In this document: positions 1 to 64,000 of the stretch, one piece after another | Layout of the letters: every line of letters begins with the position of its first letter | How positions within the stretch are numbered: the stretch's first letter is position 1 | From: Enterobacteria phage vB_EcoM_IME540 | Sequence record: MT150133.1 | Length of the DNA: 64,000 bases | Reading direction: 5' to 3' (one strand) | Notes under the pieces: generated by a model | The model's input: the letters and a program-made list of their open reading frames with translations, nothing else | What the model was told of the DNA's origin: nothing | The model's database searches: none | Translations under genes and position numbers: made by a program

Positions 1-877
1 AGATTTTGATGTTATTTCTGAAGCTTTTATAACGTATATAAATTCTATACCGGCCAATAGAATAGTTTGTTTAGTATCTTCTGGTAGATTAAATGCTTCA
101 CAAAAACTTATCGATTGGTTCCGTGCAGCAGGAAGTACCGCATTCCCGACTAAATGGTTAATAGACCGGTTTGAGCCATCTTATTCTGCATTTTATGTTT
201 CAGGAAGGAATGCTATAGTAATGGAACATGTGCTTTATAATGATGGGGTGCTTGTCGAAGATGTTTCTACTCCATTAGAAGTGGTATTTGATGATATCAG
301 CGACGTCGGTGGTACAGGATATCCTGTCAGAATTGTTGAAGACGAAAGCACTTATCTAAGCAATGAGGGAGATGAAATTAAGCGATTTCCTACCGAATCT
401 CCTACCACCCCATTAACAGATTATAACATGAAGCCAGGTGAATTCTTTTACCTTAAGTTTCAATTAATGTGTGACCAAGCTTTAAAAGACGTCGGGACCT
501 CTCAGATGTCTGTTAGATTTTTTAATGCCTCAGGTGCTTTAACCGGGACAGTTAATATGGACGTTCCTTCCAACGTTCCTGCTGGTGCATGGATGACATT
601 TGAACGGGTAGTAATGGTTCCTGAAGGTACTACAGACTTTACCCTTTATGCCAGAAAAACAGCTTCGGCCGGACAAGGTGGAGTTCGAAATGTTATGTTC
701 GGTGAGATATCTGAATCAGAACCTCAGCCAAAACCCGCTGAATTTGGTGTTAACGGTATTCGTATGAACTTTGGTACGGAAACTAAAAATATGGGTACTA
801 CCATAGCCCAGCTATATGATAAAACAGGCACTAAACCCGGTCAGGTTTGGGTCGCTGAATTTAGAGAAAAATATTAA
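1..877 (+). CDS. 35: long tail fiber hinge protein gp35, C-terminal part (5' end lies outside window)
   Basis: Frame of track ORF 221..877 stays open back to position 2 with no stop; sits directly upstream of gp36-gp37-gp38 as in T4-like tail fiber operons; identity is by position only. Confidence 0.5.
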   Translation, partial: DFDVISEAFITYINSIPANRIVCLVSSGRLNASQKLIDWFRAAGSTAFPTKWLIDRFEPSYSAFYVSGRNAIVMEHVLYNDGVLVEDVSTPLEVVFDDISDVGGTGYPVRIVEDESTYLSNEGDEIKRFPTESPTTPLTDYNMKPGEFFYLKFQLMCDQALKDVGTSQMSVRFFNASGALTGTVNMDVPSNVPAGAWMTFERVVMVPEGTTDFTLYARKTASAGQGGVRNVMFGEISESEPQPKPAEFGVNGIRMNFGTETKNMGTTIAQLYDKTGTKPGQVWVAEFREKY

Positions 878-905
878 GGAACCTTCGGGTTCCTTTTTCG
901 TTTTT
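878..905 (+). terminator. intrinsic terminator (GGAACC-TTCG-GGTTCC hairpin plus T-run)
   Basis: Perfect 6-bp GC-rich stem with TTCG loop immediately after gp35 stop, followed by TTTTTCGTTTTT. Confidence 0.6.
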
Positions 906-951
906 ACGGCCATAAATATATAAAAGGCTATAACTCCCAAAGGAAACTCAA

Positions 952-1599
952 ATGGCAGATTTAAAATTAGGTTCTACAGCAGGAGGTTCGGTATTATGGC
1001 ACCAAGGTAATTTTCCCTTAACGCCTGTATCAAACGACCTTCTTTACAAAACATATAAAGTTTACACTGAATATAATAAACCACAAGCCGCTGATAACGA
1101 CTTTGTTTCAAAAGCAAACGGCGGCAATTATAAGAATAACGTGTATTTTGAAAAAGGTTTGACCTTTAATGATACCAATGGATATGGTATTAAATTAGGA
1201 GCAAGAACTGGCGGAGCCCCGTTCACAGCTTCTTTCCGTATTAAAGGTGCTTTTGGATATGAAACGGAAGATGGTACACCGTTCGTTATATTTGACCCAA
1301 GTACAGTAGTGGGTGCTAAACGCCTCACAGTAATGGGTGATTCATTATTCCGCCAAGTATATGACGAATCAGGTCGTGTATTCAGCCCAGGCAACACCCC
1401 TACTAAAGCCCAAGTAGGATTATCGTTAGTAGATAACGCAAAACAGGTCCAAATAAATAATACTAACATGCAAACAATGACCGGAGTACTTGCTGCTCCT
1501 AACTTTATTTCGCTGAATCCGGCCTCTGACGCAGGACACGTTCCTCGTTTTGACCAGATTGTTATTAAAGATTCTATTCAAGATTTTGGTTATTATTAA
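952..1599 (+). CDS. 36: long tail fiber distal subunit gp36
   Basis: N-terminus MADLK.GST.GGSV.WHQGNFPL and C-terminus HVPRFDQIVIKDS.QDFGYY match recalled T4 gp36; 215 aa; gene order 36-37. Confidence 0.9.
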   Translation: MADLKLGSTAGGSVLWHQGNFPLTPVSNDLLYKTYKVYTEYNKPQAADNDFVSKANGGNYKNNVYFEKGLTFNDTNGYGIKLGARTGGAPFTASFRIKGAFGYETEDGTPFVIFDPSTVVGAKRLTVMGDSLFRQVYDESGRVFSPGNTPTKAQVGLSLVDNAKQVQINNTNMQTMTGVLAAPNFISLNPASDAGHVPRFDQIVIKDSIQDFGYY

Positions 1600-1607
1600 G
1601 AGGCATT

Positions 1608-4600
1608 ATGGCTACTTTAAAGCAAATCCAATTTAAAAGAAGTAAAGTAGCCGGTGTACGTCCGACACCGGCCCAGTTGGCTGAAGGCGAACTGGCTATT
1701 AACTTAAAGGACCGATTACTTTTTACTAAAGACGATACCGGAGCGATTATCGACCTTGGCTTTGCTAAAGGTGGTAATATTGACGGCAATGTTATTCATA
1801 CCGGTAACTACAATCAAACCGGTGATTATACCCTAAATGGTACCTTTACCCAAACAGGTGATTTTAATTTAACCGGTATTGCTCGCGTAACTCGTGATAT
1901 TATTGCTGCAGGTCAGATAATGACTGAAGGCGGAGAACTTATTTCTAAGAGTGCTTCAACTTCTCATTTGAGATTCTTTGACGGTGCATCACGTGAACGT
2001 GGTATTATCTTTTCTCCTAATAATGCAGGGTTGACAACTCAGGTAGTTAATATCCGTGTTCAAGATTATGCCGCTGGTAGCGAAAGCACTTATGCATTTT
2101 CAGGCAATGGTCAATTTACTTCACCTGAAGTATCGGCATGGAAATCTATTTCATCCCCACAAATTCTGACCGATAAAGTTATTACAAATGGTAAGAAAGC
2201 TGGCGATTATGATATATCTTCATTAGCAAATAATAATTCTGCCACGGATAAAAACTATTTGCGCGTTGTACGTACCGACCCGGCGTCTGCAATGCTCCAT
2301 GAAATTTGTGAAAATAACGGTATCAGTTGGTATTCTGGTTCAACCCCTACTGATTATATGTTGTCTTTTGCTTATTCTGGCGGTTTTCAAGCTGGACATT
2401 CGATTGCAGTAGGTATGGAATCAGGGCCTATGACATATTCAGCCTTAGGTAAAGGTTCTATTGCTTTGGGTGATAATGATACCGGATTAAAATGGCATCA
2501 AGATGGATATTATTTCAGCGTTAATAACGGCACAAGAACTTTACTGTACGGCCCTGCAGAAACAACTAGCCTAAGAAAATTTGTGGCCGGTTATTCTGTA
2601 AACGGTACCGATTTAACCACTCCTCCGTCGGAAAACTATGCATTAGCCACTGTTGTTACTTACCATGATAATAACGCGTATGGTGATGGCCAAACTCTTT
2701 TAGGTTATTATCAAGGTGGTAATTATCACCACTATTTCCGTGGTAAGGGTACTACAAACGTTAACACTGCAGGTGGTCTGTTAGTTACTCCTGGTAATAT
2801 TGATGTTGTTGGTGGTTCGGTTAATATTGACGGCCGCAACAATGCTTCTACTCTGTTTTTCAGAGGAAATACTACAGGAAATAGTTCAGTTGATAACATG
2901 TCTATCAACGTTTGGGGTAACACCTTTAGTACAGTAGATGGCTTTCGTAAAAACGTGATGGAAATATCTGATGATATTAGTTGGATGCATTATATCCAGC
3001 GCAATAAAGATAATACCATTGAGGCTGTATTAAATGGGCAACAAACTATTAACGAAAATCTTGTTGTTAAAAAAGATATTTTGGTTGATAGAGCGGTCCA
3101 CACCGCTGGTGAAATTACTACAAATGCTGTTAACGGGCTCCGCATCTGGAACAACGATTACGGGGTCATTTTTAGACGTTCAGAAGGAAGTCTTCACATT
3201 ATTCCTACTGCATTTGGTGAAGGTAAAAATGGTGATATCGGACCACTTCGTCCATTTAGTTTGGCTTTAGATACCGGTAAGGTTGTTATTCCTGACTTGG
3301 ATTTGAGTTATGCTTCTTTTGCAGCAAACGGCTATATTAAATTCGGTGGACATGGTGCAGGTGCAGGCGGTTACGATATTCAATATGCACAAGCAGCTCC
3401 TGTTTTCCAAGAAATTGATGATGATGCTATAAACAAATATTATCCTATTGTTAAACAGAAGTTTTTAAACAGCAAAGCTGTTTGGTCTTTAGGTACTGAA
3501 ATTAATTCAGGTACATTTGTTTTACACCATATCAAAGAAGATGGTTCACAAGGCCATACATCAAGATTTAACGCTGATGGTACAGTTAACTTTCCGGATA
3601 ACGTTCTGGTCGATGGTGGTATTAACATGAAAGGCGTGATGACTTTTGACGCCGGACATTTAGGATCACAAGATTATTTTAAATTTAACCATTTGGGTGA
3701 TAGTAATAATGCTCGTGATAACATCATCCAGTTAGAAGATAGTCAAGGCGCTCATTTTTCCACTGAACGTACTTTAGCGACAGGTGCAATTAAAACTCGT
3801 TTCTTTGGCGAAACATCCACTGATGGTACATTATACCTAAATCAGATGAATAATAGCTCTGAACGATTCTCTATTAATAATTGGGGAAATTCAGAAGTTG
3901 GTCGCGCGGCAGTGATGGAAGTCAAAGATTCCAAAGGTTATCACTTCTATACTGAACGCAGGACAGATAACAGTTTGAATTTTGATGTTGGTGGCAATTT
4001 TACTGCGCATGGACCTTCCGGAATAACCATCAAAAACTCTGCTGGCGCTCGCCACATCTGGTTTAAAGATGATAGCGAATCGGAAAAGGCTGTTATCTGG
4101 GCTACAGATGAGGGTATTTTACATATACGAAATAATTATGGGGGTTCATTTAGTCATCACTTCCGGGGTGCAATGATTCTAGCGGAAGAGCGTGTTCCAT
4201 ATAATAGTGAATACGCTCTTATCCGTGGTAATATTTCCGGTGGTGCATGGGTAGACTGGCGAGATCGTCCGGCTGGATTGTTGGTAGACTGTCAGGACTC
4301 ACGAAATCAAGCATATAACATTTGGAAAGCTACTCATTGGGGCGAACAGCACATTGCGGCGATGGGTGTTCATGCCGGCGGTGGTAATCCTCATGTTGTA
4401 TTGCATGTGGGTGGGAGTGATTACGCATTTGGATTTAACGGTGATTTTACTGCTGGTGCTGCTGTATATTGTAACGACGTTTATATTCGTTCTGACCGTC
4501 GTCTGAAAATTAATGTTGAAGACTACGAAGAGAATGCGGTGGATAAGGTAAATAAACTCAAAGTTAAAACCTATGATAAAGTTAAATCTCTTTCTGACCG

Positions 4601-4844
4601 CGAAGTTATCGGCCATGAGATTGGTATTATCGCACAGGATTTGCAAGAAGTATTACCGGAAGCTGTTAGCACTTCTAGTGTCGGATCTCAGGATAACCCA
4701 GAAGAAATTTTAACAATTTCTAACTCCGCTGTGAATGCTCTTTTAATTAGGGCCATTCAGGAAATGAGTGAAGAAATTAAAGAATTGAAAACGCCTTTCT
4801 TCACTAAAATTGCTCGCAAAATTGGTAAATACTTTAAATTCTAA
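1608..4844 (+). CDS. 37: long tail fiber distal subunit gp37 with C-terminal intramolecular chaperone-like domain
   Basis: N-terminus MATLKQIQFKRSK.AG.RP...AEGELAINLKDR matches T4 gp37; 1078 aa; C-terminal ~120 aa (DRRLKINVEDY...IGHEIGIIAQDLQEVLPEAV) resembles the self-cleaving chaperone domain of fibers and endosialidases; SD AAGAGG. Confidence 0.93.
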   Translation: MATLKQIQFKRSKVAGVRPTPAQLAEGELAINLKDRLLFTKDDTGAIIDLGFAKGGNIDGNVIHTGNYNQTGDYTLNGTFTQTGDFNLTGIARVTRDIIAAGQIMTEGGELISKSASTSHLRFFDGASRERGIIFSPNNAGLTTQVVNIRVQDYAAGSESTYAFSGNGQFTSPEVSAWKSISSPQILTDKVITNGKKAGDYDISSLANNNSATDKNYLRVVRTDPASAMLHEICENNGISWYSGSTPTDYMLSFAYSGGFQAGHSIAVGMESGPMTYSALGKGSIALGDNDTGLKWHQDGYYFSVNNGTRTLLYGPAETTSLRKFVAGYSVNGTDLTTPPSENYALATVVTYHDNNAYGDGQTLLGYYQGGNYHHYFRGKGTTNVNTAGGLLVTPGNIDVVGGSVNIDGRNNASTLFFRGNTTGNSSVDNMSINVWGNTFSTVDGFRKNVMEISDDISWMHYIQRNKDNTIEAVLNGQQTINENLVVKKDILVDRAVHTAGEITTNAVNGLRIWNNDYGVIFRRSEGSLHIIPTAFGEGKNGDIGPLRPFSLALDTGKVVIPDLDLSYASFAANGYIKFGGHGAGAGGYDIQYAQAAPVFQEIDDDAINKYYPIVKQKFLNSKAVWSLGTEINSGTFVLHHIKEDGSQGHTSRFNADGTVNFPDNVLVDGGINMKGVMTFDAGHLGSQDYFKFNHLGDSNNARDNIIQLEDSQGAHFSTERTLATGAIKTRFFGETSTDGTLYLNQMNNSSERFSINNWGNSEVGRAAVMEVKDSKGYHFYTERRTDNSLNFDVGGNFTAHGPSGITIKNSAGARHIWFKDDSESEKAVIWATDEGILHIRNNYGGSFSHHFRGAMILAEERVPYNSEYALIRGNISGGAWVDWRDRPAGLLVDCQDSRNQAYNIWKATHWGEQHIAAMGVHAGGGNPHVVLHVGGSDYAFGFNGDFTAGAAVYCNDVYIRSDRRLKINVEDYEENAVDKVNKLKVKTYDKVKSLSDREVIGHEIGIIAQDLQEVLPEAVSTSSVGSQDNPEEILTISNSAVNALLIRAIQEMSEEIKELKTPFFTKIARKIGKYFKF

Positions 4845-4877
4845 TAACAAGGGGCAATGCCCCTTTGGAGATAAATT

Positions 4878-5681
4878 ATGGCAGTAGTTGGTGTTCCTGG
4901 TTGGATTGGAAGTTCAGCCGTAAATGAAACGGGCCAGCGCTGGATGAGTCAAGCGGCTGGTCAATTAAGATTAGGTGTTCCTTGCTGGATGAGTCAATTT
5001 GCAGGTCGCTCAAGAGAAATTATTCATACACTTGGAGCGGACCACAACTTTAACGGACAATGGTTTAGAGACCGTTGTTTTGAAGCCGGTGCTGCACCTA
5101 TTGTGTTTAATATTGTAGGCGATATAGTATCTTACGACCGTAACGTTCCGCTGTTCTTTATGAATGGTGATACTCCTAATGAATATGTTACTTTGAATAT
5201 TCATGGTGGGGTTCATATGTGGGGACGTGGTGGTCATGGCGGTTGGACCCACTCAGGTGGAGACGGTAACGGTCAATGGGGTGGCGATTGTATAGTCAAC
5301 CATATAGGTCATAGACTACGTATTTGGAACTATGGGGTTATCTGTGGCGGTGGCGGTGGTGGTGGTGGCATTGCGTATCGTCCTCACTCAGGTGCTAACT
5401 GGCAAGATATCGGTGGTGGTGGTGGACGTCCATTTGGTCCTGGTGGCGGTGGTGGATACTCCGGTGGTGGTGCTTCTTATGAAAGCCCTGGTGGTGGATA
5501 CGATTATGGTAATGCCCACTCAGGTCGTGGCGGTGATGCTGGCGGCGCTGGCGGCAACGCATGGAATGATGGTGGTAAAGTTCTTAAAGTTGGGGCTGGG
5601 GGCGGTTCTGGAGCTGCTGTTGCCATTTCTGCTCCTGCATGGGGCGCGACAGGTACGATTTACGGTCCTTGGCTTAGTTAA
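4878..5681 (+). CDS. 38: tail fiber tip adhesin gp38 (T2/T6-type, glycine-rich motifs)
   Basis: 267 aa directly after gp37; several poly-Gly stretches (GGGGGGGG, GGGGG) separated by short variable segments, as in T2-type receptor-binding gp38; SD GGAG. Confidence 0.8.
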
Positions 5682-5686
5682 GAAAT

Positions 5687-5694
5687 TATAAATA
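5687..5694 (+). promoter_or_regulatory. T4-type late promoter core TATAAATA
   Basis: Exact TATAAATA about 19 nt upstream of holin start, followed by SD AAGGAG. Confidence 0.55.
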
Positions 5695-5712
5695 TCTTTA
5701 AAGGAGAAAAGT

Positions 5713-6366
5713 ATGGAACCAAAAGTAGGAATATCATTATCAGACCTACTTTTTGGACTTCTTGATAGAATTTTTAAAGATACTTCTTCCGGGAAAGTAG
5801 TTTTTTCCCGGGTCCTAGTCGTGATATTATTGTTCTTTATGGCATTGGTTTGGTATAAAGGCGAGTATATTCTAAACTTTTATAAAGAGACAACTTATGC
5901 CTCTTATACTGAAATGATTAGACAAGACCAGGACAATAGATTTAAAATTGCGGCTATCGAGCAGCTCCGAATAGTGCATTCTTCTTCAGGCGCAGACTTC
6001 ACAGCAATATATTCTTTTAGACCAACCAACATGAATTATTTTGTGGATATGGTGGCTTACGAGGGTAAATTACCGGAAACGGTAGACGCAAAAAATACGG
6101 GAGGGTTTCCAATTGACAAAACGTCAGTAGAATATATGGTGGGAGTTAACGGGAACTATTTTGAATCAAGTACCGAAACTGTATTCCTTCCTACAAAGAA
6201 GAAAACACAATTCACGTATATGTTTTCGTGCCCGTTTTTTAATTTGGATAACGTCTACGCCGGCTCGATATCGTTGTACTGGTATGATATCAAACCGGAT
6301 TTAGGATTTCCTAGACTTTCGTCTATGTGCGGTCAGGCTGGGAGGACATTAGGTCGAACACGTTAG
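5713..6366 (+). CDS. t: holin T
   Basis: 217 aa; strong match to recalled T4 holin (LFG.LDR.FKD...GKV..SRV.VVILLF.MA.VWY, YSFRP.N.NYFVD..AYEGKLP, FLPTKK, YMFSCPFFNLDN.YAG). Confidence 0.95.
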   Translation: MEPKVGISLSDLLFGLLDRIFKDTSSGKVVFSRVLVVILLFFMALVWYKGEYILNFYKETTYASYTEMIRQDQDNRFKIAAIEQLRIVHSSSGADFTAIYSFRPTNMNYFVDMVAYEGKLPETVDAKNTGGFPIDKTSVEYMVGVNGNYFESSTETVFLPTKKKTQFTYMFSCPFFNLDNVYAGSISLYWYDIKPDLGFPRLSSMCGQAGRTLGRTR

Positions 6367-6638
6367 AAATTGGAGGTATACATCATTAAGTAACGGTGTA
6401 TATCTTCATACCCTTCATTAAATTGCTCAATAAGAGTGTCACGTTCATCTTCAGTTAATGACTTAAATAATTTGTTATAAGACAAACCATTAAGTTCCTT
6501 TCCATGTTCATTACGAATACCCAACTCATTCAAAAAGGCAATAAACTCATCACGACGTTGCATGATGTCTTCACAATCCGTTTTAATCAAAATGGAAACA
6601 ATAGTAGCAATTTCGGAAACAATTTCAATTTTAGTCAT
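6363..6638 (-). CDS. asiA: anti-sigma70 factor AsiA
   Basis: 91 aa; matches recalled T4 AsiA (ASILIK, FIAFLNE.G, LI.EFNEG.E...RYL.MYT); SD GAAGAGAA. Confidence 0.93.
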   Translation of the reverse strand: MTKIEIVSEIATIVSILIKTDCEDIMQRRDEFIAFLNELGIRNEHGKELNGLSYNKLFKSLTEDERDTLIEQFNEGYEDIHRYLMMYTSNF

Positions 6639-6681
6639 AATATTCTCTTCAATTCAGTACGTGTCATTATCTGATAGGGCT

Positions 6682-6710
6682 ATACTAACATATCCTTAGG
6701 GATTGTAAAC
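6682..6710 (-). promoter_or_regulatory. early sigma70-type promoter (-35 GTTTAC, 17-nt spacer, TGn-extended -10 TAGTAT)
   Basis: GTTTAC at 6705..6710 and TAGTAT at 6682..6687 on minus strand, 43 nt upstream of asiA ATG; leader starts AGCCCTATCA. Confidence 0.5.
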
Positions 6711-6854
6711 ATGTCCTTCGTTCTTTTTAACATATTCCTGATACATCTCTTCTATTGGTTCCTGGAACTTAAAATCAGCTCCCAGGAATTCCTCAAAGCA
6801 CTCCTGATCACGCGTACGCATGCCTGTTACGGTATTCTCTAAGTTATGACTCAT
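6696..6854 (-). CDS. hypothetical small protein (52 aa)
   Basis: Sub-threshold ORF MSHNLENTVTGMRTRDQECFEEFLGADFKFQEPIEEMYQEYVKKNEGHVYNP filling the gap between arn-region gene and asiA; SD-like AAGGGTAAAGG; speculative. Confidence 0.3.
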   Translation of the reverse strand: MSHNLENTVTGMRTRDQECFEEFLGADFKFQEPIEEMYQEYVKKNEGHVYNP

Positions 6855-6943
6855 AGCCTTTACCCTTATGTTTCTGTTTACGTTTAGACTCTTTAAAGTT
6901 TTTCTTCTTATCCTTATGGACAGAAGCCTTATTGAAATCGTGC

Positions 6944-7225
6944 TTAGCTACCAGATTGTTCACGTAATTTCCTTAATTGATATTCAAGAGAGCTGATAAT
7001 TTCTTTATTAGTTGCAATATACATATCACGTAGGAACGGCTTCAACCCTTCCATATTCCCATGGATTGTCTTGGAACTAATATTCTTTATATATTCATGG
7101 TCCAATGCATCCCAAGCTGGTTGGTTGACATAAGTTCCCCAGTTGTCTTCCACCATAACATTAAGACGTTTAATATGGTTAATATGGGCTTCGATTGCAT
7201 CAATCTGGAGTTGTTTAAGATTCAT
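6944..7225 (-). CDS. hypothetical protein (arn-region position)
   Basis: 93-aa ORF in gene string; start overlaps upstream stop (TAATG); T4 Arn is similar in size and position but sequence identity not verified. Confidence 0.6.
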   Translation of the reverse strand: MNLKQLQIDAIEAHINHIKRLNVMVEDNWGTYVNQPAWDALDHEYIKNISSKTIHGNMEGLKPFLRDMYIATNKEIISSLEYQLRKLREQSGS

Positions 7226-7713
7226 TAGTAAAGGTCCTCAGAGTAAAGTTCTTTTTCACTACCACCACGTTCAATACGTACTTGTCCGGCGTAAGTTGCA
7301 ATAATCATTGCTTCTTCACGGGTCCAATAGTTTGAATATTGGTCAATAAAGCCTTGGTCATCACCACAAACATGGTCTGATACAAGTTTATCACTTACCT
7401 GGTCAAGAACTTCAGCCATATCTTTAGAATAATGACGAGCGCCAGGAATAACCAGAGTCCCACCATCTTTTAACTTAAAGCGGTTGGCTGCACACACAAT
7501 TCGACGTTGATATTTTTCATTATTGTTCCAATAGGCAATCTGCCAACAGATTTCAGGAACCTCTTCTAAAACATCCTCTTCCGTATATTTGGTGTAGTCG
7601 CCATAGGCCTGTAATTTAGCTGCTAGACTTTCGGGCGTCTCACGAGAAAGAGCTTTATCTAATAAGGCCATTCGGTCTTTAAAGGATAATTCTTTACCTT
7701 TTAATGGATTCAT
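7225..7713 (-). CDS. hypothetical protein
   Basis: Track ORF begins at TTG; likely ATG start MNPLKGK at 7713 overlapping upstream stop (ATGA). Confidence 0.65.
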
Positions 7714-8039
7714 TTGAACCAACCTTTAACACGTTGCCACAGACTTTTCTGTTGAGCTTTATTAACACCAATTGAACGAATGACAGGTTGTGATTCCTGG
7801 TATTCTTTATAGTCTGCTTTATAAACTTCGTAAGCTGCGTCAACAAAGGAAGAAATAGCTGCCATATAATTTTTACGAATACCGAGTGGTGCTTTTCCAT
7901 CGTCACGATGAATAAAGTATGAACCGGCTTTAATCTTCACAATACTTCCGAGATAAGCACCATGATACCAAATGTCCCAACCTTCTTGAGTAGGTTCTGC
8001 ACAACGACGAAGTTCATTAACAATATTCAGCTTGTTCAT
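7710..8039 (-). CDS. hypothetical protein
   Basis: 109 aa; SD GAGGAAATT before ATG; co-directional in motA-asiA early cluster. Confidence 0.65.
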
Positions 8040-8049
8040 AATAATTTCC

Positions 8050-8682
8050 TCAGATTGCGTTAGTTACGGTTTTGATAACTTCAGATGATACATTTTGGAA
8101 GTCGATATAAGTATTCTTACCACCAGTCTTAATCTTAACATCAAGATTCAAGGAAGTAAACACTTGTTTTTCTTTATCAGTCATATTATAACCGAAGATA
8201 CGCATCATTCCGTCGCGACGGACTTCGATTTGACGAATACCATTGGTGCGTTTAGCGAATCGAACTTCAAGGTTGCTACGGTTTTCAGCAATTTCACGAA
8301 TCTCGATACGGTCTTCTAATAAAGCTTTAACTTCATCAGCCAGAGTTACCATTTCAGGAGTAACACCACGTGAACTGCGTGTTTTACGTTTTTCCAACAT
8401 CTCTGGAGCATTTTCAGAAGCGAACAGGTCGGCAGCTTTTTGAACTAGGTCCATTGCTTCACCTGTAGCCACTAAACCATCACCAGATTTTTCGATGAAT
8501 CCTTTCTTAATCAATACACCGATGTTAGAGTTAACTACCGCAGCACTAAATTGCTCACTCAGGGCTTCACGGACTTCGCCTGAAGTGATGAAGTTATGCT
8601 TGATGATATGTACTAAGATCGAAGCAGTTTTTTCATTCAGGACGTCTTCAGAAGCTTTGATGATATAAGTAATTTTAGACAT
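8050..8682 (-). CDS. motA: middle-transcription activator MotA
   Basis: Matches recalled T4 MotA (MSK.TYIIKAS.DVLNEKTA, VNSNIGVLIKKG..EKSGDGL..TGEA, KRTNGIR, MRIFGY.M); track start is GTG, true start ATG MSKITY with SD GGAGA. Confidence 0.93.
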   Translation of the reverse strand: MSKITYIIKASEDVLNEKTASILVHIIKHNFITSGEVREALSEQFSAAVVNSNIGVLIKKGFIEKSGDGLVATGEAMDLVQKAADLFASENAPEMLEKRKTRSSRGVTPEMVTLADEVKALLEDRIEIREIAENRSNLEVRFAKRTNGIRQIEVRRDGMMRIFGYNMTDKEKQVFTSLNLDVKIKTGGKNTYIDFQNVSSEVIKTVTNAI

Positions 8683-8720
8683 TTTGTATCTCCATTTCAC
8701 TCTATTGTTTTGATAGGTCT

Positions 8721-8749
8721 ATAGTATCATGTTTAAAGCAGAAGTAAAC
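8721..8749 (-). promoter_or_regulatory. early promoter (-35 GTTTAC, TGa-extended -10 TACTAT)
   Basis: Minus strand GTTTAC-TTCTGCTTTAAACATGA-TACTAT, then conserved leader AGACCTATCAA, 38 nt upstream of motA ATG. Confidence 0.6.
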
Positions 8750-8767
8750 ACTTTTTTCACTAAACCC

Positions 8768-8788
8768 AAAAAAGAACCCGAAGGTTCC
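8768..8788 (-). terminator. intrinsic terminator (GGAACC-TTCG-GGTTC hairpin plus TTTTTT)
   Basis: GC stem with TTCG loop and T-run on minus strand right after the micro-ORF that follows gene 52. Confidence 0.6.
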
Positions 8789-8893
8789 TTACTTTTTAAA
8801 GTGGGCCGCTATTAAACCTATAGCTAAGCCTGTCGCCAGGCCTAGAATAACAGCAAAGATACAGAGTAACAAGAACTCGACTCCAAGGCTCAT
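8789..8893 (-). CDS. small hydrophobic peptide (34 aa), translationally coupled to gp52
   Basis: ATG overlaps gp52 TGA stop (ATGA); sequence MSLGVEFLLLCIFAVILGLATGLAIGLIAAHFKK is a single predicted transmembrane helix; sub-threshold ORF. Confidence 0.45.
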   Translation of the reverse strand: MSLGVEFLLLCIFAVILGLATGLAIGLIAAHFKK

Positions 8894-10218
8894 AGAGCCT
8901 CCAAATCTTTAACATACTCAGTTACCACATCAGTGGTTTTCCAGTATTGATGCTCTTCTTTCTTAGCCTTGGCTTCGAGGGCCAGTTTCTTGGCTTCATC
9001 GGATGTGATATGGAAAATGTTCATGGCCACTAGTTTATCGGCATATTCGCCATAGACTTTATTACCAGCCAATTCCTCAGTTAAAACCTTACGGGTCTTA
9101 CCTTGGATAACTACAGTCCCATCAATAACATCTTTGATAAATGTAGCTTTAGCCAATGCTAGTTTAAAAGCTTCTTCGGTTTCGATGATTTTACCATCAA
9201 TACGTTTTTGTACAAAGGTCTTACGGACCTCAACGAAATCACGAATCAGTTCAACTGCATCTTCGTAAACCTTAAGCTTACCTTTTTCATTAATGACGGT
9301 CAGGTTTTGTGAACGACGTTCGATTAACCCGAAGTCCTTCATGAGTTTTTCGTGTTTCTTATCTTCATCAGTAGGCAATTCGTATTCTTTACGAATCTTA
9401 ACCTTGAAGCCAAAACCGTTCTCATCACAGTCATCATCATATGTGATATACCCTTTGTCTTCCAGAGGGTCTAATATCTTAGCCACATATGTTTCACGGT
9501 CATATTTGTACGGGATTTCCGTGATATGCATTTGGGTTCGGGATGTGAACTTATACGTTCCACGAATCTCATAACTACCAGGTTCAATCTCAACAACATC
9601 ACCGCGGAATTCAGGATAAGCCACTTTGGGTTTGGTTACTCGTTTTTCCTGAAGAATTTGCAGTACAGCTTTCTTAACAGAATCAAAACTATGAGGAAGA
9701 ATATTAGTTGCATAACCAGTTGCAATACCGGAAACGCCATTAAGAAGAACAGTAGGAATAATAGGCAGATAAAAAGCCGGTGGCTTATGTTCAACATCCG
9801 CATGAACCGGAGCATATTCTGTGTCCTTATAAACTTTTGCAAAGTTACTTCCAATACGAGCAAAAATATAACGAGAGGCTGCAGCTTTTTGAACCAATCG
9901 GGAACCAAAGTTACCTTGACCGTCTAACAATGGATAGTTGTTGTTCCATGTGTTAGCCATCAAAGCCCCTGCTTCCTGAGCAGAACCTTCACCGTGGTGA
10001 TATCCGAGGTCGGCTACACCACCAGCGATAGAAGCCAGTTTGTGGAATTTTTCTTTATTACCACGAGCCATATCAAGACAACGAGCCACTACAAAACGTT
10101 GTACAGGTTTAAAGCCATCAATCATATTTGGAATGGCTCGGTTTTCGACAGTATACATTGCATAAGCCAATGCTTCGTTGTCGATAATACTTTTTAAACC
10201 ACGAGATGTTAATTCCAT
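8890..10218 (-). CDS. 52: DNA topoisomerase II medium subunit gp52 (GyrA-like)
   Basis: 442 aa; near-identical over long stretches to recalled T4 gp52 (LKSIIDNEALAYAMYTVENRAIPNMIDGFKPVQRF, GNFGSR.VQKAAASRYIFAR). Confidence 0.97.
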   Translation of the reverse strand: MELTSRGLKSIIDNEALAYAMYTVENRAIPNMIDGFKPVQRFVVARCLDMARGNKEKFHKLASIAGGVADLGYHHGEGSAQEAGALMANTWNNNYPLLDGQGNFGSRLVQKAAASRYIFARIGSNFAKVYKDTEYAPVHADVEHKPPAFYLPIIPTVLLNGVSGIATGYATNILPHSFDSVKKAVLQILQEKRVTKPKVAYPEFRGDVVEIEPGSYEIRGTYKFTSRTQMHITEIPYKYDRETYVAKILDPLEDKGYITYDDDCDENGFGFKVKIRKEYELPTDEDKKHEKLMKDFGLIERRSQNLTVINEKGKLKVYEDAVELIRDFVEVRKTFVQKRIDGKIIETEEAFKLALAKATFIKDVIDGTVVIQGKTRKVLTEELAGNKVYGEYADKLVAMNIFHITSDEAKKLALEAKAKKEEHQYWKTTDVVTEYVKDLEAL

Positions 10219-10222
10219 AATT

Positions 10223-10363
10223 TTACCATACTAGTGAATGAATAGCCATAATAACATCGGAAATAAAAAGCACAACTTGGATAAGTCCGAACATTACTCC
10301 GTAATACAGCGCTACTAATAAAGCAGCAAGGGCTAACGAGTAGCCCAGGATTTTATTAATCAT
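10223..10363 (-). CDS. small membrane protein (46 aa)
   Basis: Track ORF starts at TTG; internal ATG gives MINKILGYSLALAALLVALYYGVMFGLIQVVLFISDVIMAIHSLVW, strongly hydrophobic; occupies the T4 ac/stp-like slot between 52 and ndd. Confidence 0.5.
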   Translation of the reverse strand: MINKILGYSLALAALLVALYYGVMFGLIQVVLFISDVIMAIHSLVW

Positions 10364-10517
10364 TTTTAATCGTCTTAAGTAAACCGACAAAAGTAGAAAG
10401 AACCCAACCAATAAGCAGAAAACTTAAGAATATCGGACCAGGGGTCCACACACCTAAAAAGAAGCAAACCGAACAGACTATAGCCGTAATAAGTTCAATA
10501 AAAACTACGATAATCAT
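10356..10517 (-). CDS. small membrane protein (53 aa)
   Basis: Sub-threshold ORF MIIVVFIELITAIVCSVCFFLGVWTPGPIFLSFLLIGWVLSTFVGLLKTIKND with SD GAGGAAAAT; stop overlaps next start (ATGATTAA); a GCGTC-TTCG-GACGC hairpin lies just upstream of its SD. Confidence 0.45.
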   Translation of the reverse strand: MIIVVFIELITAIVCSVCFFLGVWTPGPIFLSFLLIGWVLSTFVGLLKTIKND

Positions 10518-10604
10518 ATTTTCCTCATTAGCGTCCGAAGACGCCTTTAGTTTTAAGATTGTTACGATAGAACTGCATCACATGTTCGTTATGGAAATTA
10601 CTCA

Positions 10605-11054
10605 TTAGTAAGCCTGAAGGATGAATTTAAAGTTATCAGCCAACATACGGTTCATTTCTTCCAGTGTCTGGAGGTCGGAACTATGATTGCGAGTGAAAGC
10701 CATTGCAATTTGACCCTTACCAAAACCAGTAGTCAGAGGTTTCATCTTAGAAGCCGGTACATAAAGAACTTCATACACAACACCGTTCACTGCCATAGTG
10801 CGAGCTGATTGAGAACGTTTCTTACGAATGTTAGCCACGATACCATCGAGACCTTGAGCAGAACGTTGATTACCGACATAAAAACGAGCAGCTACGACAC
10901 GAGAATCAGCACCACCTTTAACAAAGAAGTAGAAGCCTGGTTGAGCAGAGATTTCTTTAGAAGGTTTACCATTTTGGTATTCACCGTTCTTAACATAAGC
11001 AACAGTAGTAGCACCAGCAGACAGAACGTTACGGCGAGTCATATAAGTATTCAT
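10605..11054 (-). CDS. ndd: nucleoid disruption protein Ndd
   Basis: 149 aa; matches recalled T4 Ndd ([52 protein letters not shown]); SD GAGGAAATT. Confidence 0.9.
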
Positions 11055-11103
11055 ATCAATTTCCTCAGTAGATTAATGTTTTGTTATCCGGTCAACGAGA
11101 ACC

Positions 11104-11132
11104 ATTATAACATGATTCTCGAGGTTGTAAAC
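11104..11132 (-). promoter_or_regulatory. early promoter (-35 GTTTAC, 17 nt, -10 TATAAT)
   Basis: Consensus hexamers on minus strand 49 nt upstream of ndd ATG; inverted repeat CGAGAA / TTCTCG brackets the -10. Confidence 0.65.
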
Positions 11133-11476
11133 TATTTTTGTAGCTGTTCTAAAATAAATCCGCTGGTGTAAAGGCTTGCATTATACAGGCGGTCAAGAGA
11201 TAACGAATCCAATCCATAAGCTTCACGAATTGCATTGATAGCACTCTCATAACTTGTATAATAAACATCGCGATAATCGCGGTCCATAGTCATGCGGAAC
11301 TTAATAAATTTGTAGAAACCAGTTTCAGGGTCCTGATAGAATGCAAATTCTGCAGACGCTAAATTTTTAAGGTTAACAGCTTTTGTGTCGCCTGAATAAC
11401 TTAAATCAAATGTTTCTGACATGCTAATCTGTTTAAAGAACATAATGTTGCGATTACCAAAAAATAATTTAGACAT
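11132..11476 (-). CDS. hypothetical protein
   Basis: Track ORF trimmed to ATG MSKLFFG with SD AAGGAAAAT. Confidence 0.6.
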   Translation of the reverse strand: MSKLFFGNRNIMFFKQISMSETFDLSYSGDTKAVNLKNLASAEFAFYQDPETGFYKFIKFRMTMDRDYRDVYYTSYESAINAIREAYGLDSLSLDRLYNASLYTSGFILEQLQK

Positions 11477-11486
11477 AATATTTTCC

Positions 11487-11699
11487 TTATTCAGCGTCAA
11501 CAGAAATAGCCATCAGTTCATCAACAGTAAGGCATTGCACACTAGGGCCTACACAAAAACGCTTAGTTGAATCATAAAGGTCTGTAGCATTAACAGGTTG
11601 TAATTCAGTCCCAACTTGCAAAGGAGAAATGCGAATCAGTTGTTGGCCATTATGCAATACAAAGCTCTCGCCGACTACCACATCTTTAAAAAGTTTCAT
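11487..11699 (-). CDS. hypothetical protein (70 aa)
   Basis: Track ORF starts at TTG; ATG MKLFKDVVV preceded by SD GAGGAAAAT. Confidence 0.55.
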   Translation of the reverse strand: MKLFKDVVVGESFVLHNGQQLIRISPLQVGTELQPVNATDLYDSTKRFCVGPSVQCLTVDELMAISVDAE

Positions 11700-11709
11700 A
11701 ATATTTTCC

Positions 11710-11820
11710 TCAGAAGTTAAAGAATACACGTACATGGTCAATCATAAAAACGATTGGGAAAATGCTCAATACCATTAACAACACAAACATGTTCCAAATT
11801 GCTTTAAGTAAGTTTTTCAT
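11710..11820 (-). CDS. small hydrophobic peptide (36 aa)
   Basis: Sub-threshold ORF MKNLLKAIWNMFVLLMVLSIFPIVFMIDHVRVFFNF directly downstream of an early promoter; SD GGAGA; its stop TGA forms part of the next gene's SD. Confidence 0.4.
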   Translation of the reverse strand: MKNLLKAIWNMFVLLMVLSIFPIVFMIDHVRVFFNF

Positions 11821-11846
11821 AATCATCTCCATTAGTTGATAGGTCT

Positions 11847-11875
11847 ATAATATCATGATTAATGGAGATGTATAC
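11847..11875 (-). promoter_or_regulatory. early promoter-like element (-35 GTATAC, -10 TATTAT with TGa)
   Basis: Same module and leader (AGACCTATCAACTAATGGAG) as other early promoters; spacer ATCTCCATTA is complementary to leader TAATGGAGAT. Confidence 0.5.
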
Positions 11876-11965
11876 TGATTTATGCCAATTTCCACAACAA
11901 TAAACTAAAACATACGCAAATCACTGGGATACAGGCCATCCAAATAAGGCACCACATTTTGCTAC

Positions 11966-12232
11966 TCAAAACACCACCTCTTTTATCTCAATTAATCCCC
12001 TGTGCAATGCAGTACGAAGGTCATAAAGAATATCTATGCCGTCAACATTATCCAGTTTTCCATCAATAAGCTTTTCTAAATCTTCCTTGGATGCGATTAA
12101 GGGGCGGAGAAATTTACATTCAGAAAGAGATAACTCTGTAGTAACATCATCACCTTCACCTGATGCATCATACATAGCGGCAACAACCATACCTGTAACT
12201 TTGTGTTTAGCGTAATATAATTTGATATCCAT
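11966..12232 (-). CDS. hypothetical protein (88 aa)
   Basis: Track ORF begins at GTG inside the promoter; ATG MDIKLYYAK follows SD GAGGAG in conserved leader. Confidence 0.6.
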   Translation of the reverse strand: MDIKLYYAKHKVTGMVVAAMYDASGEGDDVTTELSLSECKFLRPLIASKEDLEKLIDGKLDNVDGIDILYDLRTALHRGLIEIKEVVF

Positions 12233-12260
12233 TTTGTTCTCCTCATTAGTTGATAGGAAG

Positions 12261-12290
12261 ATAGTAACACCATCCATGGCGTATGTAAAC
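12261..12290 (-). promoter_or_regulatory. early promoter (-35 GTTTAC, 18 nt, -10 TACTAT)
   Basis: GTTTAC-ATACGCCATGGATGGTGT-TACTAT then leader CTTCCTATCAACTAATGAGGAG on minus strand. Confidence 0.55.
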
Positions 12291-12306
12291 ACCTATTTTA
12301 AAAAAA

Positions 12307-12864
12307 TTATAAGGCGAGATACCAGCCGTTGTAATTGCTCTTACGGACTAGCTTTGTGATGGCTTCTCTGTCACCAGAGAACTTAGGAGTGAACAGGACA
12401 TCGCCTGCCTCATTTACCGAAGTGTCGAATATAATTATACAATCTGCAACTTTATGATTCAAGAGCGGGCCCAGGTTAATCCCTGTTCCATAAGGGAAGT
12501 CACCGGAGTATCCTGTAGTGCAGGAAATCCACTTAGAATCCGACTGATGGGTCTTGACCTCTACGCGTAGTCCACAGTACATAGGATGAGCTAAAACATC
12601 CCATGCATAGGTATAAGGGTCGTCATGGTCTTCCAGACCACTGTTAACATATCCTTTCAACCAATCGGCAACCATGTACTCGGCGTACGTTGCAATGACA
12701 CACCGAGTCAATACTTCTTTCTTATCTTGGGACGGGTCTTGACTTAAGGAATACAATACGGTATCCTTAATCTTGACCTTCATTTCGCCTGTTAAATCAG
12801 ATGTCTTCAGGGTAAATGTCGGCATCGCTGCCAATCGGAGTAGTCCCGGGTTCGTCTTCACCAT
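12307..12864 (-). CDS. denB: putative endonuclease IV (DenB-like) by position and size
   Basis: From ATG with SD GAGG the product is 185 aa, the size of T4 DenB, and it lies between ndd and rIIB; sequence identity not recalled; start could also be 12825 or 12888. Confidence 0.5.
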   Translation of the reverse strand: MVKTNPGLLRLAAMPTFTLKTSDLTGEMKVKIKDTVLYSLSQDPSQDKKEVLTRCVIATYAEYMVADWLKGYVNSGLEDHDDPYTYAWDVLAHPMYCGLRVEVKTHQSDSKWISCTTGYSGDFPYGTGINLGPLLNHKVADCIIIFDTSVNEAGDVLFTPKFSGDREAITKLVRKSNYNGWYLAL

Positions 12865-13096
12865 AAATGCCTCGAATATGAAGTTCACCGTAATAAATTC
12901 GGTCGTCGGGTTCTAAAGTATCAGAATCTGCTAAAGGAAATTCGCCTTCGACCACCTCATCGCATTCTAGAAAAGCGTAATGAACATCACCCGGGTGTTT
13001 AACGAGCTTAGCACAATAAACAGTACCTGCTTTATGGAATCCACGCAAATTAGAAATCTTGATATCACGTTCACCGACATTCAGGTAATTAATCAT
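12797..13096 (-). CDS. hypothetical protein (99 aa)
   Basis: Track ORF starts at GTG; ATG MINYLNVG with SD GGTGAG; 3' end overlaps denB-like start. Confidence 0.5.
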   Translation of the reverse strand: MINYLNVGERDIKISNLRGFHKAGTVYCAKLVKHPGDVHYAFLECDEVVEGEFPLADSDTLEPDDRIYYGELHIRGIYGEDEPGTTPIGSDADIYPEDI

Positions 13097-13097
13097 T

Positions 13098-13295
13098 TTA
13101 CTCACCGAAATAAGAAATACGAACCTCTAAACAATGAGCATAAGCGCCCATCGCATCCAGTTGTGCAATCAGTAACCCTTGTTGACGGATATCAAGAGTT
13201 TCAAAAACACCACCTTCAATAAAGGTTTCTAGTGCGTTAATTTTAAGAACCAACTGGTCGTATTCTTCAACTACACGTGCTTGGTAACCTAACAT
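13098..13295 (-). CDS. hypothetical protein (65 aa)
   Basis: SD GAGGAATT before ATG; immediately downstream of rIIB. Confidence 0.5.
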   Translation of the reverse strand: MLGYQARVVEEYDQLVLKINALETFIEGGVFETLDIRQQGLLIAQLDAMGAYAHCLEVRISYFGE

Positions 13296-13307
13296 AATTC
13301 CTCATTA

Positions 13308-13323
13308 GGAGGCCGAAGCCTCC
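13308..13323 (-). other. RNA stem-loop (GGAGGC-TTCG-GCCTCC) abutting the next SD
   Basis: 6-bp GC stem with TTCG tetraloop between rIIB stop and downstream SD; no T-run, so more likely a processing or stability element than a terminator. Confidence 0.45.
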
Positions 13324-13332
13324 GTTATTGAT

Positions 13333-14301
13333 TTAGTATTTGTATTCGTTTGCGAACTGTTCGGTGACGTCTTCTAGAACTTCATAATAACATACACGCA
13401 TTTTAGCATCACCGTAATCGACCGGAATACTAACAACATCACGTGGGTTAACTTTACATGAAACCACTTTACAGCTTGAGTTACCAAAATGACCGATATA
13501 ACTACGAGAGCAAACGTGCAGACCACTTGAACAGGTTACTTCATCATCGTCATTTACACGAGAACGAGGCATTTTAACCGGTTTGCCTGGTGAGTTATCA
13601 AACGTACCGGTACGGCAGTCGGTGTAATCGGAGTTAACCACCTTCCACGTAATAAAGTGACCATCTTCAGTAATTTTGATGTCGTTTGCCACCAAGAAGT
13701 CGAACAAACGTTGTACAGCTTTTTCGCTTGGGTTTTCTAACAGGTTCTCAAGGAACGGCAGGTAGAATTCGAAGTCTTCACCGTTTTCCATTGAAGTGAT
13801 AATACGGTCAATCAACCCTGAACGCAATTCAATGCCTTGGTAAACCAGACGTCCACCTTCAATACGAACGTTGCCTTTAACAAAGGCCTTAACGGCTTCT
13901 TTAATGGAAATCAGTTTAATCGCGTCATCGAAACGAGATTCTTTAAGAGCCTGTACGATGGCATCAAAATGTTTGTTCTTATTAGTGGTGTTCCATACTG
14001 TACGACCTTCAGTGATGGATACGAATTTAGAACTCGCGTTCCAGATAATTTCAGGGCGAGAGCCGCCAATAGTAACTTCAACGGGAACTTCACGAGGCTC
14101 GTTAGGAACTGTTACTTTGATATTTCCGGTAATAACTACCTGGGCCTGTCCAGCTCCTTTAGCATTTTTCAGGACTTTACGGATTGTATCAACTGATACA
14201 CCGTACCAGTCAGCCAACTCATTCTGAGTATAATTACCAGAAATATATAACTTAACGATTTCAACTTGCTCAGCGGAGGTCAAACACTTAATATTGTACA
14301 T
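13333..14301 (-). CDS. rIIB: rIIB protein
   Basis: 322 aa; matches recalled T4 rIIB (MYNIKCLT..EQ.EIVKLY.SGNYTQ.ELADW.GVSVDTIR.VLKNA, SRLFDFLVANDI.ITEDG, CS.GLHVCS.SYI.HFG). Confidence 0.95.
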   Translation of the reverse strand: MYNIKCLTSAEQVEIVKLYISGNYTQNELADWYGVSVDTIRKVLKNAKGAGQAQVVITGNIKVTVPNEPREVPVEVTIGGSRPEIIWNASSKFVSITEGRTVWNTTNKNKHFDAIVQALKESRFDDAIKLISIKEAVKAFVKGNVRIEGGRLVYQGIELRSGLIDRIITSMENGEDFEFYLPFLENLLENPSEKAVQRLFDFLVANDIKITEDGHFITWKVVNSDYTDCRTGTFDNSPGKPVKMPRSRVNDDDEVTCSSGLHVCSRSYIGHFGNSSCKVVSCKVNPRDVVSIPVDYGDAKMRVCYYEVLEDVTEQFANEYKY

Positions 14302-14315
14302 AATATTTCCTTAGA

Positions 14316-16526
14316 TTAAGCCGCTTCCACGGCTTTCATGAATTTAACAATTTGAGCTACAGAAGCCTCGGTAATGGATGTTCCACGACGATACATGTAG
14401 TCCGAAACTAAATGGTAATCAGATTCAAACTGTACAGTCATTTTATCATTGTTGCTTGAAGCATTATCAGTCAACTTAAAAAAAGTATTGTTACAAATTT
14501 TCTTGATAACGGAAAGCTTATCATCAGTGATATAACCATGGAAATTCATATAACGGAATATATCATAGAAATTACTCAGACGAGTATATGCTTCAGTTAC
14601 CGGCTTATCACTGAAATACTTGGTCATGAAATTAAGCTGAGGGAACTTAGCAATGATTTCAAGGTAATACCTAGCTCGAGTATTGCTACCAAGGTAGTCA
14701 TCAACATCTACCGCGTCTAAGGCTTCAGCATAAGCTTCTAATGTAGCTTCCATCAAGCATTCGCATTGGCCTAACTTTTTAATCTTTTTGGCAATCTGAG
14801 GGCGAATGATATGGAATTCGGTAGAACCAATCAAATTAGCCATACGACACATGGTAGTGGTATTGATGTCAAAGATACCATAAGCTTCATCCATTCCCAT
14901 AATATCAGAACGACTGCCAAACAGAACATAACCTGTAATTTCTTCTGCTTCGGCAGCAGTCAAATACATGGTCTCTTGTTGCCAGCGCCCGTCTTTAATG
15001 AACCAACGATAAGCACTCGGTGTTTTAGGACGCGGTTCTGATGAACGGACAGTAACCGGAATCCATGGCTTAACAATTTTATTCAGTTCAGAGACTTTAT
15101 AAAAATGAATTGTGTCACCTTTAAAAAGTTCTTTAACCTTTTCAAGTTGTTGCATTTGCAACATTGAATTTGGGTCGACAAAAATAAGGTCAGTTCCGTA
15201 TTTAGGAATATTGTTCTCTTTAACAATTTTCTTAGCCGAAGCACTGTTGTCCATTGCCAGAGCCCAAAGACCTCGAACTAATGGCACACGACCTTTTTCA
15301 TCATCATAAACAACATGGATTTCTTTCTTATTAATGCCTAATAAATTACTAAGTCCTGCTACCGAAGAAGTATTACCACTTGACTTAATTCGTTTCAAAC
15401 GTGGGTCTGAAACGACTTCGTAAACCACACCTAAATTAATAAGGTCGTTTTGAAGGGTATAACGCTGGTATAATTTCTCATATGTCAATTTTTCTGTAGT
15501 AAACAGGCTAGTTCCACCTTTTTTGGTAAGATAGTCACGAGCACTGTAACCAAGGTTAGAAAGGTCACGATAAACATGGCGTGGATTATCAGATTCAACC
15601 CATTCCTGTGTATCGTTTTTAAAGACCACTGCATCCAGTGCTTCGATACGGGTTGCAATATTTTCCATCGTACGTTTATCAAGAGACAACACTTCACGAG
15701 AAGGAGCAATATCCAGTGAACCCATAGGGAACTTAATATAAACTACATCATGGCGAGTACGCATCCACGTGCCTTTATTATAGGCGGAATCCAATGGATA
15801 AACAATACCACCATAAACTGCATAAAGTCCTGAACGTTCGAAGCTGCCATAATTTGTAGTGGTTACAGGATGGTAATCGTCAAATTCAGGGAAATAATCA
15901 ACTTCAACACCGTCTACATCACCAAGACCAATGAAAGGCCGCATGATATAACGAACTTCAGTTTCAAACTTACGGAAATCTTCTTCATCAACAGGAACCG
16001 TGATTTCGATACCTGTTTTATCACCTGGCTGCATAGGTTCTACGAAAGTAGGTTTAATCTGCGGGCCATCACCATCCATATAAGCTACATAACCACGAAC
16101 TTCACCGTTATGCCATGAGGTGATATTAAACGTTTCGGTATAACTGAACGGAGATTTTGAACCAAGGCCAAAGCCACCGATGAAATCGTTAGAAGCCGTT
16201 TTGGATGATGCGAAATAAGAGTTGTACAAACCTGTTTCGTTTTCATCACCACGAATTTGGAAATCACTCATACCCGGACCGAAATCACGACATACAAAGC
16301 GAGGGTCTAGTTTACCAGGAACCTGTACTTTCCAACGTTCTTTATTACCATTTAGAATATGGGCATCAATCATGTTGGTAATTAGTTCACGAACTACGGC
16401 ACGTACTTTATTACTATAAAGGTCTGATGACAAAATTTTAAAGACCTTAGGCGATGCCTGAATAGTAAAGCCTGTGGACTTAGCACCATTACCAATGATT
16501 TGTTCTTTTTCGGTTTCAATAATCAT
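14316..16526 (-). CDS. rIIA: rIIA protein
   Basis: 736 aa immediately upstream of rIIB; GHKL-like N-terminus (VVRELITNMIDAH); conserved rIIA-rIIB arrangement. Confidence 0.93.
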   Translation of the reverse strand: MIIETEKEQIIGNGAKSTGFTIQASPKVFKILSSDLYSNKVRAVVRELITNMIDAHILNGNKERWKVQVPGKLDPRFVCRDFGPGMSDFQIRGDENETGLYNSYFASSKTASNDFIGGFGLGSKSPFSYTETFNITSWHNGEVRGYVAYMDGDGPQIKPTFVEPMQPGDKTGIEITVPVDEEDFRKFETEVRYIMRPFIGLGDVDGVEVDYFPEFDDYHPVTTTNYGSFERSGLYAVYGGIVYPLDSAYNKGTWMRTRHDVVYIKFPMGSLDIAPSREVLSLDKRTMENIATRIEALDAVVFKNDTQEWVESDNPRHVYRDLSNLGYSARDYLTKKGGTSLFTTEKLTYEKLYQRYTLQNDLINLGVVYEVVSDPRLKRIKSSGNTSSVAGLSNLLGINKKEIHVVYDDEKGRVPLVRGLWALAMDNSASAKKIVKENNIPKYGTDLIFVDPNSMLQMQQLEKVKELFKGDTIHFYKVSELNKIVKPWIPVTVRSSEPRPKTPSAYRWFIKDGRWQQETMYLTAAEAEEITGYVLFGSRSDIMGMDEAYGIFDINTTTMCRMANLIGSTEFHIIRPQIAKKIKKLGQCECLMEATLEAYAEALDAVDVDDYLGSNTRARYYLEIIAKFPQLNFMTKYFSDKPVTEAYTRLSNFYDIFRYMNFHGYITDDKLSVIKKICNNTFFKLTDNASSNNDKMTVQFESDYHLVSDYMYRRGTSITEASVAQIVKFMKAVEAA

Positions 16527-16533
16527 ATTTTTC

Positions 16534-16737
16534 TCAATTCAGGTTACGTTTAAAAATGTCTGCCACTTCAAGGAGCTCGTCCTTAGTAGCGATGTCGTTG
16601 AGTATTTTATATCTGATTTCTTTAAAGCGTTCTTTAAAATCCTCAGCCGCATTGATATCAAAAAATCGTTGGATTAACCGGAATTCTTTATGGACGGCTT
16701 TATCGAACAAATCAATATTCACTTTAAAGTTTGTCAT
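16534..16737 (-). CDS. hypothetical protein (rIIA.1-like position)
   Basis: 67 aa, SD GAGGTAG, directly upstream of rIIA. Confidence 0.55.
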   Translation of the reverse strand: MTNFKVNIDLFDKAVHKEFRLIQRFFDINAAEDFKERFKEIRYKILNDIATKDELLEVADIFKRNLN

Positions 16738-17047
16738 TTTTAACTACCTCATGTTGAACATATTCTCTGGTAGAACCTAGTTCAGCCAGAATTCTTCTCA
16801 TAGAACCCATTGTACTCTTGTGATCCCGATGGCGATACATTATCTCTAAAACCTTTTCCTGGACCACAGGAGAGAGCGCCTGGTTATCTTTAATCTTTAA
16901 GGCAATAGATTTTACAGCCTTAAGGTATTCAAGTCCCTTACCGCTTGTAGTCACTATTCCTTCGTCCTTACAATTTCGTATGGCTGTTTCCATAAAGGAT
17001 AGAGCCAGGTTGTCAGTGTTCACTATACTGTTATCTTGCATAATCAT
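16724..17047 (-). CDS. hypothetical protein (107 aa)
   Basis: Track ORF trimmed to ATG MIMQDNSIV after SD AGAGGTGAG. Confidence 0.55.
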   Translation of the reverse strand: MIMQDNSIVNTDNLALSFMETAIRNCKDEGIVTTSGKGLEYLKAVKSIALKIKDNQALSPVVQEKVLEIMYRHRDHKSTMGSMRRILAELGSTREYVQHEVVKNDKL

Positions 17048-17097
17048 ATTCTCACCTCTAGATAATCCTATCATAACCACGGGTCTTTGTAAACCCC

Positions 17098-17118
17098 GAA
17101 AAGGGCCCGAAGGCCCTT
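17098..17118 (-). terminator. intrinsic terminator (GGGCC-TTCG-GGCCC hairpin plus TTTT)
   Basis: GC-rich hairpin with TTCG loop just after the stop at 17125; a -35-like GTTTAC (17089..17094) follows. Confidence 0.6.
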
Positions 17119-17124
17119 ATTAGT

Positions 17125-17286
17125 TTAGTTACTTGAATCGACCTTATAGACTTGTCCGCGGGTTTGGTAAACTTCGCCGTCCCATGTCTCGACTGTAATA
17201 GTCACGTATTCTGCAAACTGAGGTCTAGTATCAGTCCAGATATAACCGTATTCACCGGTGACGAGCGTAACCCAGTACTTTCTCAT
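17125..17286 (-). CDS. hypothetical protein (53 aa)
   Basis: Track ORF trimmed to ATG MRKYWVTLV with SD AAGGAGA; directly downstream of gene 39. Confidence 0.5.
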   Translation of the reverse strand: MRKYWVTLVTGEYGYIWTDTRPQFAEYVTITVETWDGEVYQTRGQVYKVDSSN

Positions 17287-17330
17287 AAAGTCTCCTTTTG
17301 TATGGCACCAATTAGTACCATACATATTTA

Positions 17331-19148
17331 TTACGACATCCAGGCCTTACGGAGTTGAGGGTCATTACCAAGGAGCATTTCGAACTGTTCTTTCCAATCT
17401 TCAGGTAATTGAACAACATCAAATTTAGGGTCTTGAATCATTCGGCGGTATTCAGCTTTCTCAAGAGAACCTAGTCCTTTGATATACCGAATAGAATGTT
17501 TTGGTAGAGAGTCCTTAGCTTTGGTATAACTAGGAACATCATAGAACCATTCCTGTTCTTTACCGACCTGGGCAATAATTACCGGAGTTTTACAGAAACG
17601 TACTCGGCCTTGTTCGAACAATTCAGGCCATTGACTAAAGAAGGCTAGCAATGATGGATAAATCGAACCAGTACCATCCACATCGGCATCGGTCATAATA
17701 GCAATATTACGATAGTTGGTTTTCTCTGCGGGTTCACCAATAACCAATCCAGTGATTGCACAGATATCAAATAGTTCCTTGTTCTTCATGATATCTGTTG
17801 CTGTCATTCCCCAGGTATTCATAACCTTACCACGTAATGGATAGCCACCTTGAAGGTCTTTATTACGGACTTCAATGAAAGGACCCATAGCGGAATCACC
17901 TTCGGTTAGGAACAGGGTTGTATCAGCATCTTTGCCGTATAAGTTAGCTTTAATATGCTTATGGACCTTGGCTTTAGAAGCTTTCTTAGCGGCTTTAGTT
18001 TCAGCGGCCTTTTCAGCTGCTAATTTACGTGCTAAAGCAGCTTCAACGATAGGCATAATCAACCCATCGACCTTAAGAATAGCTGTGGCAATTTTCTTAG
18101 CATCAATTTGGATATGATTGCGAATCTCACCAAAAGGAGAGGTCAAACGTTCTTTAGTCTGTGAATCAAAACGCATGTTGCTCATATCACGAATGAACAT
18201 CACCATCGTAAGGCATTCTTTAACACGAGCTTTAGTTACTTCAATTCCACGGTATTTCTTTTTAATGCCTGGCAGAAGGTGTTCACAAATATCATCGAAT
18301 ACACATTCAACGTGGTGGCCACCATTCTTGGTGTGGATATTGTTTACATAAGTCAGTTGACGGAATCCATCCGGAGAAGGAGTGAACGCCATCGAAACAT
18401 TATCGGTTTCTTGGATTACAAAGTCTTCACCAAATTGCTTAGCATACTTTTTAAAGTTGCCATCTACTTTTTTACCATTAAAAGTAAATTGAATATCAGG
18501 ATAAACTACGGCCAGAGTTTGCAATCGGTCTAATGTAATATCCAGATAAATTTGTGACAGGCTATTTTCTTCGAAATGATTAAAGTCTGGGGTGAATATA
18601 ACCGAAGTACCCTTACCTTTAGATTTCTTAGTAGACCAACCTTTGTTTTCCATTCCGTTTGAACAGTTAACAGTAATCTCATTCTCACCATCAGAGGTGA
18701 TGCCTGTGAACAAAACAGAGAAGATATTAGTTAAACTACTACCGACACCATTCATGCCGCCTGTCTTACGCTCAGCGTCATCTCCAAAGTTACCACCTGC
18801 CTTTGGAATAGTCCATGCAGCTACAGGACCTGGAATCTGTTCACCATTTTGGTCGGTGACCATTGCTTGTGGAATACCACGACCATTATCAGAAACTGAA
18901 ACCTGGTTATTCTTAATTTGAACATCAATTTTATTTGCGAATTTAAAATTGGTACGAATAGCTTCATCGACAGAGTTATCAATGATTTCATCAATTAATT
19001 TAACCAGTCCAGGAACATAGTTTACCTGTGTAAAATTACCAAACAGGAATCGACCGTGAGCTTCATTAGCACTTGAGCCAATATACATCCCACTACGTTT
19101 TTTGATATGTTCAATGTCGGACAGTACTTTAATTTCATTCTTAATCAT
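17331..19148 (-). CDS. 39: DNA topoisomerase II large subunit, uninterrupted gp39+gp60 equivalent (GyrB-like)
   Basis: 605 aa with GHKL ATPase (NSVDEAI, DNGRGIP, GGMNGVGSS) and TOPRIM (LFLTEGDSA, IMTDADVDG) in one frame; SD GAGGAAATAAC. Confidence 0.95.
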   Translation of the reverse strand: MIKNEIKVLSDIEHIKKRSGMYIGSSANEAHGRFLFGNFTQVNYVPGLVKLIDEIIDNSVDEAIRTNFKFANKIDVQIKNNQVSVSDNGRGIPQAMVTDQNGEQIPGPVAAWTIPKAGGNFGDDAERKTGGMNGVGSSLTNIFSVLFTGITSDGENEITVNCSNGMENKGWSTKKSKGKGTSVIFTPDFNHFEENSLSQIYLDITLDRLQTLAVVYPDIQFTFNGKKVDGNFKKYAKQFGEDFVIQETDNVSMAFTPSPDGFRQLTYVNNIHTKNGGHHVECVFDDICEHLLPGIKKKYRGIEVTKARVKECLTMVMFIRDMSNMRFDSQTKERLTSPFGEIRNHIQIDAKKIATAILKVDGLIMPIVEAALARKLAAEKAAETKAAKKASKAKVHKHIKANLYGKDADTTLFLTEGDSAMGPFIEVRNKDLQGGYPLRGKVMNTWGMTATDIMKNKELFDICAITGLVIGEPAEKTNYRNIAIMTDADVDGTGSIYPSLLAFFSQWPELFEQGRVRFCKTPVIIAQVGKEQEWFYDVPSYTKAKDSLPKHSIRYIKGLGSLEKAEYRRMIQDPKFDVVQLPEDWKEQFEMLLGNDPQLRKAWMS

Positions 19149-19172
19149 GTTATTTCCTCATGTAGTAGGAGA

Positions 19173-19199
19173 ATATTATCCCATTTCACTTAAAGCATA
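19173..19199 (-). promoter_or_regulatory. MotA-dependent middle promoter (MotA box TATGCTTTA, 12 nt, -10 TAATAT)
   Basis: MotA-box consensus (a/t)(a/t)TGCTT(t/c)A at the expected distance from a TAnnnT -10, 24 nt upstream of gene 39 ATG. Confidence 0.55.
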
Positions 19200-19216
19200 A
19201 AAGGGCCGAAGCCCTT
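19199..19216 (-). terminator. intrinsic terminator (GGGC-TTCG-GCCC hairpin plus TTTT)
   Basis: Hairpin overlaps stop of lipoprotein gene; T-run merges into the MotA box. Confidence 0.5.
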
Positions 19217-19475
19217 AATCAAATCGAATGGTCGACTTTTTAAAGAATAAACCAGAACAAACAGTCCCTTCAACCCTTTTACCTGTCGGACCCACAGCAA
19301 TAAAGCCTGTACGTTGGAAATCATCTTCAGAACAGCCAAATAGGTTGTATCCTGTGATTTGGATTTGTTCGTAGCCATTTGCATCCAATACACGGGTAGC
19401 ATTATCGCCATCAGTACATCCAACCAACGAAACCGCTAATACGAGAGCTGCAATAGAACGATTAATATATTTCAT
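19215..19475 (-). CDS. predicted lipoprotein (86 aa)
   Basis: N-terminal signal MKYINRSIAALVLAVSLVGC with lipobox LVGC. Confidence 0.6.
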   Translation of the reverse strand: MKYINRSIAALVLAVSLVGCTDGDNATRVLDANGYEQIQITGYNLFGCSEDDFQRTGFIAVGPTGKRVEGTVCSGLFFKKSTIRFD

Positions 19476-19481
19476 AATTTC

Positions 19482-19658
19482 TCACTTAGTCAGCAGGTCG
19501 TAAAAACCGCCATTAACATGTTTAGGAGCCGAGACTAACCGAACAGCCAGCCGATGGCAATCAGGACAAACATCATTATCTCTTTCAGAGATTTTCTTGA
19601 TTTTTTCGTATTCTTTTGCACAGTCTTCAGATTGGCATTTGTAATCATAAAGTGGCAT
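19482..19658 (-). CDS. zinc-ribbon protein, FmdB-like (58 aa)
   Basis: Begins MPLYDYKCQSEDC ... CPDC, the FmdB-type MPxYxYxCxxC...CPxC signature; track ORF has an upstream alternative start. Confidence 0.55.
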   Translation of the reverse strand: MPLYDYKCQSEDCAKEYEKIKKISERDNDVCPDCHRLAVRLVSAPKHVNGGFYDLLTK

Positions 19659-19869
19659 TATAAGTTTCCTTCCAGAAGTCGGTGCCTTCAGCAGTGATTT
19701 CACGGAACACCGCATAGATAGGGTTTTTATCACCTTGATTTTCGTATACATAAACCGATGATAAATGAGAAAACATATCAGAATGTTCCTTTTGGACCAC
19801 GATTAAATCAGGGTTGAACAGAACATCTTCAAATTCTTCACGAGTCGAGTTCATAGTAACTTTAGCCAT
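19645..19869 (-). CDS. hypothetical protein (74 aa)
   Basis: ATG MAKVTMNST with SD GAGAGGAAAAT; downstream of an early promoter-like element. Confidence 0.6.
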   Translation of the reverse strand: MAKVTMNSTREEFEDVLFNPDLIVVQKEHSDMFSHLSSVYVYENQGDKNPIYAVFREITAEGTDFWKETYNATL

Positions 19870-19899
19870 TTTATTTTCCTCTCATTTGTTGATAGGGTA

Positions 19900-19929
19900 A
19901 TCTTATCACTACCCTACCATATTGTATAC
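19900..19929 (-). promoter_or_regulatory. early promoter-like element (-35 GTATAC, -10 TAAGAT, TGa)
   Basis: Weaker hexamers; inverted repeat GGTAGGGTA / TACCCTATC brackets the -10. Confidence 0.4.
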
Positions 19930-19942
19930 TGTTTTTTAAACT

Positions 19943-20509
19943 TTATGCAAAATGAATATCAGCATACTCAACGATAAAGCTCTCAGGAACAACCTTAAAG
20001 GTTCCAAGGAATACGATGTTATAGAGCTTAACGCCTTCTTCAACCCATTGGTCTGTGATGTAACCGGACATACTAGTGGTTTCATAAGTCGGACCATACT
20101 TGCAATTGTATTCAAACGGTTTAGGTGAAACGAAAAAGACACCTTTACCCAATTTCCATTTGAAATCAACACCAACATGAGATTGGTCAATAGTTTCAAC
20201 GTCTTGAGCTACTACGCCACGGATATCATTGCTTTCACATACATACCTATCATGGGATTCAACTTCTTCAACTACAGGAGCGATGTATCCGGTAAATTCA
20301 GTCGATTCCAAGAATTTAGCACGCACATAAGCGAATTGAGTTTCAGTCTGGCCATTTTTAGGAATGATACGCACTTTTACTTCAGAATTTTCTACACTGA
20401 CACCTTCTTTAAGTTGGATGCTAACAACTTCAACTAAACGGCCTGCAGCTTTTGAACGAGACTTTTTGGATACACGAACGATACCGCCGATATCGGAAAT
20501 AGTAATCAT
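19943..20509 (-). CDS. hypothetical protein, paralog of 20583..21338 (shared C-terminal domain)
   Basis: 188 aa; C-terminus GYITDQWVEEGVKLYNIVFLGTFKVVPESFIVEYADI aligns with CGWVTDQWVEDGVELLNVVHAGDFSVVPRSAVVNVLN of the upstream gene. Confidence 0.65.
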   Translation of the reverse strand: MITISDIGGIVRVSKKSRSKAAGRLVEVVSIQLKEGVSVENSEVKVRIIPKNGQTETQFAYVRAKFLESTEFTGYIAPVVEEVESHDRYVCESNDIRGVVAQDVETIDQSHVGVDFKWKLGKGVFFVSPKPFEYNCKYGPTYETTSMSGYITDQWVEEGVKLYNIVFLGTFKVVPESFIVEYADIHFA

Positions 20510-20551
20510 AATTTTTCTCTCTTGGTTAAAGGTTTATAATCCATGAGAGCC

Positions 20552-20580
20552 ATTATAACATGGCTCTCGATAAAGTAAAC
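20552..20580 (-). promoter_or_regulatory. early promoter (-35 GTTTAC, 17 nt, -10 TATAAT)
   Basis: Consensus hexamers; 7-bp inverted repeat GAGAGCC / GGCTCTC flanks the -10. Confidence 0.65.
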
Positions 20581-20582
20581 TA

Positions 20583-21338
20583 TTAATTCAATACATTAAC
20601 CACTGCACTACGAGGTACTACACTAAAATCACCAGCATGGACAACGTTCAGGAGCTCAACACCATCTTCAACCCACTGGTCTGTTACCCAACCACAGATA
20701 GGATTATCAAAAGGACGACGGATAGACACAGCAGCACACAACAGGTCGGTAGGGTCTTGTTCTTCAACTTCTTGGAACAGGATTAACTCTGCTTCATAAA
20801 CCAGGTTTTTCTCTACTTTGTTATTATCTAACCGGCGACCGTGGATGACATAAGATTTGGCAAACCAGTCACTTTTGGCAAATTCTTCAACAATAAATTC
20901 GCCTTCGCCAAAAACAGCAGTCAGAGTTTTATAACCAGAAATCAAGGCCTTAGTTTTAATTTCAGGTTCAACCAGTTTGTAGGTTTTGCCGATTTCGATA
21001 GTCTGAGTAGTCATAGGTGATTCCTTAATTTCCAGTGGTTTAACAGGGCATACATAAGTGCTTAAAACATCAAAATCAATTAGCTGGCTTGCCATTGGGG
21101 CCAAACGAATAAATGAATCAATTTCCCGTTGTGACAAGCGAATGGTGTGGATTTCCGGGACACCGCATTCTTGAACTGTTACAGATTTAATATTATCAAA
21201 CTCATCAGGTTCAATAGAAAGAATACGGAACTCGGTACCTTTAGTCATCTTTTTAAGGATGTCATAAGCTTGGTTGTGGAGCTTAAGGGCTGAAAACGGC
21301 GTAACAATATATTTGGCATTCGGATCAAAAGTGTTCAT
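20583..21338 (-). CDS. hypothetical protein, paralog of 19943..20509
   Basis: 251 aa; start overlaps upstream stop (ATGA); shared C-terminal motif TDQWVE.GV.L.N.V..G.F.VVP. Confidence 0.7.
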   Translation of the reverse strand: MNTFDPNAKYIVTPFSALKLHNQAYDILKKMTKGTEFRILSIEPDEFDNIKSVTVQECGVPEIHTIRLSQREIDSFIRLAPMASQLIDFDVLSTYVCPVKPLEIKESPMTTQTIEIGKTYKLVEPEIKTKALISGYKTLTAVFGEGEFIVEEFAKSDWFAKSYVIHGRRLDNNKVEKNLVYEAELILFQEVEEQDPTDLLCAAVSIRRPFDNPICGWVTDQWVEDGVELLNVVHAGDFSVVPRSAVVNVLN

Positions 21339-21844
21339 AATTTTCTCATTTCAATAAAATCTACAAGTTCGGCATGGGATTTGCGGAACATTACTTGGCG
21401 GCCGCCGATGACAACCTCATCTTCTGGTATTTCGTAAACAGCGAGGTAAAATCCTTTAGAAGATAATTCTTCACGCTCTTCACGAGTGAACCAGCGCATC
21501 ATATCATACTCGCTGGCAAAAGCAAAATGGTAGAGGTTAACAAACCAACCTGGAATATAATCATCAGAGCCTTCATAATCAGACCGTTTCCACTTGGTTC
21601 TAATGGCTTTATTAGAATTTTCTACCAACAACTTATCTTGACCTGGTAGCGGAATATTTTTATTAATGCTATGATGATGCCTAAAATTAGGTCTGTTGAA
21701 ACCTACTTCCAATAACCAACCTTCACTCCACGGGTCCATTGTACTTCTATATGGAGTCATTTGGATACAGAGGTCTCGACGTATTGTTACAGCATCTTCA
21801 TAATCTAGGATACTGAACGATGACTCCACTCGATAAATTTTCAT
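21335..21844 (-). CDS. hypothetical protein (169 aa)
   Basis: ATG MKIYRVESS after SD GAGGAG in conserved leader. Confidence 0.7.
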   Translation of the reverse strand: MKIYRVESSFSILDYEDAVTIRRDLCIQMTPYRSTMDPWSEGWLLEVGFNRPNFRHHHSINKNIPLPGQDKLLVENSNKAIRTKWKRSDYEGSDDYIPGWFVNLYHFAFASEYDMMRWFTREEREELSSKGFYLAVYEIPEDEVVIGGRQVMFRKSHAELVDFIEMRKL

Positions 21845-21871
21845 TTTGTTCTCCTCATGTTGATAGGGTAG

Positions 21872-21900
21872 ATAATATCATGTCATGAGGAGAAGTAAAC
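21872..21900 (-). promoter_or_regulatory. early promoter (-35 GTTTAC, TGa-extended -10 TATTAT)
   Basis: Spacer TTCTCCTCATG is the reverse complement of leader CATGAGGAGAA, which contains the SD. Confidence 0.6.
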
Positions 21901-21904
21901 ATTT

Positions 21905-22579
21905 TTATCGATTTTTTATACTTAATGGGTCAGGATTCTCAGGGACATCTTCCAGGCCCAAAGCGTATCGTTGGGCATATTTAAGCATCAGGATATCCTT
22001 AGCACAGTCATGGATGGAGTCATGGGCAACAAAGCCATTCAATGTTCCGTTAGGCAGAGGACACATGCTCAATCCACGAGTTAGTGAATATGCTTCAATA
22101 GCCGTACGGATATCGCGTTGGTTCCAGAATTTAACCGGTTCTAATTTACTGGTATCAATTTCATTCTCGGGAACACCTTCAGAACGATAAGCATCACGAA
22201 TAAGGTCGACTAAGATAGGAAAGTCAAATGACATTCCACGGCACCACATCTGTGATTTCCATTGGTCTACTTCGTTTTTACGGCAGTATTCCAGGAAATT
22301 GCCAAGGCCGATAGAAGTGGACACATCAATTTCGGATGGCGCCAGGTTTTTACGTGCTTCAGGCCCTTGCTCTTTCCACCACTGCAACGTGCTTTTAGAA
22401 AACAGTCGTCTATCACGTTGAGAAGCGAGGTCAAATTTAATACGAAGGCCTCGTTGAGTAAGCTCTTCAAACGTTTCTACAACCTCTGGATTAGGGTCAT
22501 AAGCAATTACCGCGAGGTCAATAACCGCCGCATTTTGGGTTGTGGCAAAGGTTTCGAAGTCGATAATTATATCTTTCAT
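21905..22579 (-). CDS. dexA: exonuclease A (DexA), DEDDh 3'-5' exonuclease
   Basis: Matches recalled T4 DexA (IIIDFET, AVIDLAVIA.DPNPEVVETF.EL, WCRGMSFDFPILVDLIRD, FVAHDSIHDCAKDILM.KYA). Confidence 0.9.
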   Translation of the reverse strand: MKDIIIDFETFATTQNAAVIDLAVIAYDPNPEVVETFEELTQRGLRIKFDLASQRDRRLFSKSTLQWWKEQGPEARKNLAPSEIDVSTSIGLGNFLEYCRKNEVDQWKSQMWCRGMSFDFPILVDLIRDAYRSEGVPENEIDTSKLEPVKFWNQRDIRTAIEAYSLTRGLSMCPLPNGTLNGFVAHDSIHDCAKDILMLKYAQRYALGLEDVPENPDPLSIKNR

Positions 22580-22815
22580 TTAACATACCTCATAAGGTCA
22601 CGGATTTGACCGACGGTGTAGTCTTCAATATAAACCGAAGAGATATTGTCGTCCATCAGTTTTTGTACAGCAATAAAATCACTTTCAATCTCTTTAAGAG
22701 AATGCAAGACCTTATGAGCCTTGCCACGAATATTTGTATCGTCTTGGTTGACCTTAATAATATATTCGGTTTCAAATTTCAACTTATAAAATTGGTCTTT
22801 AGTTACTTTAATCAT
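22576..22815 (-). CDS. hypothetical protein (79 aa, dda.1-like position)
   Basis: Track ORF trimmed to ATG MIKVTKDQ after SD GAGGAAAAT; stop overlaps dexA start (ATGA). Confidence 0.6.
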   Translation of the reverse strand: MIKVTKDQFYKLKFETEYIIKVNQDDTNIRGKAHKVLHSLKEIESDFIAVQKLMDDNISSVYIEDYTVGQIRDLMRYVK

Positions 22816-22822
22816 ATTTTCC

Positions 22823-24154
22823 TCAAACGTAATAAGCGTCAGTACGAGCACGAGTAATACTAACATAAGCCAGCTGTGAAGCTAAATTCACATCAGCCAT
22901 GTGCATACACGGGGTATAGATGAAACTGTTCTGGACTGTGAGGCCTTGTGATTTATGGACCGTGCTTACAGGAAGAGCTCGAACCTTAGTAAACATTCTC
23001 TTAGCTTTCCAAAAATCAGCCCACTTAGGTTTCTTACCCGTTCCACGCATGGCTTTGTACTCAGTAGCAACCTTAGCCAAGAAATAATGAAACTTCTCAA
23101 CTGAAGCCTCATCGATAACCTTTAAATGCTCTACGTAATACTCATCATCTTCATCGACGGATTCTACTTGAAGGTCCCAGTAATTAATCATTTGACGGGT
23201 GCCTACATCCTTAGCAGACAAGAACAATGAGGTGTGGTTCACATCCAGAATACGAACCATTTGTCCGTTATTAAAAATGGTTTCAGAGAATTTCTTACCG
23301 TCGTATTCAAGTTCCTTCATAAAAGGCTCTTGCATCACTAGGATTTCGCCCTTGATATAAGGCGCATCGGTTTCATAAAGCTTTTTACGAATAATACTAT
23401 TCAGCTTTTCAACCGATTTATTTGTATAAGCAAACATCCTATTTTCAAATAAGGCATCCGCGTCTTTTACGATGGAAAAATAATTCATCATAAAATCTTT
23501 TAAAGCAGTTTGAGATTTAAAGCCATGGACACCATGTCCTTCGAATACACAATCTCTAAACCATCCGCCATTACGGATTTCGGTAGCCACCTCAATGATA
23601 GGAGCATTACTACGCATTACTTCAGTCAAATGCAATTGCTTGATTTTTGGATGAGTAAAGAACGGAGACAACTGTGGACTACCATCACTTCCAGGTTCCA
23701 CTGGCTGTAGCTGAGCTCTGTCGCCAATCCCTAATACAGTACACCATGGCGGCACAGAAGATTCGATAATCTTAAACAGCTTACCGTCAATCATCGAGCC
23801 TTCATCAACGACCAGCACATTACATTTGCTCAAGTCAGGAGCTTCGCGTTGTTCAAAGATGTCCTGGTCTTCGTATGTGGTAGGGTTAATCTTTAAGATT
23901 CTATGGATTGTTGATGCTTCTTGACCTGCGAGTTTCGACAACACCTTTTTGGCCGCATGAGTAGGTGCAGTCAAAATAACTCCGAGTTCACCATTCTTGA
24001 CTAGATGGTCAAGAATAAATTTGGTAAGGGTTGTTTTACCCGTACCGGCAGGGCCATTCAATGTAATCCATTCGCCCTTACGTCGTTTAATGGCTTCAAT
24101 GATTTCTTTAAAAGCCGTCCTCTGGCCGATATTCAAGTCTTCAAATGTAATCAT
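22823..24154 (-). CDS. dda: Dda DNA helicase (SF1B)
   Basis: 443 aa; matches recalled T4 Dda (INGPAGTGKTTLTKFI, ILAAPTHAAKK.LSKL.G.EASTIH, NGQ.VRI, ALP.ST.HK.QG); Walker A present. Confidence 0.95.
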   Translation of the reverse strand: MITFEDLNIGQRTAFKEIIEAIKRRKGEWITLNGPAGTGKTTLTKFILDHLVKNGELGVILTAPTHAAKKVLSKLAGQEASTIHRILKINPTTYEDQDIFEQREAPDLSKCNVLVVDEGSMIDGKLFKIIESSVPPWCTVLGIGDRAQLQPVEPGSDGSPQLSPFFTHPKIKQLHLTEVMRSNAPIIEVATEIRNGGWFRDCVFEGHGVHGFKSQTALKDFMMNYFSIVKDADALFENRMFAYTNKSVEKLNSIIRKKLYETDAPYIKGEILVMQEPFMKELEYDGKKFSETIFNNGQMVRILDVNHTSLFLSAKDVGTRQMINYWDLQVESVDEDDEYYVEHLKVIDEASVEKFHYFLAKVATEYKAMRGTGKKPKWADFWKAKRMFTKVRALPVSTVHKSQGLTVQNSFIYTPCMHMADVNLASQLAYVSITRARTDAYYV

Positions 24155-24450
24155 GCCAATTTTACTCGCTTAACATATAAAGTGTCTAAAACTAATTTAA
24201 GTTCTCGGGCCCGTTCTTCAGTAGGATATACGGTTTTAGTTTCCCGCTTATCAAACCACCATTTTCTAGGTGTGTACACTGTTTCAATGCGTCCCTTACT
24301 TAAATATAGTTTTGTAGTGTATGAATACCCAGCGCATTCTAAATCAGCAGCGGCTTTTGTGGAATATAAGGTCACCTTTCCTTCATATTCCAATGGAATT
24401 TCGTACCCATCTTTGTCCTTGTGAACTAATACGTATGCATAGTACATCAC
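24151..24450 (-). CDS. hypothetical protein (99 aa)
   Basis: SD GAGGT before ATG; stop overlaps dda start (ATGA). Confidence 0.65.
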   Translation of the reverse strand: MMYYAYVLVHKDKDGYEIPLEYEGKVTLYSTKAAADLECAGYSYTTKLYLSKGRIETVYTPRKWWFDKRETKTVYPTEERARELKLVLDTLYVKRVKLA

Positions 24451-24451
24451 G

Positions 24452-25186
24452 TTAACCTCTAATCAGTGAAAAAATTGAAGCATTCAGCGGAAGACCTTTT
24501 TTCAACTTCATTTTGTCAATAAAAGAAAGGTGTTCTAAACGCTCCAGACCTTGAATAATTTTATCATACATATCGTAACGCGTTTCTGCTTCAGACAATT
24601 TAAACTTGACACGCCAATCAGGCCCACCAATTAAAGATTTAAGACCCTTTTCCATAGTACCTATTGAAGCGTTAGAACCGTGGATACGAGCTTTAACCGC
24701 GATAACAGAAGGGGTCTTATCAGTAGCTCCTGATTTAATAAGGTCTTTAAGACGTTTTTCACGCTTTTTAAGACCTCTTTGGGTATCTTTAATATTTTTA
24801 ACGATTTTACGAATTTTATAATAATTATCGGGGGTAACTTTAAAACTATTAGGCATTTTAGAACTACCTGAAATACGGACCGCTAAACGGGTCTGGGCTC
24901 GTTTCAATTCATCTAGAGACAAATCGGCACGTAAACTGTTGTACTTAACTTTAACTGGGATTACATTACCTTCAATATAACCAATATCGTTATTAAAACG
25001 TTCAAATGAAATCTTATCATTAACTGAATTCTCATCAAAGCACTCGCCTGAATAAGCACACACTTTTTGTTCGAGAAGTCTACGAACATACTTACTAGAT
25101 AGGTTGAAGTCCTTACCGCGTTTATAAGCAGAAGCTTTGGTGTGTTTGCGGCGGTTGTAAACCTTTAACTCAAATTCAGTAGTCAT
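24452..25186 (-). CDS. hypothetical protein (Srd-like position, 244-248 aa)
   Basis: Basic, K/R-rich protein downstream of an early promoter; T4 has srd between dda and modA but sequence identity not verified; start 25186 or 25198. Confidence 0.6.
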   Translation of the reverse strand: MTTEFELKVYNRRKHTKASAYKRGKDFNLSSKYVRRLLEQKVCAYSGECFDENSVNDKISFERFNNDIGYIEGNVIPVKVKYNSLRADLSLDELKRAQTRLAVRISGSSKMPNSFKVTPDNYYKIRKIVKNIKDTQRGLKKREKRLKDLIKSGATDKTPSVIAVKARIHGSNASIGTMEKGLKSLIGGPDWRVKFKLSEAETRYDMYDKIIQGLERLEHLSFIDKMKLKKGLPLNASIFSLIRG

Positions 25187-25224
25187 GATTTTTCTCATCT
25201 TACGGACGATTAGTTGATAGGTCT

Positions 25225-25253
25225 ATAGTATCATGTTGCTAGGTAAAGTAAAC
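25225..25253 (-). promoter_or_regulatory. early promoter (-35 GTTTAC, TGa-extended -10 TACTAT)
   Basis: Same module and leader AGACCTATCAACTAA as other early promoters. Confidence 0.6.
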
Positions 25254-25322
25254 ACTTTTTTGCTTTAAATTTTCGACGGTATAATGAATCAAGGACTTTG
25301 CCTTTCAATTAAACCGGGTGGT

Positions 25323-25937
25323 TCAGTAAGAAAGAACGGAAAGATTCCAAATGGTGTAATTATTCCATTTAGGATTTCTCTCAATAGAGTCTATGCGCAG
25401 CGTAGTTCCCGCAGGGAACATCATCTCATCTTCATCATTGATTAATTGTAAGTTTGCTACACGGGTAGATTCAGGAAATGCACCTGGGAACTCTTCAGGG
25501 GGCGCGGCACATAACATTTTAAAGATTTCTTCCTGATAATTGTACACAAATGGTGCATCATTAATACAAAAGATATTAAATGTGCCGTAGAAGTTATAAG
25601 ATGCGAAGTTACGAGCTACATTGAAATCTTTTGAGAAGCTCATTACTCGGTCGAATTCAATTACGGCACCTACACACATAGTAGATTCAAGATATGCCAT
25701 AGTCTTCTTAGAAATCCCACGGTACAACTTGTCAGGCACTGCAGAAGTCAGGTTCTTACGAATAATTTTGTTCAGAGTTTCCTGGATATTATCTGGTTTA
25801 TTTTCCATGCACTGCCAGAGGGTACTCTGTTCTAAATCAGAATACACCTCATCAATTTCTATCTGAGTATTCTCACGGAAATCATCGCATTTGGCATTGT
25901 TGATAAATTCTGCTAATTTATGGCTTGGATATAACAT
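25323..25937 (-). CDS. modA: ADP-ribosyltransferase, ModA-like
   Basis: 204 aa with R-S-E ART signature in order (LYRGIS ... MSFSKD ... YQEEIF); tandem with a second ART as in T4 modA-modB. Confidence 0.7.
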   Translation of the reverse strand: MLYPSHKLAEFINNAKCDDFRENTQIEIDEVYSDLEQSTLWQCMENKPDNIQETLNKIIRKNLTSAVPDKLYRGISKKTMAYLESTMCVGAVIEFDRVMSFSKDFNVARNFASYNFYGTFNIFCINDAPFVYNYQEEIFKMLCAAPPEEFPGAFPESTRVANLQLINDEDEMMFPAGTTLRIDSIERNPKWNNYTIWNLSVLSY

Positions 25938-25962
25938 ATTATTCTCCTCAGTTGGTAGAAAG

Positions 25963-25992
25963 ATAGTACCACAAGCTTCCTTGCCTGTAAAC
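25963..25992 (-). promoter_or_regulatory. early promoter (-35 GTTTAC, 18 nt, -10 TACTAT)
   Basis: Hexamers on minus strand 25 nt upstream of the modA-like ATG; SD GAGGAG. Confidence 0.55.
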
Positions 25993-26561
25993 TAAAAATC
26001 CAACATTTTTAAATGAATTGTTTTATACTCGATTTCGTACGGGTCTCTTTTGACGGTTTCGATTGCAACAATCTCAAATCGCGATTGGCTGGAGACCATG
26101 AACTCACATTCAGTTTCAACCATATCATAGAGGTCAATACGAGTTTCATCAATTTCAAGGTCGTCTACATTCCCTGCAAGAACAAGGTCGATAGCATGGT
26201 TGTAGTAGTCGAAAATGAACGGTGCATTCCTGAGACTTAAAATGGTTTTGGTTCCGTATTCCCATGCCCCTGCAAACTGACGAGCCTGAGAGTATTGTGT
26301 ACTAAAAGAAGTAACGCGACCAGGAGACCATTGACACCCAACAGAAAGAACTTCAAGTTGCTCAAGTTCTCTGGTGGTAATCCCACGATAAAGCTCTACC
26401 GGAACCGCTGAAGTAACATGCTTACGAACTAGCTTATCAAGGTCGTAATGTAAGTTAGGGTCTTTTTTGGCATCTAGACATTTTTCTAAAAGATTCTGTT
26501 CGTGTTTTGAGAATTTGGAATTGATTCGGTCTTGATAAAGACATTTTTGTTCGATGTTCAT
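25992..26561 (-). CDS. modB: ADP-ribosyltransferase, ModB-like
   Basis: 189 aa with R-S-E signature (LYRGIT ... TSFSTQ ... ETECEF); paralog of the downstream ART. Confidence 0.7.
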   Translation of the reverse strand: MNIEQKCLYQDRINSKFSKHEQNLLEKCLDAKKDPNLHYDLDKLVRKHVTSAVPVELYRGITTRELEQLEVLSVGCQWSPGRVTSFSTQYSQARQFAGAWEYGTKTILSLRNAPFIFDYYNHAIDLVLAGNVDDLEIDETRIDLYDMVETECEFMVSSQSRFEIVAIETVKRDPYEIEYKTIHLKMLDF

Positions 26562-26585
26562 ATGACCTCCAGTGATTTAGAGGTC

Positions 26586-26614
26586 ATTATAACATGAAGG
26601 GAGGAGGTGTAAAA
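26586..26614 (-). promoter_or_regulatory. early promoter-like element (-35 TTTTAC, -10 TATAAT)
   Basis: Spacer ACCTCC is complementary to the SD GGAGGT of the downstream gene. Confidence 0.5.
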
Positions 26615-26616
26615 CT

Positions 26617-26805
26617 TTATTTTACCCAAGGAGCCCAGGGTGGAGGGTCTAAGTAATAAGAAGCTAGGTCACTAAGAACATCTTTAGGCAACTTAAAACC
26701 ATGCTTCTGTATAATCATATCAAGTTCGTTGACGAGGTCAACAGGCGGCTCCTGAGTTGTTTCAGGCTCAGGGTCCGGAATGACAAACATATCAAATAAG
26801 TCCAT
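26617..26805 (-). CDS. hypothetical acidic protein (62 aa)
   Basis: ORF in gene string, start abuts upstream stop. Confidence 0.5.
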   Translation of the reverse strand: MDLFDMFVIPDPEPETTQEPPVDLVNELDMIIQKHGFKLPKDVLSDLASYYLDPPPWAPWVK

Positions 26806-27296
26806 TAGTAACCACCGATAGGACCGTAGCCATACATACGAGCTCGCGCCTTAGCATCGCAAATAGCGTCTTCAGTCATGGTAAAGCGCAATCCAATATC
26901 AAAGTGTTTCCAAATCTGACGTTCGACTTCAGTAAGGTCTTCGGTGGTGGAAATCAAATATGTATGACCTTTAAGACGCTCATTTGCCATTTTATCTCTA
27001 TCTTTATAGAAAATGTCCATTGTTCCTTCAGCATAAGGGTCTGCCGGATAACGATAACCCTTGATATGTAATGCTTCGGCCAGGCTAAAAGGACAACCTT
27101 CAGCAACATCAACATTTTTATTATGATACGCCTTCATTAGAATATTTTCTGGCGGCTTAATATCTTTTAATCGTGTTTCTAACTGGGTTATAGAATTCGT
27201 GCCATTATCGACAAGGATAAGACATGCCGTAGCATCATAAGGTCGCGTTTGTCCGGCAGAATCACGTACATGGAATTCGAGTTCATAGACTTTCAT
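26805..27296 (-). CDS. hypothetical protein (163 aa)
   Basis: Co-directional ORF between modB and soc; no motif recognised. Confidence 0.65.
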
Positions 27297-27449
27297 TATA
27301 TTTTCCTCTTTTTAGTTTACCTACTAAAGGACCATCCGGAATTTTATTTTCTTGGATGTATTTCTCGTTTTCTTCCATCATTTTACTACCAATTTTAAGA
27401 AGCAAATCCAGTGCCTCTTTAGCTTGTTTTTCGGCCTCTTCAGTAGTCA
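27291..27449 (-). CDS. hypothetical small protein (about 52 aa)
   Basis: Sub-threshold [39 protein letters not shown]... whose ATG overlaps the upstream stop (ATGA); fills an otherwise non-coding gap; coordinates approximate. Confidence 0.35.
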
Positions 27450-27650
27450 TGATTTATCCCCATAGATGTCACGCATAATTCTAAGAGCTTCGCGTTCTAA
27501 TTTCTTTTCGCGTTCTTCACGGATACCTTTAAGAATCCATTCTTCGGACTCGCGTTTCATTTCTGCATTAGCTTGGTCCAACCACCCGTCATCAAGATAA
27601 TCACCAGGACGGTCTAGCCAATCTTTAAGCCATGATAAAGGTTTCATCAA
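27447..27650 (-). CDS. hypothetical protein (67 aa)
   Basis: ATGA overlap with upstream gene. Confidence 0.55.
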
Positions 27651-27964
27651 TCACACGAGCCGGACGATGAGCCACAGCTTCCTGAGTCAGAATAAGACGA
27701 ATCGCCGGTCCATGAACTAACAGCAGCCGCAACCATAATAGGAGTACTATCAATATGGCTTGTGCGACGAGCTTCTAAATGTTCTTTAAACTTTTTAGAA
27801 TTCAAAGGAAGGGCACCCAGGCCCACATTACCTGCTTTTTCAGGTTGCCGTATAACTTCTTCCATCATACCATCGCCCACATAAACATATTCCTTCAGAC
27901 CTGAGATAGGAACCACCCCTTCACCAGGTTTGGTCTTGAAAAAATTCTTAAGCCAACGAATCAT
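27647..27964 (-). CDS. hypothetical protein (105 aa)
   Basis: ATGA overlap with upstream gene; Ser/Gly/Cys-rich C-terminus. Confidence 0.6.
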   Translation of the reverse strand: MIRWLKNFFKTKPGEGVVPISGLKEYVYVGDGMMEEVIRQPEKAGNVGLGALPLNSKKFKEHLEARRTSHIDSTPIMVAAAVSSWTGDSSYSDSGSCGSSSGSCD

Positions 27965-28170
27965 AGGAAACCTCGTTTAAATTCAACTTTATCAATATCA
28001 TCAGTCTCGTGACGGATTTCGGCATTAAATTCGATAGAACCGTCTTCATGCATCATAAATGAATGGACAATAACTTCGGTATACCAAGGCGTATAGAAGT
28101 ACTTTTTCAATACATGATTAGCGATAATTTCATCTAAAGTTTTATTTGGTTTAATCCAACGATTTAACAT
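27961..28170 (-). CDS. hypothetical protein (69 aa)
   Basis: Track ORF start lies inside the promoter; ATG MLNRWIKPN follows SD GAGGAG. Confidence 0.55.
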   Translation of the reverse strand: MLNRWIKPNKTLDEIIANHVLKKYFYTPWYTEVIVHSFMMHEDGSIEFNAEIRHETDDIDKVEFKRGFL

Positions 28171-28196
28171 AGCATTCTCCTCTATAAGATAAGACC

Positions 28197-28226
28197 ATCT
28201 TAACATAACCTTCTTAGAAAGTAAAC
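28197..28226 (-). promoter_or_regulatory. early promoter-like element (-35 GTTTAC, 18 nt, -10 TAAGAT)
   Basis: Immediately downstream of the soc terminator. Confidence 0.5.
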
Positions 28227-28236
28227 CCTTAAAACC

Positions 28237-28258
28237 AAAAAAGGAACCCGAAGGTTCC
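28237..28258 (-). terminator. intrinsic terminator (GGAACC-TTCG-GGTTCC plus TTTTTT)
   Basis: Same hairpin sequence as at 878 and 62683; directly after soc stop. Confidence 0.65.
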
Positions 28259-28264
28259 TTATAA

Positions 28265-28498
28265 TTAAACTACTGGGGTAGGCGTAAACATCGCCGCGTT
28301 CTTAGTTCGCCAATCGGCTGCATCAGTTACTACAGTAGTGTATGCCGCCTTTTCAGAAGGAAATGTCTGATAGTGTGCATTCGCAATACGATGCTCGTTT
28401 GAATAGATTTCAAACGGAACAGATACTTCAACACCTTTAACTTCTTTACCTTCACCAGCCGGATGCGTAAAGGTTTTGATATTAACGAAACCACCCAT
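28265..28498 (-). CDS. soc: small outer capsid protein Soc
   Basis: 77 aa; matches recalled T4 Soc (G.VNIKTF, AHYQTFPSEKAAY.TV); SD AAGGAG. Confidence 0.9.
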   Translation of the reverse strand: MGGFVNIKTFTHPAGEGKEVKGVEVSVPFEIYSNEHRIANAHYQTFPSEKAAYTTVVTDAADWRTKNAAMFTPTPVV

Positions 28499-28529
28499 AA
28501 TTAACTCCTTTGTTGTTTAATTACAGGTG

Positions 28530-28537
28530 TATTTATA
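28530..28537 (-). promoter_or_regulatory. late promoter core TATAAATA
   Basis: Exact TATAAATA on minus strand 31 nt upstream of soc ATG; soc is a late gene in T4. Confidence 0.6.
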
Positions 28538-28539
28538 AC

Positions 28540-29058
28540 TTAATAACCTCGGTCCTGGCGAGCAAAGTTCTCGGCATTTTTCAGATAATACAGTTTAAAG
28601 ATTTCTTCAGCAGTCAGACCAAGACCTTGGAACATATTCAGAACGAAATGGAGAATATCGATCATTTCAAATTTAATTTCGAGCTGGTCTTCAGGAGACA
28701 AATCGTTAATCAAGGTTTCACGACGTTCAGCATGCTGAGCTTTCCAAGGCTTCCATACTGCTGATGCATCTTTTTCACCATTGCTCATACCACCAAGAGA
28801 AGTCAGAAGTTCACGGAATTCATCATCAATATAATCTTTCTGATTACGCAGCCAATCAACAACTTCACCTGCAGTAGCCAAATCATCAGGATGACGGTTG
28901 TATTCAGGTTTATCTTTAGATAAACGGACCTGTAATGATTTCTGCATATCAAGCATAACCTGCAGAGGGTCTTTATCTTCATGAATCAGAGCATTAAAAT
29001 AAGCTTCCTCAGCTTTATCAACACCAGCAATTAGGTTTGCGCATTCGTTAAAGTGTGC
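28540..29058 (-). CDS. 56: dCTPase/dUTPase gp56 (MazG-like)
   Basis: Matches recalled T4 gp56 (MAHFNECA.LI.GVDKA, DPLQVMLDMQ, CIDDEFRELLTSLG, EEIFKLYYLKN.ENFARQDRGY); track ORF has an upstream alternative start. Confidence 0.92.
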   Translation of the reverse strand, partial: AHFNECANLIAGVDKAEEAYFNALIHEDKDPLQVMLDMQKSLQVRLSKDKPEYNRHPDDLATAGEVVDWLRNQKDYIDDEFRELLTSLGGMSNGEKDASAVWKPWKAQHAERRETLINDLSPEDQLEIKFEMIDILHFVLNMFQGLGLTAEEIFKLYYLKNAENFARQDRGY

Positions 29059-29151
29059 CATTATATTTTTCCTTTTCAATTCATTAGTAAGTTAGATAAT
29101 TATAAACTGTTAGATTAAAGCGAATAAATATTAATTTAACAGGAGGATAAC

Positions 29152-29352
29152 ATGGGCAGTATTTTTTACCAAATCTGGAAATTGGCCGAAAAGAAAGACA
29201 AGAAAATGATGTTAGGTTTTCTTGCGCTAGACGTATTCCTTTGGAATCTTTTAGTAGTCCCTGTAGCCGCTAGCCAAGGGATAATTTTACCAGCGGTTAC
29301 AATGGAACACGTATTAAGCATAATTGGATTCTTTAGCGGAATTCCTGCCTAA
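29152..29352 (+). CDS. small membrane protein (66 aa) on the opposite strand
   Basis: Strong SD AGGAGG 5 nt before ATG; hydrophobic segments (MMLGFLALDVFLWNLLVVPVAA, VLSIIGFFSGIPA); late-promoter-like AATAAATA about 22 nt upstream; 3' end converges on the primase stop. Confidence 0.5.
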   Translation: MGSIFYQIWKLAEKKDKKMMLGFLALDVFLWNLLVVPVAASQGIILPAVTMEHVLSIIGFFSGIPA

Positions 29353-30377
29353 ATTTTGGAATATTTCGAAAGTCTCATTTTAGCCATTAGACCTTGGGCT
29401 ATATTAGCTTTCATATATGCCAGTACATCATTTATATCAGCTTTATCTTTCATAATCATATCATTTATATCTTTAGAAGGCCATGGAGCCTTGTCCCAGA
29501 ATAGAACCCTTTCGCCGGCATCAACTAATCGTTGCATACGCTTAATTGTGTCAGGATGGCGGGGTTCATTGTCCATTACCCAGGCACGAGTTTCTTTACA
29601 TGGAACCATAGCCAAGTCCAACGACCCGCCAGTAATTGCTATTGCATTCGGTACGAATAATGAATCGATAGGACCTTCCATTACCCACACCAACTGACGT
29701 TCGTCGACAGTATCCATTCCATATATTTTTGTAGCTTGGTCATGAGCTTTTATTGTAATATATTTTTGTGGAGCATCTTTACGTAAGGCTCGACCCTGAA
29801 AACTTTCTATTTGTTTATCCTTATTGAAAATAGGAATAACCAAACGAGGCTCAGGCATTTCTTTAGAATAGGTCCCTGGATTGACAGAGTTCACCAATGC
29901 CGGCCATTCTTTAGTAAACCATAAGCGATTCCATTTGTTTTCAGGAATGCAACGTAGTGTTACATATTTGATAATAGGATGGTCCTTCGGCATTCTATCT
30001 AATCGTTCGCAGAAATTAAGCTTTTCGATAACGGGCATCTTAGCTTTAATTTTTTCAGATATCTCCACCTTAGGTGCAGCTTGTCTCCCGAACGATTGCT
30101 CTTTATGTTTCTCAAGAATATATTCTCGATATAAATCCGGCTCGTATTCGTATAGATACTTCTTAATTCCTGCCGAATAGTCGCAGTTAAAACAGTGCAG
30201 CATTACGGAGCCATCATTAGCCGGATAGGCCCAAAAACGAGCTTTGTTCTCATCTTTTTGGGAGTCGCCACATACACGACAACGACAGTTTAATTTAAAA
30301 TCACTACCAGTTACTTGTCTGAATTTAGGTTGGTAATTCAAGGCACGTACAGCAAATTCTCTATCGACATATGACAT
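29349..30377 (-). CDS. 61: DNA primase gp61
   Basis: 342 aa; matches recalled T4 gp61 (zinc ribbon CRVCGDS...NK.R.W, EPRLVIPI.N, FQGRALKKDAPQKYITI, LDNEPRHPDTIKRM.KLVDAGERV.FWDK, NIAQGLMAKMRLSKY.KI). Confidence 0.95.
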   Translation of the reverse strand: MSYVDREFAVRALNYQPKFRQVTGSDFKLNCRCRVCGDSQKDENKARFWAYPANDGSVMLHCFNCDYSAGIKKYLYEYEPDLYREYILEKHKEQSFGRQAAPKVEISEKIKAKMPVIEKLNFCERLDRMPKDHPIIKYVTLRCIPENKWNRLWFTKEWPALVNSVNPGTYSKEMPEPRLVIPIFNKDKQIESFQGRALRKDAPQKYITIKAHDQATKIYGMDTVDERQLVWVMEGPIDSLFVPNAIAITGGSLDLAMVPCKETRAWVMDNEPRHPDTIKRMQRLVDAGERVLFWDKAPWPSKDINDMIMKDKADINDVLAYMKANIAQGLMAKMRLSKYSKI

Positions 30378-30389
30378 TATTTTTCCTTG

Positions 30390-30415
30390 GGCTCTAAATT
30401 AATAGAGCCATTATA
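30390..30415 (-). promoter_or_regulatory. TGa-extended -10 TATAAT followed by 7-bp hairpin in primase leader
   Basis: TATAAT 32 nt upstream of gene 61 ATG, then GGCTCTA-TTAATT-TAGAGCC and SD AAGGAAAAA; no good -35. Confidence 0.4.
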
Positions 30416-30577
30416 TCATTCGTTTTCGGATTTTTCTTTACGCTTTTTAGATGGGATTTGTTCAGGCCCTTTGTTGACGACCGCGCCTGAGGTAGTTCCG
30501 GAGGCAATATTAGATGGGTTACCACCTGCATCGCCTGCGACCATATCTTCGTTCATAACTTCTTTAAAAGATTTCAT
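30416..30577 (-). CDS. hypothetical small hydrophilic protein (53 aa)
   Basis: Sub-threshold ORF MKSFKEVMNEDMVAGDAGGNPSNIASGTTSGAVVNKGPEQIPSKKRKEKSENE with SD AGGAG and a late promoter TATAAATA just upstream; a TTG-initiated plus-strand track ORF overlaps antisense. Confidence 0.4.
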   Translation of the reverse strand: MKSFKEVMNEDMVAGDAGGNPSNIASGTTSGAVVNKGPEQIPSKKRKEKSENE

Positions 30578-30590
30578 AGGCTCCTGGCCT

Positions 30591-30598
30591 TATTTATA
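30591..30598 (-). promoter_or_regulatory. late promoter core TATAAATA
   Basis: Exact TATAAATA on minus strand overlapping the stop of ORF 30594..30785. Confidence 0.4.
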
Positions 30599-30785
30599 TT
30601 ACGAAAATAGCTTTATCACCATTCGCATCAGTGACTTCATAGGTATCTTCATGATACAGTGGGATAATCCAAGTCACACCATCACCGGCAATAATATGGA
30701 TAGCTTCTTGGTCCTTTGATACGATTTCATACTCTTCGAATAATTCGAATACAGAAATCTTAGAGCCCGTACACATTGCACTCAT
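30594..30785 (-). CDS. hypothetical protein (63 aa)
   Basis: Co-directional ORF in gene string. Confidence 0.5.
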   Translation of the reverse strand: MSAMCTGSKISVFELFEEYEIVSKDQEAIHIIAGDGVTWIIPLYHEDTYEVTDANGDKAIFVI

Positions 30786-30981
30786 ATTGTTCCCTTCTTT
30801 TAATCAGTTTACGATGAGCCTTTTTAAGTTTACGAAGCTGGCGTTTAGTTGGTCGCGCAACATAAGCTTGAGTAGTTACTCGTCCAAAAACACCGTACTT
30901 AGGTGAAGGAGAATCGATAAAGACTTCCCACTGACAAGAGTAACTATACACTGCTTTAGAGAATTGGGTTAAGACAAACAT
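30760..30981 (-). CDS. small basic protein, PTKRQ-motif paralog family (copy A)
   Basis: 73 aa; C-terminal motif ARPTKRQLRKLKK shared with ORFs at 31769, 55872 and 62703. Confidence 0.55.
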   Translation of the reverse strand: MFVLTQFSKAVYSYSCQWEVFIDSPSPKYGVFGRVTTQAYVARPTKRQLRKLKKAHRKLIKRREQYECNVYGL

Positions 30982-30982
30982 A

Positions 30983-31423
30983 TTAACCTCGATTCATAAA
31001 AGCATTAAAAATTTGGTCATCAATTGAATAAACCGGGGCTTCCAGAATTTTCAACAGACTATTTTTGATATACTTGCTAGGGATATCCATGTTAATGCCG
31101 TCATTCAATTCATTGTCCGGGAGGATATCTTTAAATTCAAACCCATCAAACTCAACCCTATCAGGAATACCATCAGCGAAAAAATAAACCAATTGGTGCA
31201 TTGCATTGCACGAAAATAATTTAGACTTGACCGCAATAAGTTCTTGCCAATGGTTTAATTCTCTGTTAAGGAGTTTACGAGCAAATATAATTCTATCATC
31301 ACTATCAACAAGAAAATAACCTAGGTATTGGTGGTCGTCGCTCCAATACATCCTGTATGCTTGCGCATTTGGATTTTTACAACGAAGTTTTTTGATAACT
31401 AAATTTCTGTTAATCTTATTCAC
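30983..31423 (-). CDS. hypothetical protein (146 aa)
   Basis: ORF in 61-to-41 intergenic gene set. Confidence 0.65.
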   Translation of the reverse strand: MNKINRNLVIKKLRCKNPNAQAYRMYWSDDHQYLGYFLVDSDDRIIFARKLLNRELNHWQELIAVKSKLFSCNAMHQLVYFFADGIPDRVEFDGFEFKDILPDNELNDGINMDIPSKYIKNSLLKILEAPVYSIDDQIFNAFMNRG

Positions 31424-31709
31424 CTGTCACCTCTTTAACGATATTTTTGTTATCGAAATTGGCATCGCAATACAAAACATAGTTATATTGCATAACACCG
31501 CCTGAAGCTAATTGGTCTGACACTTCTTTAGCCATATCAGGGCGGTCGCGTTTAGTGATGTTCATTATATCAGCATAAATCTGATGTTCGACTGATTCTT
31601 GGTCTGCAGTCATAGACCATTCACAAAGGTCTTTATCCAATCCAGCCGTAACTGGAGCGGTGCCACATGATGCTACTGTAAGGATTGCTGCGATTAATAA
31701 CTTTTTCAT
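31416..31709 (-). CDS. sp: spackle periplasmic protein Sp (superinfection exclusion, lysozyme inhibitor)
   Basis: Track ORF trimmed to ATG MKKLLIAAILTVASC; matches recalled T4 Sp (DKDLCEWSMTADQ, IMNI.KRDRP.M, GGVMQYNYVLYCD.NF.NKNI); 97 aa. Confidence 0.85.
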   Translation of the reverse strand: MKKLLIAAILTVASCGTAPVTAGLDKDLCEWSMTADQESVEHQIYADIMNITKRDRPDMAKEVSDQLASGGVMQYNYVLYCDANFDNKNIVKEVTGE

Positions 31710-31737
31710 TTTTAACTCCTCGTTAGTTGATAGGTCT

Positions 31738-31767
31738 ATAGTATCACTACCATAGACCGTTGTAAAC
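31738..31767 (-). promoter_or_regulatory. early promoter (-35 GTTTAC, 18 nt, TGa-extended -10 TACTAT)
   Basis: Followed by leader AGACCTATCAACTAACGAGGAG; spacer GGTCTAT is complementary to leader ATAGACC. Confidence 0.6.
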
Positions 31768-31768
31768 A

Positions 31769-32008
31769 CTATTTCAACGAATCTTCCAAATAAATTTTAC
31801 GGAATTTACGTTTTGTCTGACGAATCTGACGCTTAGTAGGTTTCACAGGAAAATCGAAGAACTCTACGTATTCTTGTTCATAATCGTTGTGACCGACTGA
31901 AAGAACCAGTTCCCAGTTGCTTACGGTACGTTGGATAAACATGTTATGCTTACCAAAAGATTTATTCCAAAAAGAACTAGGAGTTGGTTTCATTAAGGTA
32001 ATATTCAT
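31769..32008 (-). CDS. small basic protein, PTKRQ-motif paralog family (copy B)
   Basis: 79 aa; motif VKPTKRQIRQTKRKFRK. Confidence 0.6.
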   Translation of the reverse strand: MNITLMKPTPSSFWNKSFGKHNMFIQRTVSNWELVLSVGHNDYEQEYVEFFDFPVKPTKRQIRQTKRKFRKIYLEDSLK

Positions 32009-32149
32009 TTATTCCTCACCTTCATGTTTATGAGCAATTTCTTCGAATTCGCTGTCACAGTCTAAACAGGTTGCGTTATCCCAAGCATCAAATACCGCTT
32101 GGTCTTCATAGACTGAACAACCACATACTACACATTCAAATTCTTCCAT
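32009..32149 (-). CDS. hypothetical zinc-ribbon micro-protein (46 aa)
   Basis: Sub-threshold ORF MEEFECVVCGCSVYEDQAVFDAWDNATCLDCDSEFEEIAHKHEGEE with two CxxC pairs; ATG directly after dmd stop, using SD GAGGAAAT at the dmd 3' end. Confidence 0.4.
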   Translation of the reverse strand: MEEFECVVCGCSVYEDQAVFDAWDNATCLDCDSEFEEIAHKHEGEE

Positions 32150-32344
32150 TTAGATTTCCTCAATGCGAGCATCATGTTCATAAACTTCTACGTCGTCGAC
32201 ATAGGCCTTGACTAGAATACTATTGACTTCAGCGAATTGGGTAGCCACCCACACAATATCGTTTTCACGCACTGAAGCTTCTTTGGTAGCGGTATCACCG
32301 TTGGCGAAATGGCCGACAAATTTTACTTTAATTGATTCAGACAT
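32150..32344 (-). CDS. dmd: Dmd antitoxin (inhibitor of host RnlA/LsoA RNase toxins)
   Basis: 64 aa; matches recalled T4 Dmd (VWVATQFAEVN..LVKA..DD..V versus T4 VQWATTQYAEVNKALVKAFIDDKKV); located between 61 and 41. Confidence 0.8.
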   Translation of the reverse strand: MSESIKVKFVGHFANGDTATKEASVRENDIVWVATQFAEVNSILVKAYVDDVEVYEHDARIEEI

Positions 32345-32662
32345 TTAGATTTCCTCGCAGAAGGCCCATTCAGCATGATAAACCGTAGCGCCTTTAGTAT
32401 CATTTAAACAAACCACATCCACCGGAGCAATTACACGATAAAGACGGGGTTCTCCTCCCACTGAACGAGCTGCACGTCCAGCATAAATCTTAGCCAAACC
32501 GATATCTTCAGTAAAGAACACACGATTTAGGTTTTTCTTACGACCGGTTTCAGACAGAACTCCTGTTTCCTCAGGAGGACAAAGCATATTACCGATATTA
32601 GCGACACTACAACTTCCATGGTAATACACTTTATATTCTGCTTTACAGTCGATGGTTTTCAT
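32345..32662 (-). CDS. hypothetical protein (105 aa)
   Basis: Track ORF begins at TTG; ATG MKTIDCK after SD GGAGAA; contains YYHGS and RLYRV motifs of unknown significance. Confidence 0.6.
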   Translation of the reverse strand: MKTIDCKAEYKVYYHGSCSVANIGNMLCPPEETGVLSETGRKKNLNRVFFTEDIGLAKIYAGRAARSVGGEPRLYRVIAPVDVVCLNDTKGATVYHAEWAFCEEI

Positions 32663-32686
32663 TTTGTTCTCCAAGTTGATAGGTCT

Positions 32687-32715
32687 ATAGTATCACGCCT
32701 ACAGGAGATGTAAAC
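32687..32715 (-). promoter_or_regulatory. early promoter (-35 GTTTAC, TGa-extended -10 TACTAT)
   Basis: Immediately downstream of the gene 41 terminator; leader AGACCTATCAACTTGGAG. Confidence 0.6.
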
Positions 32716-32719
32716 CCTT

Positions 32720-32745
32720 AAAAACAAAAAAGGAGCCGAAGCTCC
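32720..32745 (-). terminator. intrinsic terminator (GGAGC-TTCG-GCTCC plus TTTTTTGTTTTT)
   Basis: Hairpin begins at the gene 41 stop codon and is followed by a long T-run. Confidence 0.65.
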
Positions 32746-34185
32746 TTAAAATTTGATAGATGCTGCTAAATCGTCCAAATCACTTCTATTAACACGCGTC
32801 TGTCGATTGACCTCGGCCTGGCGATTCATCTCACCTGTAGCCTCACGAACAGTGTTCACTGGGCCTGGGTTGGAATCATCTTCAACTTCGTACCAACGTT
32901 GATTTCCTTTCTTAACGCCAATCTTAAATTTGTTGTAGTAGCTCTTATCGCCATAACGAGATTTAAGCTGCTTAACCATCTGCATACCCATCTGAGCGAA
33001 CTCTTCTGTCTCGACCACACCCAACATGAAGTCTGCAGTATGTGCAATACCAAAGGATTCAGCAATATCGGCCATATCGATTTCGGCTGCAACGTTCGCA
33101 CCACGAGTAGTCTGGGCTGCAGTCCACAACAGTAATTTCTTCTCTACTGCAAGTCCACGTAGTTCTTCAGCAACCATCTTAATCAATCCGTAACTGTTTT
33201 CAGAGAAAACTTTCGTACGAGACGATGCACAGATAGCCAAGTAGTCAACGATAACGACCTGTGGGACAAAGTTTTGTTTGAGCTTGTATTCGTTTAATAA
33301 TGCACGGAATGTATCGGCATTAGCACCGCCAGTAGGATACTGTTTAATCTTTAAACGACCCAAGGTAGCAGTTGAACGCCATTTATCCATCTTAGCTTTA
33401 TATTCAGGCCAAGAGACGTGACCATCGTCAATATCGTCTAGTGATACATCCAGAAGGTTGGCATCGATACGCTTAGCACATACTTCCTCTGCCATCTCCA
33501 TGGAGATATAAAGAACATCGTAACCCGATTGAAGATAATCAGCAGCCAATGAACACAGACCCAGAGACTTACCTACGTTTGTTCCTGCCAACAATACGTT
33601 TTCAGTACCAAACTCAGCACCACCCTTGGTAATCTTATTCAGAATATTAAGACGGAATGGAACCTTACGTGCTTTATCAGAATAACTTTTGAATCGTTCT
33701 TCATAGTCATCCATCCAGTCATGACCTAATTCAGAATCGAAACAAATCGATAATGCATCACGCATGATATCTGGAATAGCACCAATACCTGGAAGTTTTC
33801 TATTTTGTTGCTCAACTGGAAGGTCGGCATTAGTTTGGATTTCAATGATTTTTGAAGTTGCATTATACATCGCTGCTTTCTGAACGTATTTCTCCGTCTC
33901 TTTAACCAACCATTCTTGGTCTTCAGGCCCGGAGTTCAGCGAACTTAAAAGCTCTTTAGCGCCTTGATGTTCAACTTCTGAAAGCGTACTGTTATCTAAT
34001 GCAATGCTCAATGCGTTCTTAGAAGGCACTGCATTATATTCATTGACGTGTTTTTTAATTTCTTTGAAAAGGGTCTTTGCAGGACCCTGGTCAAAATAAG
34101 AATCATTCATATAAGGCCAGACCTTAGTGAAATAATCACTATTGCCTAGCAGTTGAGCCAAAATAGTTTCTACCACTTCCACCAC
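32746..34185 (-). CDS. 41: replicative DNA helicase gp41 (DnaB-like)
   Basis: 479 aa; matches recalled T4 gp41 over long stretches (WLVKETEKYVQ, NATSKIIEIQTNA, KARKVPF.L.ILNKITKGGAE.GT, NVGKSLGLCSLAADYLQ, YISMEMAEEVCAKRIDAN). Confidence 0.97.
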   Translation of the reverse strand: MVEVVETILAQLLGNSDYFTKVWPYMNDSYFDQGPAKTLFKEIKKHVNEYNAVPSKNALSIALDNSTLSEVEHQGAKELLSSLNSGPEDQEWLVKETEKYVQKAAMYNATSKIIEIQTNADLPVEQQNRKLPGIGAIPDIMRDALSICFDSELGHDWMDDYEERFKSYSDKARKVPFRLNILNKITKGGAEFGTENVLLAGTNVGKSLGLCSLAADYLQSGYDVLYISMEMAEEVCAKRIDANLLDVSLDDIDDGHVSWPEYKAKMDKWRSTATLGRLKIKQYPTGGANADTFRALLNEYKLKQNFVPQVVIVDYLAICASSRTKVFSENSYGLIKMVAEELRGLAVEKKLLLWTAAQTTRGANVAAEIDMADIAESFGIAHTADFMLGVVETEEFAQMGMQMVKQLKSRYGDKSYYNKFKIGVKKGNQRWYEVEDDSNPGPVNTVREATGEMNRQAEVNRQTRVNRSDLDDLAASIKF

Positions 34186-34499
34186 CTCTTAGATTTAATT
34201 TTATCCAGTTCTTCTTGTATTTGCATTGTAACACATTTTTCTACATGAAGCGCTAGCTCTTCTTTTCGGTCTTCGGAAGGTGTTCCGAAATCAACCGACA
34301 CTTTTCCATCTTTCTCAATAACAATATTCATCACATAAACGATGTGAGCAGTGCCATCGGGTAAAGTAAGCATAATTTCCTGCTTAACCGATCCCATTGA
34401 CTTACGGATTATATCTAATGATTTCTCATAATAACGAGGGTCACTAGGACCCTCTTCGGTATCTTTAACGAAATTATCTAAATCAGATAAATCAGTCAT
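34170..34499 (-). CDS. 40: hypothetical protein in the gene 40 position
   Basis: 109 aa between uvsX and 41, the T4 uvsX-40-41 arrangement; sequence identity to T4 gp40 not verified. Confidence 0.55.
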   Translation of the reverse strand: MTDLSDLDNFVKDTEEGPSDPRYYEKSLDIIRKSMGSVKQEIMLTLPDGTAHIVYVMNIVIEKDGKVSVDFGTPSEDRKEELALHVEKCVTMQIQEELDKIKSKRWWKW

Positions 34500-35664
34500 C
34501 TAAATCCATCTCTTCCAAATCGTTTTCGATATCAGCGGCGCTTTGGGCATTACCACCTAATTTAACAGCAACGTTCTTAGAGACACGAGAGTTAATAAGG
34601 TCGTTCACTGCATCGTCAACTTCTTTAATAGAATTAATTGCACCGAGCTTATACTTATTCTCGATTGCTTCACGGAACGGGGCATGTTTAAACAGCGGTC
34701 CCCAGAACTCGACACAATCGGTAGCTTTAGCACGCCATGCTTTTTCTTCTTGAACCATTTCGCCTGTGGTTTCGTCAAGGAATGCACGATTATACCAGCC
34801 AGCTTTAGGTTTCACGACAAAGCCAATATCAGTAGCCATTTCAAGCAATCCACTGAATGGGTCGATACCACCTTCGAAGTTAACGGTGATAGGGAACGTT
34901 GATTTCTCTTTAACCGTACGAGATTTCTCAGCCTTCAGTGTGAAGTCATAACCAGTGAGCTCGGTACCATCTTTAACCTGACGTTTAGAGATAAAGAACA
35001 CGGTAGAAGCAGAGTACAGAATACCAGTACCACCACCCATAATCTCTTTAGGATACATTCCACCAATTTCCATAGCCGTGTGGTTGATTGCTACACAAGG
35101 GATATCTTTGATAGTCAGATAAGGTGTTACGATACGGAACAGAGATTTCAGTGACTTAGCACGGGTCATATCACCTACAACTTTCTCGTTCAAAGCATCT
35201 TCGGTTTCTTTCTTAGAAGCAGTGTTACCAATGGAGTCGATAAAGATAATAACCTTTTCGCCACGAGTAATTTCTTCTAACTGGTTGGTCATATCAACTT
35301 TAAGCTGTTCGACTGACTGGATTGGTGTATGAACCACACGTTCCAAATCAACACCCATCGAACGGAAATAAGATTCTGAAGCACCAAACTCAGAGTCATA
35401 GAACAAACAAATTGCGTCTGGATATTTCTTCATATATGCCGCAACCATGGTAAGTCCAAACAACGTTTTAAAGTGTTTAGATGGAGCAGCAAAGATTGTC
35501 AAACCTGATTGTAAGCCTGCATTCAACGCACCGCCTAATGCAATATTCAGCATAGGGATACGAGTAGGAACTTCGTCACGACCATTAAACAATTTAGATT
35601 TGGTCAGGTCGGCGGTCATTTTAGAAGTAGAAGCTTTAATCAAACGGGATTTTAAATCAGACAT
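34492..35664 (-). CDS. uvsX: UvsX recombinase (RecA-like)
   Basis: 390 aa; near-identical N-terminus to recalled T4 UvsX (MSDLKSRLIKASTSK), Walker A region, NEKVV.DMTRAK..KSLFRIVTPY. Confidence 0.97.
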   Translation of the reverse strand: MSDLKSRLIKASTSKMTADLTKSKLFNGRDEVPTRIPMLNIALGGALNAGLQSGLTIFAAPSKHFKTLFGLTMVAAYMKKYPDAICLFYDSEFGASESYFRSMGVDLERVVHTPIQSVEQLKVDMTNQLEEITRGEKVIIFIDSIGNTASKKETEDALNEKVVGDMTRAKSLKSLFRIVTPYLTIKDIPCVAINHTAMEIGGMYPKEIMGGGTGILYSASTVFFISKRQVKDGTELTGYDFTLKAEKSRTVKEKSTFPITVNFEGGIDPFSGLLEMATDIGFVVKPKAGWYNRAFLDETTGEMVQEEKAWRAKATDCVEFWGPLFKHAPFREAIENKYKLGAINSIKEVDDAVNDLINSRVSKNVAVKLGGNAQSAADIENDLEEMDLDD

Positions 35665-35741
35665 TATATTTTTCCATAGGCATCATTATATTTTACTCAC
35701 GTTTTAAGATAGGGTAATTATATCACTTCACATTTACAGCG

Positions 35742-36635
35742 TTAAAGGACCACGTCCTCATAACTTGGCATTTCGTGCTCAGAATGGATGTGGGCACCGA
35801 AATAAATGAATTCAGCCAGACCAGGATGGAATACTAAACTGGGATTCTCATGATAAATGATATGAGGTCTTGATTTCAGAATCTGATAATATTCAACCTT
35901 ACTCGGTTTGAATTTAATAATCTCTACATCAGGACGATGGTCTTCACGCTTAAATGAATCATTCGGATCGGTGATATAAAGGCGAGAACCTTCAGCCGCA
36001 GCTTGGTCTACAACTCTTTCGAATTGATAGCATTTATCTGAGATACGGAATGGATGGAAAATACCATCAATTTTAATAGGCGCTAGACCTTCAGAGTAAC
36101 GCTCAATTACTGCGGGATTAATTACCTTTTGGTCTACAAAAATCTTATCAGAGGACGCACCTCGTGACACCAGGACGTCTTTCTGACATTGATTCAAGAC
36201 TGTAGTATAAATCGAACGTTCAACTGAGGACACGTCGGTATCAATAAACTCGTCGATATAATAACGAGGAACTTCAGGGTCCATTGTAATGTTAAAGTTG
36301 AATTGTACAGTCTGAGTGCCATCATAACCTGTGATATCGGTTACCAATCCTGAGCAGTCATAGTATTCGATTAACGAATCAACAACGAACTCGTTTTCAG
36401 ACCAAAAATGTTTACGAGTTTCATAAGCATTTTCTTTATACCAAAGCGGTACAAAATTCAGTTCAGGAAATAATTCAATGCATTCTTTGATATCGCTCGA
36501 ATTTCTAGGATAAGCCAGATAATCACCTGGGCAAGCACGGTTTAAATGGAGTTGAAAATTACCGTCCTTAAGGACGGCATATTCACCTGTTTCGTAACTA
36601 CGCATACTGAAAATAGGAACGATAAACAAACTCAT
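35742..36635 (-). CDS. hypothetical protein in the beta-glucosyltransferase slot; candidate DNA-sugar transferase
   Basis: 297 aa between uvsX and 42 where T4 has bgt; no similarity to recalled T4 beta-GT; ATG overlaps gp42 stop (ATGA); function inferred from context only. Confidence 0.4.
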   Translation of the reverse strand: MSLFIVPIFSMRSYETGEYAVLKDGNFQLHLNRACPGDYLAYPRNSSDIKECIELFPELNFVPLWYKENAYETRKHFWSENEFVVDSLIEYYDCSGLVTDITGYDGTQTVQFNFNITMDPEVPRYYIDEFIDTDVSSVERSIYTTVLNQCQKDVLVSRGASSDKIFVDQKVINPAVIERYSEGLAPIKIDGIFHPFRISDKCYQFERVVDQAAAEGSRLYITDPNDSFKREDHRPDVEIIKFKPSKVEYYQILKSRPHIIYHENPSLVFHPGLAEFIYFGAHIHSEHEMPSYEDVVL

Positions 36636-37330
36636 TTCAGGAATCCTCGAACGTAGTCAAAATCACGTTCAAATACGTGTGCACTAACCATAGTATGGGA
36701 ATACGTACCCAGACCAACACCACACTGTTCAGCAATAAAGGCCATCAGTTTACCCTGCAGATAGAAATCCAGCTGCATAACAATAGCACAGTTCTGTGAA
36801 CGCATATGGGTATGTGCATAAAGACGTCCATCACGAATATAATATGTCACTGAATCAGTACATGGATATTCTAAGGATTCGTCAGAATCAAGGAGGGCTT
36901 GGTCTTGTTCTTGGAGAATTTGGAACACAACTCGTCTTGAGTTAGGCTTCTCTTTAAGCTCTTTAAGTAAGGCTGGGAGTTGGGCCACAATTCTAGGTCC
37001 ATAGAAAGTGTTGAAGTTTGCAGGCAATACGTCACTTTTCGGCTTATCAATGAACTTAGCAACATTAGGGTATTCCTTAAATGCTTCGGCGGCGTCAGTA
37101 CCACCAGAAATCATAAACTTCCAGAAAGATTCGGCATAATCATAGTTGATACGATTAATACGAGGGTCGGTGAATTTATAGGTGCTTGCATCCAGTACTT
37201 CTACCGAAGCAGAACCAATTTCATAACAACAGCCGATACGAGAATCAACTGCAAACTGTGGAGCTTCCAGGATTTCTTCGTTCATTTGCTTAAACGCGTT
37301 TTCAAAACTAACAGCGGTAATGTGTTTCAT
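36632..37330 (-). CDS. 42: dCMP hydroxymethylase gp42 (thymidylate-synthase fold)
   Basis: 232 aa; TS-family core PCTDSVTYYIRDGRLYAHTHMRSQNCAIVMQLDF parallels T4 gp42 MCTNTVQYLIRDKKINAVVNMRSNDVVFGFRND; SD AAGGTGA. Confidence 0.8.
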   Translation of the reverse strand: MKHITAVSFENAFKQMNEEILEAPQFAVDSRIGCCYEIGSASVEVLDASTYKFTDPRINRINYDYAESFWKFMISGGTDAAEAFKEYPNVAKFIDKPKSDVLPANFNTFYGPRIVAQLPALLKELKEKPNSRRVVFQILQEQDQALLDSDESLEYPCTDSVTYYIRDGRLYAHTHMRSQNCAIVMQLDFYLQGKLMAFIAEQCGVGLGTYSHTMVSAHVFERDFDYVRGFLK

Positions 37331-37863
37331 TTATTCACCTTATTTTCAATATATTCATTCAGACGTTTTAATTCTACCATATCGACGTTAAGCAAGTTAT
37401 TATGGCCGTCGTGATTTAAGATTTTAAACACGTTTTCAAAACATGTTTCATATTGCCGGATAGTTAGGTTGAACTCATCTTTGGTTAATTTAATAAGGTC
37501 ATCTTCAAAGTCTTTATCCAGTGGATTACGGGTTAAAATAACCTCAATAATATTGAATTCAGATTTAAACCCTTTCCAATCTTCCAGTTCTACATAAGGG
37601 TCCATTTCACCACGAAGGAATCCAGAGTAAACAATATTACTAGGATACCCACGGTCTAAGATGTAGACAAAATTAGGGTCTAAAAACTTATACAACGTCT
37701 CGACTAAAGCCTTGTCATTATCAGTCCCTAATGAAATGCATTTGCCATTAATCTTTTTAGGGAAATCAATAAGACGATATTTCTTATCAGATAAAAGTGA
37801 TTCAATTAAAGTAGACTTCCCGGAATTATCCGGGCCGTCGATAACAATGATTTTTGGTTTCAC
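37327..37863 (-). CDS. P-loop kinase, thymidylate-kinase-like
   Basis: 178 aa; Walker A IVIDGPDNSGKST and TMPK-like LDRGYPSNIVYSG; GTG start overlapping the upstream stop (GTGA); no early in-frame ATG. Confidence 0.65.
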   Translation of the reverse strand: MKPKIIVIDGPDNSGKSTLIESLLSDKKYRLIDFPKKINGKCISLGTDNDKALVETLYKFLDPNFVYILDRGYPSNIVYSGFLRGEMDPYVELEDWKGFKSEFNIIEVILTRNPLDKDFEDDLIKLTKDEFNLTIRQYETCFENVFKILNHDGHNNLLNVDMVELKRLNEYIENKVNK

Positions 37864-38219
37864 GGATGATATGCCTTATAGGTTTCAAGAGTTCCTTCAC
37901 GAACCATTTCTTTAAAGTGGTCAGGACGGATTGCTCGGTCATCGATGATAAAAGTATAACTCGGCTTATGTGTAAGCAGATTGTGATATTTCAATCCAAT
38001 CTTTTCAAGGTTCTTAACTAATGCAGGAACTACTTCAACCAAGATTCGACCTGGGCCGCATGAAGTCATACCACGGGCAGTGAACAAGGTAATCTCGTAC
38101 CCTTCATCATAAAGCTTATTAATCACGGACACCATTTCGGTGTCCGGTTTAAAGTTTTCGTAATCACGGTCATCTTGCCAGTGAGTAATGGTATTATCGA
38201 TATCAAAACACAGATGCAT
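37860..38219 (-). CDS. HAD-superfamily phosphatase
   Basis: 119 aa; HAD motif I FDIDNTIT near N-terminus; ATG overlaps upstream stop (TAATG). Confidence 0.65.
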   Translation of the reverse strand: MHLCFDIDNTITHWQDDRDYENFKPDTEMVSVINKLYDEGYEITLFTARGMTSCGPGRILVEVVPALVKNLEKIGLKYHNLLTHKPSYTFIIDDRAIRPDHFKEMVREGTLETYKAYHP

Positions 38220-39892
38220 TAAATTTTCTTCCATTGTTTGTGGAGTTCGGTAGAACCTGTAGGTTTATATTTTACACCAGTTTCCTGGTCAAGCAAAACC
38301 CACTTATCAGGACAACGAGTGATAATTTGAGCCGTGATAGGGTCGCGAACTTCATCAACGAATTCACCTGTGATAAGCTTACGCTTACGAGGATGCCGCT
38401 TCAGCAGCACACTCAGTTGATATAGCCCATTGTAATAAGCGCCCAGAGCTTTCAGAGGGTTATTTTTAAAGTAACCTGCCAATGCCATCCAGATAACAGC
38501 AATCCAGAGCTTGTGCTTAAATGTACACATCGGAATATCATCTAAAGGCATAACCTTTTCAATATCAACGAATACACGAGTTCCGTTACGAGTTAAGCCA
38601 CCCCATAGAGGGTCAGAGTTAAATTTGTCATAACCATCGATAGAATAAAGCACCTTAGCTTCATCATAAATCGCAGGGCCTTTAGAACTATTACCAAAAT
38701 AACCACGTGGGTCGATGATTTTAATATTACCTTCGTCCGACAACATAATATTACTGTAGTGCGGGTCGCCATGAATAAGTTGGTACGGTTCTTTATGTTC
38801 AGACAGAATTTCTAAGGCGTGACGAAGAAGTTTTTCTGGGTCGCCTACCTTGAAGTCGTTAACATGGGTAATACCCTGTGGAGCAAAGCCTTCAATCAAT
38901 CCGGCAATAGAAGCATTACGAATAAGGACCTTGTCCAATACTTCTTTCTTAACATCAGAATACCATTGCTCATCGGATGGATTATCGATAGTTCCACCGA
39001 ATGAACGTAATGCACTAATGACCTTATAAACCATGAGGACTTTAGTTTCTTTAGACATAAACCGATAGGCGTCTGCCATGGTGCGACCAAAGATACGTTC
39101 CATTTTAATGAATTCACCTGGAGCAAAGTCTACAATGCTAGGAACGAATTCAGAATCAATAGAATTGTACCAATTGATTTCTTTAGATTGGATTTCTTTA
39201 CCTAATTCGTTTGTAGGTACTTTAATAGCTAGATTCTCAGTGAACTCTAATTTATTAAATTCACGGTTAATTTCAGAATCTTCATGGGCCTTAGCCAGTT
39301 TCAGTTTGTCACCAACATCAACTACAAAGTCTAACTTACGTTCAGTCAAATGGACCATTGAATCCAGGTTGTCAGCAAGGTCTTCACCATAATTAGAACG
39401 GTCGAAACCTGTCCAATTAGCCACCTGATACAAGCCAACTACGCCACCACCGGTACCAATTTCACGCAAGTACGGTTCTTCAAATGTAAAACGACAGTCA
39501 GTCCCATAGGTATAACAGTAGTCGTTATCCCACTCAACTTTATGACCTTCAGGAATAATATCACACCAGTTAAACAAGACATTGTGCCCAATGATATCTT
39601 CGGCAATGCAATCGATAGCATGAGCCGAACCATTGGCAACATCAACGTTACGAATAGTGAATTTAGGCTTATCACTATTAATCATGTTAATGGATTTAAT
39701 ATAGCCTTTAACGAGGTCGTTAAATTTGCTGTGAATAACCAGAATAATTTCATCTGATTGATTACTATACAAATCATACAAATGTTTTAATACAGTATGT
39801 TGTTTGTAGTTAACCAGTACCTTCGGGATTTCGTTGGTAATTGGATACAACCGTGAGCCAAGACCCGCGCCTAAAATAACAACCTTTTTCAT
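38219..39892 (-). CDS. bifunctional protein: N-terminal sugar-phosphate nucleotidyltransferase, C-terminal APH/choline-kinase-like kinase
   Basis: N-terminus VVILGAGLGSRLYPITNEIPKVLV fits the G-x-G-x-R-x-P...PK signature; C-terminus LIHGDPHYSNIML ... IKIIDPRG fits a protein-kinase-like fold; start at ATG MKKVVIL after SD GAGGAA. Confidence 0.7.
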   Translation of the reverse strand: MKKVVILGAGLGSRLYPITNEIPKVLVNYKQHTVLKHLYDLYSNQSDEIILVIHSKFNDLVKGYIKSINMINSDKPKFTIRNVDVANGSAHAIDCIAEDIIGHNVLFNWCDIIPEGHKVEWDNDYCYTYGTDCRFTFEEPYLREIGTGGGVVGLYQVANWTGFDRSNYGEDLADNLDSMVHLTERKLDFVVDVGDKLKLAKAHEDSEINREFNKLEFTENLAIKVPTNELGKEIQSKEINWYNSIDSEFVPSIVDFAPGEFIKMERIFGRTMADAYRFMSKETKVLMVYKVISALRSFGGTIDNPSDEQWYSDVKKEVLDKVLIRNASIAGLIEGFAPQGITHVNDFKVGDPEKLLRHALEILSEHKEPYQLIHGDPHYSNIMLSDEGNIKIIDPRGYFGNSSKGPAIYDEAKVLYSIDGYDKFNSDPLWGGLTRNGTRVFVDIEKVMPLDDIPMCTFKHKLWIAVIWMALAGYFKNNPLKALGAYYNGLYQLSVLLKRHPRKRKLITGEFVDEVRDPITAQIITRCPDKWVLLDQETGVKYKPTGSTELHKQWKKI

Positions 39893-39952
39893 TATCTGTT
39901 CCTCAAGTGAATGTAGGTACATTATACACTATTTTTAATAAATTGGTATTGC

Positions 39953-40453
39953 TTAAATCTTATCTTTACCGATTTCAATACACTGTTCTATTGCCGCCGG
40001 TGCTTTGGTCTTGAGCTTATCGATTTGTTTCTTATAATCACGAGCTTTACCGAAGCTCTCGGTTTCGAGCATTTCGTAATAACGAGCCTCGTGGATGGAA
40101 ATCTGTAGATTGATATGGTTTACGCACATCGCATACAGTTTCTGCTTTTTGTACAAATCATCTTGACGCTTCATTTCTGCCTGGTGTTTGGCTAGTACCG
40201 CTTCACGCTTGGACTCTTGTTCACGTTGGAATTCGATTTCTTGTTGAGCATATTTTGCACAGTTATTACCGCATTGATTATTAGCTCGGGTGTACACAAG
40301 TCCAGAACCTGCACGGAATTTCATTTCGCCATCGAATTGTTTCTGTTCAGCTGCGATACGAGCTTTACCAACTTCATCGGCCGAAACTGTATCACCATAT
40401 TGGACCGCGCAACCTGATAGGAGCATACTCATTGCGATAATTAACTTTTTCAT
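39953..40453 (-). CDS. predicted lipoprotein (166 aa), coiled-coil rich
   Basis: Signal MKKLIIAMSMLLSGC with lipobox LLSGC; lies two genes downstream of imm; SD GAGGA. Confidence 0.65.
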   Translation of the reverse strand: MKKLIIAMSMLLSGCAVQYGDTVSADEVGKARIAAEQKQFDGEMKFRAGSGLVYTRANNQCGNNCAKYAQQEIEFQREQESKREAVLAKHQAEMKRQDDLYKKQKLYAMCVNHINLQISIHEARYYEMLETESFGKARDYKKQIDKLKTKAPAAIEQCIEIGKDKI

Positions 40454-40460
40454 AATATCC

Positions 40461-40598
40461 TCAATTAAAACAGTTATACTTAATTTGTGCTATAAGAATA
40501 ATCCATCCAATGATGAGTGTCGGAATCATTGGGGGAATTGCCACTGCCCAATAAATGGTAAAGGCAGTCATTATAAGAAATAAAATAATTATTTTCAT
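40461..40598 (-). CDS. small hydrophobic peptide (45 aa), translationally coupled to imm
   Basis: ATG overlaps imm TGA stop (ATGA); MKIIILFLIMTAFTIYWAVAIPPMIPTLIIGWIILIAQIKYNCFN; its stop sits within the lipoprotein SD. Confidence 0.45.
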   Translation of the reverse strand: MKIIILFLIMTAFTIYWAVAIPPMIPTLIIGWIILIAQIKYNCFN

Positions 40599-40831
40599 TG
40601 CTTAACAATAATGATTTGTGCGTTTGATTTACGTTCAGCGACGATAGCCCAGATTAAAGCCACTACCCAACCAATCATCGTCCAGCCTAACAGGAGATTA
40701 AGGAAGAAAATTCCGACATTACTACGAGTGCCTCGCAGAAGAGCCAGAATCCATGGTAAAAAGTAACCGATGAACATAATAACCAGAGAACCGAATCCTA
40801 AAACACCAGCACTAACGATTAAAGCTTCCAT
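40595..40831 (-). CDS. imm: superinfection immunity protein Imm-like membrane protein
   Basis: 78 aa, two predicted TM helices, motif LLGWTMIGWVVALIWA; located between 42 cluster and 43 as T4 imm; call rests on motif memory and position. Confidence 0.65.
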   Translation of the reverse strand: MEALIVSAGVLGFGSLVIMFIGYFLPWILALLRGTRSNVGIFFLNLLLGWTMIGWVVALIWAIVAERKSNAQIIIVKQ

Positions 40832-40861
40832 TGTAATTTCCTCATGTAGTTGATAGGAAGG

Positions 40862-40891
40862 ATACTACCACGTTCCTTGTGGTATGTAAAC
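40862..40891 (-). promoter_or_regulatory. early promoter (-35 GTTTAC, 18 nt, -10 TAGTAT)
   Basis: Overlaps the 3' end of gene 43; leader CCTTCCTATCAACTACATGAGGAAATT. Confidence 0.55.
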
Positions 40892-40893
40892 AC

Positions 40894-43605
40894 TTAAAAG
40901 TCGAACATATCAAATAATGTTGCTTTTTTCTCGTAGTCGATTTTAGCAGACTCAGTAAAACCGGTCAGAGGTTTGATAAAGGTCTTTTGGAACAGTACGT
41001 TGTAGTCCATCCAACGGAGGACTTGGTCACGAATCTGAACCGGAAGTTCAATACCTGACGGCCATGCCATACAAGCTTCACCAAACGGGTTGCCTTCTTT
41101 AAGTGGCAGTACATATACCTTTTCACCATCAACGATACGAGGCATAGTCAAATCACCTGCAGAAGCACGCATGTAAGCTAAGCAACCTTTGATGTGGTAT
41201 GGACATTTAGAACCCGGGAATCCACCTTCATTATATTTCTCGATGTTGTTAGCACTGGATACTGCTGCAATGCTTACATAATCGAGTTCGTTAAATTCCT
41301 TATTAAACTGTTTGAAATATTCTTGCAAAGATGCCTCGCCTTCCTGAAGCATACGACGGATACATTCCTTCAGAGCTTTCTGAACTGCTTTAGGTGTACT
41401 TGATTTCTGAGTTTCGAGACCCATGATTTTCAAGTGTGGTTCAGCATAACGAGTACCTTCCATGTCCCAAACGTTAAGTGCATAACGTTTCTTGCCTGTC
41501 CAGAATCCACCAAGGCCTTTAGAACCAAGTGGAGGACCTGCGATAGCTTCTCGGTCCATGAACATCAAGTGTTGTTTGTTGTTCATGTATTCGCACATCT
41601 CACGGAAGCCTGCATCAATAGCTGGTTCCATACGTTCACGTGCAAATTTATCTAAGAAGTCTACCCAGTGGTTAGTATCACGGAATTTATCTTCGCCTAC
41701 TTTATTGATGATTGCATCTGCCTTAACATAAATGGAGTCAGTATCACCGTAGAGCACGAACTTCTGGTTTTCAGTCTTACACACGCTATTCAGATATTCG
41801 TTAACCTTACGTTCAATCCATTGGAGGGCCATTTGACCAAACAATGTGATTGCAGTTGCGTTCCTGAGGTCATAGTAACGGAACCATACGTTACCAAGTG
41901 CACCATAAAGGGAGTTGATAAGCAACTTACGGTTAATCTGAGCAGTGTTACCTGCAACTTCAGTGAGCTCGGCTTTCTTCAACATTTCTCTTAAAGAAGG
42001 CGCTGACAGTGCTTTAATCTGGGCTTTTATTTCGTCAGAGAAGTCAAAACGATAATCGATATCCAGTGGACTATCAACTGAGAGATTAGGATTTTCCAAT
42101 GCTTCTTTAATTAACTCACCATTACGTTGAGCTGCAAGCATGTAACCTTTATGTTCTTTACGCTGCAAGAATACCTTGGTGATTTCTGTCGGAATCACAC
42201 CTTCACGGTCTTTATAGTACATCATGCCGTTAGGAGAGCAACTGTAGGTGTCGCTAGGACGCTGAGCAGTTCCGGCAATATATTCATGTATCGGTGCGTT
42301 AGCGAATGTCCCTGCGATGGTCTCTGGGCTTATATTCACTTGTCGAATGATACTCGGATACAGAGATGTAAGGTCGAAACTCATTACATATTTGTAAGCG
42401 TTAGGAATCGGTTCCTTAACGAAAGCACCAGGATAAGGTTGGACCACGTGCGAACGAGCTTGTGGAATTACCTTGCCTTGTTCTTTAAGGCTATTAAAGA
42501 TAATAGCGTCCCAAGTCTTAATTGGGCTGAACACCGACTGAATCTGCATCTTGGCATAATAACCCATGTCCAAACTCAGAAGAATGAACTGACGCTTCAT
42601 ATCAATCTGCACTACACGATATACGTCGATAATGTTATAGGAAATATATCGTTGGTGGTTCGTCTCACGTAACTTGGAGATTGGGCCATCATATTTCAAC
42701 TTACCTACTTTCAATTCATATTCAGAAACATAATCCAGAGAATAAGAAGGCTGGTTGGTGAAGCTGAATTTTTTATAGAGGTCGATATAATCCAGAACAG
42801 AGATACCGAACAATGTAATGATTTCACGAGCACCGTACATGTTCTCAATAACTTTAACACGAGTTTTACGATGTGGGCTTAATCGCTTAGCAGTGTTCTC
42901 ACCGAACAGATTTTTCAGACGGTTATAAACGTACGGTACGTCAAACGACTCAACGTTCCATCCAGTCAAAATCACAGGAGTTTTCTGTTGCCAGAAATTC
43001 AAGTACTCAAGCATCATTTCTTCTTCAGAATTAAACGGAAGATAAACGATTTTGTCAATGATTTCCTGTGGAACTTCGTCACCACCTTCGTCTTGGAGTT
43101 TCTCAGCGATTTTAATCGACCACTCTTCAACAGTACCATAAGGCGAAACTAAAAGGTCGAATACATAGAATTTATCGTCAATCGAGTCGTAGTGGGTAAT
43201 GGCATCGATAGGATGTTTAGCCTGAGCTGGTTCAGGGAATCCATCAGGAGATGTTACCTCGATGTCGAAGTTAGCAATACGAATCTTAGAAGAATCATAT
43301 TTGATTTCTTTACGATAGGTATCAGACAAATAGGCTAATTTATAGTCGTCCATACCCAGGGCTTCGAGACCCATATCATCCATACGTTTCATCCATTGGG
43401 ATGCATCACGCATAGAATCGAATTCTTTCTTAACACAACCCTTACCATAGATATCAATGTATTTTACGGCTTGCTCTGGATTAGCATGCATAAACATTGT
43501 AGGCTTGTATGGAACTTCACGACTACGTTCGTTACCATTTTTATCGATGTAACGTTCGAGAATATTATCACCGATTTGTTCGACTGTCAAATAGAATTCT
43601 TGCAT
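40894..43605 (-). CDS. 43: DNA polymerase gp43 (family B)
   Basis: From ATG MQEFYLTVEQIGDNILERY; long near-identical stretches to recalled RB69/T4 gp43 (FDIEVT exo motif, SLYPSIIRQVNISPETI, YGDTDS, KKRYALNVWDMEG); track ORF extends 20 codons further upstream. Confidence 0.97.
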   Translation of the reverse strand: MQEFYLTVEQIGDNILERYIDKNGNERSREVPYKPTMFMHANPEQAVKYIDIYGKGCVKKEFDSMRDASQWMKRMDDMGLEALGMDDYKLAYLSDTYRKEIKYDSSKIRIANFDIEVTSPDGFPEPAQAKHPIDAITHYDSIDDKFYVFDLLVSPYGTVEEWSIKIAEKLQDEGGDEVPQEIIDKIVYLPFNSEEEMMLEYLNFWQQKTPVILTGWNVESFDVPYVYNRLKNLFGENTAKRLSPHRKTRVKVIENMYGAREIITLFGISVLDYIDLYKKFSFTNQPSYSLDYVSEYELKVGKLKYDGPISKLRETNHQRYISYNIIDVYRVVQIDMKRQFILLSLDMGYYAKMQIQSVFSPIKTWDAIIFNSLKEQGKVIPQARSHVVQPYPGAFVKEPIPNAYKYVMSFDLTSLYPSIIRQVNISPETIAGTFANAPIHEYIAGTAQRPSDTYSCSPNGMMYYKDREGVIPTEITKVFLQRKEHKGYMLAAQRNGELIKEALENPNLSVDSPLDIDYRFDFSDEIKAQIKALSAPSLREMLKKAELTEVAGNTAQINRKLLINSLYGALGNVWFRYYDLRNATAITLFGQMALQWIERKVNEYLNSVCKTENQKFVLYGDTDSIYVKADAIINKVGEDKFRDTNHWVDFLDKFARERMEPAIDAGFREMCEYMNNKQHLMFMDREAIAGPPLGSKGLGGFWTGKKRYALNVWDMEGTRYAEPHLKIMGLETQKSSTPKAVQKALKECIRRMLQEGEASLQEYFKQFNKEFNELDYVSIAAVSSANNIEKYNEGGFPGSKCPYHIKGCLAYMRASAGDLTMPRIVDGEKVYVLPLKEGNPFGEACMAWPSGIELPVQIRDQVLRWMDYNVLFQKTFIKPLTGFTESAKIDYEKKATLFDMFDF

Positions 43606-43663
43606 TTCATTTCCTTTATAGACGAGTGATTGTCTTTTGTTTGTTGATGAATCATTATACTCC

Positions 43664-43681
43664 AAAAGGGACCGAAGTCCC
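43664..43681 (-). terminator. intrinsic terminator (GGGAC-TTCG-GTCCC plus TTTT)
   Basis: Hairpin after the small ORF downstream of regA; a TATAAT at 43654..43659 and a 48-nt leader precede the gene 43 ATG. Confidence 0.6.
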
Positions 43682-43686
43682 TTTGC

Positions 43687-43902
43687 TTAAATTTCTATTG
43701 TCTGACGTTTAATAGTTGAATTACCATCTTCGTCTTTAGTTTTAATCATAGCCTGGAAGACTTGCTGGCCAGGATGTAGTAACTTTTGGAGGTCCTTTTG
43801 AAATTCTATTTGGAGCTCTTCGGAAAGGTCAAAAATCGTTTGAGTTGGAGAAAGTCCGTATACCTCTTTAAGACGTTCACACGTTTCAATTTCAAGAATC
43901 AT
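43687..43902 (-). CDS. hypothetical protein (about 71 aa) between regA and 43
   Basis: Track ORF trimmed to ATG overlapping regA stop; no recalled T4 counterpart at this position. Confidence 0.4.
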   Translation of the reverse strand: MILEIETCERLKEVYGLSPTQTIFDLSEELQIEFQKDLQKLLHPGQQVFQAMIKTKDEDGNSTIKRQTIEI

Positions 43903-43903
43903 A

Positions 43904-44266
43904 TTAATTACCAATGGTATACTTAGACAGTAGTTCCCAGTCATTTTTCTGCTTAAAGGAAATGACACGGAAATTATTAGTGATTTCGAACAGCTCAGAG
44001 TCGTCTACTATATCAATCAGTCCCCACTCCTTAAGAAGCTGGGCAATTGAATCACGACGTTGGTAGTCTTCACCATCGATATCAACTTGGCGGCCATCCA
44101 TACGTAACATCTCTTTAAAGTGGACGATATAATATAGCCCTTGCTTTTGCAGAATGTGGCAGGATTGATATAGTTTCTTTTCTTTATTATTAGCGATACC
44201 CATACGAGTTAGGGTCTCTTTCACTTTCAAGAAGTCTTCAGGTTGTTTCAGAGTAATTTCAATCAT
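43904..44266 (-). CDS. regA: translational repressor RegA
   Basis: 120 aa; near-identical to recalled T4 RegA (MIEITLK.PEDFLKVKETLTRMGIANNK, LYQSCHILQK.GLYYIVHFKEMLRMDGRQV, NNFRVISFKQK). Confidence 0.95.
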   Translation of the reverse strand: MIEITLKQPEDFLKVKETLTRMGIANNKEKKLYQSCHILQKQGLYYIVHFKEMLRMDGRQVDIDGEDYQRRDSIAQLLKEWGLIDIVDDSELFEITNNFRVISFKQKNDWELLSKYTIGN

Positions 44267-44272
44267 TTTAAT

Positions 44273-44845
44273 TTACCATTCCAATGCTTTCTTTTTCAAG
44301 TCTTTTTGTTCTTTAACATTTTTGGTTACGGATTTCAGGAACTCGTCCGTAACCAACCCTTTCATCTTCTTAAGCATCGCCGGAAGATGGCCTTTAATTT
44401 TATAAGTCTCGAGATAACGATAAGCGTCATCATTATTAATTGAATGGTATTTCATCAATAAACGAGTAATAAAAACTACACTAACTTCATCATCATGGGC
44501 CTTAGCCCATTTACCAAATCTCTTACCCTTAGGAACCGCGTGTAAAAGATAGTTAAAATGACTTTGGTCATCAAGTTTCAAACAGTTAACCATTGCAGCT
44601 TGCATAATGCAATCCACATGTTGGCTCAAACTATTATCGAGCCAAAATTGATTGTAGTTTTCCGACTGAGCCAAGTTACGTTGGTTCTTACCATATGTGA
44701 TATCGTTCATAATGGCAAACAATTCGTTTTCAGCCTTTTCTTTAAATGAATCGGCCAAGGCTTGAATAGCGGCATCGTTACGTTGTTTCCAAGCAACTTC
44801 ATGTTCGTTCAGTTCGACGTCATCATCAAAAAGACTTATAGCCAT
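44273..44845 (-). CDS. 62: clamp loader small subunit gp62
   Basis: 190 aa; matches recalled T4 gp62 (LNEH.VAW, ADSFKEKAENE.F, GKR.GKWAK, LKGLVTD.FLK.VTKNVKEQK.LKK.ALEW). Confidence 0.93.
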   Translation of the reverse strand: MAISLFDDDVELNEHEVAWKQRNDAAIQALADSFKEKAENELFAIMNDITYGKNQRNLAQSENYNQFWLDNSLSQHVDCIMQAAMVNCLKLDDQSHFNYLLHAVPKGKRFGKWAKAHDDEVSVVFITRLLMKYHSINNDDAYRYLETYKIKGHLPAMLKKMKGLVTDEFLKSVTKNVKEQKDLKKKALEW

Positions 44846-45795
44846 TGGAGCTCCAGAGCAAGTTGGATGAACAGATAAGTCATGTGAATTTCTGGGTTAG
44901 CCGCAATACCGTGGTATTGGTTATTTTCACCGACAATTTCATACATTCTAACAATGCTTGGCCCAGGCAATTTACCATAGAGTTCGTTAGCCAGCGCCAT
45001 AATAAAGTTGGAATAGTCATTGACATGGCGTGGAGCTAATGCACGGAGTTCTTTAAAGTTTTTATCTTTAAGTGCAGCCACTACTTCATCAATAGGCGAA
45101 TTGGTATTCATTACAATACTCAAAATGCCTGTATCGATTTTACCACTGGATGAGTAACGGTCTAGTTGGTTAACTGTTTTACGGAAGTCAGGAAAGTTTT
45201 GTTTAACTAAGGCAGCAATAACTTTAAGGTCTTCGACTTCGATATTTTCGTTTTTACAGATTGCTACAGCACGATGAATCATTTCTTTCATCATGGATGT
45301 TTGGTCGGCCGGAGTGGCTTCACCAAATTTAATAACACGACAACGGGATTGAAGTGGACCGATAATACCATCAATATTGTTTGCTGTAATAATTACAGAA
45401 CAGTTTGAGGAATAGGCTTCTAAGAACGAACGAAGGTGACGTTGAGCTTCAGCAACACCGGCGCGGTCGAATTCGTCGATAACAATTACCTTACGCTTAC
45501 CTTCGATAGATTTGGAAGATGCAAAACGAGTAAGTTCATTACGAACGAAATCAATACGGCAGTCAGAACCGTTAACAAACAACATGTCTGAATTTGTATC
45601 AGCACACAATGCTTTAGCTACGGTAGTTTTACCTGTGCCTGGTGAAGCAGAGACTAGGATAATGTTAGGGATTAGGCCCTTATTAACAATGGCTTGGAGG
45701 GTTTCTTTATCATGCGCAGGCAGAATACACTCAGATAAAGTACCTGGACGATATTTCTGTTCGAACATGAATTCATTATTGTTTACTGTAAGCAT
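44836..45795 (-). CDS. 44: clamp loader large subunit gp44 (AAA+)
   Basis: 319 aa; matches recalled T4 gp44 (EQKYRP, SPGTGKTTVAKALC, KVIVIDEFDR, RSFMEAYSSNCS.IITANNIDGII.PLQSRCRVI, MYEIVGENNQYHGIAAN). Confidence 0.97.
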   Translation of the reverse strand: MLTVNNNEFMFEQKYRPGTLSECILPAHDKETLQAIVNKGLIPNIILVSASPGTGKTTVAKALCADTNSDMLFVNGSDCRIDFVRNELTRFASSKSIEGKRKVIVIDEFDRAGVAEAQRHLRSFLEAYSSNCSVIITANNIDGIIGPLQSRCRVIKFGEATPADQTSMMKEMIHRAVAICKNENIEVEDLKVIAALVKQNFPDFRKTVNQLDRYSSSGKIDTGILSIVMNTNSPIDEVVAALKDKNFKELRALAPRHVNDYSNFIMALANELYGKLPGPSIVRMYEIVGENNQYHGIAANPEIHMTYLFIQLALELQWL

Positions 45796-45857
45796 ATTAA
45801 TTTCCTCAGGTTTGTTTTTACATTATACTCCAAGGGAGGAATATTCCTCCCTATGCT

Positions 45858-46556
45858 TTAGAACGAGTGGCTTGAGCCTGCTTCCATAGCCAATACATAA
45901 GAAGCTTGTGAACCTTCAAACTTGGCTGCGAAACGAGCGTCCTGGCCTTCACCACGGGCCCATAACAATACATGGTAATCGGCAGGCATCATTTTCATAT
46001 TAGTTTTGTTGATAATGAATTTGAATTCAGGGCCATCATGGTCTGCAACCACTAAGGAATACAATGGACGGGCCAGGTCCTTATCATCAACTTGTTTGTA
46101 GCCATTGATTACAATTTTACCATTGTCTACAGTAATAGCAAATGTATCAATACTCAGTCCAGAGGACACACGCATCAACTGTTGGTAATCTTCGGCTTTA
46201 AGGTCAAAAATAACTTCAGCCACCGGGAACGGAATAGCTTTGCTTGGGAATGCAATTGTACTTGGGTCGGCAATAGGCCACTTAATAGTTGAACGTTGGT
46301 CTTTAATAATTAGAGTGGTTTGGTCTTCACTTACCGAAACTTCAGCACTATCAGATACCAATGACAGAATACTTAAGAAGCCGTTCAAATCATAGATTGC
46401 GGCTTCGATATCAAAGGTATCACTTACAGTAGCTTCACCATAACTTGCACCCGTTACTGAACGAGTTAGAATAGTGTTACCAGGCTTAAGCATGATACCT
46501 GGGTTAATACTGGAGAAGTTTTTCAGAATGTTCAGAGTTTCTTTAGAGAATTTCAT
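45858..46556 (-). CDS. 45: sliding clamp gp45
   Basis: 232 aa; matches recalled T4 gp45 (AIYDLNGFL.ILSLV.D.AE.S, ST..WP.ADPST, LRVS.GL.IDT.AITV, FKF.INK.NMKM.P..Y.LLLWA). Confidence 0.95.
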   Translation of the reverse strand: MKFSKETLNILKNFSSINPGIMLKPGNTILTRSVTGASYGEATVSDTFDIEAAIYDLNGFLSILSLVSDSAEVSVSEDQTTLIIKDQRSTIKWPIADPSTIAFPSKAIPFPVAEVIFDLKAEDYQQLMRVSSGLSIDTFAITVDNGKIVINGYKQVDDKDLARPLYSLVVADHDGPEFKFIINKTNMKMMPADYHVLLWARGEGQDARFAAKFEGSQASYVLAMEAGSSHSF

Positions 46557-46580
46557 AATGTTTCCTTATCAAGTCAAAAA

Positions 46581-46994
46581 TTAAGCAATAACGATCATTT
46601 GTTTACGAATGGATTCAGGCAGAGATTCAATATACTCTGGAATCTGGGAAGCAACAATAGCACCAGCTTCAAGCAGTTGTTCGTCAAAATCTACACAATA
46701 ATCATCTTCGAGACGTTCAGAACCATCACGGTCGATAACCAGTTTAGCACCTGCGGCCAGTGAATCATTATAGTGGCGACGCATAATTTCTACCCACTTA
46801 TCGGATACGTCGTTATCAATGATACCGTAGAGCATGAACTTAGTTTCTTGTGGAAGAGACTGCAGACGACGTGCAGAGTCGGTATCAATATTCAGTACCC
46901 ATGATTTACGGATACGGTTTTGATTATGTGGGTTGGAATCAGTACGAATGGTTTTAACTTGGATATCTTTAACAGTAATAGCGTTAGCAAACAT
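46581..46994 (-). CDS. rpbA: hypothetical protein in the rpbA position (RNA polymerase binding protein A-like)
   Basis: Located between 45 and 46 as T4 rpbA; trimmed to ATG MFANAITVKD with SD-like AGAGA; sequence identity not verified. Confidence 0.5.
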   Translation of the reverse strand: MFANAITVKDIQVKTIRTDSNPHNQNRIRKSWVLNIDTDSARRLQSLPQETKFMLYGIIDNDVSDKWVEIMRRHYNDSLAAGAKLVIDRDGSERLEDDYCVDFDEQLLEAGAIVASQIPEYIESLPESIRKQMIVIA

Positions 46995-47024
46995 AATATT
47001 TTCTCTCATTTGGTTGGTAGATGT

Positions 47025-47050
47025 ATTATAAATCAATATTTTAAAGCACT
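47025..47050 (-). promoter_or_regulatory. candidate MotA-dependent middle promoter (MotA box AGTGCTTTA, 11 nt, -10 TATAAT)
   Basis: MotA-box-like 9-mer at the expected spacing from a consensus -10, 30 nt upstream of the rpbA-like ATG. Confidence 0.45.
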
Positions 47051-47054
47051 TAAT

Positions 47055-47246
47055 TTAATCAAAGTATTCATAAACGAACCAGGCAGGATTCCTGTTCGAC
47101 ATGATTCTATCATACTCTGACTTAAAAGCATTTCGGAGATAATCTTCAGTAACAAGATGTTCGTCTCCAGAGAAGTTATTAACTAAAACATACCGCTTTA
47201 GTTCAGGAACGGCCAACAAATGCTGGCCTGTTATAAAATCACTCAT
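47055..47246 (-). CDS. hypothetical protein (63 aa)
   Basis: ORF between 46 and rpbA-like gene. Confidence 0.55.
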   Translation of the reverse strand: MSDFITGQHLLAVPELKRYVLVNNFSGDEHLVTEDYLRNAFKSEYDRIMSNRNPAWFVYEYFD

Positions 47247-48925
47247 TCCAACACCGTGAATCGTCCAACTTTCTTCATTTGAAGATGTTGGCCATAAGCT
47301 TGTGGGTCATGGTCTCGGTGAGAGATAATGAACACGTTCGTATCCTCAAGGCTATTCAAGATGGTTGCAATGGTCTTAACGCCTTCAGCGTCAGTAGCAC
47401 TGTCAAATACCTCATCAAGAATTAACGTGCTGATATTAACACCTGATACCTTAGAAGCAATATCGCGCCATGTAAAAAGTAGTGCGATATCAATACGTGC
47501 TTTCTCACCCTGTGAAAATGAAGCATAACTAAAGTCTTCACGTCCACGTGATTTAATCGTCTCATTGAACTCTTCGTCTAGTGTAAAGACGTAGTCAGCT
47601 TCCATAATCTTCAAATAAGAATTTATCTGCTTATTAAAGATAGGAATGTATTTCTTAATAATGGAACCTTTAATACCAGTATCCTTCAACATTTCTGTCA
47701 GAATTCCACGATGATATTTTTCCATTACTAAGGACGATTTGGTAGAGACGATTTTATCAAGCTCTGCTTGAAGCGCGGCAATCTCTTCGGCATTACTTAC
47801 GAACTCAGCAGCTGCTTGGTCAATTAATACCTTAACTTTTTTGGCTTTCTCTACAGCAGTAATAGCTTGTTGCTTATGAGTAGCTATCTGAGATTTAATA
47901 GCCAGCGCTTTATTACGTTGTTCGGTTACTTGGTCCTTAATGAGCTTGAGTTCTTGGTACTGCTCATTAATCTTATCCAAAGATTTTTGAAGCTCAAAAT
48001 TCTTATCCTTAATTTTAGTAAGGATATTTCCATGCTCTTCCAATCCTTGCATACATGTAGGACAACTACCACCGGTTTCGTATAACTTAACAACCTTAGT
48101 AAAGGTCGCCATATCATTCTTGATTGCAAATCCTTTATTGCTCAGGTCACTCATAGAGTCGCTAGGGTCATCATCGACGATGACATTGAGTAATTCATCA
48201 GTTAGTTTTTCTATATTGCCCTTCGCAGTCCTGGCTTCTTTAACGAGCTCGTCATACATTACTTGTAGACGTGCTGCGTTCTCGCCGGATAATTTACGCT
48301 GTCGTTCTTCGTTATCATTATAAATTTTAATTTGCTGGGTAATAGAATCCTGTTTAACATCGATTACTTGGATTTGGCTATTAGTCTCACGAATCAAAGA
48401 TTTGTTCAACTTATCCATATCCGCTAATACAGAAACCTCTAAGAGGTCTTCGACGAGTTTTCTTCTTGCAGGAGTGGATAGGCCCATAAAAGGGGTATAT
48501 CCAGCTGTGCCGAGTACGACAATCTGTTTGAAGCTTGTGTAGGACATTCCGATAAGCTGTTCAAATTCCGCTTGGAAGTCTTTACTGCTGGCAGATTCAT
48601 CAAGACGTTCACCGTCACAAGAGATTTCAAAAACGTTGGGTTTTTGCCCGCGTTTGATGTAGTATTCTTTGCCATCATATTCCATCCACAGTTCGACCAA
48701 AAGGTCTTTCTTATTACTTGAGTTAATCAACTGCCCTTTCTTAACATCACGAAAAGGCTTACCGAACAGAGCAAATGTAACGGCTTCAAGGAACGTAGAT
48801 TTCCCTGCGCCGTTTTTACCCGTGACTAAGGTCTTTTGGACCTTATCAAGTTGGATTGTAATAGGTTGCTGGCCTACCGACATAATATTTTTATATGTTA
48901 CTTTCTTTAACTTAAAAGTCTTCAT
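47243..48925 (-). CDS. 46: recombination endonuclease subunit gp46 (Rad50/SbcC-like ATPase)
   Basis: Walker A TGKNGAGKST near N-terminus; matches recalled T4 gp46 (KYKNIMSVGQ, IQLDKVQKTL); start at ATG MKTFKLKK with SD AAGGA. Confidence 0.93.
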   Translation of the reverse strand: MKTFKLKKVTYKNIMSVGQQPITIQLDKVQKTLVTGKNGAGKSTFLEAVTFALFGKPFRDVKKGQLINSSNKKDLLVELWMEYDGKEYYIKRGQKPNVFEISCDGERLDESASSKDFQAEFEQLIGMSYTSFKQIVVLGTAGYTPFMGLSTPARRKLVEDLLEVSVLADMDKLNKSLIRETNSQIQVIDVKQDSITQQIKIYNDNEERQRKLSGENAARLQVMYDELVKEARTAKGNIEKLTDELLNVIVDDDPSDSMSDLSNKGFAIKNDMATFTKVVKLYETGGSCPTCMQGLEEHGNILTKIKDKNFELQKSLDKINEQYQELKLIKDQVTEQRNKALAIKSQIATHKQQAITAVEKAKKVKVLIDQAAAEFVSNAEEIAALQAELDKIVSTKSSLVMEKYHRGILTEMLKDTGIKGSIIKKYIPIFNKQINSYLKIMEADYVFTLDEEFNETIKSRGREDFSYASFSQGEKARIDIALLFTWRDIASKVSGVNISTLILDEVFDSATDAEGVKTIATILNSLEDTNVFIISHRDHDPQAYGQHLQMKKVGRFTVLE

Positions 48926-49175
48926 CGTTATAAGCATCCTTGATGCATGATTCAGCCATATGAATTAATGTTTCTGGAGTATCATCTACCATTACATTAA
49001 AGCTAAATTCCACAGCCCAATCGGTAGCAACATAGACTTTAATAAGCTCGTTGGTATCGCGAGTGCTCACGGCTTCAAACCAGAACTTGATTGTACTAGG
49101 CTGTCCATCGTCATCAATAACGATACAGTCGTGTTCTAGTTCGAGGCCTGATTTTTTGAATTCATCTAAAGTCAT
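48912..49175 (-). CDS. hypothetical protein (87 aa)
   Basis: ORF between 47 and 46. Confidence 0.6.
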   Translation of the reverse strand: MTLDEFKKSGLELEHDCIVIDDDGQPSTIKFWFEAVSTRDTNELIKVYVATDWAVEFSFNVMVDDTPETLIHMAESCIKDAYNDEDF

Positions 49176-50194
49176 CGTGTAACCTCATTATAAAGTTGTG
49201 CAGCCATGGTCTTAAGGGCTTTAACATCGTCTTCAGTGTGGCCGTCAGGAAGGGCATCGATATAATCATACATCATATCCAAGAGGGACTTGACTTCATC
49301 TTCCTCTTCAGAATCATCGATATCAACACTGTTATCTACCTTAGACACAATACGTAAAGAATGGACGACCTTTTCAAGCTCTGATTCGAACTTGGTAAGC
49401 CCGTCATCAATTTTATCGACTATAACACGAACCGCAATATTTGTAAAATCTTTGTAATCGATAGTCGCATTCGGATAATGAATCTTACGATGCCAACAAG
49501 TTTCATTGATGATGAAATCCATTTTATGGGTTTCTGTATCGAAAATCCAGAAGCCACGAGGGTCGTTCTCATCACCTGCAGTCAGGGTCCATGGCGTACC
49601 AATATACTTAACGTTTGCTGCATCAGAAATAGTGTGGAAGTGCCCAGACCATACCTGCTTATACTTCTTAAGGAAATCAGGTTCTAAACCATGAGATTTC
49701 ATTCCTTTATAGAAATAGAAACCATTTAATTCCCAGTGACCTATACAGAAATCTGCTGTGGTATTTTTGATATGGTCCATGATATCGGTCGTGTTTTCTT
49801 CACACATCCATGGAATCAAATCAATTTCGGTGCCATCAAAGTTAACCGTAGTGGGTTTCTCAATAACCTTGATATGGTCATATTTACCCAGAACTTCAGA
49901 AGCAGCGTTCGGTGTCAAGGTATTTTTGTAGTGGGCATCGTGGTTGCCTACGACAGTATACATGGTAATGCCGTTGGTTTTAAGCAAATCTGAAATATGT
50001 CTAGCAAATTCCATGCACTTATGAGTAATTGCTTTACGAACATCAAATATATCACCGTACTGAATCCATACAGTAATGCCATTTGCTTTAGAATAATTGA
50101 TGGCATCTTTGATGCCGGCCAATTGGATGTTTTGCACCCAAGGGTCGTCGTTCTTCACTCCAAGGTGCCAGTCACCCGTATTAAGAATTTTCAT
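49172..50194 (-). CDS. 47: recombination endonuclease subunit gp47 (Mre11/SbcD-like)
   Basis: Calcineurin-like phosphoesterase motifs (ILNTGDWHLG, GDIFD, VVGNHD, GHWE); track ORF extends 24 codons upstream of the likely ATG MKILNTGD. Confidence 0.92.
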   Translation of the reverse strand: MKILNTGDWHLGVKNDDPWVQNIQLAGIKDAINYSKANGITVWIQYGDIFDVRKAITHKCMEFARHISDLLKTNGITMYTVVGNHDAHYKNTLTPNAASEVLGKYDHIKVIEKPTTVNFDGTEIDLIPWMCEENTTDIMDHIKNTTADFCIGHWELNGFYFYKGMKSHGLEPDFLKKYKQVWSGHFHTISDAANVKYIGTPWTLTAGDENDPRGFWIFDTETHKMDFIINETCWHRKIHYPNATIDYKDFTNIAVRVIVDKIDDGLTKFESELEKVVHSLRIVSKVDNSVDIDDSEEEDEVKSLLDMMYDYIDALPDGHTEDDVKALKTMAAQLYNEVTR

Positions 50195-50798
50195 TACGTA
50201 TTCGTTCCCACATTTTGGAGGCTGCTTTAGAAGCAGAGCCAGGAAGTTTACCTTTGACCCACCCATCAGGAATATTAGATGGGTTAATCAGTTTATGTTC
50301 TATTCCGTTATTATACCACTTCCTGCCCTTATTATGACTAGATGCTTTATAATTAGGTGAACGACCTTCTACGTATCCTTCCGGGACTGTAGGTGCAAAG
50401 GTTTGTTCCAATGTAACAGGATTATAGGAATGAATATACCCTTTAGCATTATGAGAGCCGTAAAGAGGGTGTTGCTCTTTAGGTAGCGAAAGCCCAAAGA
50501 ATCCTTTAGGAGCTGCGACAGCCCTATTAAAGAATAGAGGATTTTGGGCCGCATCGGTTCTTAACTGGTACATTCTTTCAGCTTCTAAAGCCTCTTCTCT
50601 TGTAGGGTGTTCACTTACAATACACGAGTCAAATAATTCTGGATGCTCTAAAAGCTCATTTTTATAGATTTCTTTATATGCTTTAGAAAGGACACTCCCG
50701 TGATATCCTTTTAAATGCTTCTCTAAAGTGGTAGACCCTATATAAAACGGTGGAAGCTTAGTCCCGGAATATATTGTCAGGTATGTGATGTATTTCAT
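50181..50798 (-). CDS. GIY-YIG family homing endonuclease (Seg-like)
   Basis: N-terminal YITYLTIYSG...PFYIGST with downstream conserved R/E and N; C-terminal NUMOD3-like NKGRKWYNNGIEHKLINPSNIPDGWVKG. Confidence 0.65.
   Translation of the reverse strand: MKYITYLTIYSGTKLPPFYIGSTTLEKHLKGYHGSVLSKAYKEIYKNELLEHPELFDSCIVSEHPTREEALEAERMYQLRTDAAQNPLFFNRAVAAPKGFFGLSLPKEQHPLYGSHNAKGYIHSYNPVTLEQTFAPTVPEGYVEGRSPNYKASSHNKGRKWYNNGIEHKLINPSNIPDGWVKGKLPGSASKAASKMWERIRNENS
50181..50798 (-). mobile_element. free-standing homing endonuclease gene inserted between genes 47 and 55
   Basis: Seg-type endonuclease ORF at a locus that in T4 carries a-gt and mob/seg elements; bounded upstream by a terminator. Confidence 0.5.
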
Positions 50799-50826
50799 AG
50801 ATTTATTTTATCATCCATTCAGAAAG

Positions 50827-50847
50827 CAAAAAAGGAGCCTAAGCTCC
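50827..50847 (-). terminator. intrinsic terminator (GGAGC-TTAG-GCTCC plus TTTTTT)
   Basis: Hairpin with T-run upstream of the homing endonuclease gene; overlaps stop of a small ORF. Confidence 0.55.
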
Positions 50848-51012
50848 TTTACCAACTAATACACCATACAGAGGTTCATGAGAAGACCTGAACTTAATAG
50901 GCTTATATGTAATAGTACCTTCATTTTCTGCTTTAATACGAGCGGCTTCAAATTGAAGAATCATCTCGTTTTTGTCAGATTTAATCTTATCAAAATCCAT
51001 CGAATTCGTCAT
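50839..51012 (-). CDS. hypothetical small protein (57 aa)
   Basis: Sub-threshold ORF MTNSMDFDKIKSDKNEMILQFEAARIKAENEGTITYKPIKF... with SD AAGAGG; stop lies in terminator loop; coordinates approximate. Confidence 0.35.
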   Translation of the reverse strand: MTNSMDFDKIKSDKNEMILQFEAARIKAENEGTITYKPIKFRSSHEPLYGVLVGKGA

Positions 51013-51070
51013 TCATACAACCTCTTAAACTTTTTCGTATTCGTCTTTCATTAGCCGCCTGTCCACGTTA

Positions 51071-51271
51071 TCATCGTTGCCACCATTTCTTAAGTTGATG
51101 AGAATCTACCCAAACCTTGGCTACGGGCTCAATCCGAAAAATTCCATCGGAATACTGGCCGACCATTTTATATTCGGTTTCGGACTGCTTAATACAGATA
51201 TTACCGTATGAGCGAAGTCTAAAGGCGGCTCCAATAAGAAGCCGTTTAAAGGGTTTATTTACTAGGGCCAT
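51071..51271 (-). CDS. hypothetical protein (66 aa)
   Basis: Track ORF in gene string, overlaps 3' end of upstream ORF; weak support. Confidence 0.35.
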   Translation of the reverse strand: MALVNKPFKRLLIGAAFRLRSYGNICIKQSETEYKMVGQYSDGIFRIEPVAKVWVDSHQLKKWWQR

Positions 51272-51566
51272 TGACGATTTCCCAAATTTGTTTGCGGGTA
51301 GATTCCCACATCAATTGAACAAGTTCATCAGTAACAGGTTGACGGTAAATACCACGTAATTTAATTAAAGCGTACTTATATGCTTCAAAGTTGTTTTCAA
51401 GTACAGCGCCTTGGGCATGGAGATTTAAACGACGGATTTCACGAGCATTCTTCTTAAGAATCTTGGCCGCTTGAGAATTAGCTTCTTTAATATTGTGCTC
51501 TTCTAAACGTTGCTGGGCTTCTTCAATTTGCTCATCAGTCAATTGAGAAATGTCATGGCTTTGCAT
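51255..51566 (-). CDS. hypothetical protein (103 aa)
   Basis: ORF downstream of gene 55. Confidence 0.6.
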   Translation of the reverse strand: MQSHDISQLTDEQIEEAQQRLEEHNIKEANSQAAKILKKNAREIRRLNLHAQGAVLENNFEAYKYALIKLRGIYRQPVTDELVQLMWESTRKQIWEIVNGPSK

Positions 51567-51567
51567 A

Positions 51568-51798
51568 TTAATCCTTTGGAGTCAATTCAATAGTGAAGTA
51601 GAAATTAGCGTTCTCAACATGATAACGGTAATCTACGTTATTGTCAGGAGAAGTGAATTCAATATTCCTGACGTTAAGTGGGTCAATATCAATAGGAAGA
51701 CCTTTAACATCCCGTAATATCAATTTAATAAAATAAGGGAGTGCTTCAAAGTCTTCCATTCCATCTAAAAGTGGAGTGATATTAATCTGATGTTCCAT
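51568..51798 (-). CDS. hypothetical protein (76 aa)
   Basis: Track ORF trimmed to [11 protein letters not shown], which overlaps the gp55 3' end. Confidence 0.55.
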
Positions 51799-52339
51799 AT
51801 AAAAAATCCAGTTCACCAACTTTAGGTTCGGCACTCTTATCAGACCCTGGCGCTTTAGTTAAAGAGGTTTCATACTGTGTCATTTTATCGTAGATATCTT
51901 GGATAAAGGTTTCATCTGCAATACCTACCATATCGTCATCATTACTGTCATAGACATTATGGACGAAGTAGCTATATTTCTTTGCCATTTCTTTACGTTC
52001 TTTTTTGATACGCTGAACGAAGGCATTAAAACAAGCCATAGTGATATATGCATGCGGGTTGTCGTATTTTGTTTCGTCGAAGTTGTGAAGACCTTTAATC
52101 GAAGCTTCGATTCCATCAGCAATCATTTCTTGCTTCCAAGATTGGGTATATCCTGAGAAGTTGAAACGTTTACTTAGTCCTTCAGCAATGAGCATAATAG
52201 CCAAGCCGATAACGTCGTTCTGGCGAACTATTTTATTAGGATCGGTATTTTCTCTAAGCTCTGTTTTCCATTGGGTAATAGCTTTCAGAAGCTCCTTATT
52301 ATTTACATAGTTATTTTTAGTCAGTTTAATTTCGGTCAT
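51782..52339 (-). CDS. 55: late-transcription sigma factor gp55
   Basis: 185 aa; near-identical to recalled T4 gp55 ([81 protein letters not shown]); SD GAGGT. Confidence 0.95.
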
Positions 52340-52370
52340 TGTTACCTCAGATAACTCAAATCATAGGTCT

Positions 52371-52379
52371 ATTATATCA
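52371..52379 (-). promoter_or_regulatory. TGa-extended -10 TATAAT upstream of gene 55
   Basis: TGATATAAT followed by AGACCTATGA leader; no convincing -35 or correctly spaced MotA box. Confidence 0.35.
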
Positions 52380-52405
52380 TAGTATTTGAAGACCCTTTTA
52401 AAGCA

Positions 52406-52669
52406 TCAACGGAGTAAGCAATAAGCCTGAAATACGGTTTCAAGGATTTGTGTGAACTCGGAATAAGAAATTGTATCAGTACATCCATGTTCAGACATAT
52501 ATCCACAAAATTCTTTAAAAAGACCTGGATATTCGCGATGGTTGTATTTGGAAATATGAGACTTCCATACTAAAGAAGTCTCACCACAAACAAACTCAAC
52601 ATCCATACAGTTATCTATTAAGAAAAATCCGAGACCTTCGTAGGCGAGGGTGGTGGATATGGGTTTCAT
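52406..52669 (-). CDS. hypothetical protein (87 aa)
   Basis: ORF in small-gene array upstream of 55. Confidence 0.55.
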   Translation of the reverse strand: MKPISTTLAYEGLGFFLIDNCMDVEFVCGETSLVWKSHISKYNHREYPGLFKEFCGYMSEHGCTDTISYSEFTQILETVFQAYCLLR

Positions 52670-52932
52670 TGTAGGAATCGAGCTCCTTCCAAGGCATCAT
52701 CTAGGTTATCGAACTCGTCGACGTAATCAACACCGCCAACCTCATCTTTTGCATACAGCCAATACTGTTTAAACTCGTATTCAATAATAAAGTGGTCGCC
52801 TTCAATTTGAAGAACCCCATCACCATTAAATTGAACTGCATAACCTGTAAAGCGGACATCATTCAAGAGTTCTTCTTTCATAGCAATCATTTCCAAGTTT
52901 TTATCGTAATTAGAGAGTTTTATTTTAATCAT
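52666..52932 (-). CDS. hypothetical protein (88 aa)
   Basis: ATGA overlap with neighbours. Confidence 0.55.
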   Translation of the reverse strand: MIKIKLSNYDKNLEMIAMKEELLNDVRFTGYAVQFNGDGVLQIEGDHFIIEYEFKQYWLYAKDEVGGVDYVDEFDNLDDALEGARFLQ

Positions 52933-53258
52933 TTCGCTGCCTTAACAATTTTCAGGTCAACGAATTTTTTCTTACGTTGGTTTTTCATACGACGGATAGT
53001 TTTATCAGAGATTTCACCAGGGGCCCAAGCTTTAGATTCTACACCAAAGGCAGCGACATCGAATTCATCGAGGATATATTGAACCAGAATTTCACGAATA
53101 CCGTTCTTACCAATTTTCTGGTCTTTAGAGTGCATGATAGGTAACAGTTCAGCAACCCATTGGTCAAGAACCTGAGGAGTTACAAAACCAGTTTTCATCA
53201 GTTCGTTTACTTTATCGAAAGCGAAAGAGTTCAGTACGTTTTTAATAGCTTGTGACAT
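52929..53258 (-). CDS. hypothetical protein (109 aa)
   Basis: Track ORF start lies in the promoter -10; ATG MSQAIKNV follows SD GAGGAAATT. Confidence 0.6.
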   Translation of the reverse strand: MSQAIKNVLNSFAFDKVNELMKTGFVTPQVLDQWVAELLPIMHSKDQKIGKNGIREILVQYILDEFDVAAFGVESKAWAPGEISDKTIRRMKNQRKKKFVDLKIVKAAK

Positions 53259-53297
53259 AATAATTTCCTCAGTTTTAAATTTATAATCCGTAGGACC

Positions 53298-53327
53298 ATT
53301 ATACTCTGGTCCCAAGAGTTTGTAAAC
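53298..53327 (-). promoter_or_regulatory. early promoter (-35 GTTTAC, 18 nt, -10 TATAAT)
   Basis: Consensus hexamers; -35 overlaps upstream stop codon; inverted repeat GGACCA / TGGTCC brackets the -10. Confidence 0.65.
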
Positions 53328-53527
53328 TATTTTTGTGTTTTGGCGCCTTTCCAACCTTCATACATCATTGCTGCGGAAATTAACAAAGCACCTGAGCAAC
53401 TTGAATATTTGTGATTCCAAAACCAGTTCAGAAAAACTTCATCATCAATACCTTGGGCCATCATATTTTCAAAGAACTGACGACGGGCTTCAGCAATTCG
53501 CTGTGATAATTTAGATTCAGGATTCAT
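53327..53527 (-). CDS. hypothetical protein (66 aa)
   Basis: ORF in gene string. Confidence 0.5.
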   Translation of the reverse strand: MNPESKLSQRIAEARRQFFENMMAQGIDDEVFLNWFWNHKYSSCSGALLISAAMMYEGWKGAKTQK

Positions 53528-53659
53528 TTAAATTTTCCAATTGCCATTTTCATCAATGAATTTAACCCAGTCATTTACTGACCACTTGGTTGTATCGCCT
53601 TTTGGAGCAGAATTTAAAGTATATAGTCCTTGCTTAAAAAGCATTCGTTTGATATTCAT
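53528..53659 (-). CDS. hypothetical protein (43 aa)
   Basis: Track ORF trimmed to ATG MNIKRMLF after SD GAGGAAAAT. Confidence 0.45.
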   Translation of the reverse strand: MNIKRMLFKQGLYTLNSAPKGDTTKWSVNDWVKFIDENGNWKI

Positions 53660-53666
53660 ATTTTCC

Positions 53667-53960
53667 TCAGCTGTAACGATAGCACTCGTTTGATTTACGT
53701 TTTGCAACTCGATGAGAAGTATTGTAATCAGGTTCATCATCGTTGTAAACATCTTTTTTCAGCTTTCTTACTTCTTTACGAAGCTGTCGATTCATTTCAT
53801 TCTTAACTTCAGAATCAACGCCTCTCATACGTTTCCACTTGTCAGAACGGAAGATATTTTCTTCAACCAAATCCTGACTTACGCCGTCTGGTGCTTTACG
53901 ACGTCCGGAATAATAAAAATCTTTTACAGACAATTCTTTACGACGGATAGTTTTACCCAT
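53667..53960 (-). CDS. hypothetical basic protein (97 aa)
   Basis: K/R-rich ORF in gene string. Confidence 0.55.
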   Translation of the reverse strand: MGKTIRRKELSVKDFYYSGRRKAPDGVSQDLVEENIFRSDKWKRMRGVDSEVKNEMNRQLRKEVRKLKKDVYNDDEPDYNTSHRVAKRKSNECYRYS

Positions 53961-53962
53961 AG

Positions 53963-54217
53963 TTACCTCAGCAGTTTGTATCCAATAAGATTTTTAATGT
54001 ATTGGACATCTTTGACATCCAAATCCAACTTAATATCTTTCAGGCGTTCAGCCAGAGTAAGAAATGTTACACGTTTCCAATTCTTAACAGGACAGCAATA
54101 AGTTTTTGGGCCGTTAGCGATTTCAATATTTTTATCAGTGATGGTGAGAAAAATCAGGCGCTCATCATCCAGATTAAGGGTGACGATATTTTTCATTGAA
54201 TGTAATTTCAGGCTCAT
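53963..54217 (-). CDS. hypothetical protein (84 aa)
   Basis: SD AAGGAAAT; ATG overlaps upstream stop. Confidence 0.55.
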   Translation of the reverse strand: MSLKLHSMKNIVTLNLDDERLIFLTITDKNIEIANGPKTYCCPVKNWKRVTFLTLAERLKDIKLDLDVKDVQYIKNLIGYKLLR

Positions 54218-54390
54218 AATTTGATTTCCTTAGCTATCGAACAAAATACACCACGGTCACAAATCATTTTAATATTAAGATCAATTATGATATACCACAC
54301 ATCCAGGCTAGATATTTCAGTTACTAGAACAGCTTTGCCGTTGATTGAATAATACTGGTCGACTTTAATTTCTTTATCTTGGATAGTCAT
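54214..54390 (-). CDS. hypothetical small protein (58 aa)
   Basis: Sub-threshold ORF MTIQDKEIKVDQYYSINGKAVLVTEISSLDVWYIIIDLNIKM... after SD GAGGAG in conserved leader; stop overlaps next ATG (ATGA). Confidence 0.4.
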   Translation of the reverse strand: MTIQDKEIKVDQYYSINGKAVLVTEISSLDVWYIIIDLNIKMICDRGVFCSIAKEIKL

Positions 54391-54419
54391 AATGTTCTCC
54401 TCATGTGTTGATAGGATAG

Positions 54420-54448
54420 ACTATAACACATGAGGAGAGGAAGTAAAC
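54420..54448 (-). promoter_or_regulatory. early promoter (-35 GTTTAC, TGt-extended -10 TATAGT)
   Basis: Spacer CTCCTCATGTG is complementary to leader CACATGAGGAG, which contains the SD. Confidence 0.55.
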
Positions 54449-54449
54449 A

Positions 54450-54815
54450 CTAATCTTCAATTAAATCTCGGTCATAACCAAGTTCAATCAAAAGTGACTT
54501 AAAGGCAGGAATATTTTCTATTTTCTTATTATCGACAAAGATGACAGGATAGCGTATCGCTAAGCTCTTGAAACCGGCGCGTTTGGCCAATGATACTATA
54601 AGAGGCTTGTCATATACTGCGCCTGACGGCGTCTGGTTAATCACAGGATAGAAAGTATGTGGGATAGAAAGGGAATTTAGGAGCGATAGAACTGCAATGC
54701 ACCCTGGACAGCGCATGACTGTCTCAGGGATGCCATAGATTTCGATTTTAGTTAACTTTTGGTCCACAGGAAATAACTCCTTGGTAGTCCCAAGTTTTGA
54801 TAACTTCGTCTTCAT
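54450..54815 (-). CDS. thioredoxin-fold redox protein with CPGC active site (NrdH/glutaredoxin-like)
   Basis: KIEIYGIPETVMRCPGCIAV resembles a glutaredoxin-type beta1-CxxC-alpha1 start; start uncertain (ATG at 54815 without SD, or GTG at about 54767 after SD AAGGAG). Confidence 0.55.
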   Translation of the reverse strand: MKTKLSKLGTTKELFPVDQKLTKIEIYGIPETVMRCPGCIAVLSLLNSLSIPHTFYPVINQTPSGAVYDKPLIVSLAKRAGFKSLAIRYPVIFVDNKKIENIPAFKSLLIELGYDRDLIED

Positions 54816-55044
54816 TAGTTCTGTATGGGACGTAAATCTGTACAAGGAAACCTGTGTCATCAAAAGAGAAGTAGACAGTAGGTTTAATACCATGAATCTC
54901 TGACAGAGCATAGATGTCTTTAAGGTCTTCTTCCTTACCTTTAAAGAATTCAGGGTTCAGGTCACAGTCATGGAAGTACCAGTCATCACCGAACTTTTCC
55001 CAAGTGGTCCAATTCAAAGCTACATACTCTTCAAAACGTTTCAT
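54748..55044 (-). CDS. hypothetical protein (98 aa)
   Basis: ORF in gene string; 3' end overlaps next gene. Confidence 0.5.
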   Translation of the reverse strand: MKRFEEYVALNWTTWEKFGDDWYFHDCDLNPEFFKGKEEDLKDIYALSEIHGIKPTVYFSFDDTGFLVQIYVPYRTNEDEVIKTWDYQGVISCGPKVN

Positions 55045-55268
55045 TCTTTCACCTTCATCATTTTTGCAATAACACTATGAACAGCCTGGATTCGTTTGTC
55101 GAACTCGGCCCCTTCAAGACCTTTTTCAGTACTCAGAGCACCAATAATCATGAACAGCAATCCAAACGGAATAGCCAGGATTAAAAGGCATACGATAAAC
55201 AGAACCAATGTTATATTAGCCAGGATATCAGAAACAGCATTACGAAATTTATTCATACGATAGTCCAT
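55041..55268 (-). CDS. hypothetical membrane protein (75 aa)
   Basis: Central hydrophobic stretch ITLVLFIVCLLILAIPFGLLFMIIGAL. Confidence 0.55.
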   Translation of the reverse strand: MDYRMNKFRNAVSDILANITLVLFIVCLLILAIPFGLLFMIIGALSTEKGLEGAEFDKRIQAVHSVIAKMMKVKE

Positions 55269-55362
55269 GTATTAGTTACAACAAATAACCATTGAGCAGG
55301 ATACTCAACACCCATGCGCCGGATAATATCATTCATAGATTCGGTTAAGCCATAAAAATTAA

Positions 55363-55836
55363 TCATTTAAGCGATTTCCTCAGTTGTTTTTTGAATGAAT
55401 CCACCATTTGTTTCTTAGTGTCAGATTCATTATAAGTCATTCCATGTGAAAGCATTTCAGCAATCATTTCTTCCTTACCCAACCTGCTGAACTCTTTGGT
55501 TTTATCAGGAACGAAATTAGGATGAATATTGTTTTCAGTATAATCAGCTTTCAGATAGACCAGCAAATTCTCTAACCATTCGAGGTAGTCAACGTTTTGA
55601 CCTTTAAGACCAGAACGGTTGAACTTATGCTTCATTTGTCCTTCTGCAGCATTGCACAGGTTACATAGTAAACCACGAACCTTACCGGCTTTTGGCCCGT
55701 TTAACTCGTGGTCGTGGTCAAGGTGGTTACTTTGAACATCAGGGTTTAATTCACGTTTACAAATCAAACACTTACCACATTGTGCATCATAAAGTTTTTG
55801 TTTTTCTTCTTTGTATAATTTGCCGGTCAACAACAT
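55363..55836 (-). CDS. 49: endonuclease VII gp49 (Holliday junction resolvase)
   Basis: 157 aa; near-identical to recalled T4 gp49 (MLLTGKLYKEEKQK.YDAQ.GKCLIC.RELNPDVQ.NHLDHDHELNGPKAGKVRGLLCNLCNAAEGQMKHKFNRSGLKGQ). Confidence 0.95.
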   Translation of the reverse strand: MLLTGKLYKEEKQKLYDAQCGKCLICKRELNPDVQSNHLDHDHELNGPKAGKVRGLLCNLCNAAEGQMKHKFNRSGLKGQNVDYLEWLENLLVYLKADYTENNIHPNFVPDKTKEFSRLGKEEMIAEMLSHGMTYNESDTKKQMVDSFKKQLRKSLK

Positions 55837-55841
55837 AATAA

Positions 55842-55873
55842 ACCCTTACCATTATTAGATAAGGGTATTTATT
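55842..55873 (-). promoter_or_regulatory. gene 49 leader: late-promoter-like AATAAATA abutting a hairpin that contains the SD
   Basis: Minus strand AATAAATA then ACCCTTA-(11 nt)-TAAGGGT; the 3' arm includes the SD; resembles the T4 gene 49 early-versus-late translational control. Confidence 0.4.
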
Positions 55874-56057
55874 ATTTTTCAAATGTACTATAAAACGAGC
55901 GATGCAACCGTTTAAATTGTCGAAGCATCTTTTTAGTAGGACGGGTGTATAATCCTACACAGGTGGCCATAAACTGGTCGGTAGGACTTCCTTTAATAAG
56001 AAGTTTCCAGACCTTACCACCGTTTAACTTTTCGGTATAAATCAATTCAGTTTTCAT
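55872..56057 (-). CDS. small basic protein, PTKRQ-motif paralog family (copy C)
   Basis: Track ORF begins at TTG; ATG MKTELIY; motif TRPTKKMLRQFKRLHR. Confidence 0.55.
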   Translation of the reverse strand: MKTELIYTEKLNGGKVWKLLIKGSPTDQFMATCVGLYTRPTKKMLRQFKRLHRSFYSTFEK

Positions 56058-56103
56058 AGTAAAACCCAAACTCCATATCAATTAAATCATTGTTTGAAGG
56101 TTC

Positions 56104-56133
56104 ATTATACTCTATTTCGGAATCGTTGTAAAC
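56104..56133 (-). promoter_or_regulatory. early promoter (-35 GTTTAC, 18 nt, -10 TATAAT)
   Basis: Consensus hexamers upstream of paralog copy C. Confidence 0.6.
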
Positions 56134-56179
56134 AGGTTCCTCTGGCTCGACAGTTTCCCATCGAGCGGTATACCATGGC

Positions 56180-56488
56180 TTAACGGTCACACCACCAACT
56201 ACTTACTTCAAAATCAGGTTCACCGTGTTCCCAGTACCAAGGGCCGACTGGATGCCAATCACCGTGTTCATCTTCTTCAAATTCTTCAGATTCAAGCCCA
56301 ACGTATTGCCATTGGACTTCATAAGCAGTACCACCGATTACAACGGTGTTCTCGCCATATGGATGGGCTACAACAAAGTCAATACCTTCTGCTTTGGCTA
56401 ACCAAACCATATATTCGTATAGTTTATATTCCAGGTCATCTTCGGTGCCATCACCTAGAAAAATGGTTTGTTCGTTTAATTCAATCAT
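56180..56488 (-). CDS. hypothetical acidic protein (102 aa)
   Basis: ATGA overlap with upstream ORF; Trp- and acid-rich. Confidence 0.55.
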   Translation of the reverse strand: MIELNEQTIFLGDGTEDDLEYKLYEYMVWLAKAEGIDFVVAHPYGENTVVIGGTAYEVQWQYVGLESEEFEEDEHGDWHPVGPWYWEHGEPDFEVSSWWCDR

Positions 56489-56673
56489 AACTCCACCATA
56501 AATTCAAATAGCTGGCCATGTACACAGGTATCAGTCCAACCCCATTCGTTGGCTTCTTCTTTTAACCAATCCGGGAGATTTGCCAATACGGTTTCTTTAC
56601 TAGGCGCAGGAGTATTAAACTCACTTGCAAACTCTCTTGCGCAGGTTTCATAAGCTGTATCAAATTCGGTCAT
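56485..56673 (-). CDS. hypothetical protein (62 aa)
   Basis: ATG overlaps stop of upstream micro-ORF (ATGA). Confidence 0.55.
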   Translation of the reverse strand: MTEFDTAYETCAREFASEFNTPAPSKETVLANLPDWLKEEANEWGWTDTCVHGQLFEFMVEL

Positions 56674-56831
56674 TTAAAGTTCCAGAATGAAGCACCAACC
56701 AGAAATAAAGGCCAACAAATCATAGACGTCAGCCACCAACAAAAATCACCGGAATCATCTAATTTAGCTAGGGTCTTAGCATAACCAATACCGATGATAA
56801 GATACAAAACAACCAACATTAATTCAATCAT
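56670..56831 (-). CDS. small membrane peptide (53 aa), translationally coupled to nrdC
   Basis: ATG overlaps nrdC TGA stop; MIELMLVVLYLIIGIGYAKTLAKLDDSGDFCWWLTSMICWPLFLVGASFWNFK with two hydrophobic segments; sub-threshold ORF. Confidence 0.45.
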   Translation of the reverse strand: MIELMLVVLYLIIGIGYAKTLAKLDDSGDFCWWLTSMICWPLFLVGASFWNFK

Positions 56832-57091
56832 TTGAAATAAGCTCGCAGTCGGTCAAAGCCACCAATAGAAGTTCCGTCCGGAGCAAATACCTGAGGCATA
56901 GTCAAACCTACCTGAGATTCGCGACCAAGAGCAGTCAAGAGTTCAGCAATCTTCTCATCATCAAATACACCTTTTTCCGGCATCACGTTAATGAATTCGT
57001 AAGGTTGTTTCTTAACATCAAGCAGACGTTTGGCATTATCACAGAAAACACAACGGTGGATATTTGAATCGTAACCATAAACTTTAAACAT
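56828..57091 (-). CDS. nrdC: glutaredoxin NrdC (T4 thioredoxin)
   Basis: 87 aa; near-identical to recalled T4 NrdC (MFKVYGYDSNIH.CV.CDNAKRLL.VKKQP.EFIN.MPEKGVFDDEKIAELLT.LGR, GLTMPQVFAPDG); CxxC = CVFC. Confidence 0.88.
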   Translation of the reverse strand: MFKVYGYDSNIHRCVFCDNAKRLLDVKKQPYEFINVMPEKGVFDDEKIAELLTALGRESQVGLTMPQVFAPDGTSIGGFDRLRAYFK

Positions 57092-57092
57092 T

Positions 57093-57332
57093 TTAAATTC
57101 CTAATATTTGTTTGAATGCTTCAGAACGGTCGAGTTCTGTTCCATATTTTTCCATGTGCTCATATTTTAAATTATACACATCAGATAGTATATTATTATA
57201 CGAGCGAGTTAAAGCAGATTTTAAAACTGAATAACTGTCTGGGAATTTACCATGCTCTTTATAATAAGCTAGGGTAAGTTCGCGGACCGCCTTATCGGCC
57301 GCCTCTACATATTCTTTGCGCTTTGCCATTTT
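57093..57332 (-). CDS. hypothetical protein (80 aa)
   Basis: Track ORF trimmed to ATG MAKRKEY; still overlaps the upstream ORF by about 40 nt, so one of the two boundaries is uncertain. Confidence 0.45.
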
Positions 57333-57627
57333 CGTCTCGCTCAAATCGGTGTTTACAATGACGGCATTTGTAACGAAGATTACTAGTCTGCCAATGGACC
57401 AATTGGACCTGTTCTGTACCGCACTCAGGACAGTTAGGAACATCCTTAGAAGCTTGTTCTCGTCGTGCGACCATAGCCATTACAGCATCCCAATTAACGG
57501 CATCACCATAATCATCACAACCATGAATTTTACCAACCAATTCAACTTCAACATCCTCGGCTTTAATAAATTTCAATAAACCAGTATTAGATGCTGAAGC
57601 AATATCTTCAGCTAAACGTTGTTTCAT
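57292..57627 (-). CDS. hypothetical zinc-ribbon protein (111 aa)
   Basis: C-terminal CPECG ... CRHC cysteine pairs; ATG overlaps upstream stop (ATGA). Confidence 0.5.
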
Positions 57628-58634
57628 TTCAGCAGCTCCAGAGCCTGTTCAAGACGGTCTAAACGATTGGTAGACTCTTCCCAAAGTTTCTTGGCGGCGG
57701 TATATTGGCCAGTCAGTTTTTTGTTGATAGCAAGGGCGTCTTTATACGCTTTTTCCAAGGCAACGACTTCCGGTAACTTGGATTTAGTAATTGGTGTAGG
57801 GGCCATGATAGGGCTGTTCAAGTCGTTAATCAAGTCTTCTAATGTAGCAGGCTCTTTATCAGTGTTCACAATTTCCTCACATTTTTCTTTGTAAATTTCA
57901 GCATCAGTTTTTGGAACGGTACATTTGATTTCACGGACTGTTACTAAGACCTCATATCCTTTCCAGCCTAAGTGGTGTTTAACTTCTTGGGTCTCATATT
58001 TCTCTACGGTATCCATCAGAGCTAAAGCTTGTTCGATAGTATTCAAGGTATCGTAAGCAATATCTTGATACTTTACAACTTCCGCATCATCTTTAGGTTT
58101 CCTATTAGGTGACCAAATAACAGAAATAATAGCTTTTCCTTTATAACTATTTGTTTTAATCATGCAATTAGCCATCGGGTGAATAGTACGACAATCACCG
58201 GAAACTATAGTTTTAGAGGCCGCTTTGAGAATTAATGCAGAGTTAGCCTTGAATTCGCTAACCCAACGTTGCGGAAATAAACTATTAGGGTCCATACCTT
58301 TAATTTTGATATAACCTTTTATGGTATCACCAAACCATTTGTAGCTAACAACACGGTTGGAACCTGGATATTTCTCTTTACCGAACTCAGAAAGGATGTC
58401 CTTATTGACCAGGCGCGAAAGCAGTCGAGAACCTTTAAATGTTTTAATGATATCATGAATGCACAAACGGCCTGCAATCTTTTCGATTTCAGCTTTGAAA
58501 CAGCGCGATAATGCATCATCAATTTGGTCGACCCATTTATTGATATTAGAAACTATTACCTCGTATGGGGTTAACGGAGGGGTGTTGGTAGTGATATACG
58601 TAGTAAAGGCATTGATGTATTCAGTACGAGTCAT
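57624..58634 (-). CDS. hypothetical protein (336 aa)
   Basis: Track ORF start lies in the promoter -10; ATG MTRTEYINAF follows SD GAGGAG; no motif recognised. Confidence 0.7.
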   Translation of the reverse strand: MTRTEYINAFTTYITTNTPPLTPYEVIVSNINKWVDQIDDALSRCFKAEIEKIAGRLCIHDIIKTFKGSRLLSRLVNKDILSEFGKEKYPGSNRVVSYKWFGDTIKGYIKIKGMDPNSLFPQRWVSEFKANSALILKAASKTIVSGDCRTIHPMANCMIKTNSYKGKAIISVIWSPNRKPKDDAEVVKYQDIAYDTLNTIEQALALMDTVEKYETQEVKHHLGWKGYEVLVTVREIKCTVPKTDAEIYKEKCEEIVNTDKEPATLEDLINDLNSPIMAPTPITKSKLPEVVALEKAYKDALAINKKLTGQYTAAKKLWEESTNRLDRLEQALELLK

Positions 58635-58661
58635 GATATTCTCCTCAGTAGATTTAAAAAG

Positions 58662-58691
58662 ATTATACTCCATCCGTCCTTGGATGTAAAC
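58662..58691 (-). promoter_or_regulatory. early promoter (-35 GTTTAC, 18 nt, -10 TATAAT)
   Basis: Consensus hexamers; leader CTTTTTAAATCTACTGAGGAG. Confidence 0.6.
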
Positions 58692-58692
58692 A

Positions 58693-59574
58693 TTATTTTA
58701 GAGCTAATACTGCCGCGCTAAGCTTGTCACGCTGGATTTCCATGTTCTTGATGCGAATCAATACGTCTTGAATACTCTTTTTCTCATCTTCGATCTGGCC
58801 GTTTAAACGGTGGATTGATTCCTGGAGGTGGTCCTCATGATACTTCTCGATAGGTTTCATCGTAGGGTTAGTAACAACCAAAGAATTATCAGGTTTAATT
58901 TTCCAATGATACGGTTCAGAATTGAATGGACTCGGTACAGCCGTGGTTTTGAATCTGTCATAGGCTGCATACTGGCCTACGCTGTCACATGATACTGCAG
59001 AGATACGTCGTTCCATTTCCGGTTCCTTTTGTTGGGATTGATAAGGGGCATAAGACAAAAGATATTCACGAGTTAGTTTAACATTAAAATACACTGCATC
59101 GGGCCGTCCGGAACAATCAGCATATTCATCTGTTGTAACCTTATATGATTCTACAGCCTTAATACGGGTCATTGCTTCCCTGAATAAGGTTTCAAATGCT
59201 TCACGAAGGGCCTTATTACCTTTTGAGGTAGGACGGAAACGAACTTGAATGCCGTCATTCAGAATATTAATGACTAGGTTACGAGCCGTAAAATTAATAT
59301 TCTTGATATTGACAGGAACCGTAGAAATACGTCCCGCGGTAGCCAAGAGGTCTTTGATATTAGCTCGCAATGTTACACCAAACAGGTGGGCTGGGCCACG
59401 GCAATAATCGTTCAAAGAACTAATATAAGTCCCTTTACGACCTACACCATAAGTATAATTACCATTACAAATATGGCCGAAGTCGGCCAGCCGATCGATA
59501 GCGATACGCTTGGTTACACCAAAATCATATCGGGAATATTCTTTACGTGTTTTAATGTTCATATTAAAGTCCAA
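58693..59574 (-). CDS. hypothetical protein (293 aa)
   Basis: Co-directional ORF with C-terminal coiled-coil-like region. Confidence 0.7.
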   Translation of the reverse strand: MDFNMNIKTRKEYSRYDFGVTKRIAIDRLADFGHICNGNYTYGVGRKGTYISSLNDYCRGPAHLFGVTLRANIKDLLATAGRISTVPVNIKNINFTARNLVINILNDGIQVRFRPTSKGNKALREAFETLFREAMTRIKAVESYKVTTDEYADCSGRPDAVYFNVKLTREYLLSYAPYQSQQKEPEMERRISAVSCDSVGQYAAYDRFKTTAVPSPFNSEPYHWKIKPDNSLVVTNPTMKPIEKYHEDHLQESIHRLNGQIEDEKKSIQDVLIRIKNMEIQRDKLSAAVLALK

Positions 59575-59779
59575 ATAATTTTTTATAGAATTTAGCCATA
59601 GGCCACACTATAGCCAGAACAATACCTGTAACCCAGAATATAGGCCAGGCGAGAGTAGTGAACACTGCATCATACTCATCACCTTTTTCAAAACAGCTGT
59701 CAAATTTGTGGATTAATACAGTAGTAATGAATCCTATCACAAGGTATCCAAAAATAGAACCAATAATTAAAGTAGCCAT
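59564..59779 (-). CDS. hypothetical membrane protein (71 aa)
   Basis: Two hydrophobic segments (LIIGSIFGYLVIGFITTVLI, AWPIFWVTGIVLAIVW). Confidence 0.6.
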   Translation of the reverse strand: MATLIIGSIFGYLVIGFITTVLIHKFDSCFEKGDEYDAVFTTLAWPIFWVTGIVLAIVWPMAKFYKKLFGL

Positions 59780-59780
59780 A

Positions 59781-60620
59781 TTAATCCTTAAGAAGATTTA
59801 GGATATCGATATATTTCTGGCGTTCAGCCTTGGCTTTAGCATTCAAACCAGAGAGTCGGAAAATCTCATCATCTTGTTGCTGAATTGTAACATTCAAGCA
59901 AGTAAGCAAATTGCTAAAATACTCGATTTGAGCTTGATGCTTCTCATTGCTGCGCACTGGTACAGGTTCCGGTTTAGGAGCTTCTGAATGACTCTTAACT
60001 TCATTACCTGGCTTAACAAGTTTAATACGCCAGCCTGTACTGGTATTAACATTATCGAAGGTAAGAATACCGCTACGTTCGAGTTCAGACAAAGCCAATC
60101 GAAGATGGAATTTCCAGTTGTCATATTGACAACCACTAAAAGTTGAAGTAAGATACTCGTTTTCGTTACCTGGTTGGTTGACAATATTAAAGATAATCCA
60201 ATCGCCTGAACCATTAGTCTTAAATGGCATTTGCTTATCTTTACCTAAAGCTAGACGAGCACCCAGTGCTAGTAAACGTCGTTGGTTAGTACGAAGGTCT
60301 TTAACAACTTCATCAAATGACATCGCCGGGATTAAACGACCATAGAGGTCATAGCCTTTGTTATAATTTCTAAGAATAATTCTGGCGTTAGCACGAGTCA
60401 ACATACCGGCCCTGTGAAGAGATTTCATGACTCGGTCTTCTAACGTAAACATCCTAGTCTTGTCAAAGATTTTAGTGAATTCATCTACAGAAATACAAAC
60501 TTCAAACTTTTCCCACATCATGGCCAAAACCTTTTCAACCACTTCTTTAGAACTCGGAATACGTCCGAATTTAACAACTTTTTTAACTTCAGAACGAATT
60601 TGATTAATTGCCTGTGACAT
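59781..60620 (-). CDS. hypothetical protein (279 aa)
   Basis: Co-directional ORF; no motif recognised. Confidence 0.7.
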   Translation of the reverse strand: MSQAINQIRSEVKKVVKFGRIPSSKEVVEKVLAMMWEKFEVCISVDEFTKIFDKTRMFTLEDRVMKSLHRAGMLTRANARIILRNYNKGYDLYGRLIPAMSFDEVVKDLRTNQRRLLALGARLALGKDKQMPFKTNGSGDWIIFNIVNQPGNENEYLTSTFSGCQYDNWKFHLRLALSELERSGILTFDNVNTSTGWRIKLVKPGNEVKSHSEAPKPEPVPVRSNEKHQAQIEYFSNLLTCLNVTIQQQDDEIFRLSGLNAKAKAERQKYIDILNLLKD

Positions 60621-60683
60621 AATAATTTCCTCAGTAAGTAATTAAGAACCTAGAACCATTATACCATCCTTGGTATAAAGCGT

Positions 60684-61208
60684 TTATGCGAGAACCGTCT
60701 TTAAACGCTCTTCAAATTTCTGAAGCAGAGCTTGGCGTTCAGCTCGTTGTGATTTGTACTGCTCGATACGACCTGAAGTGAGGGCGTACTGTTCGTTTAC
60801 TGATTCCCGCATGAATTCAGGAATCTCTTTACAAGCTTTGATTTCGTCAAACTTATCAATAACAGCTTGTTGTTCAGCAATCAGATTATCGAAATAAGCG
60901 ATATCAGATTTAACGTTTGCCAGGTCGGATTCGGTAGGCATTAAACGTTTGTTACGTTCAGCTTGATAAGCTTGATTGGTTTCACGGCTCCAGTGAAGAG
61001 TACGTTTTTTGTTGGTGTTTTTATAGAGCTCTACAATACCAACTGAATCGATGATAACAATCCAGTTCCAACGGCTTTTGTAAATCTCTCCTCCAGATAC
61101 AGTAATCTCATTACCACAAGCAACGTCGTTAAAGAACTTGCTTTGTTTTTCAGATTTGAAATTACCGTTGTTGAAATTAATCAGTGAAAAAATATCTTTA
61201 GCGTTCAT
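60684..61208 (-). CDS. hypothetical protein (174 aa)
   Basis: ATG after SD GGAGG in conserved leader. Confidence 0.7.
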   Translation of the reverse strand: MNAKDIFSLINFNNGNFKSEKQSKFFNDVACGNEITVSGGEIYKSRWNWIVIIDSVGIVELYKNTNKKRTLHWSRETNQAYQAERNKRLMPTESDLANVKSDIAYFDNLIAEQQAVIDKFDEIKACKEIPEFMRESVNEQYALTSGRIEQYKSQRAERQALLQKFEERLKTVLA

Positions 61209-61234
61209 GATAACCTCCAGTAGTTGATATGTCT

Positions 61235-61263
61235 ATAGTATCATTTCTACTGGAGATGTAAAC
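61235..61263 (-). promoter_or_regulatory. early promoter (-35 GTTTAC, TGa-extended -10 TACTAT)
   Basis: Spacer CTCCAGTAG is complementary to leader CTACTGGAG, which contains the SD. Confidence 0.6.
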
Positions 61264-61265
61264 AA

Positions 61266-61607
61266 CTAATAGAAACTTTTTTCACCTGCTTGTCCACTAA
61301 ACCACGCTGATTGGGTCACAGTTTTCCTTTGTTGAGCGATACGCTCTTGATAATCACTACGAATGGCGCGCTGCTTATCTCTGAAGTCGCCTGCCAACTT
61401 TACCTGCTTGCGGTCTAGATTTATTAAGGCCTGGGTCTTCGCGGCCAAGAGCAATCTCCTGTAGTCTCCTTCTTCGGATTCAGTTTTATAAACTCTATTA
61501 GTATATCCGTCGACAACTTCTTTATCATAGTCCTCGACGGACTGTTTCATGGCATCACGATGGGCCAAACCTGCGTTATAAAGATTGTAAATAAATTGTT
61601 CGAACAT
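61266..61607 (-). CDS. hypothetical protein (113 aa)
   Basis: Co-directional ORF. Confidence 0.65.
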   Translation of the reverse strand: MFEQFIYNLYNAGLAHRDAMKQSVEDYDKEVVDGYTNRVYKTESEEGDYRRLLLAAKTQALINLDRKQVKLAGDFRDKQRAIRSDYQERIAQQRKTVTQSAWFSGQAGEKSFY

Positions 61608-61616
61608 AATTTATCC

Positions 61617-62597
61617 TTATTTCAGAAGTGTAACTTCAGAGATTTCACCCCAGTCATTTTTATCGGTGGCAATGAAATCCGCCAGATAAAGAGCTGTACG
61701 TAATGATACGTTACGAAGACGAGATACATTAGCCTTCATCCATGCTAAAGCTTGGTAAGTCTCGGCGTCAGTCAGACCACGGTTTTGCATCATATCAGTG
61801 GACAGGATAACGTCTTCAACACGAACCATAATCTCTTCGTTCGAGTGAACTCCGAGGTCTAAGTAAACTGAACGCGATACTAAAGCCTGGAGGTGTGGAG
61901 CAAGTTTAGTTCCACGCTCTAATTCACGGTCGATATCAACGTTGGTGATGAACACGATGGTGCCTTCGTATTCGAATTCTTTATCGATGTTTTTATCATC
62001 GAGATAAGAACTTGAAGTGCTCCAGCACACCTTACGTTTTTCACCGGTATCCAATGCCGCTTTCAGAAGGTTCAGGATATCCATATCAGAGAATACATCA
62101 ACATCATCGATAAGAAGAACACTATTAGGGCCGCGGTTATTCCAAAGCTGCTCGTAAAGACCGATTCCACTAATCTTTCCGTTGATTGATTTATATTCGA
62201 TAGTTTCATTTTCGTGGGCATTCTGTAATGCTTTATCCAAAGAATACGTTTTACCAATACCTGCGGCACCAGAGATGATAAGGGAACGAATTTTACCATC
62301 GATGATTCCGTTGGTCATCATGTTCATTACTTTAAAACGTTTGTTGATGCGATGTTTCATTTCTTCAGCGGATTCAGTAACAACTGCAGGAGCTTCAGCA
62401 CCTTCGGTTTCGATATCACATTTGAACACCCATACACCACGTTCAACACCATCAATCTGTACGAATACCTTGCCATCACCGAGGTGAGCTTCGGATTCAT
62501 GAATTTTATTAGGGAACCAGGTTTTACCTGAACTCATGAACGTACCAGAGATTACATTACCGCGATAGATACCTTTGTTGATTTTGATAGTTAACAT
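61617..62597 (-). CDS. AAA+ family ATPase (327 aa)
   Basis: Walker A GAAGIGKT and Walker B LLIDDVD; track ORF extends upstream through the promoter, true start ATG MLTIKINKG after SD GGAGAA. Confidence 0.7.
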   Translation of the reverse strand: MLTIKINKGIYRGNVISGTFMSSGKTWFPNKIHESEAHLGDGKVFVQIDGVERGVWVFKCDIETEGAEAPAVVTESAEEMKHRINKRFKVMNMMTNGIIDGKIRSLIISGAAGIGKTYSLDKALQNAHENETIEYKSINGKISGIGLYEQLWNNRGPNSVLLIDDVDVFSDMDILNLLKAALDTGEKRKVCWSTSSSYLDDKNIDKEFEYEGTIVFITNVDIDRELERGTKLAPHLQALVSRSVYLDLGVHSNEEIMVRVEDVILSTDMMQNRGLTDAETYQALAWMKANVSRLRNVSLRTALYLADFIATDKNDWGEISEVTLLK

Positions 62598-62634
62598 TAT
62601 ATTCTCCATTTCACTCAGTAGATTTGATAGGTCC

Positions 62635-62663
62635 ATAATAACATGCTCTACGAGAGTGTAAAC
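62635..62663 (-). promoter_or_regulatory. early promoter (-35 GTTTAC, 17 nt, -10 TATTAT)
   Basis: Directly downstream of terminator at 62683; leader GGACCTATCAAATCTACTGAG. Confidence 0.6.
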
Positions 62664-62682
62664 TCTTTTTTGCACTAAACCC

Positions 62683-62703
62683 AAAAAGGAACCCGAAGGT
62701 TCC
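62683..62703 (-). terminator. intrinsic terminator (GGAACC-TTCG-GGTTCC plus TTTTT)
   Basis: Same hairpin sequence as at 878 and 28237; starts in the stop codon of the upstream gene. Confidence 0.65.
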
Positions 62704-62891
62704 TAAATTGCATTCCAATAATTATGGAAGCGGATATTATTAATGGCCCACTCAACAAATCGTCTTATCTGTTTAGGCGTTGGTTTACATACGTACTTGA
62801 TATTGCCGCGGCGTCCAGTTTCTTTACATACTGCTTCAAGATACCATCGGCGAGTTTTATGAGGCCTTCCATATGATAAAAAGACCTTCAT
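62703..62891 (-). CDS. small basic protein, PTKRQ-motif paralog family (copy D)
   Basis: Track ORF begins at TTG; ATG MKVFLSYGRPHK; motif CKPTPKQIRRF. Confidence 0.55.
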   Translation of the reverse strand: MKVFLSYGRPHKTRRWYLEAVCKETGRRGNIKYVCKPTPKQIRRFVEWAINNIRFHNYWNAI

Positions 62892-62898
62892 TTCTTCG

Positions 62899-63909
62899 TT
62901 ATCGATAATAAGCGTTGTGATTGTCAAGGTATACCTCTTCAACAAACTTGTCCCAGAACTTCATATCTACCTTCTCAGGCATACCGTTCTTAGCAGCCTG
63001 GATGGCTAGGACTTCAACCAAATCAACAGTATCTTCAAGAAGTTCTTGAACTTCTTTAAATGGTAATTCACCGGCTTTAATAAGCTTAATGATAGAGGCT
63101 TCGCGCAATGGGAACACCAGGTCGCCTGTTTGGTAGATTTCCAACAATTGATACCCTGCGCGATAAGCATGGCTCAGAGCTTTCCAGTCAATACCTTCGT
63201 TAGCTTCAGCTTTACGGGCCCGTTCACCATATTCCGCATCGAGCTTATTCAGAGATTGCTTGAGCTCGATTAAAGATAAAGTAGTTTGGTACTTACGTCC
63301 GAGAACAGTATAGAACGTTTGAGGGCCTGTTTTCTCATGGTTATGGAATACCCATTCACAGAACTCGTTTTCAGGGAGTCGATGTTTAATATCTTCTACA
63401 CGAGTACGACGTTGCTTAGTCGAACCATCTTCTTGATAATCGACCCACTGTTCAGGAATCTGGTTGACTATTGCCAATACACCACGCAGAGCAGCCAGAC
63501 GAGAACCCTTAACACCATATTTAGAAGCTTGCTTGCGGACGTACCCTAAATAGGCTTTCATGTTGGTTGTATAGAACCGTGAACGGTTGTCTTGGATAAA
63601 TTTCCATACATCAGGTAAATCAGATTTAACCACCATTTCGGGTGGAGTGTGGAGCATATCCAGAGCAACGGTTTCGCCATCAGCAGCCAGTTTAAAGAAA
63701 TATTTCAGGCTATAAAGCTCATGGTCAACATCATCTTTAGTGTTTTTGGAAGCAGTGTTATTCGTGTTCAGGTTGGTATGGTTCATAGCCGTACCTAACA
63801 GAATATCACGCGGATGCGGAACAAAGATTTCTTTAAAATCGACATCAGATTCCGGAGTACTTGTTCCATAAAGGTGGCTACCGAAGTAGCCCTTCATAAT
63901 TGTTCTCAT
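62899..63909 (-). CDS. Pol-beta-superfamily nucleotidyltransferase of unknown substrate
   Basis: N-terminal GS-x(10)-DVD motif (YFGSHLYGTSTPESDVDF) with a later acidic residue (VALDML); track ORF begins at GTG at 63939, likely ATG at 63909 or 63897. Confidence 0.65.
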   Translation of the reverse strand: MRTIMKGYFGSHLYGTSTPESDVDFKEIFVPHPRDILLGTAMNHTNLNTNNTASKNTKDDVDHELYSLKYFFKLAADGETVALDMLHTPPEMVVKSDLPDVWKFIQDNRSRFYTTNMKAYLGYVRKQASKYGVKGSRLAALRGVLAIVNQIPEQWVDYQEDGSTKQRRTRVEDIKHRLPENEFCEWVFHNHEKTGPQTFYTVLGRKYQTTLSLIELKQSLNKLDAEYGERARKAEANEGIDWKALSHAYRAGYQLLEIYQTGDLVFPLREASIIKLIKAGELPFKEVQELLEDTVDLVEVLAIQAAKNGMPEKVDMKFWDKFVEEVYLDNHNAYYR

Positions 63910-64000
63910 TCTTTGTTCTCGAAGTGGATTACAGGACACATCTTAGATTTACGAGCTTTAATGTATTGAATAACGATATTTTCTTTAATTTCCTTTCCTT

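Follow-up and report, generated by a model that had tools for sequence, protein, structure and literature searches.

The nrdC.4-nrdC.9 block of coliphage vB_EcoM_IME540, a Dhakavirus version of an accessory T4 segment with a candidate anti-Dsr1 protein

Six genes between nrdC and the AAA+ ATPase gene

The window, by which we mean the whole 64,000-nucleotide stretch of Enterobacteria phage vB_EcoM_IME540 (MT150133.1) that was analysed, has phage Bp7 as its closest relative (97.4% nucleotide identity). Next to nrdC (56828-57091) lie minus-strand nrdC.1-like (57093-57329) and nrdC.2-like (57292-57627) genes, whose products are 68% and 72% identical to T4 NrdC.1 and NrdC.2 (blastp). Together they occupy 57093..57627 between nrdC and the block studied here, and are contiguous with its nrdC.4-like gene. 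The block consists of six minus-strand ORFs at the positions given by the initial annotation, although the title of that annotation counted five. It had also described the stretch as unassigned, with no product matching a T4 protein, whereas blastp identified five of the six products as homologues of T4 NrdC.4, NrdC.5, NrdC.6, NrdC.8, and NrdC.9, encoded in T4 order, and in the Bp7 annotation three of the genes are already named nrdC.4, nrdC.6, and nrdC.8. Judged by its sequence, the block is the Dhakavirus (Bp7-like) coliphage version of the T4 nrdC.4-nrdC.9 segment, an orthology that we count as established. Compared with T4, the window lacks the NrdC.3 paralogue and NrdC.7, and its small membrane-protein gene is a different gene in a different position.

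The nrdC.4-like gene (57624..58634, minus strand) encodes 336 aa from the ATG at 58634. Mechanically, the ORF extends over 57624-58673 (349 aa), but we place the start at the second ATG because the first ATG (58673) precedes the end, at 58662, of the -10 element of the promoter described below. The product aligns over its full length with T4 NrdC.4 (44% identity, E 1.7e-84, blastp) and matches phrog_1435 (E 1.9e-146, alignment from residue 14), a family that takes in both T4 NrdC.3 and NrdC.4; a blastp match to the N-terminal half of T4 NrdC.3 was also found (E 5.6e-7). Homologues carry the precomputed family PF26897, and the full-length profile and pairwise matches place the protein in the NrdC.3/NrdC.4 family.

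The nrdC.5-like gene (58693..59562, minus strand) encodes 289 aa from the ATG at 59562, a start that agrees with the M(N)IKTR sequence conserved at the N-terminus in homologues; an alternative in-frame TTG at 59574 would yield 293 aa (58693-59574). The protein matches Pfam DUF7235 (E 6e-118) over model positions 6-307 of 307, passing the gathering threshold with 394.2 bits against a cut-off of 30, and T4 NrdC.5 (DUF7235, phrog_2351) matches the same model with E 5e-126 and 420.6 bits. Pairwise identity to T4 NrdC.5 is about 23-24% over 305 columns (E 9e-17, blastp). The two proteins thus share full-length family membership, and they also share position, on the same strand between nrdC.4 and nrdC.6 homologues, as well as invariant residues along their whole length and an ending K-L-x-x-A-(L/V)-x-x-L-(K/N). 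They differ in length, T4 NrdC.5 having 340 aa and the window copy lacking about 40 N-terminal residues, and in the 71-aa membrane-protein gene that separates the window copy from the nrdC.6 homologue.

This 71-aa gene (59564..59779, minus strand) encodes two predicted transmembrane helices, corresponding to 19-residue hydrophobic segments at residues 5-23 and 40-58, and is translationally coupled to both neighbours, with a TAAtATG junction at each side. Its product matches phrog_7899 (E 6e-28), has no blastp match among T4 proteins, and has a counterpart in phage 212 that is 49% identical and equivalently positioned. The Bp7 copy is frameshifted. The adjacent nrdC.6-like gene (59781..60620, minus strand, 279 aa) encodes a homologue of T4 NrdC.6 (47% identity, E 4.5e-36, blastp). 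It matches the NrdC.6 family profile (phrog_2257, E 2.5e-122; homologues with PF26899), including the invariant core NYNKGYDLYGR...NQRRLLALGARLA. The T4 reference nrdC.6 is itself frameshifted.

Profile and pairwise matches likewise assign the last two products. The nrdC.8-like gene (60684..61208, minus strand, 174 aa) belongs with T4 NrdC.8 (69% identity, E 2e-91, blastp; phrog_2274, E 2.5e-102), and the nrdC.9-like gene (61266..61607, minus strand, 113 aa) with T4 NrdC.9 (29% identity, E 1.7e-8, blastp). Both NrdC.9 proteins match DUF7203 (E 2.6e-26 and 92.4 bits against a cut-off of 27 for the window copy, E 3.6e-15 for T4) and carry a C-terminal SAWFSG...E(K/R)SF(Y/F) motif. Beyond the block lies the nrdC.10-like AAA+ ATPase gene (61617..62597, minus strand, 326 aa, 76% identity to T4 NrdC.10, blastp), whose start was set at the ATG aligned with that of T4 NrdC.10 and whose product has weak Pfam AAA matches. 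Phage 212 lacks nrdC.10.

All six ORFs are real coding genes under purifying selection, given their dN/dS values of 0.03-0.45 against phage ESCO10 (0.14 for nrdC.4-like, 0.17 for nrdC.5-like, and 0.03 for nrdC.8-like) and the homologues of all six products in other Straboviridae. Compared with the flanking genes, NrdC.4, NrdC.5, and NrdC.9 diverge fast between genera: their identities to T4 are 44%, 24%, and 29%, against 76-85% for NrdC.10, NrdC.11, and NrdC. The comparison with ESCO10 gave no direct signal of diversifying selection, gene-wide dN/dS being below 1.

Promoters and transcription units

The initial annotation reported consensus early promoters at 58662 and 61235, and both sites are present there, in intergenic gaps and 5' of Shine-Dalgarno sequences containing GGAG. 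The first (58662..58690, minus strand) reads TTTACA-17-TATAAT, matches 11 of 12 consensus positions, and is followed by GAGGAG; the second (61235..61262, minus strand) reads TTTACA-16-TACTAT with a TG, matches 9 of 12, and is followed by GGAGG. By sequence, these predicted sites conform to a T4-type early (sigma-70) promoter, defined here as a -35 element (G)TTTAC(A/T) and a -10 element TATAAT spaced by 16-18 nt in an intergenic position upstream of an early gene. Promoter-like sites as such are no more frequent in the region than expected by chance (19 found, 16.5±3.8 expected), and support for the two promoters lies instead in where they sit and in the promoter-like sites that relatives have in the matching gaps. 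Upstream of nrdC.4, T4 has TTTACT-17-TATAAT and phage 212 also has a site; upstream of nrdC.8, T4 has TTTACA-17-TACTAT and phage 212 has TGTACA-17-TATAAT.

A different element, aaaCGCTTTA-12 nt-TATAAT (60658..60685, minus strand), lies right after the nrdC.8-like stop codon. Its GCTTTA-12-TATAAT core, a MotA-box-like sequence with a -10 element, resembles the MotA-dependent middle promoters of T4. The sequence is identical in phage 212 and has one base changed in T4, where the downstream gene is nrdC.7 and not nrdC.6 as in the window. Behind this element, the 279-aa, 71-aa, and 289-aa genes are linked by TAAtATG stop/start junctions. No separate promoter precedes the 113-aa gene, which starts 9 nt past the AAA+ gene; the AAA+ gene has a promoter-like site at 62662-62635 with a counterpart in T4.

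The view that a consensus early promoter drives each unit consequently holds for part of the block. Early-type promoters would drive the nrdC.4-like and nrdC.8-like genes and the middle-type element the coupled trio (nrdC.6-like, 71-aa, and nrdC.5-like), while the nrdC.9-like gene is probably co-transcribed with the AAA+ gene, read-through from whose promoter would cover it.

The conservation described so far bears on the reading of these ORFs as filler, decaying or without function, within a hyperplastic region, which we regard as extremely improbable. Transposon sequencing in T4 classes nrdC.1-.11 as non-essential on laboratory E. coli, the T4 counterparts of the block genes all tolerating insertions, which would suit filler, as would the frameshifts in T4 reference nrdC.6 and in the Bp7 71-aa gene and the missing nrdC.10 of phage 212. 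Against this stand six intact ORFs, dN/dS well below 1, a gene order kept in three genera, and promoter-like sites and Shine-Dalgarno sequences at matching positions in relatives; purifying selection essentially refutes the idea. The block is better described as an ordinary cassette of accessory, non-essential genes from families already known.

Architecture of the three largest products

No detectable criterion marks the block products as enzymes. No catalytic signature or enzyme motif was found in Pfam, NCBIfam, PADLOC, or the PDB by sequence, and none of the six products had a significant match in PADLOC, NCBIfam, or the PDB by sequence. The absence of recognisable motifs noted in the initial annotation is therefore borne out in the functional sense, the sole profile matches being to two Pfam families, DUF7235 and DUF7203, and to PHROGs without assigned function. 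Sequence searches of the PDB and model comparison also yielded no informative fold or solved structure for the block products.

The three largest products share a common layout of globular head, disordered linker, and C-terminal amphipathic helix ending LxxA(L/I/V)xxLK. AlphaFold2 predicts this arrangement for both the 293-aa and the 279-aa protein, with a strand-strand-helix-strand-strand unit in each head. In the NrdC.5-like model (mean pLDDT 65), an alpha/beta head (17-175) is followed by a disordered segment (177-244) and a helix (242-292), while the NrdC.6-like model (pLDDT 80) has a helical domain (3-123), the strand-strand-helix-strand-strand unit (144-202), a disordered stretch (209-225), and C-terminal helices (225-278). 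The C-terminal motif occurs in 3 of 324 stop-to-stop segments in the window, exactly these adjacent genes, with 0.3 expected, a test that is post hoc because the pattern was set after the genes were seen. Collinear motifs, namely M(K)TRxxY at the N-terminus and ...M(D/E)xVE in an internal helix, further connect NrdC.3, NrdC.4, and NrdC.5.

With close homologues of the query excluded, Foldseek matched Straboviridae proteins of similar size with E-values of 2.6e-8 to 4e-3. The neighbours of the NrdC.5-like model were all uncharacterised Straboviridae proteins and included a 308-aa Tequatrovirus protein, which has the length of NrdC.3 (E 3e-4), and a NrdC.6-family member (E 4e-3). Both NrdC.5-type and NrdC.3/.4-type proteins match phrog_26858 weakly. 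Profile-profile comparison with hhalign gave a weak signal for NrdC.5 against NrdC.3/.4 (E 0.009-0.012, probability just 3-5%) and no support for NrdC.6 against NrdC.3/.4/.5 (E 0.03-0.24), and an exhaustive HMMER search of 1.84 billion representatives with the DUF7235 profile recovered no NrdC.3, NrdC.4, or NrdC.6 proteins and no other family. In their architecture, the three largest proteins resemble diverged paralogues whose mode of action would be binding and not catalysis, but the sequence statistics for this kinship are weak. Coiled-coil tails could also arise by convergence.

In model comparison, the NrdC.5-like head resembles tail terminator or completion proteins (lambda gpU, T5 p142, DUF3168 type) at 4-11% sequence identity, a likeness that, with a mean pLDDT of just 65, may serve as a lead only. 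Scores were nearly as high for de novo designed proteins, RNA polymerase alpha/Rpb11 domains, and nitroreductases, so that the head would be a generic two-layer alpha/beta sandwich.

Anti-defence and other roles

The initial annotation had proposed the block as a home for anti-defence functions, and for the NrdC.5 family this has published support in the T4 protein, whose expression rescues plating on cells protected by the Dsr1 sirtuin (SIR2-type) defence (Srikant, Guegler & Laub 2022, eLife, PMC9391042). The annotation had named homology to a characterised T4 nrdC.x protein as what would count against it, and this applies in part, through the 293-aa DUF7235 product; for the other block genes the support for an anti-defence role comes from context. 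T4 NrdC.1 is a reported inhibitor that counters Septu, and Gp49.2 counters OLD. Both come from the same neighbourhood and, like the block products, are small or medium non-essential proteins without known domains, but their sequences show no relationship with those of the six products; a NrdC.1 homologue is present in the window, as described above, and among the ORFs at 55500-57100 none was noted as a Gp49.2 homologue. The T4 versions of NrdC.3/.4, NrdC.6, NrdC.8, and NrdC.9 are uncharacterised, non-essential ORFs, to which the window copies of NrdC.4, NrdC.6, NrdC.8, and NrdC.9 correspond in order.

We favour, with moderate confidence, a single explanation in which an orthologous accessory cassette encodes protein binders and the anti-Dsr1 role of T4 NrdC.5 carries over to the window copy. 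Stoichiometric binding would be the most likely mechanism of the large proteins, the divergent head supplying target specificity and the C-terminal helix oligomerisation or docking, with host immune or other host proteins as targets. By analogy with the T4 member of DUF7235 that overcomes Dsr1, the window copy would disarm a sensor-effector of the Dsr1 type or one closely allied to it, probably by binding it directly, the mode of action that we assume for T4 NrdC.5. Published abstracts describe a functional analogue in DSAD1 of SPbeta-type phage, a small phage protein that binds DSR2 and suppresses the NADase activity triggered by tail tube protein. This silencing of a SIR2 NADase defence may be an analogy of mechanism and not of family; host, phage family, and target (DSR2 versus Dsr1) all differ.

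Since identity to the tested T4 protein is about 23%, the target of the window copy may differ. Retargeting, in which Dhakavirus, Mosigvirus, and Tequatrovirus versions act against different sensors or Dsr1/Avs7-type variants, is possible, if rather unlikely. It would account for the few deep clusters into which DUF7235 falls by identity to the window copy (at least 64%, about 50%, and about 22%, the last being Tequatrovirus), and the Dsr1 sensor domain is highly diversified and common to Avs7 and many other effectors. Residues in the head, the KP(I/V)E.(Y/W)H segment, and the terminal helix are nevertheless invariant across all clusters, which suggests a conserved mode of action.

We consider it unlikely that the block encodes host-takeover or physiology factors unrelated to immunity, such as modulators of host transcription, translation, envelope, or nucleotide metabolism, that are dispensable on K-12 in rich medium, the NrdC.5-like copy having lost or never had anti-Dsr1 activity. 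Just one family member, NrdC.5, has a defence-related phenotype, and in one differential comparison of the HIDEN-SEQ tables nrdC.3-.9 did not change significantly. The strong conservation of NrdC.8 also points to a fixed target more than to an arms race. However, three proteins of the gp49.2-nrdC.5 stretch are reported to counter host defences, and the divergence of NrdC.4, NrdC.5, and NrdC.9 beside conserved flanks is typical of counter-defence genes, circumstantial as this is.

Beyond the favoured cassette of binders with an anti-Dsr1 member, NrdC.3, NrdC.4, NrdC.5, and possibly NrdC.6 might form one diversifying modular counter-defence superfamily, a proposal that we hold to be quite improbable. 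If it were true, a shared C-terminal coiled-coil handle with LxxA(L/I/V)xxLK at its end would oligomerise or dock onto a common partner, and the fast-diverging heads would each disarm a different sensor of host immunity, that of NrdC.5 being Dsr1. Because the NrdC.5-like head resembles a virion-protein (tail terminator-like) fold, such heads may even be non-activating decoys for receptors that sense phage structural proteins.

The nrdC.4-nrdC.9 segment in a Bp7-like phage

The block at 57624-61607 was identified as the T4 nrdC.4-nrdC.9 accessory cassette carried by a Bp7-like (Dhakavirus) phage, an assignment that we consider secure. The 5.8-kb stretch holding the block was 97.4% identical to Escherichia phage Bp7 (Dhakavirus, Straboviridae) and matched 634 phage records, and the Bp7 record already labels three of the block genes as nrdC.4, nrdC.6, and nrdC.8, with nrdC.10 and nrdC.11 at the flanks. 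All genes of the block lie on the minus strand: the nrdC.4-like gene (57624-58673; 349 amino acids when called mechanically, 336 from the ATG at 58634), the nrdC.5-like gene (58693-59574; 293 amino acids from a TTG, 289 from the ATG at 59562), a gene for a 71-aa protein with two hydrophobic 19-residue segments at residues 5-23 and 40-58 (59564-59779), and the nrdC.6-like (59781-60620; 279 amino acids), nrdC.8-like (60684-61208; 174 amino acids), and nrdC.9-like (61266-61607; 113 amino acids) genes. The ORF listing thus gave six genes where the initial annotation had counted five, while the product sizes reported there were correct. In comparison with the Dhakavirus ESCO10, dN/dS values of 0.14 (336 aa), 0.17 (293 aa), 0.45 (71 aa), 0.17 (279 aa), 0.03 (174 aa), and 0.33 (113 aa) show all six ORFs to be real genes under purifying selection, and these gene-wide values gave no sign of positive selection.

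It had been claimed that none of these products matches a T4 protein. This proved wrong for five of the six, given the concordant blastp, Pfam, and PHROGs matches to T4 NrdC.4,.5,.6,.8, and.9. When window products were compared with T4 nrdC-region proteins by blastp, the 336-aa protein matched NrdC.4 (44% identity, E 1.7e-84), the 293-aa protein NrdC.5 (about 23-24%, E 9e-17), the 279-aa protein NrdC.6 (47%, E 4.5e-36), the 174-aa protein NrdC.8 (69%, E 2e-91), and the 113-aa protein NrdC.9 (29%, E 1.7e-8). Pfam DUF7235 was common to the 293-aa protein (E 6e-118) and T4 NrdC.5 (E 5e-126), DUF7203 was common to the 113-aa protein and T4 NrdC.9, and the PHROGs assignments, all of unknown function, agreed. 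The 71-aa protein had no blastp match in the T4 nrdC region; the membrane protein NrdC.7 of T4 is distinct from it and encoded at another position. Identity to T4 was 85% for NrdC, 76% for the AAA+ neighbor NrdC.10 (E 2.7e-174), and about 80-83% for NrdC.11, and was lower for NrdC.4, NrdC.5 (24%), NrdC.6, and NrdC.9, a pattern also seen in phage 212. Despite this low identity, dN/dS of the block genes against ESCO10 stayed below 0.5. The block proteins are constrained yet far diverged between genera, which is compatible with counter-defence genes but is no proof of such a role.

Between nrdC (56828-57091) and the block, homologues of nrdC.1 (57093-57329; 68% identity to T4 NrdC.1, just outside the flagged block) and nrdC.2 (57292-57627; 72% identity to T4 NrdC.2) intervene. 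The nrdC.2-like protein carries a CPxC...CxxC zinc-ribbon signature and had several weak Pfam zinc-ribbon matches. On the other side of nrdC, before the gp49.3 homologue, two small ORFs of 62 and 53 aa (56485-56831), the latter hydrophobic, occupy positions at which T4 has no genes.

Several observations concern the relatives. The nrdC.8-like protein was 98.9% identical to that of ESCO10 and only 90.9% identical to that of Bp7, while its neighbors were 98-100% identical to Bp7, a difference suggestive of mosaicism among Dhakaviruses, with a recombination patch at this gene. In Bp7, the gene for the 71-aa protein (5068-5281 of locus L001) is frameshifted relative to the window: its annotated ORF is shorter, and residues 1-58 and 60-71 of the window protein match it in different frames. 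Phage 212 lacks the nrdC.10 AAA+ gene and has ORFs of 93 and 68 aa between nrdC.11 and nrdC.9 (locus L003, 2623-3489), with the remaining block genes in unchanged order. In ESCO10 (OM386655.1), product names do not fit the genes throughout the locus, with 'endonuclease II', 'inhibitor of host transcription', and 'spanin' attached, for instance, to the nrdC.5-, nrdC.6-, and nrdC.8-like genes, respectively; these names, and the 'thioredoxin' label given to nrdC.x genes in many other records, are annotation artefacts.

The T4 reference nrdC.6 (NC_000866, 9990-10141, minus strand) is itself frameshifted near its 3' end: in another frame the sequence is ...ISIQQYDDEIFRLSGLSSKAKSEREKLIKIVDLLKS*, with which the homologue in phage Sf25 also ends. 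Given that an intact 296-aa nrdC.6 is present in T4 assembly OZ209057 (4913-5803 of locus L004) and in the annotation of the T4 transposon-sequencing study HIDEN-SEQ, the 275-aa reference product reflects a sequencing error or else a strain-specific truncation in which the coiled-coil tail is lost.

Promoters and transcription units

Both early promoters named in the initial annotation were present on the minus strand, at 58690-58662 (TTTACA-17-TATAAT, 11 of 12 matches) and 61262-61235 (TTTACA-16-TACTAT). The former lies downstream of the first ATG of the nrdC.4-like gene, which fixes the 336-aa start. Promoter-like sites were not above chance in the region (19 vs 16.5±3.8 expected), and the case for these two putative promoters comes from their position and from promoter-like sites in the same gaps of relatives: in T4, TTTACT-17-TATAAT precedes nrdC.4 and TTTACA-17-TACTAT precedes both nrdC.8 and nrdC.10, and phage 212 has equivalents of both in the corresponding gaps.

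The further statement that each unit is driven by a consensus early promoter was only partly true: it stands for these two sites and fails for the 279-, 71-, and 289-aa genes, which are linked by TAAtATG junctions, and for the 113-aa gene, which starts 9 nt after the stop of the AAA+ gene. It also overlooked an element directly 3' of the nrdC.8-like stop (60685-60658, minus strand; aaaCGCTTTA-12-TATAAT), which fits better than an early promoter to the MotA-box plus -10 layout that we take to be that of T4 middle promoters. This candidate middle promoter is nearly invariant in three genera, identical in phage 212 (L003, 4386-4413) and one base off in T4 (L004, 4448-4475), and the gene downstream is nrdC.6 in the window and phage 212 and nrdC.7 in T4.

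Three other candidates were rejected. TAGACA-17-TATCAT at 61235-61207 was discarded as driver of the 174-aa gene because its -10 runs into the start codon at 61208. The element CCAAGGATGG, common to both promoter spacers, was dropped as not enriched (six matches in the window with one mismatch allowed vs 2.85 expected; 7 of 100 shuffles reach six). A hairpin at 59489-59474 inside the nrdC.5-like ORF lacks a proper T-run and was judged a chance occurrence. Just upstream of the AAA+ gene promoter, a strong terminator-like hairpin, AGGAACCTTCGGGTTCCT, is followed by a T-run (62687-62704, minus strand); its T4 equivalent lies between nrdC.11 and nrdC.10, and it is probably a transcription-unit boundary. 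The Shine-Dalgarno sequences of the nrdC.4-like and nrdC.8-like genes contain GGAG, the site at which RegB moderately cuts T4 nrdC.8 mRNA (PMC1702504).

Shared architecture and probable paralogy

Searches of Pfam, PHROGs, NCBIfam, and PADLOC with the six products returned nothing functional, only DUF7235, DUF7203, and PHROGs of unknown function, and neither profiles nor single sequences had a significant match among PDB sequences. An exhaustive HMMER search of 1.84 billion cluster representatives with the DUF7235 profile matched only six proteins, one of them a 342-aa near-copy of T4 NrdC.5 and another a 318-aa variant, and gave no link to other families; DUF7235 is therefore a very small family, and its identifiable members all come from T4-like phages. 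The AlphaFold2 model of the 293-aa protein (mean pLDDT 65) has an alpha/beta head at 17-175 (pLDDT 73-92 in most blocks) and one long helix at 242-292, with residues 177-244 disordered between them. In the 279-aa model (pLDDT 80), residues 3-123 form a confident helical domain and residues 144-202 a strand-strand-helix-strand-strand unit; 209-225 are disordered, and 225-278 form C-terminal helices. Among viral models, Foldseek matched the nrdC.5-like model only to uncharacterized Straboviridae proteins of similar size; a 308-aa Tequatrovirus match is presumably NrdC.3, judging by length, and Sf25 A0A2K9VMF6 (378 aa) was taken to be the NrdC.6-family protein P0162 by organism and length.

A C-terminal L-x-x-(A/I)-(L/I/V)-x-x-L-(K/N) ending is present in the 336-, 293-, and 279-aa proteins, as well as in T4 NrdC.3,.4, and.5, the 318-aa DUF7235 variant, and Sf25 NrdC.6. 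Among the 324 stop-to-stop segments in the window that are 60 aa or longer, only three, all adjacent, have it, against 0.3 expected by shuffling, a post hoc count given that the pattern was derived from these three genes. NrdC.3,.4, and.5 align collinearly over an N-terminal M(K)TRxxY, L..FG, an ...ASRL helix, an ...M(D/E)xVE helix, and P(K)P before the last helix. One PHROG holds both T4 NrdC.3 and NrdC.4, T4 NrdC.3 matched the 336-aa protein at E 5.6e-7, and hhalign of NrdC.5 with NrdC.3/.4 was statistically weak (E 0.009-0.012, probability 3-5%). Paralogy of NrdC.3,.4, and.5 is probable and may extend to NrdC.6, whose link to them found no support in profile-profile comparison. A resemblance of the M(K)TR motif to MKTYQEFIAE, the capsid-targeting sequence of T4 internal proteins, was also considered, and no (L/I)-x-E cleavage motif was seen in the first residues. 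We favor a mechanism in which the three largest block proteins would act by stoichiometric binding, combining divergent heads with a shared coiled-coil tail, and in which the DUF7235 member would act on a Dsr1-type sensor.

A neighborhood of reported counter-defence genes

The biology of this block is known solely via T4 NrdC.5 and the neighborhood. After losing a genome segment, T4 clones did not plate on ECOR17, owing to the Dsr1 sirtuin defence, and expression of nrdC.5, an uncharacterized early gene, restored T4 plating on MG1655 with dsr1, with no mechanism given (Srikant et al., 2022, PMC9391042). In the literature after that report, we found no paper that deals with NrdC.5, with DUF7235, or with an anti-Dsr1 protein. 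Dsr1 and Avs7 have homologous sensor domains, and that of Dsr1 recognizes phage major capsid proteins (PMC13581612). A 2025 preprint (bioRxiv 10.1101/2025.11.20.689424) classes T4 nrdC.1-nrdC.11 as all non-essential by transposon sequencing and reports that NrdC.1 inhibits Septu, and OLD is inhibited by Gp49.2, encoded a few genes away in T6 (PMC13096335).

The block is mostly ordinary, made up of known T-even ORF families with near-identical genes already deposited for Bp7, yet it lies within a T-even stretch with three reported counter-defence functions, against OLD, Septu, and Dsr1; ordinary in kind, it belongs to a region that is mechanistically unexplored. The NrdC.5 homologue described here, about 23-24% identical to that of T4, is a natural variant for mapping the residues behind Dsr1 evasion, and the shared head-linker-helix architecture offers a concrete hypothesis for domain swaps.
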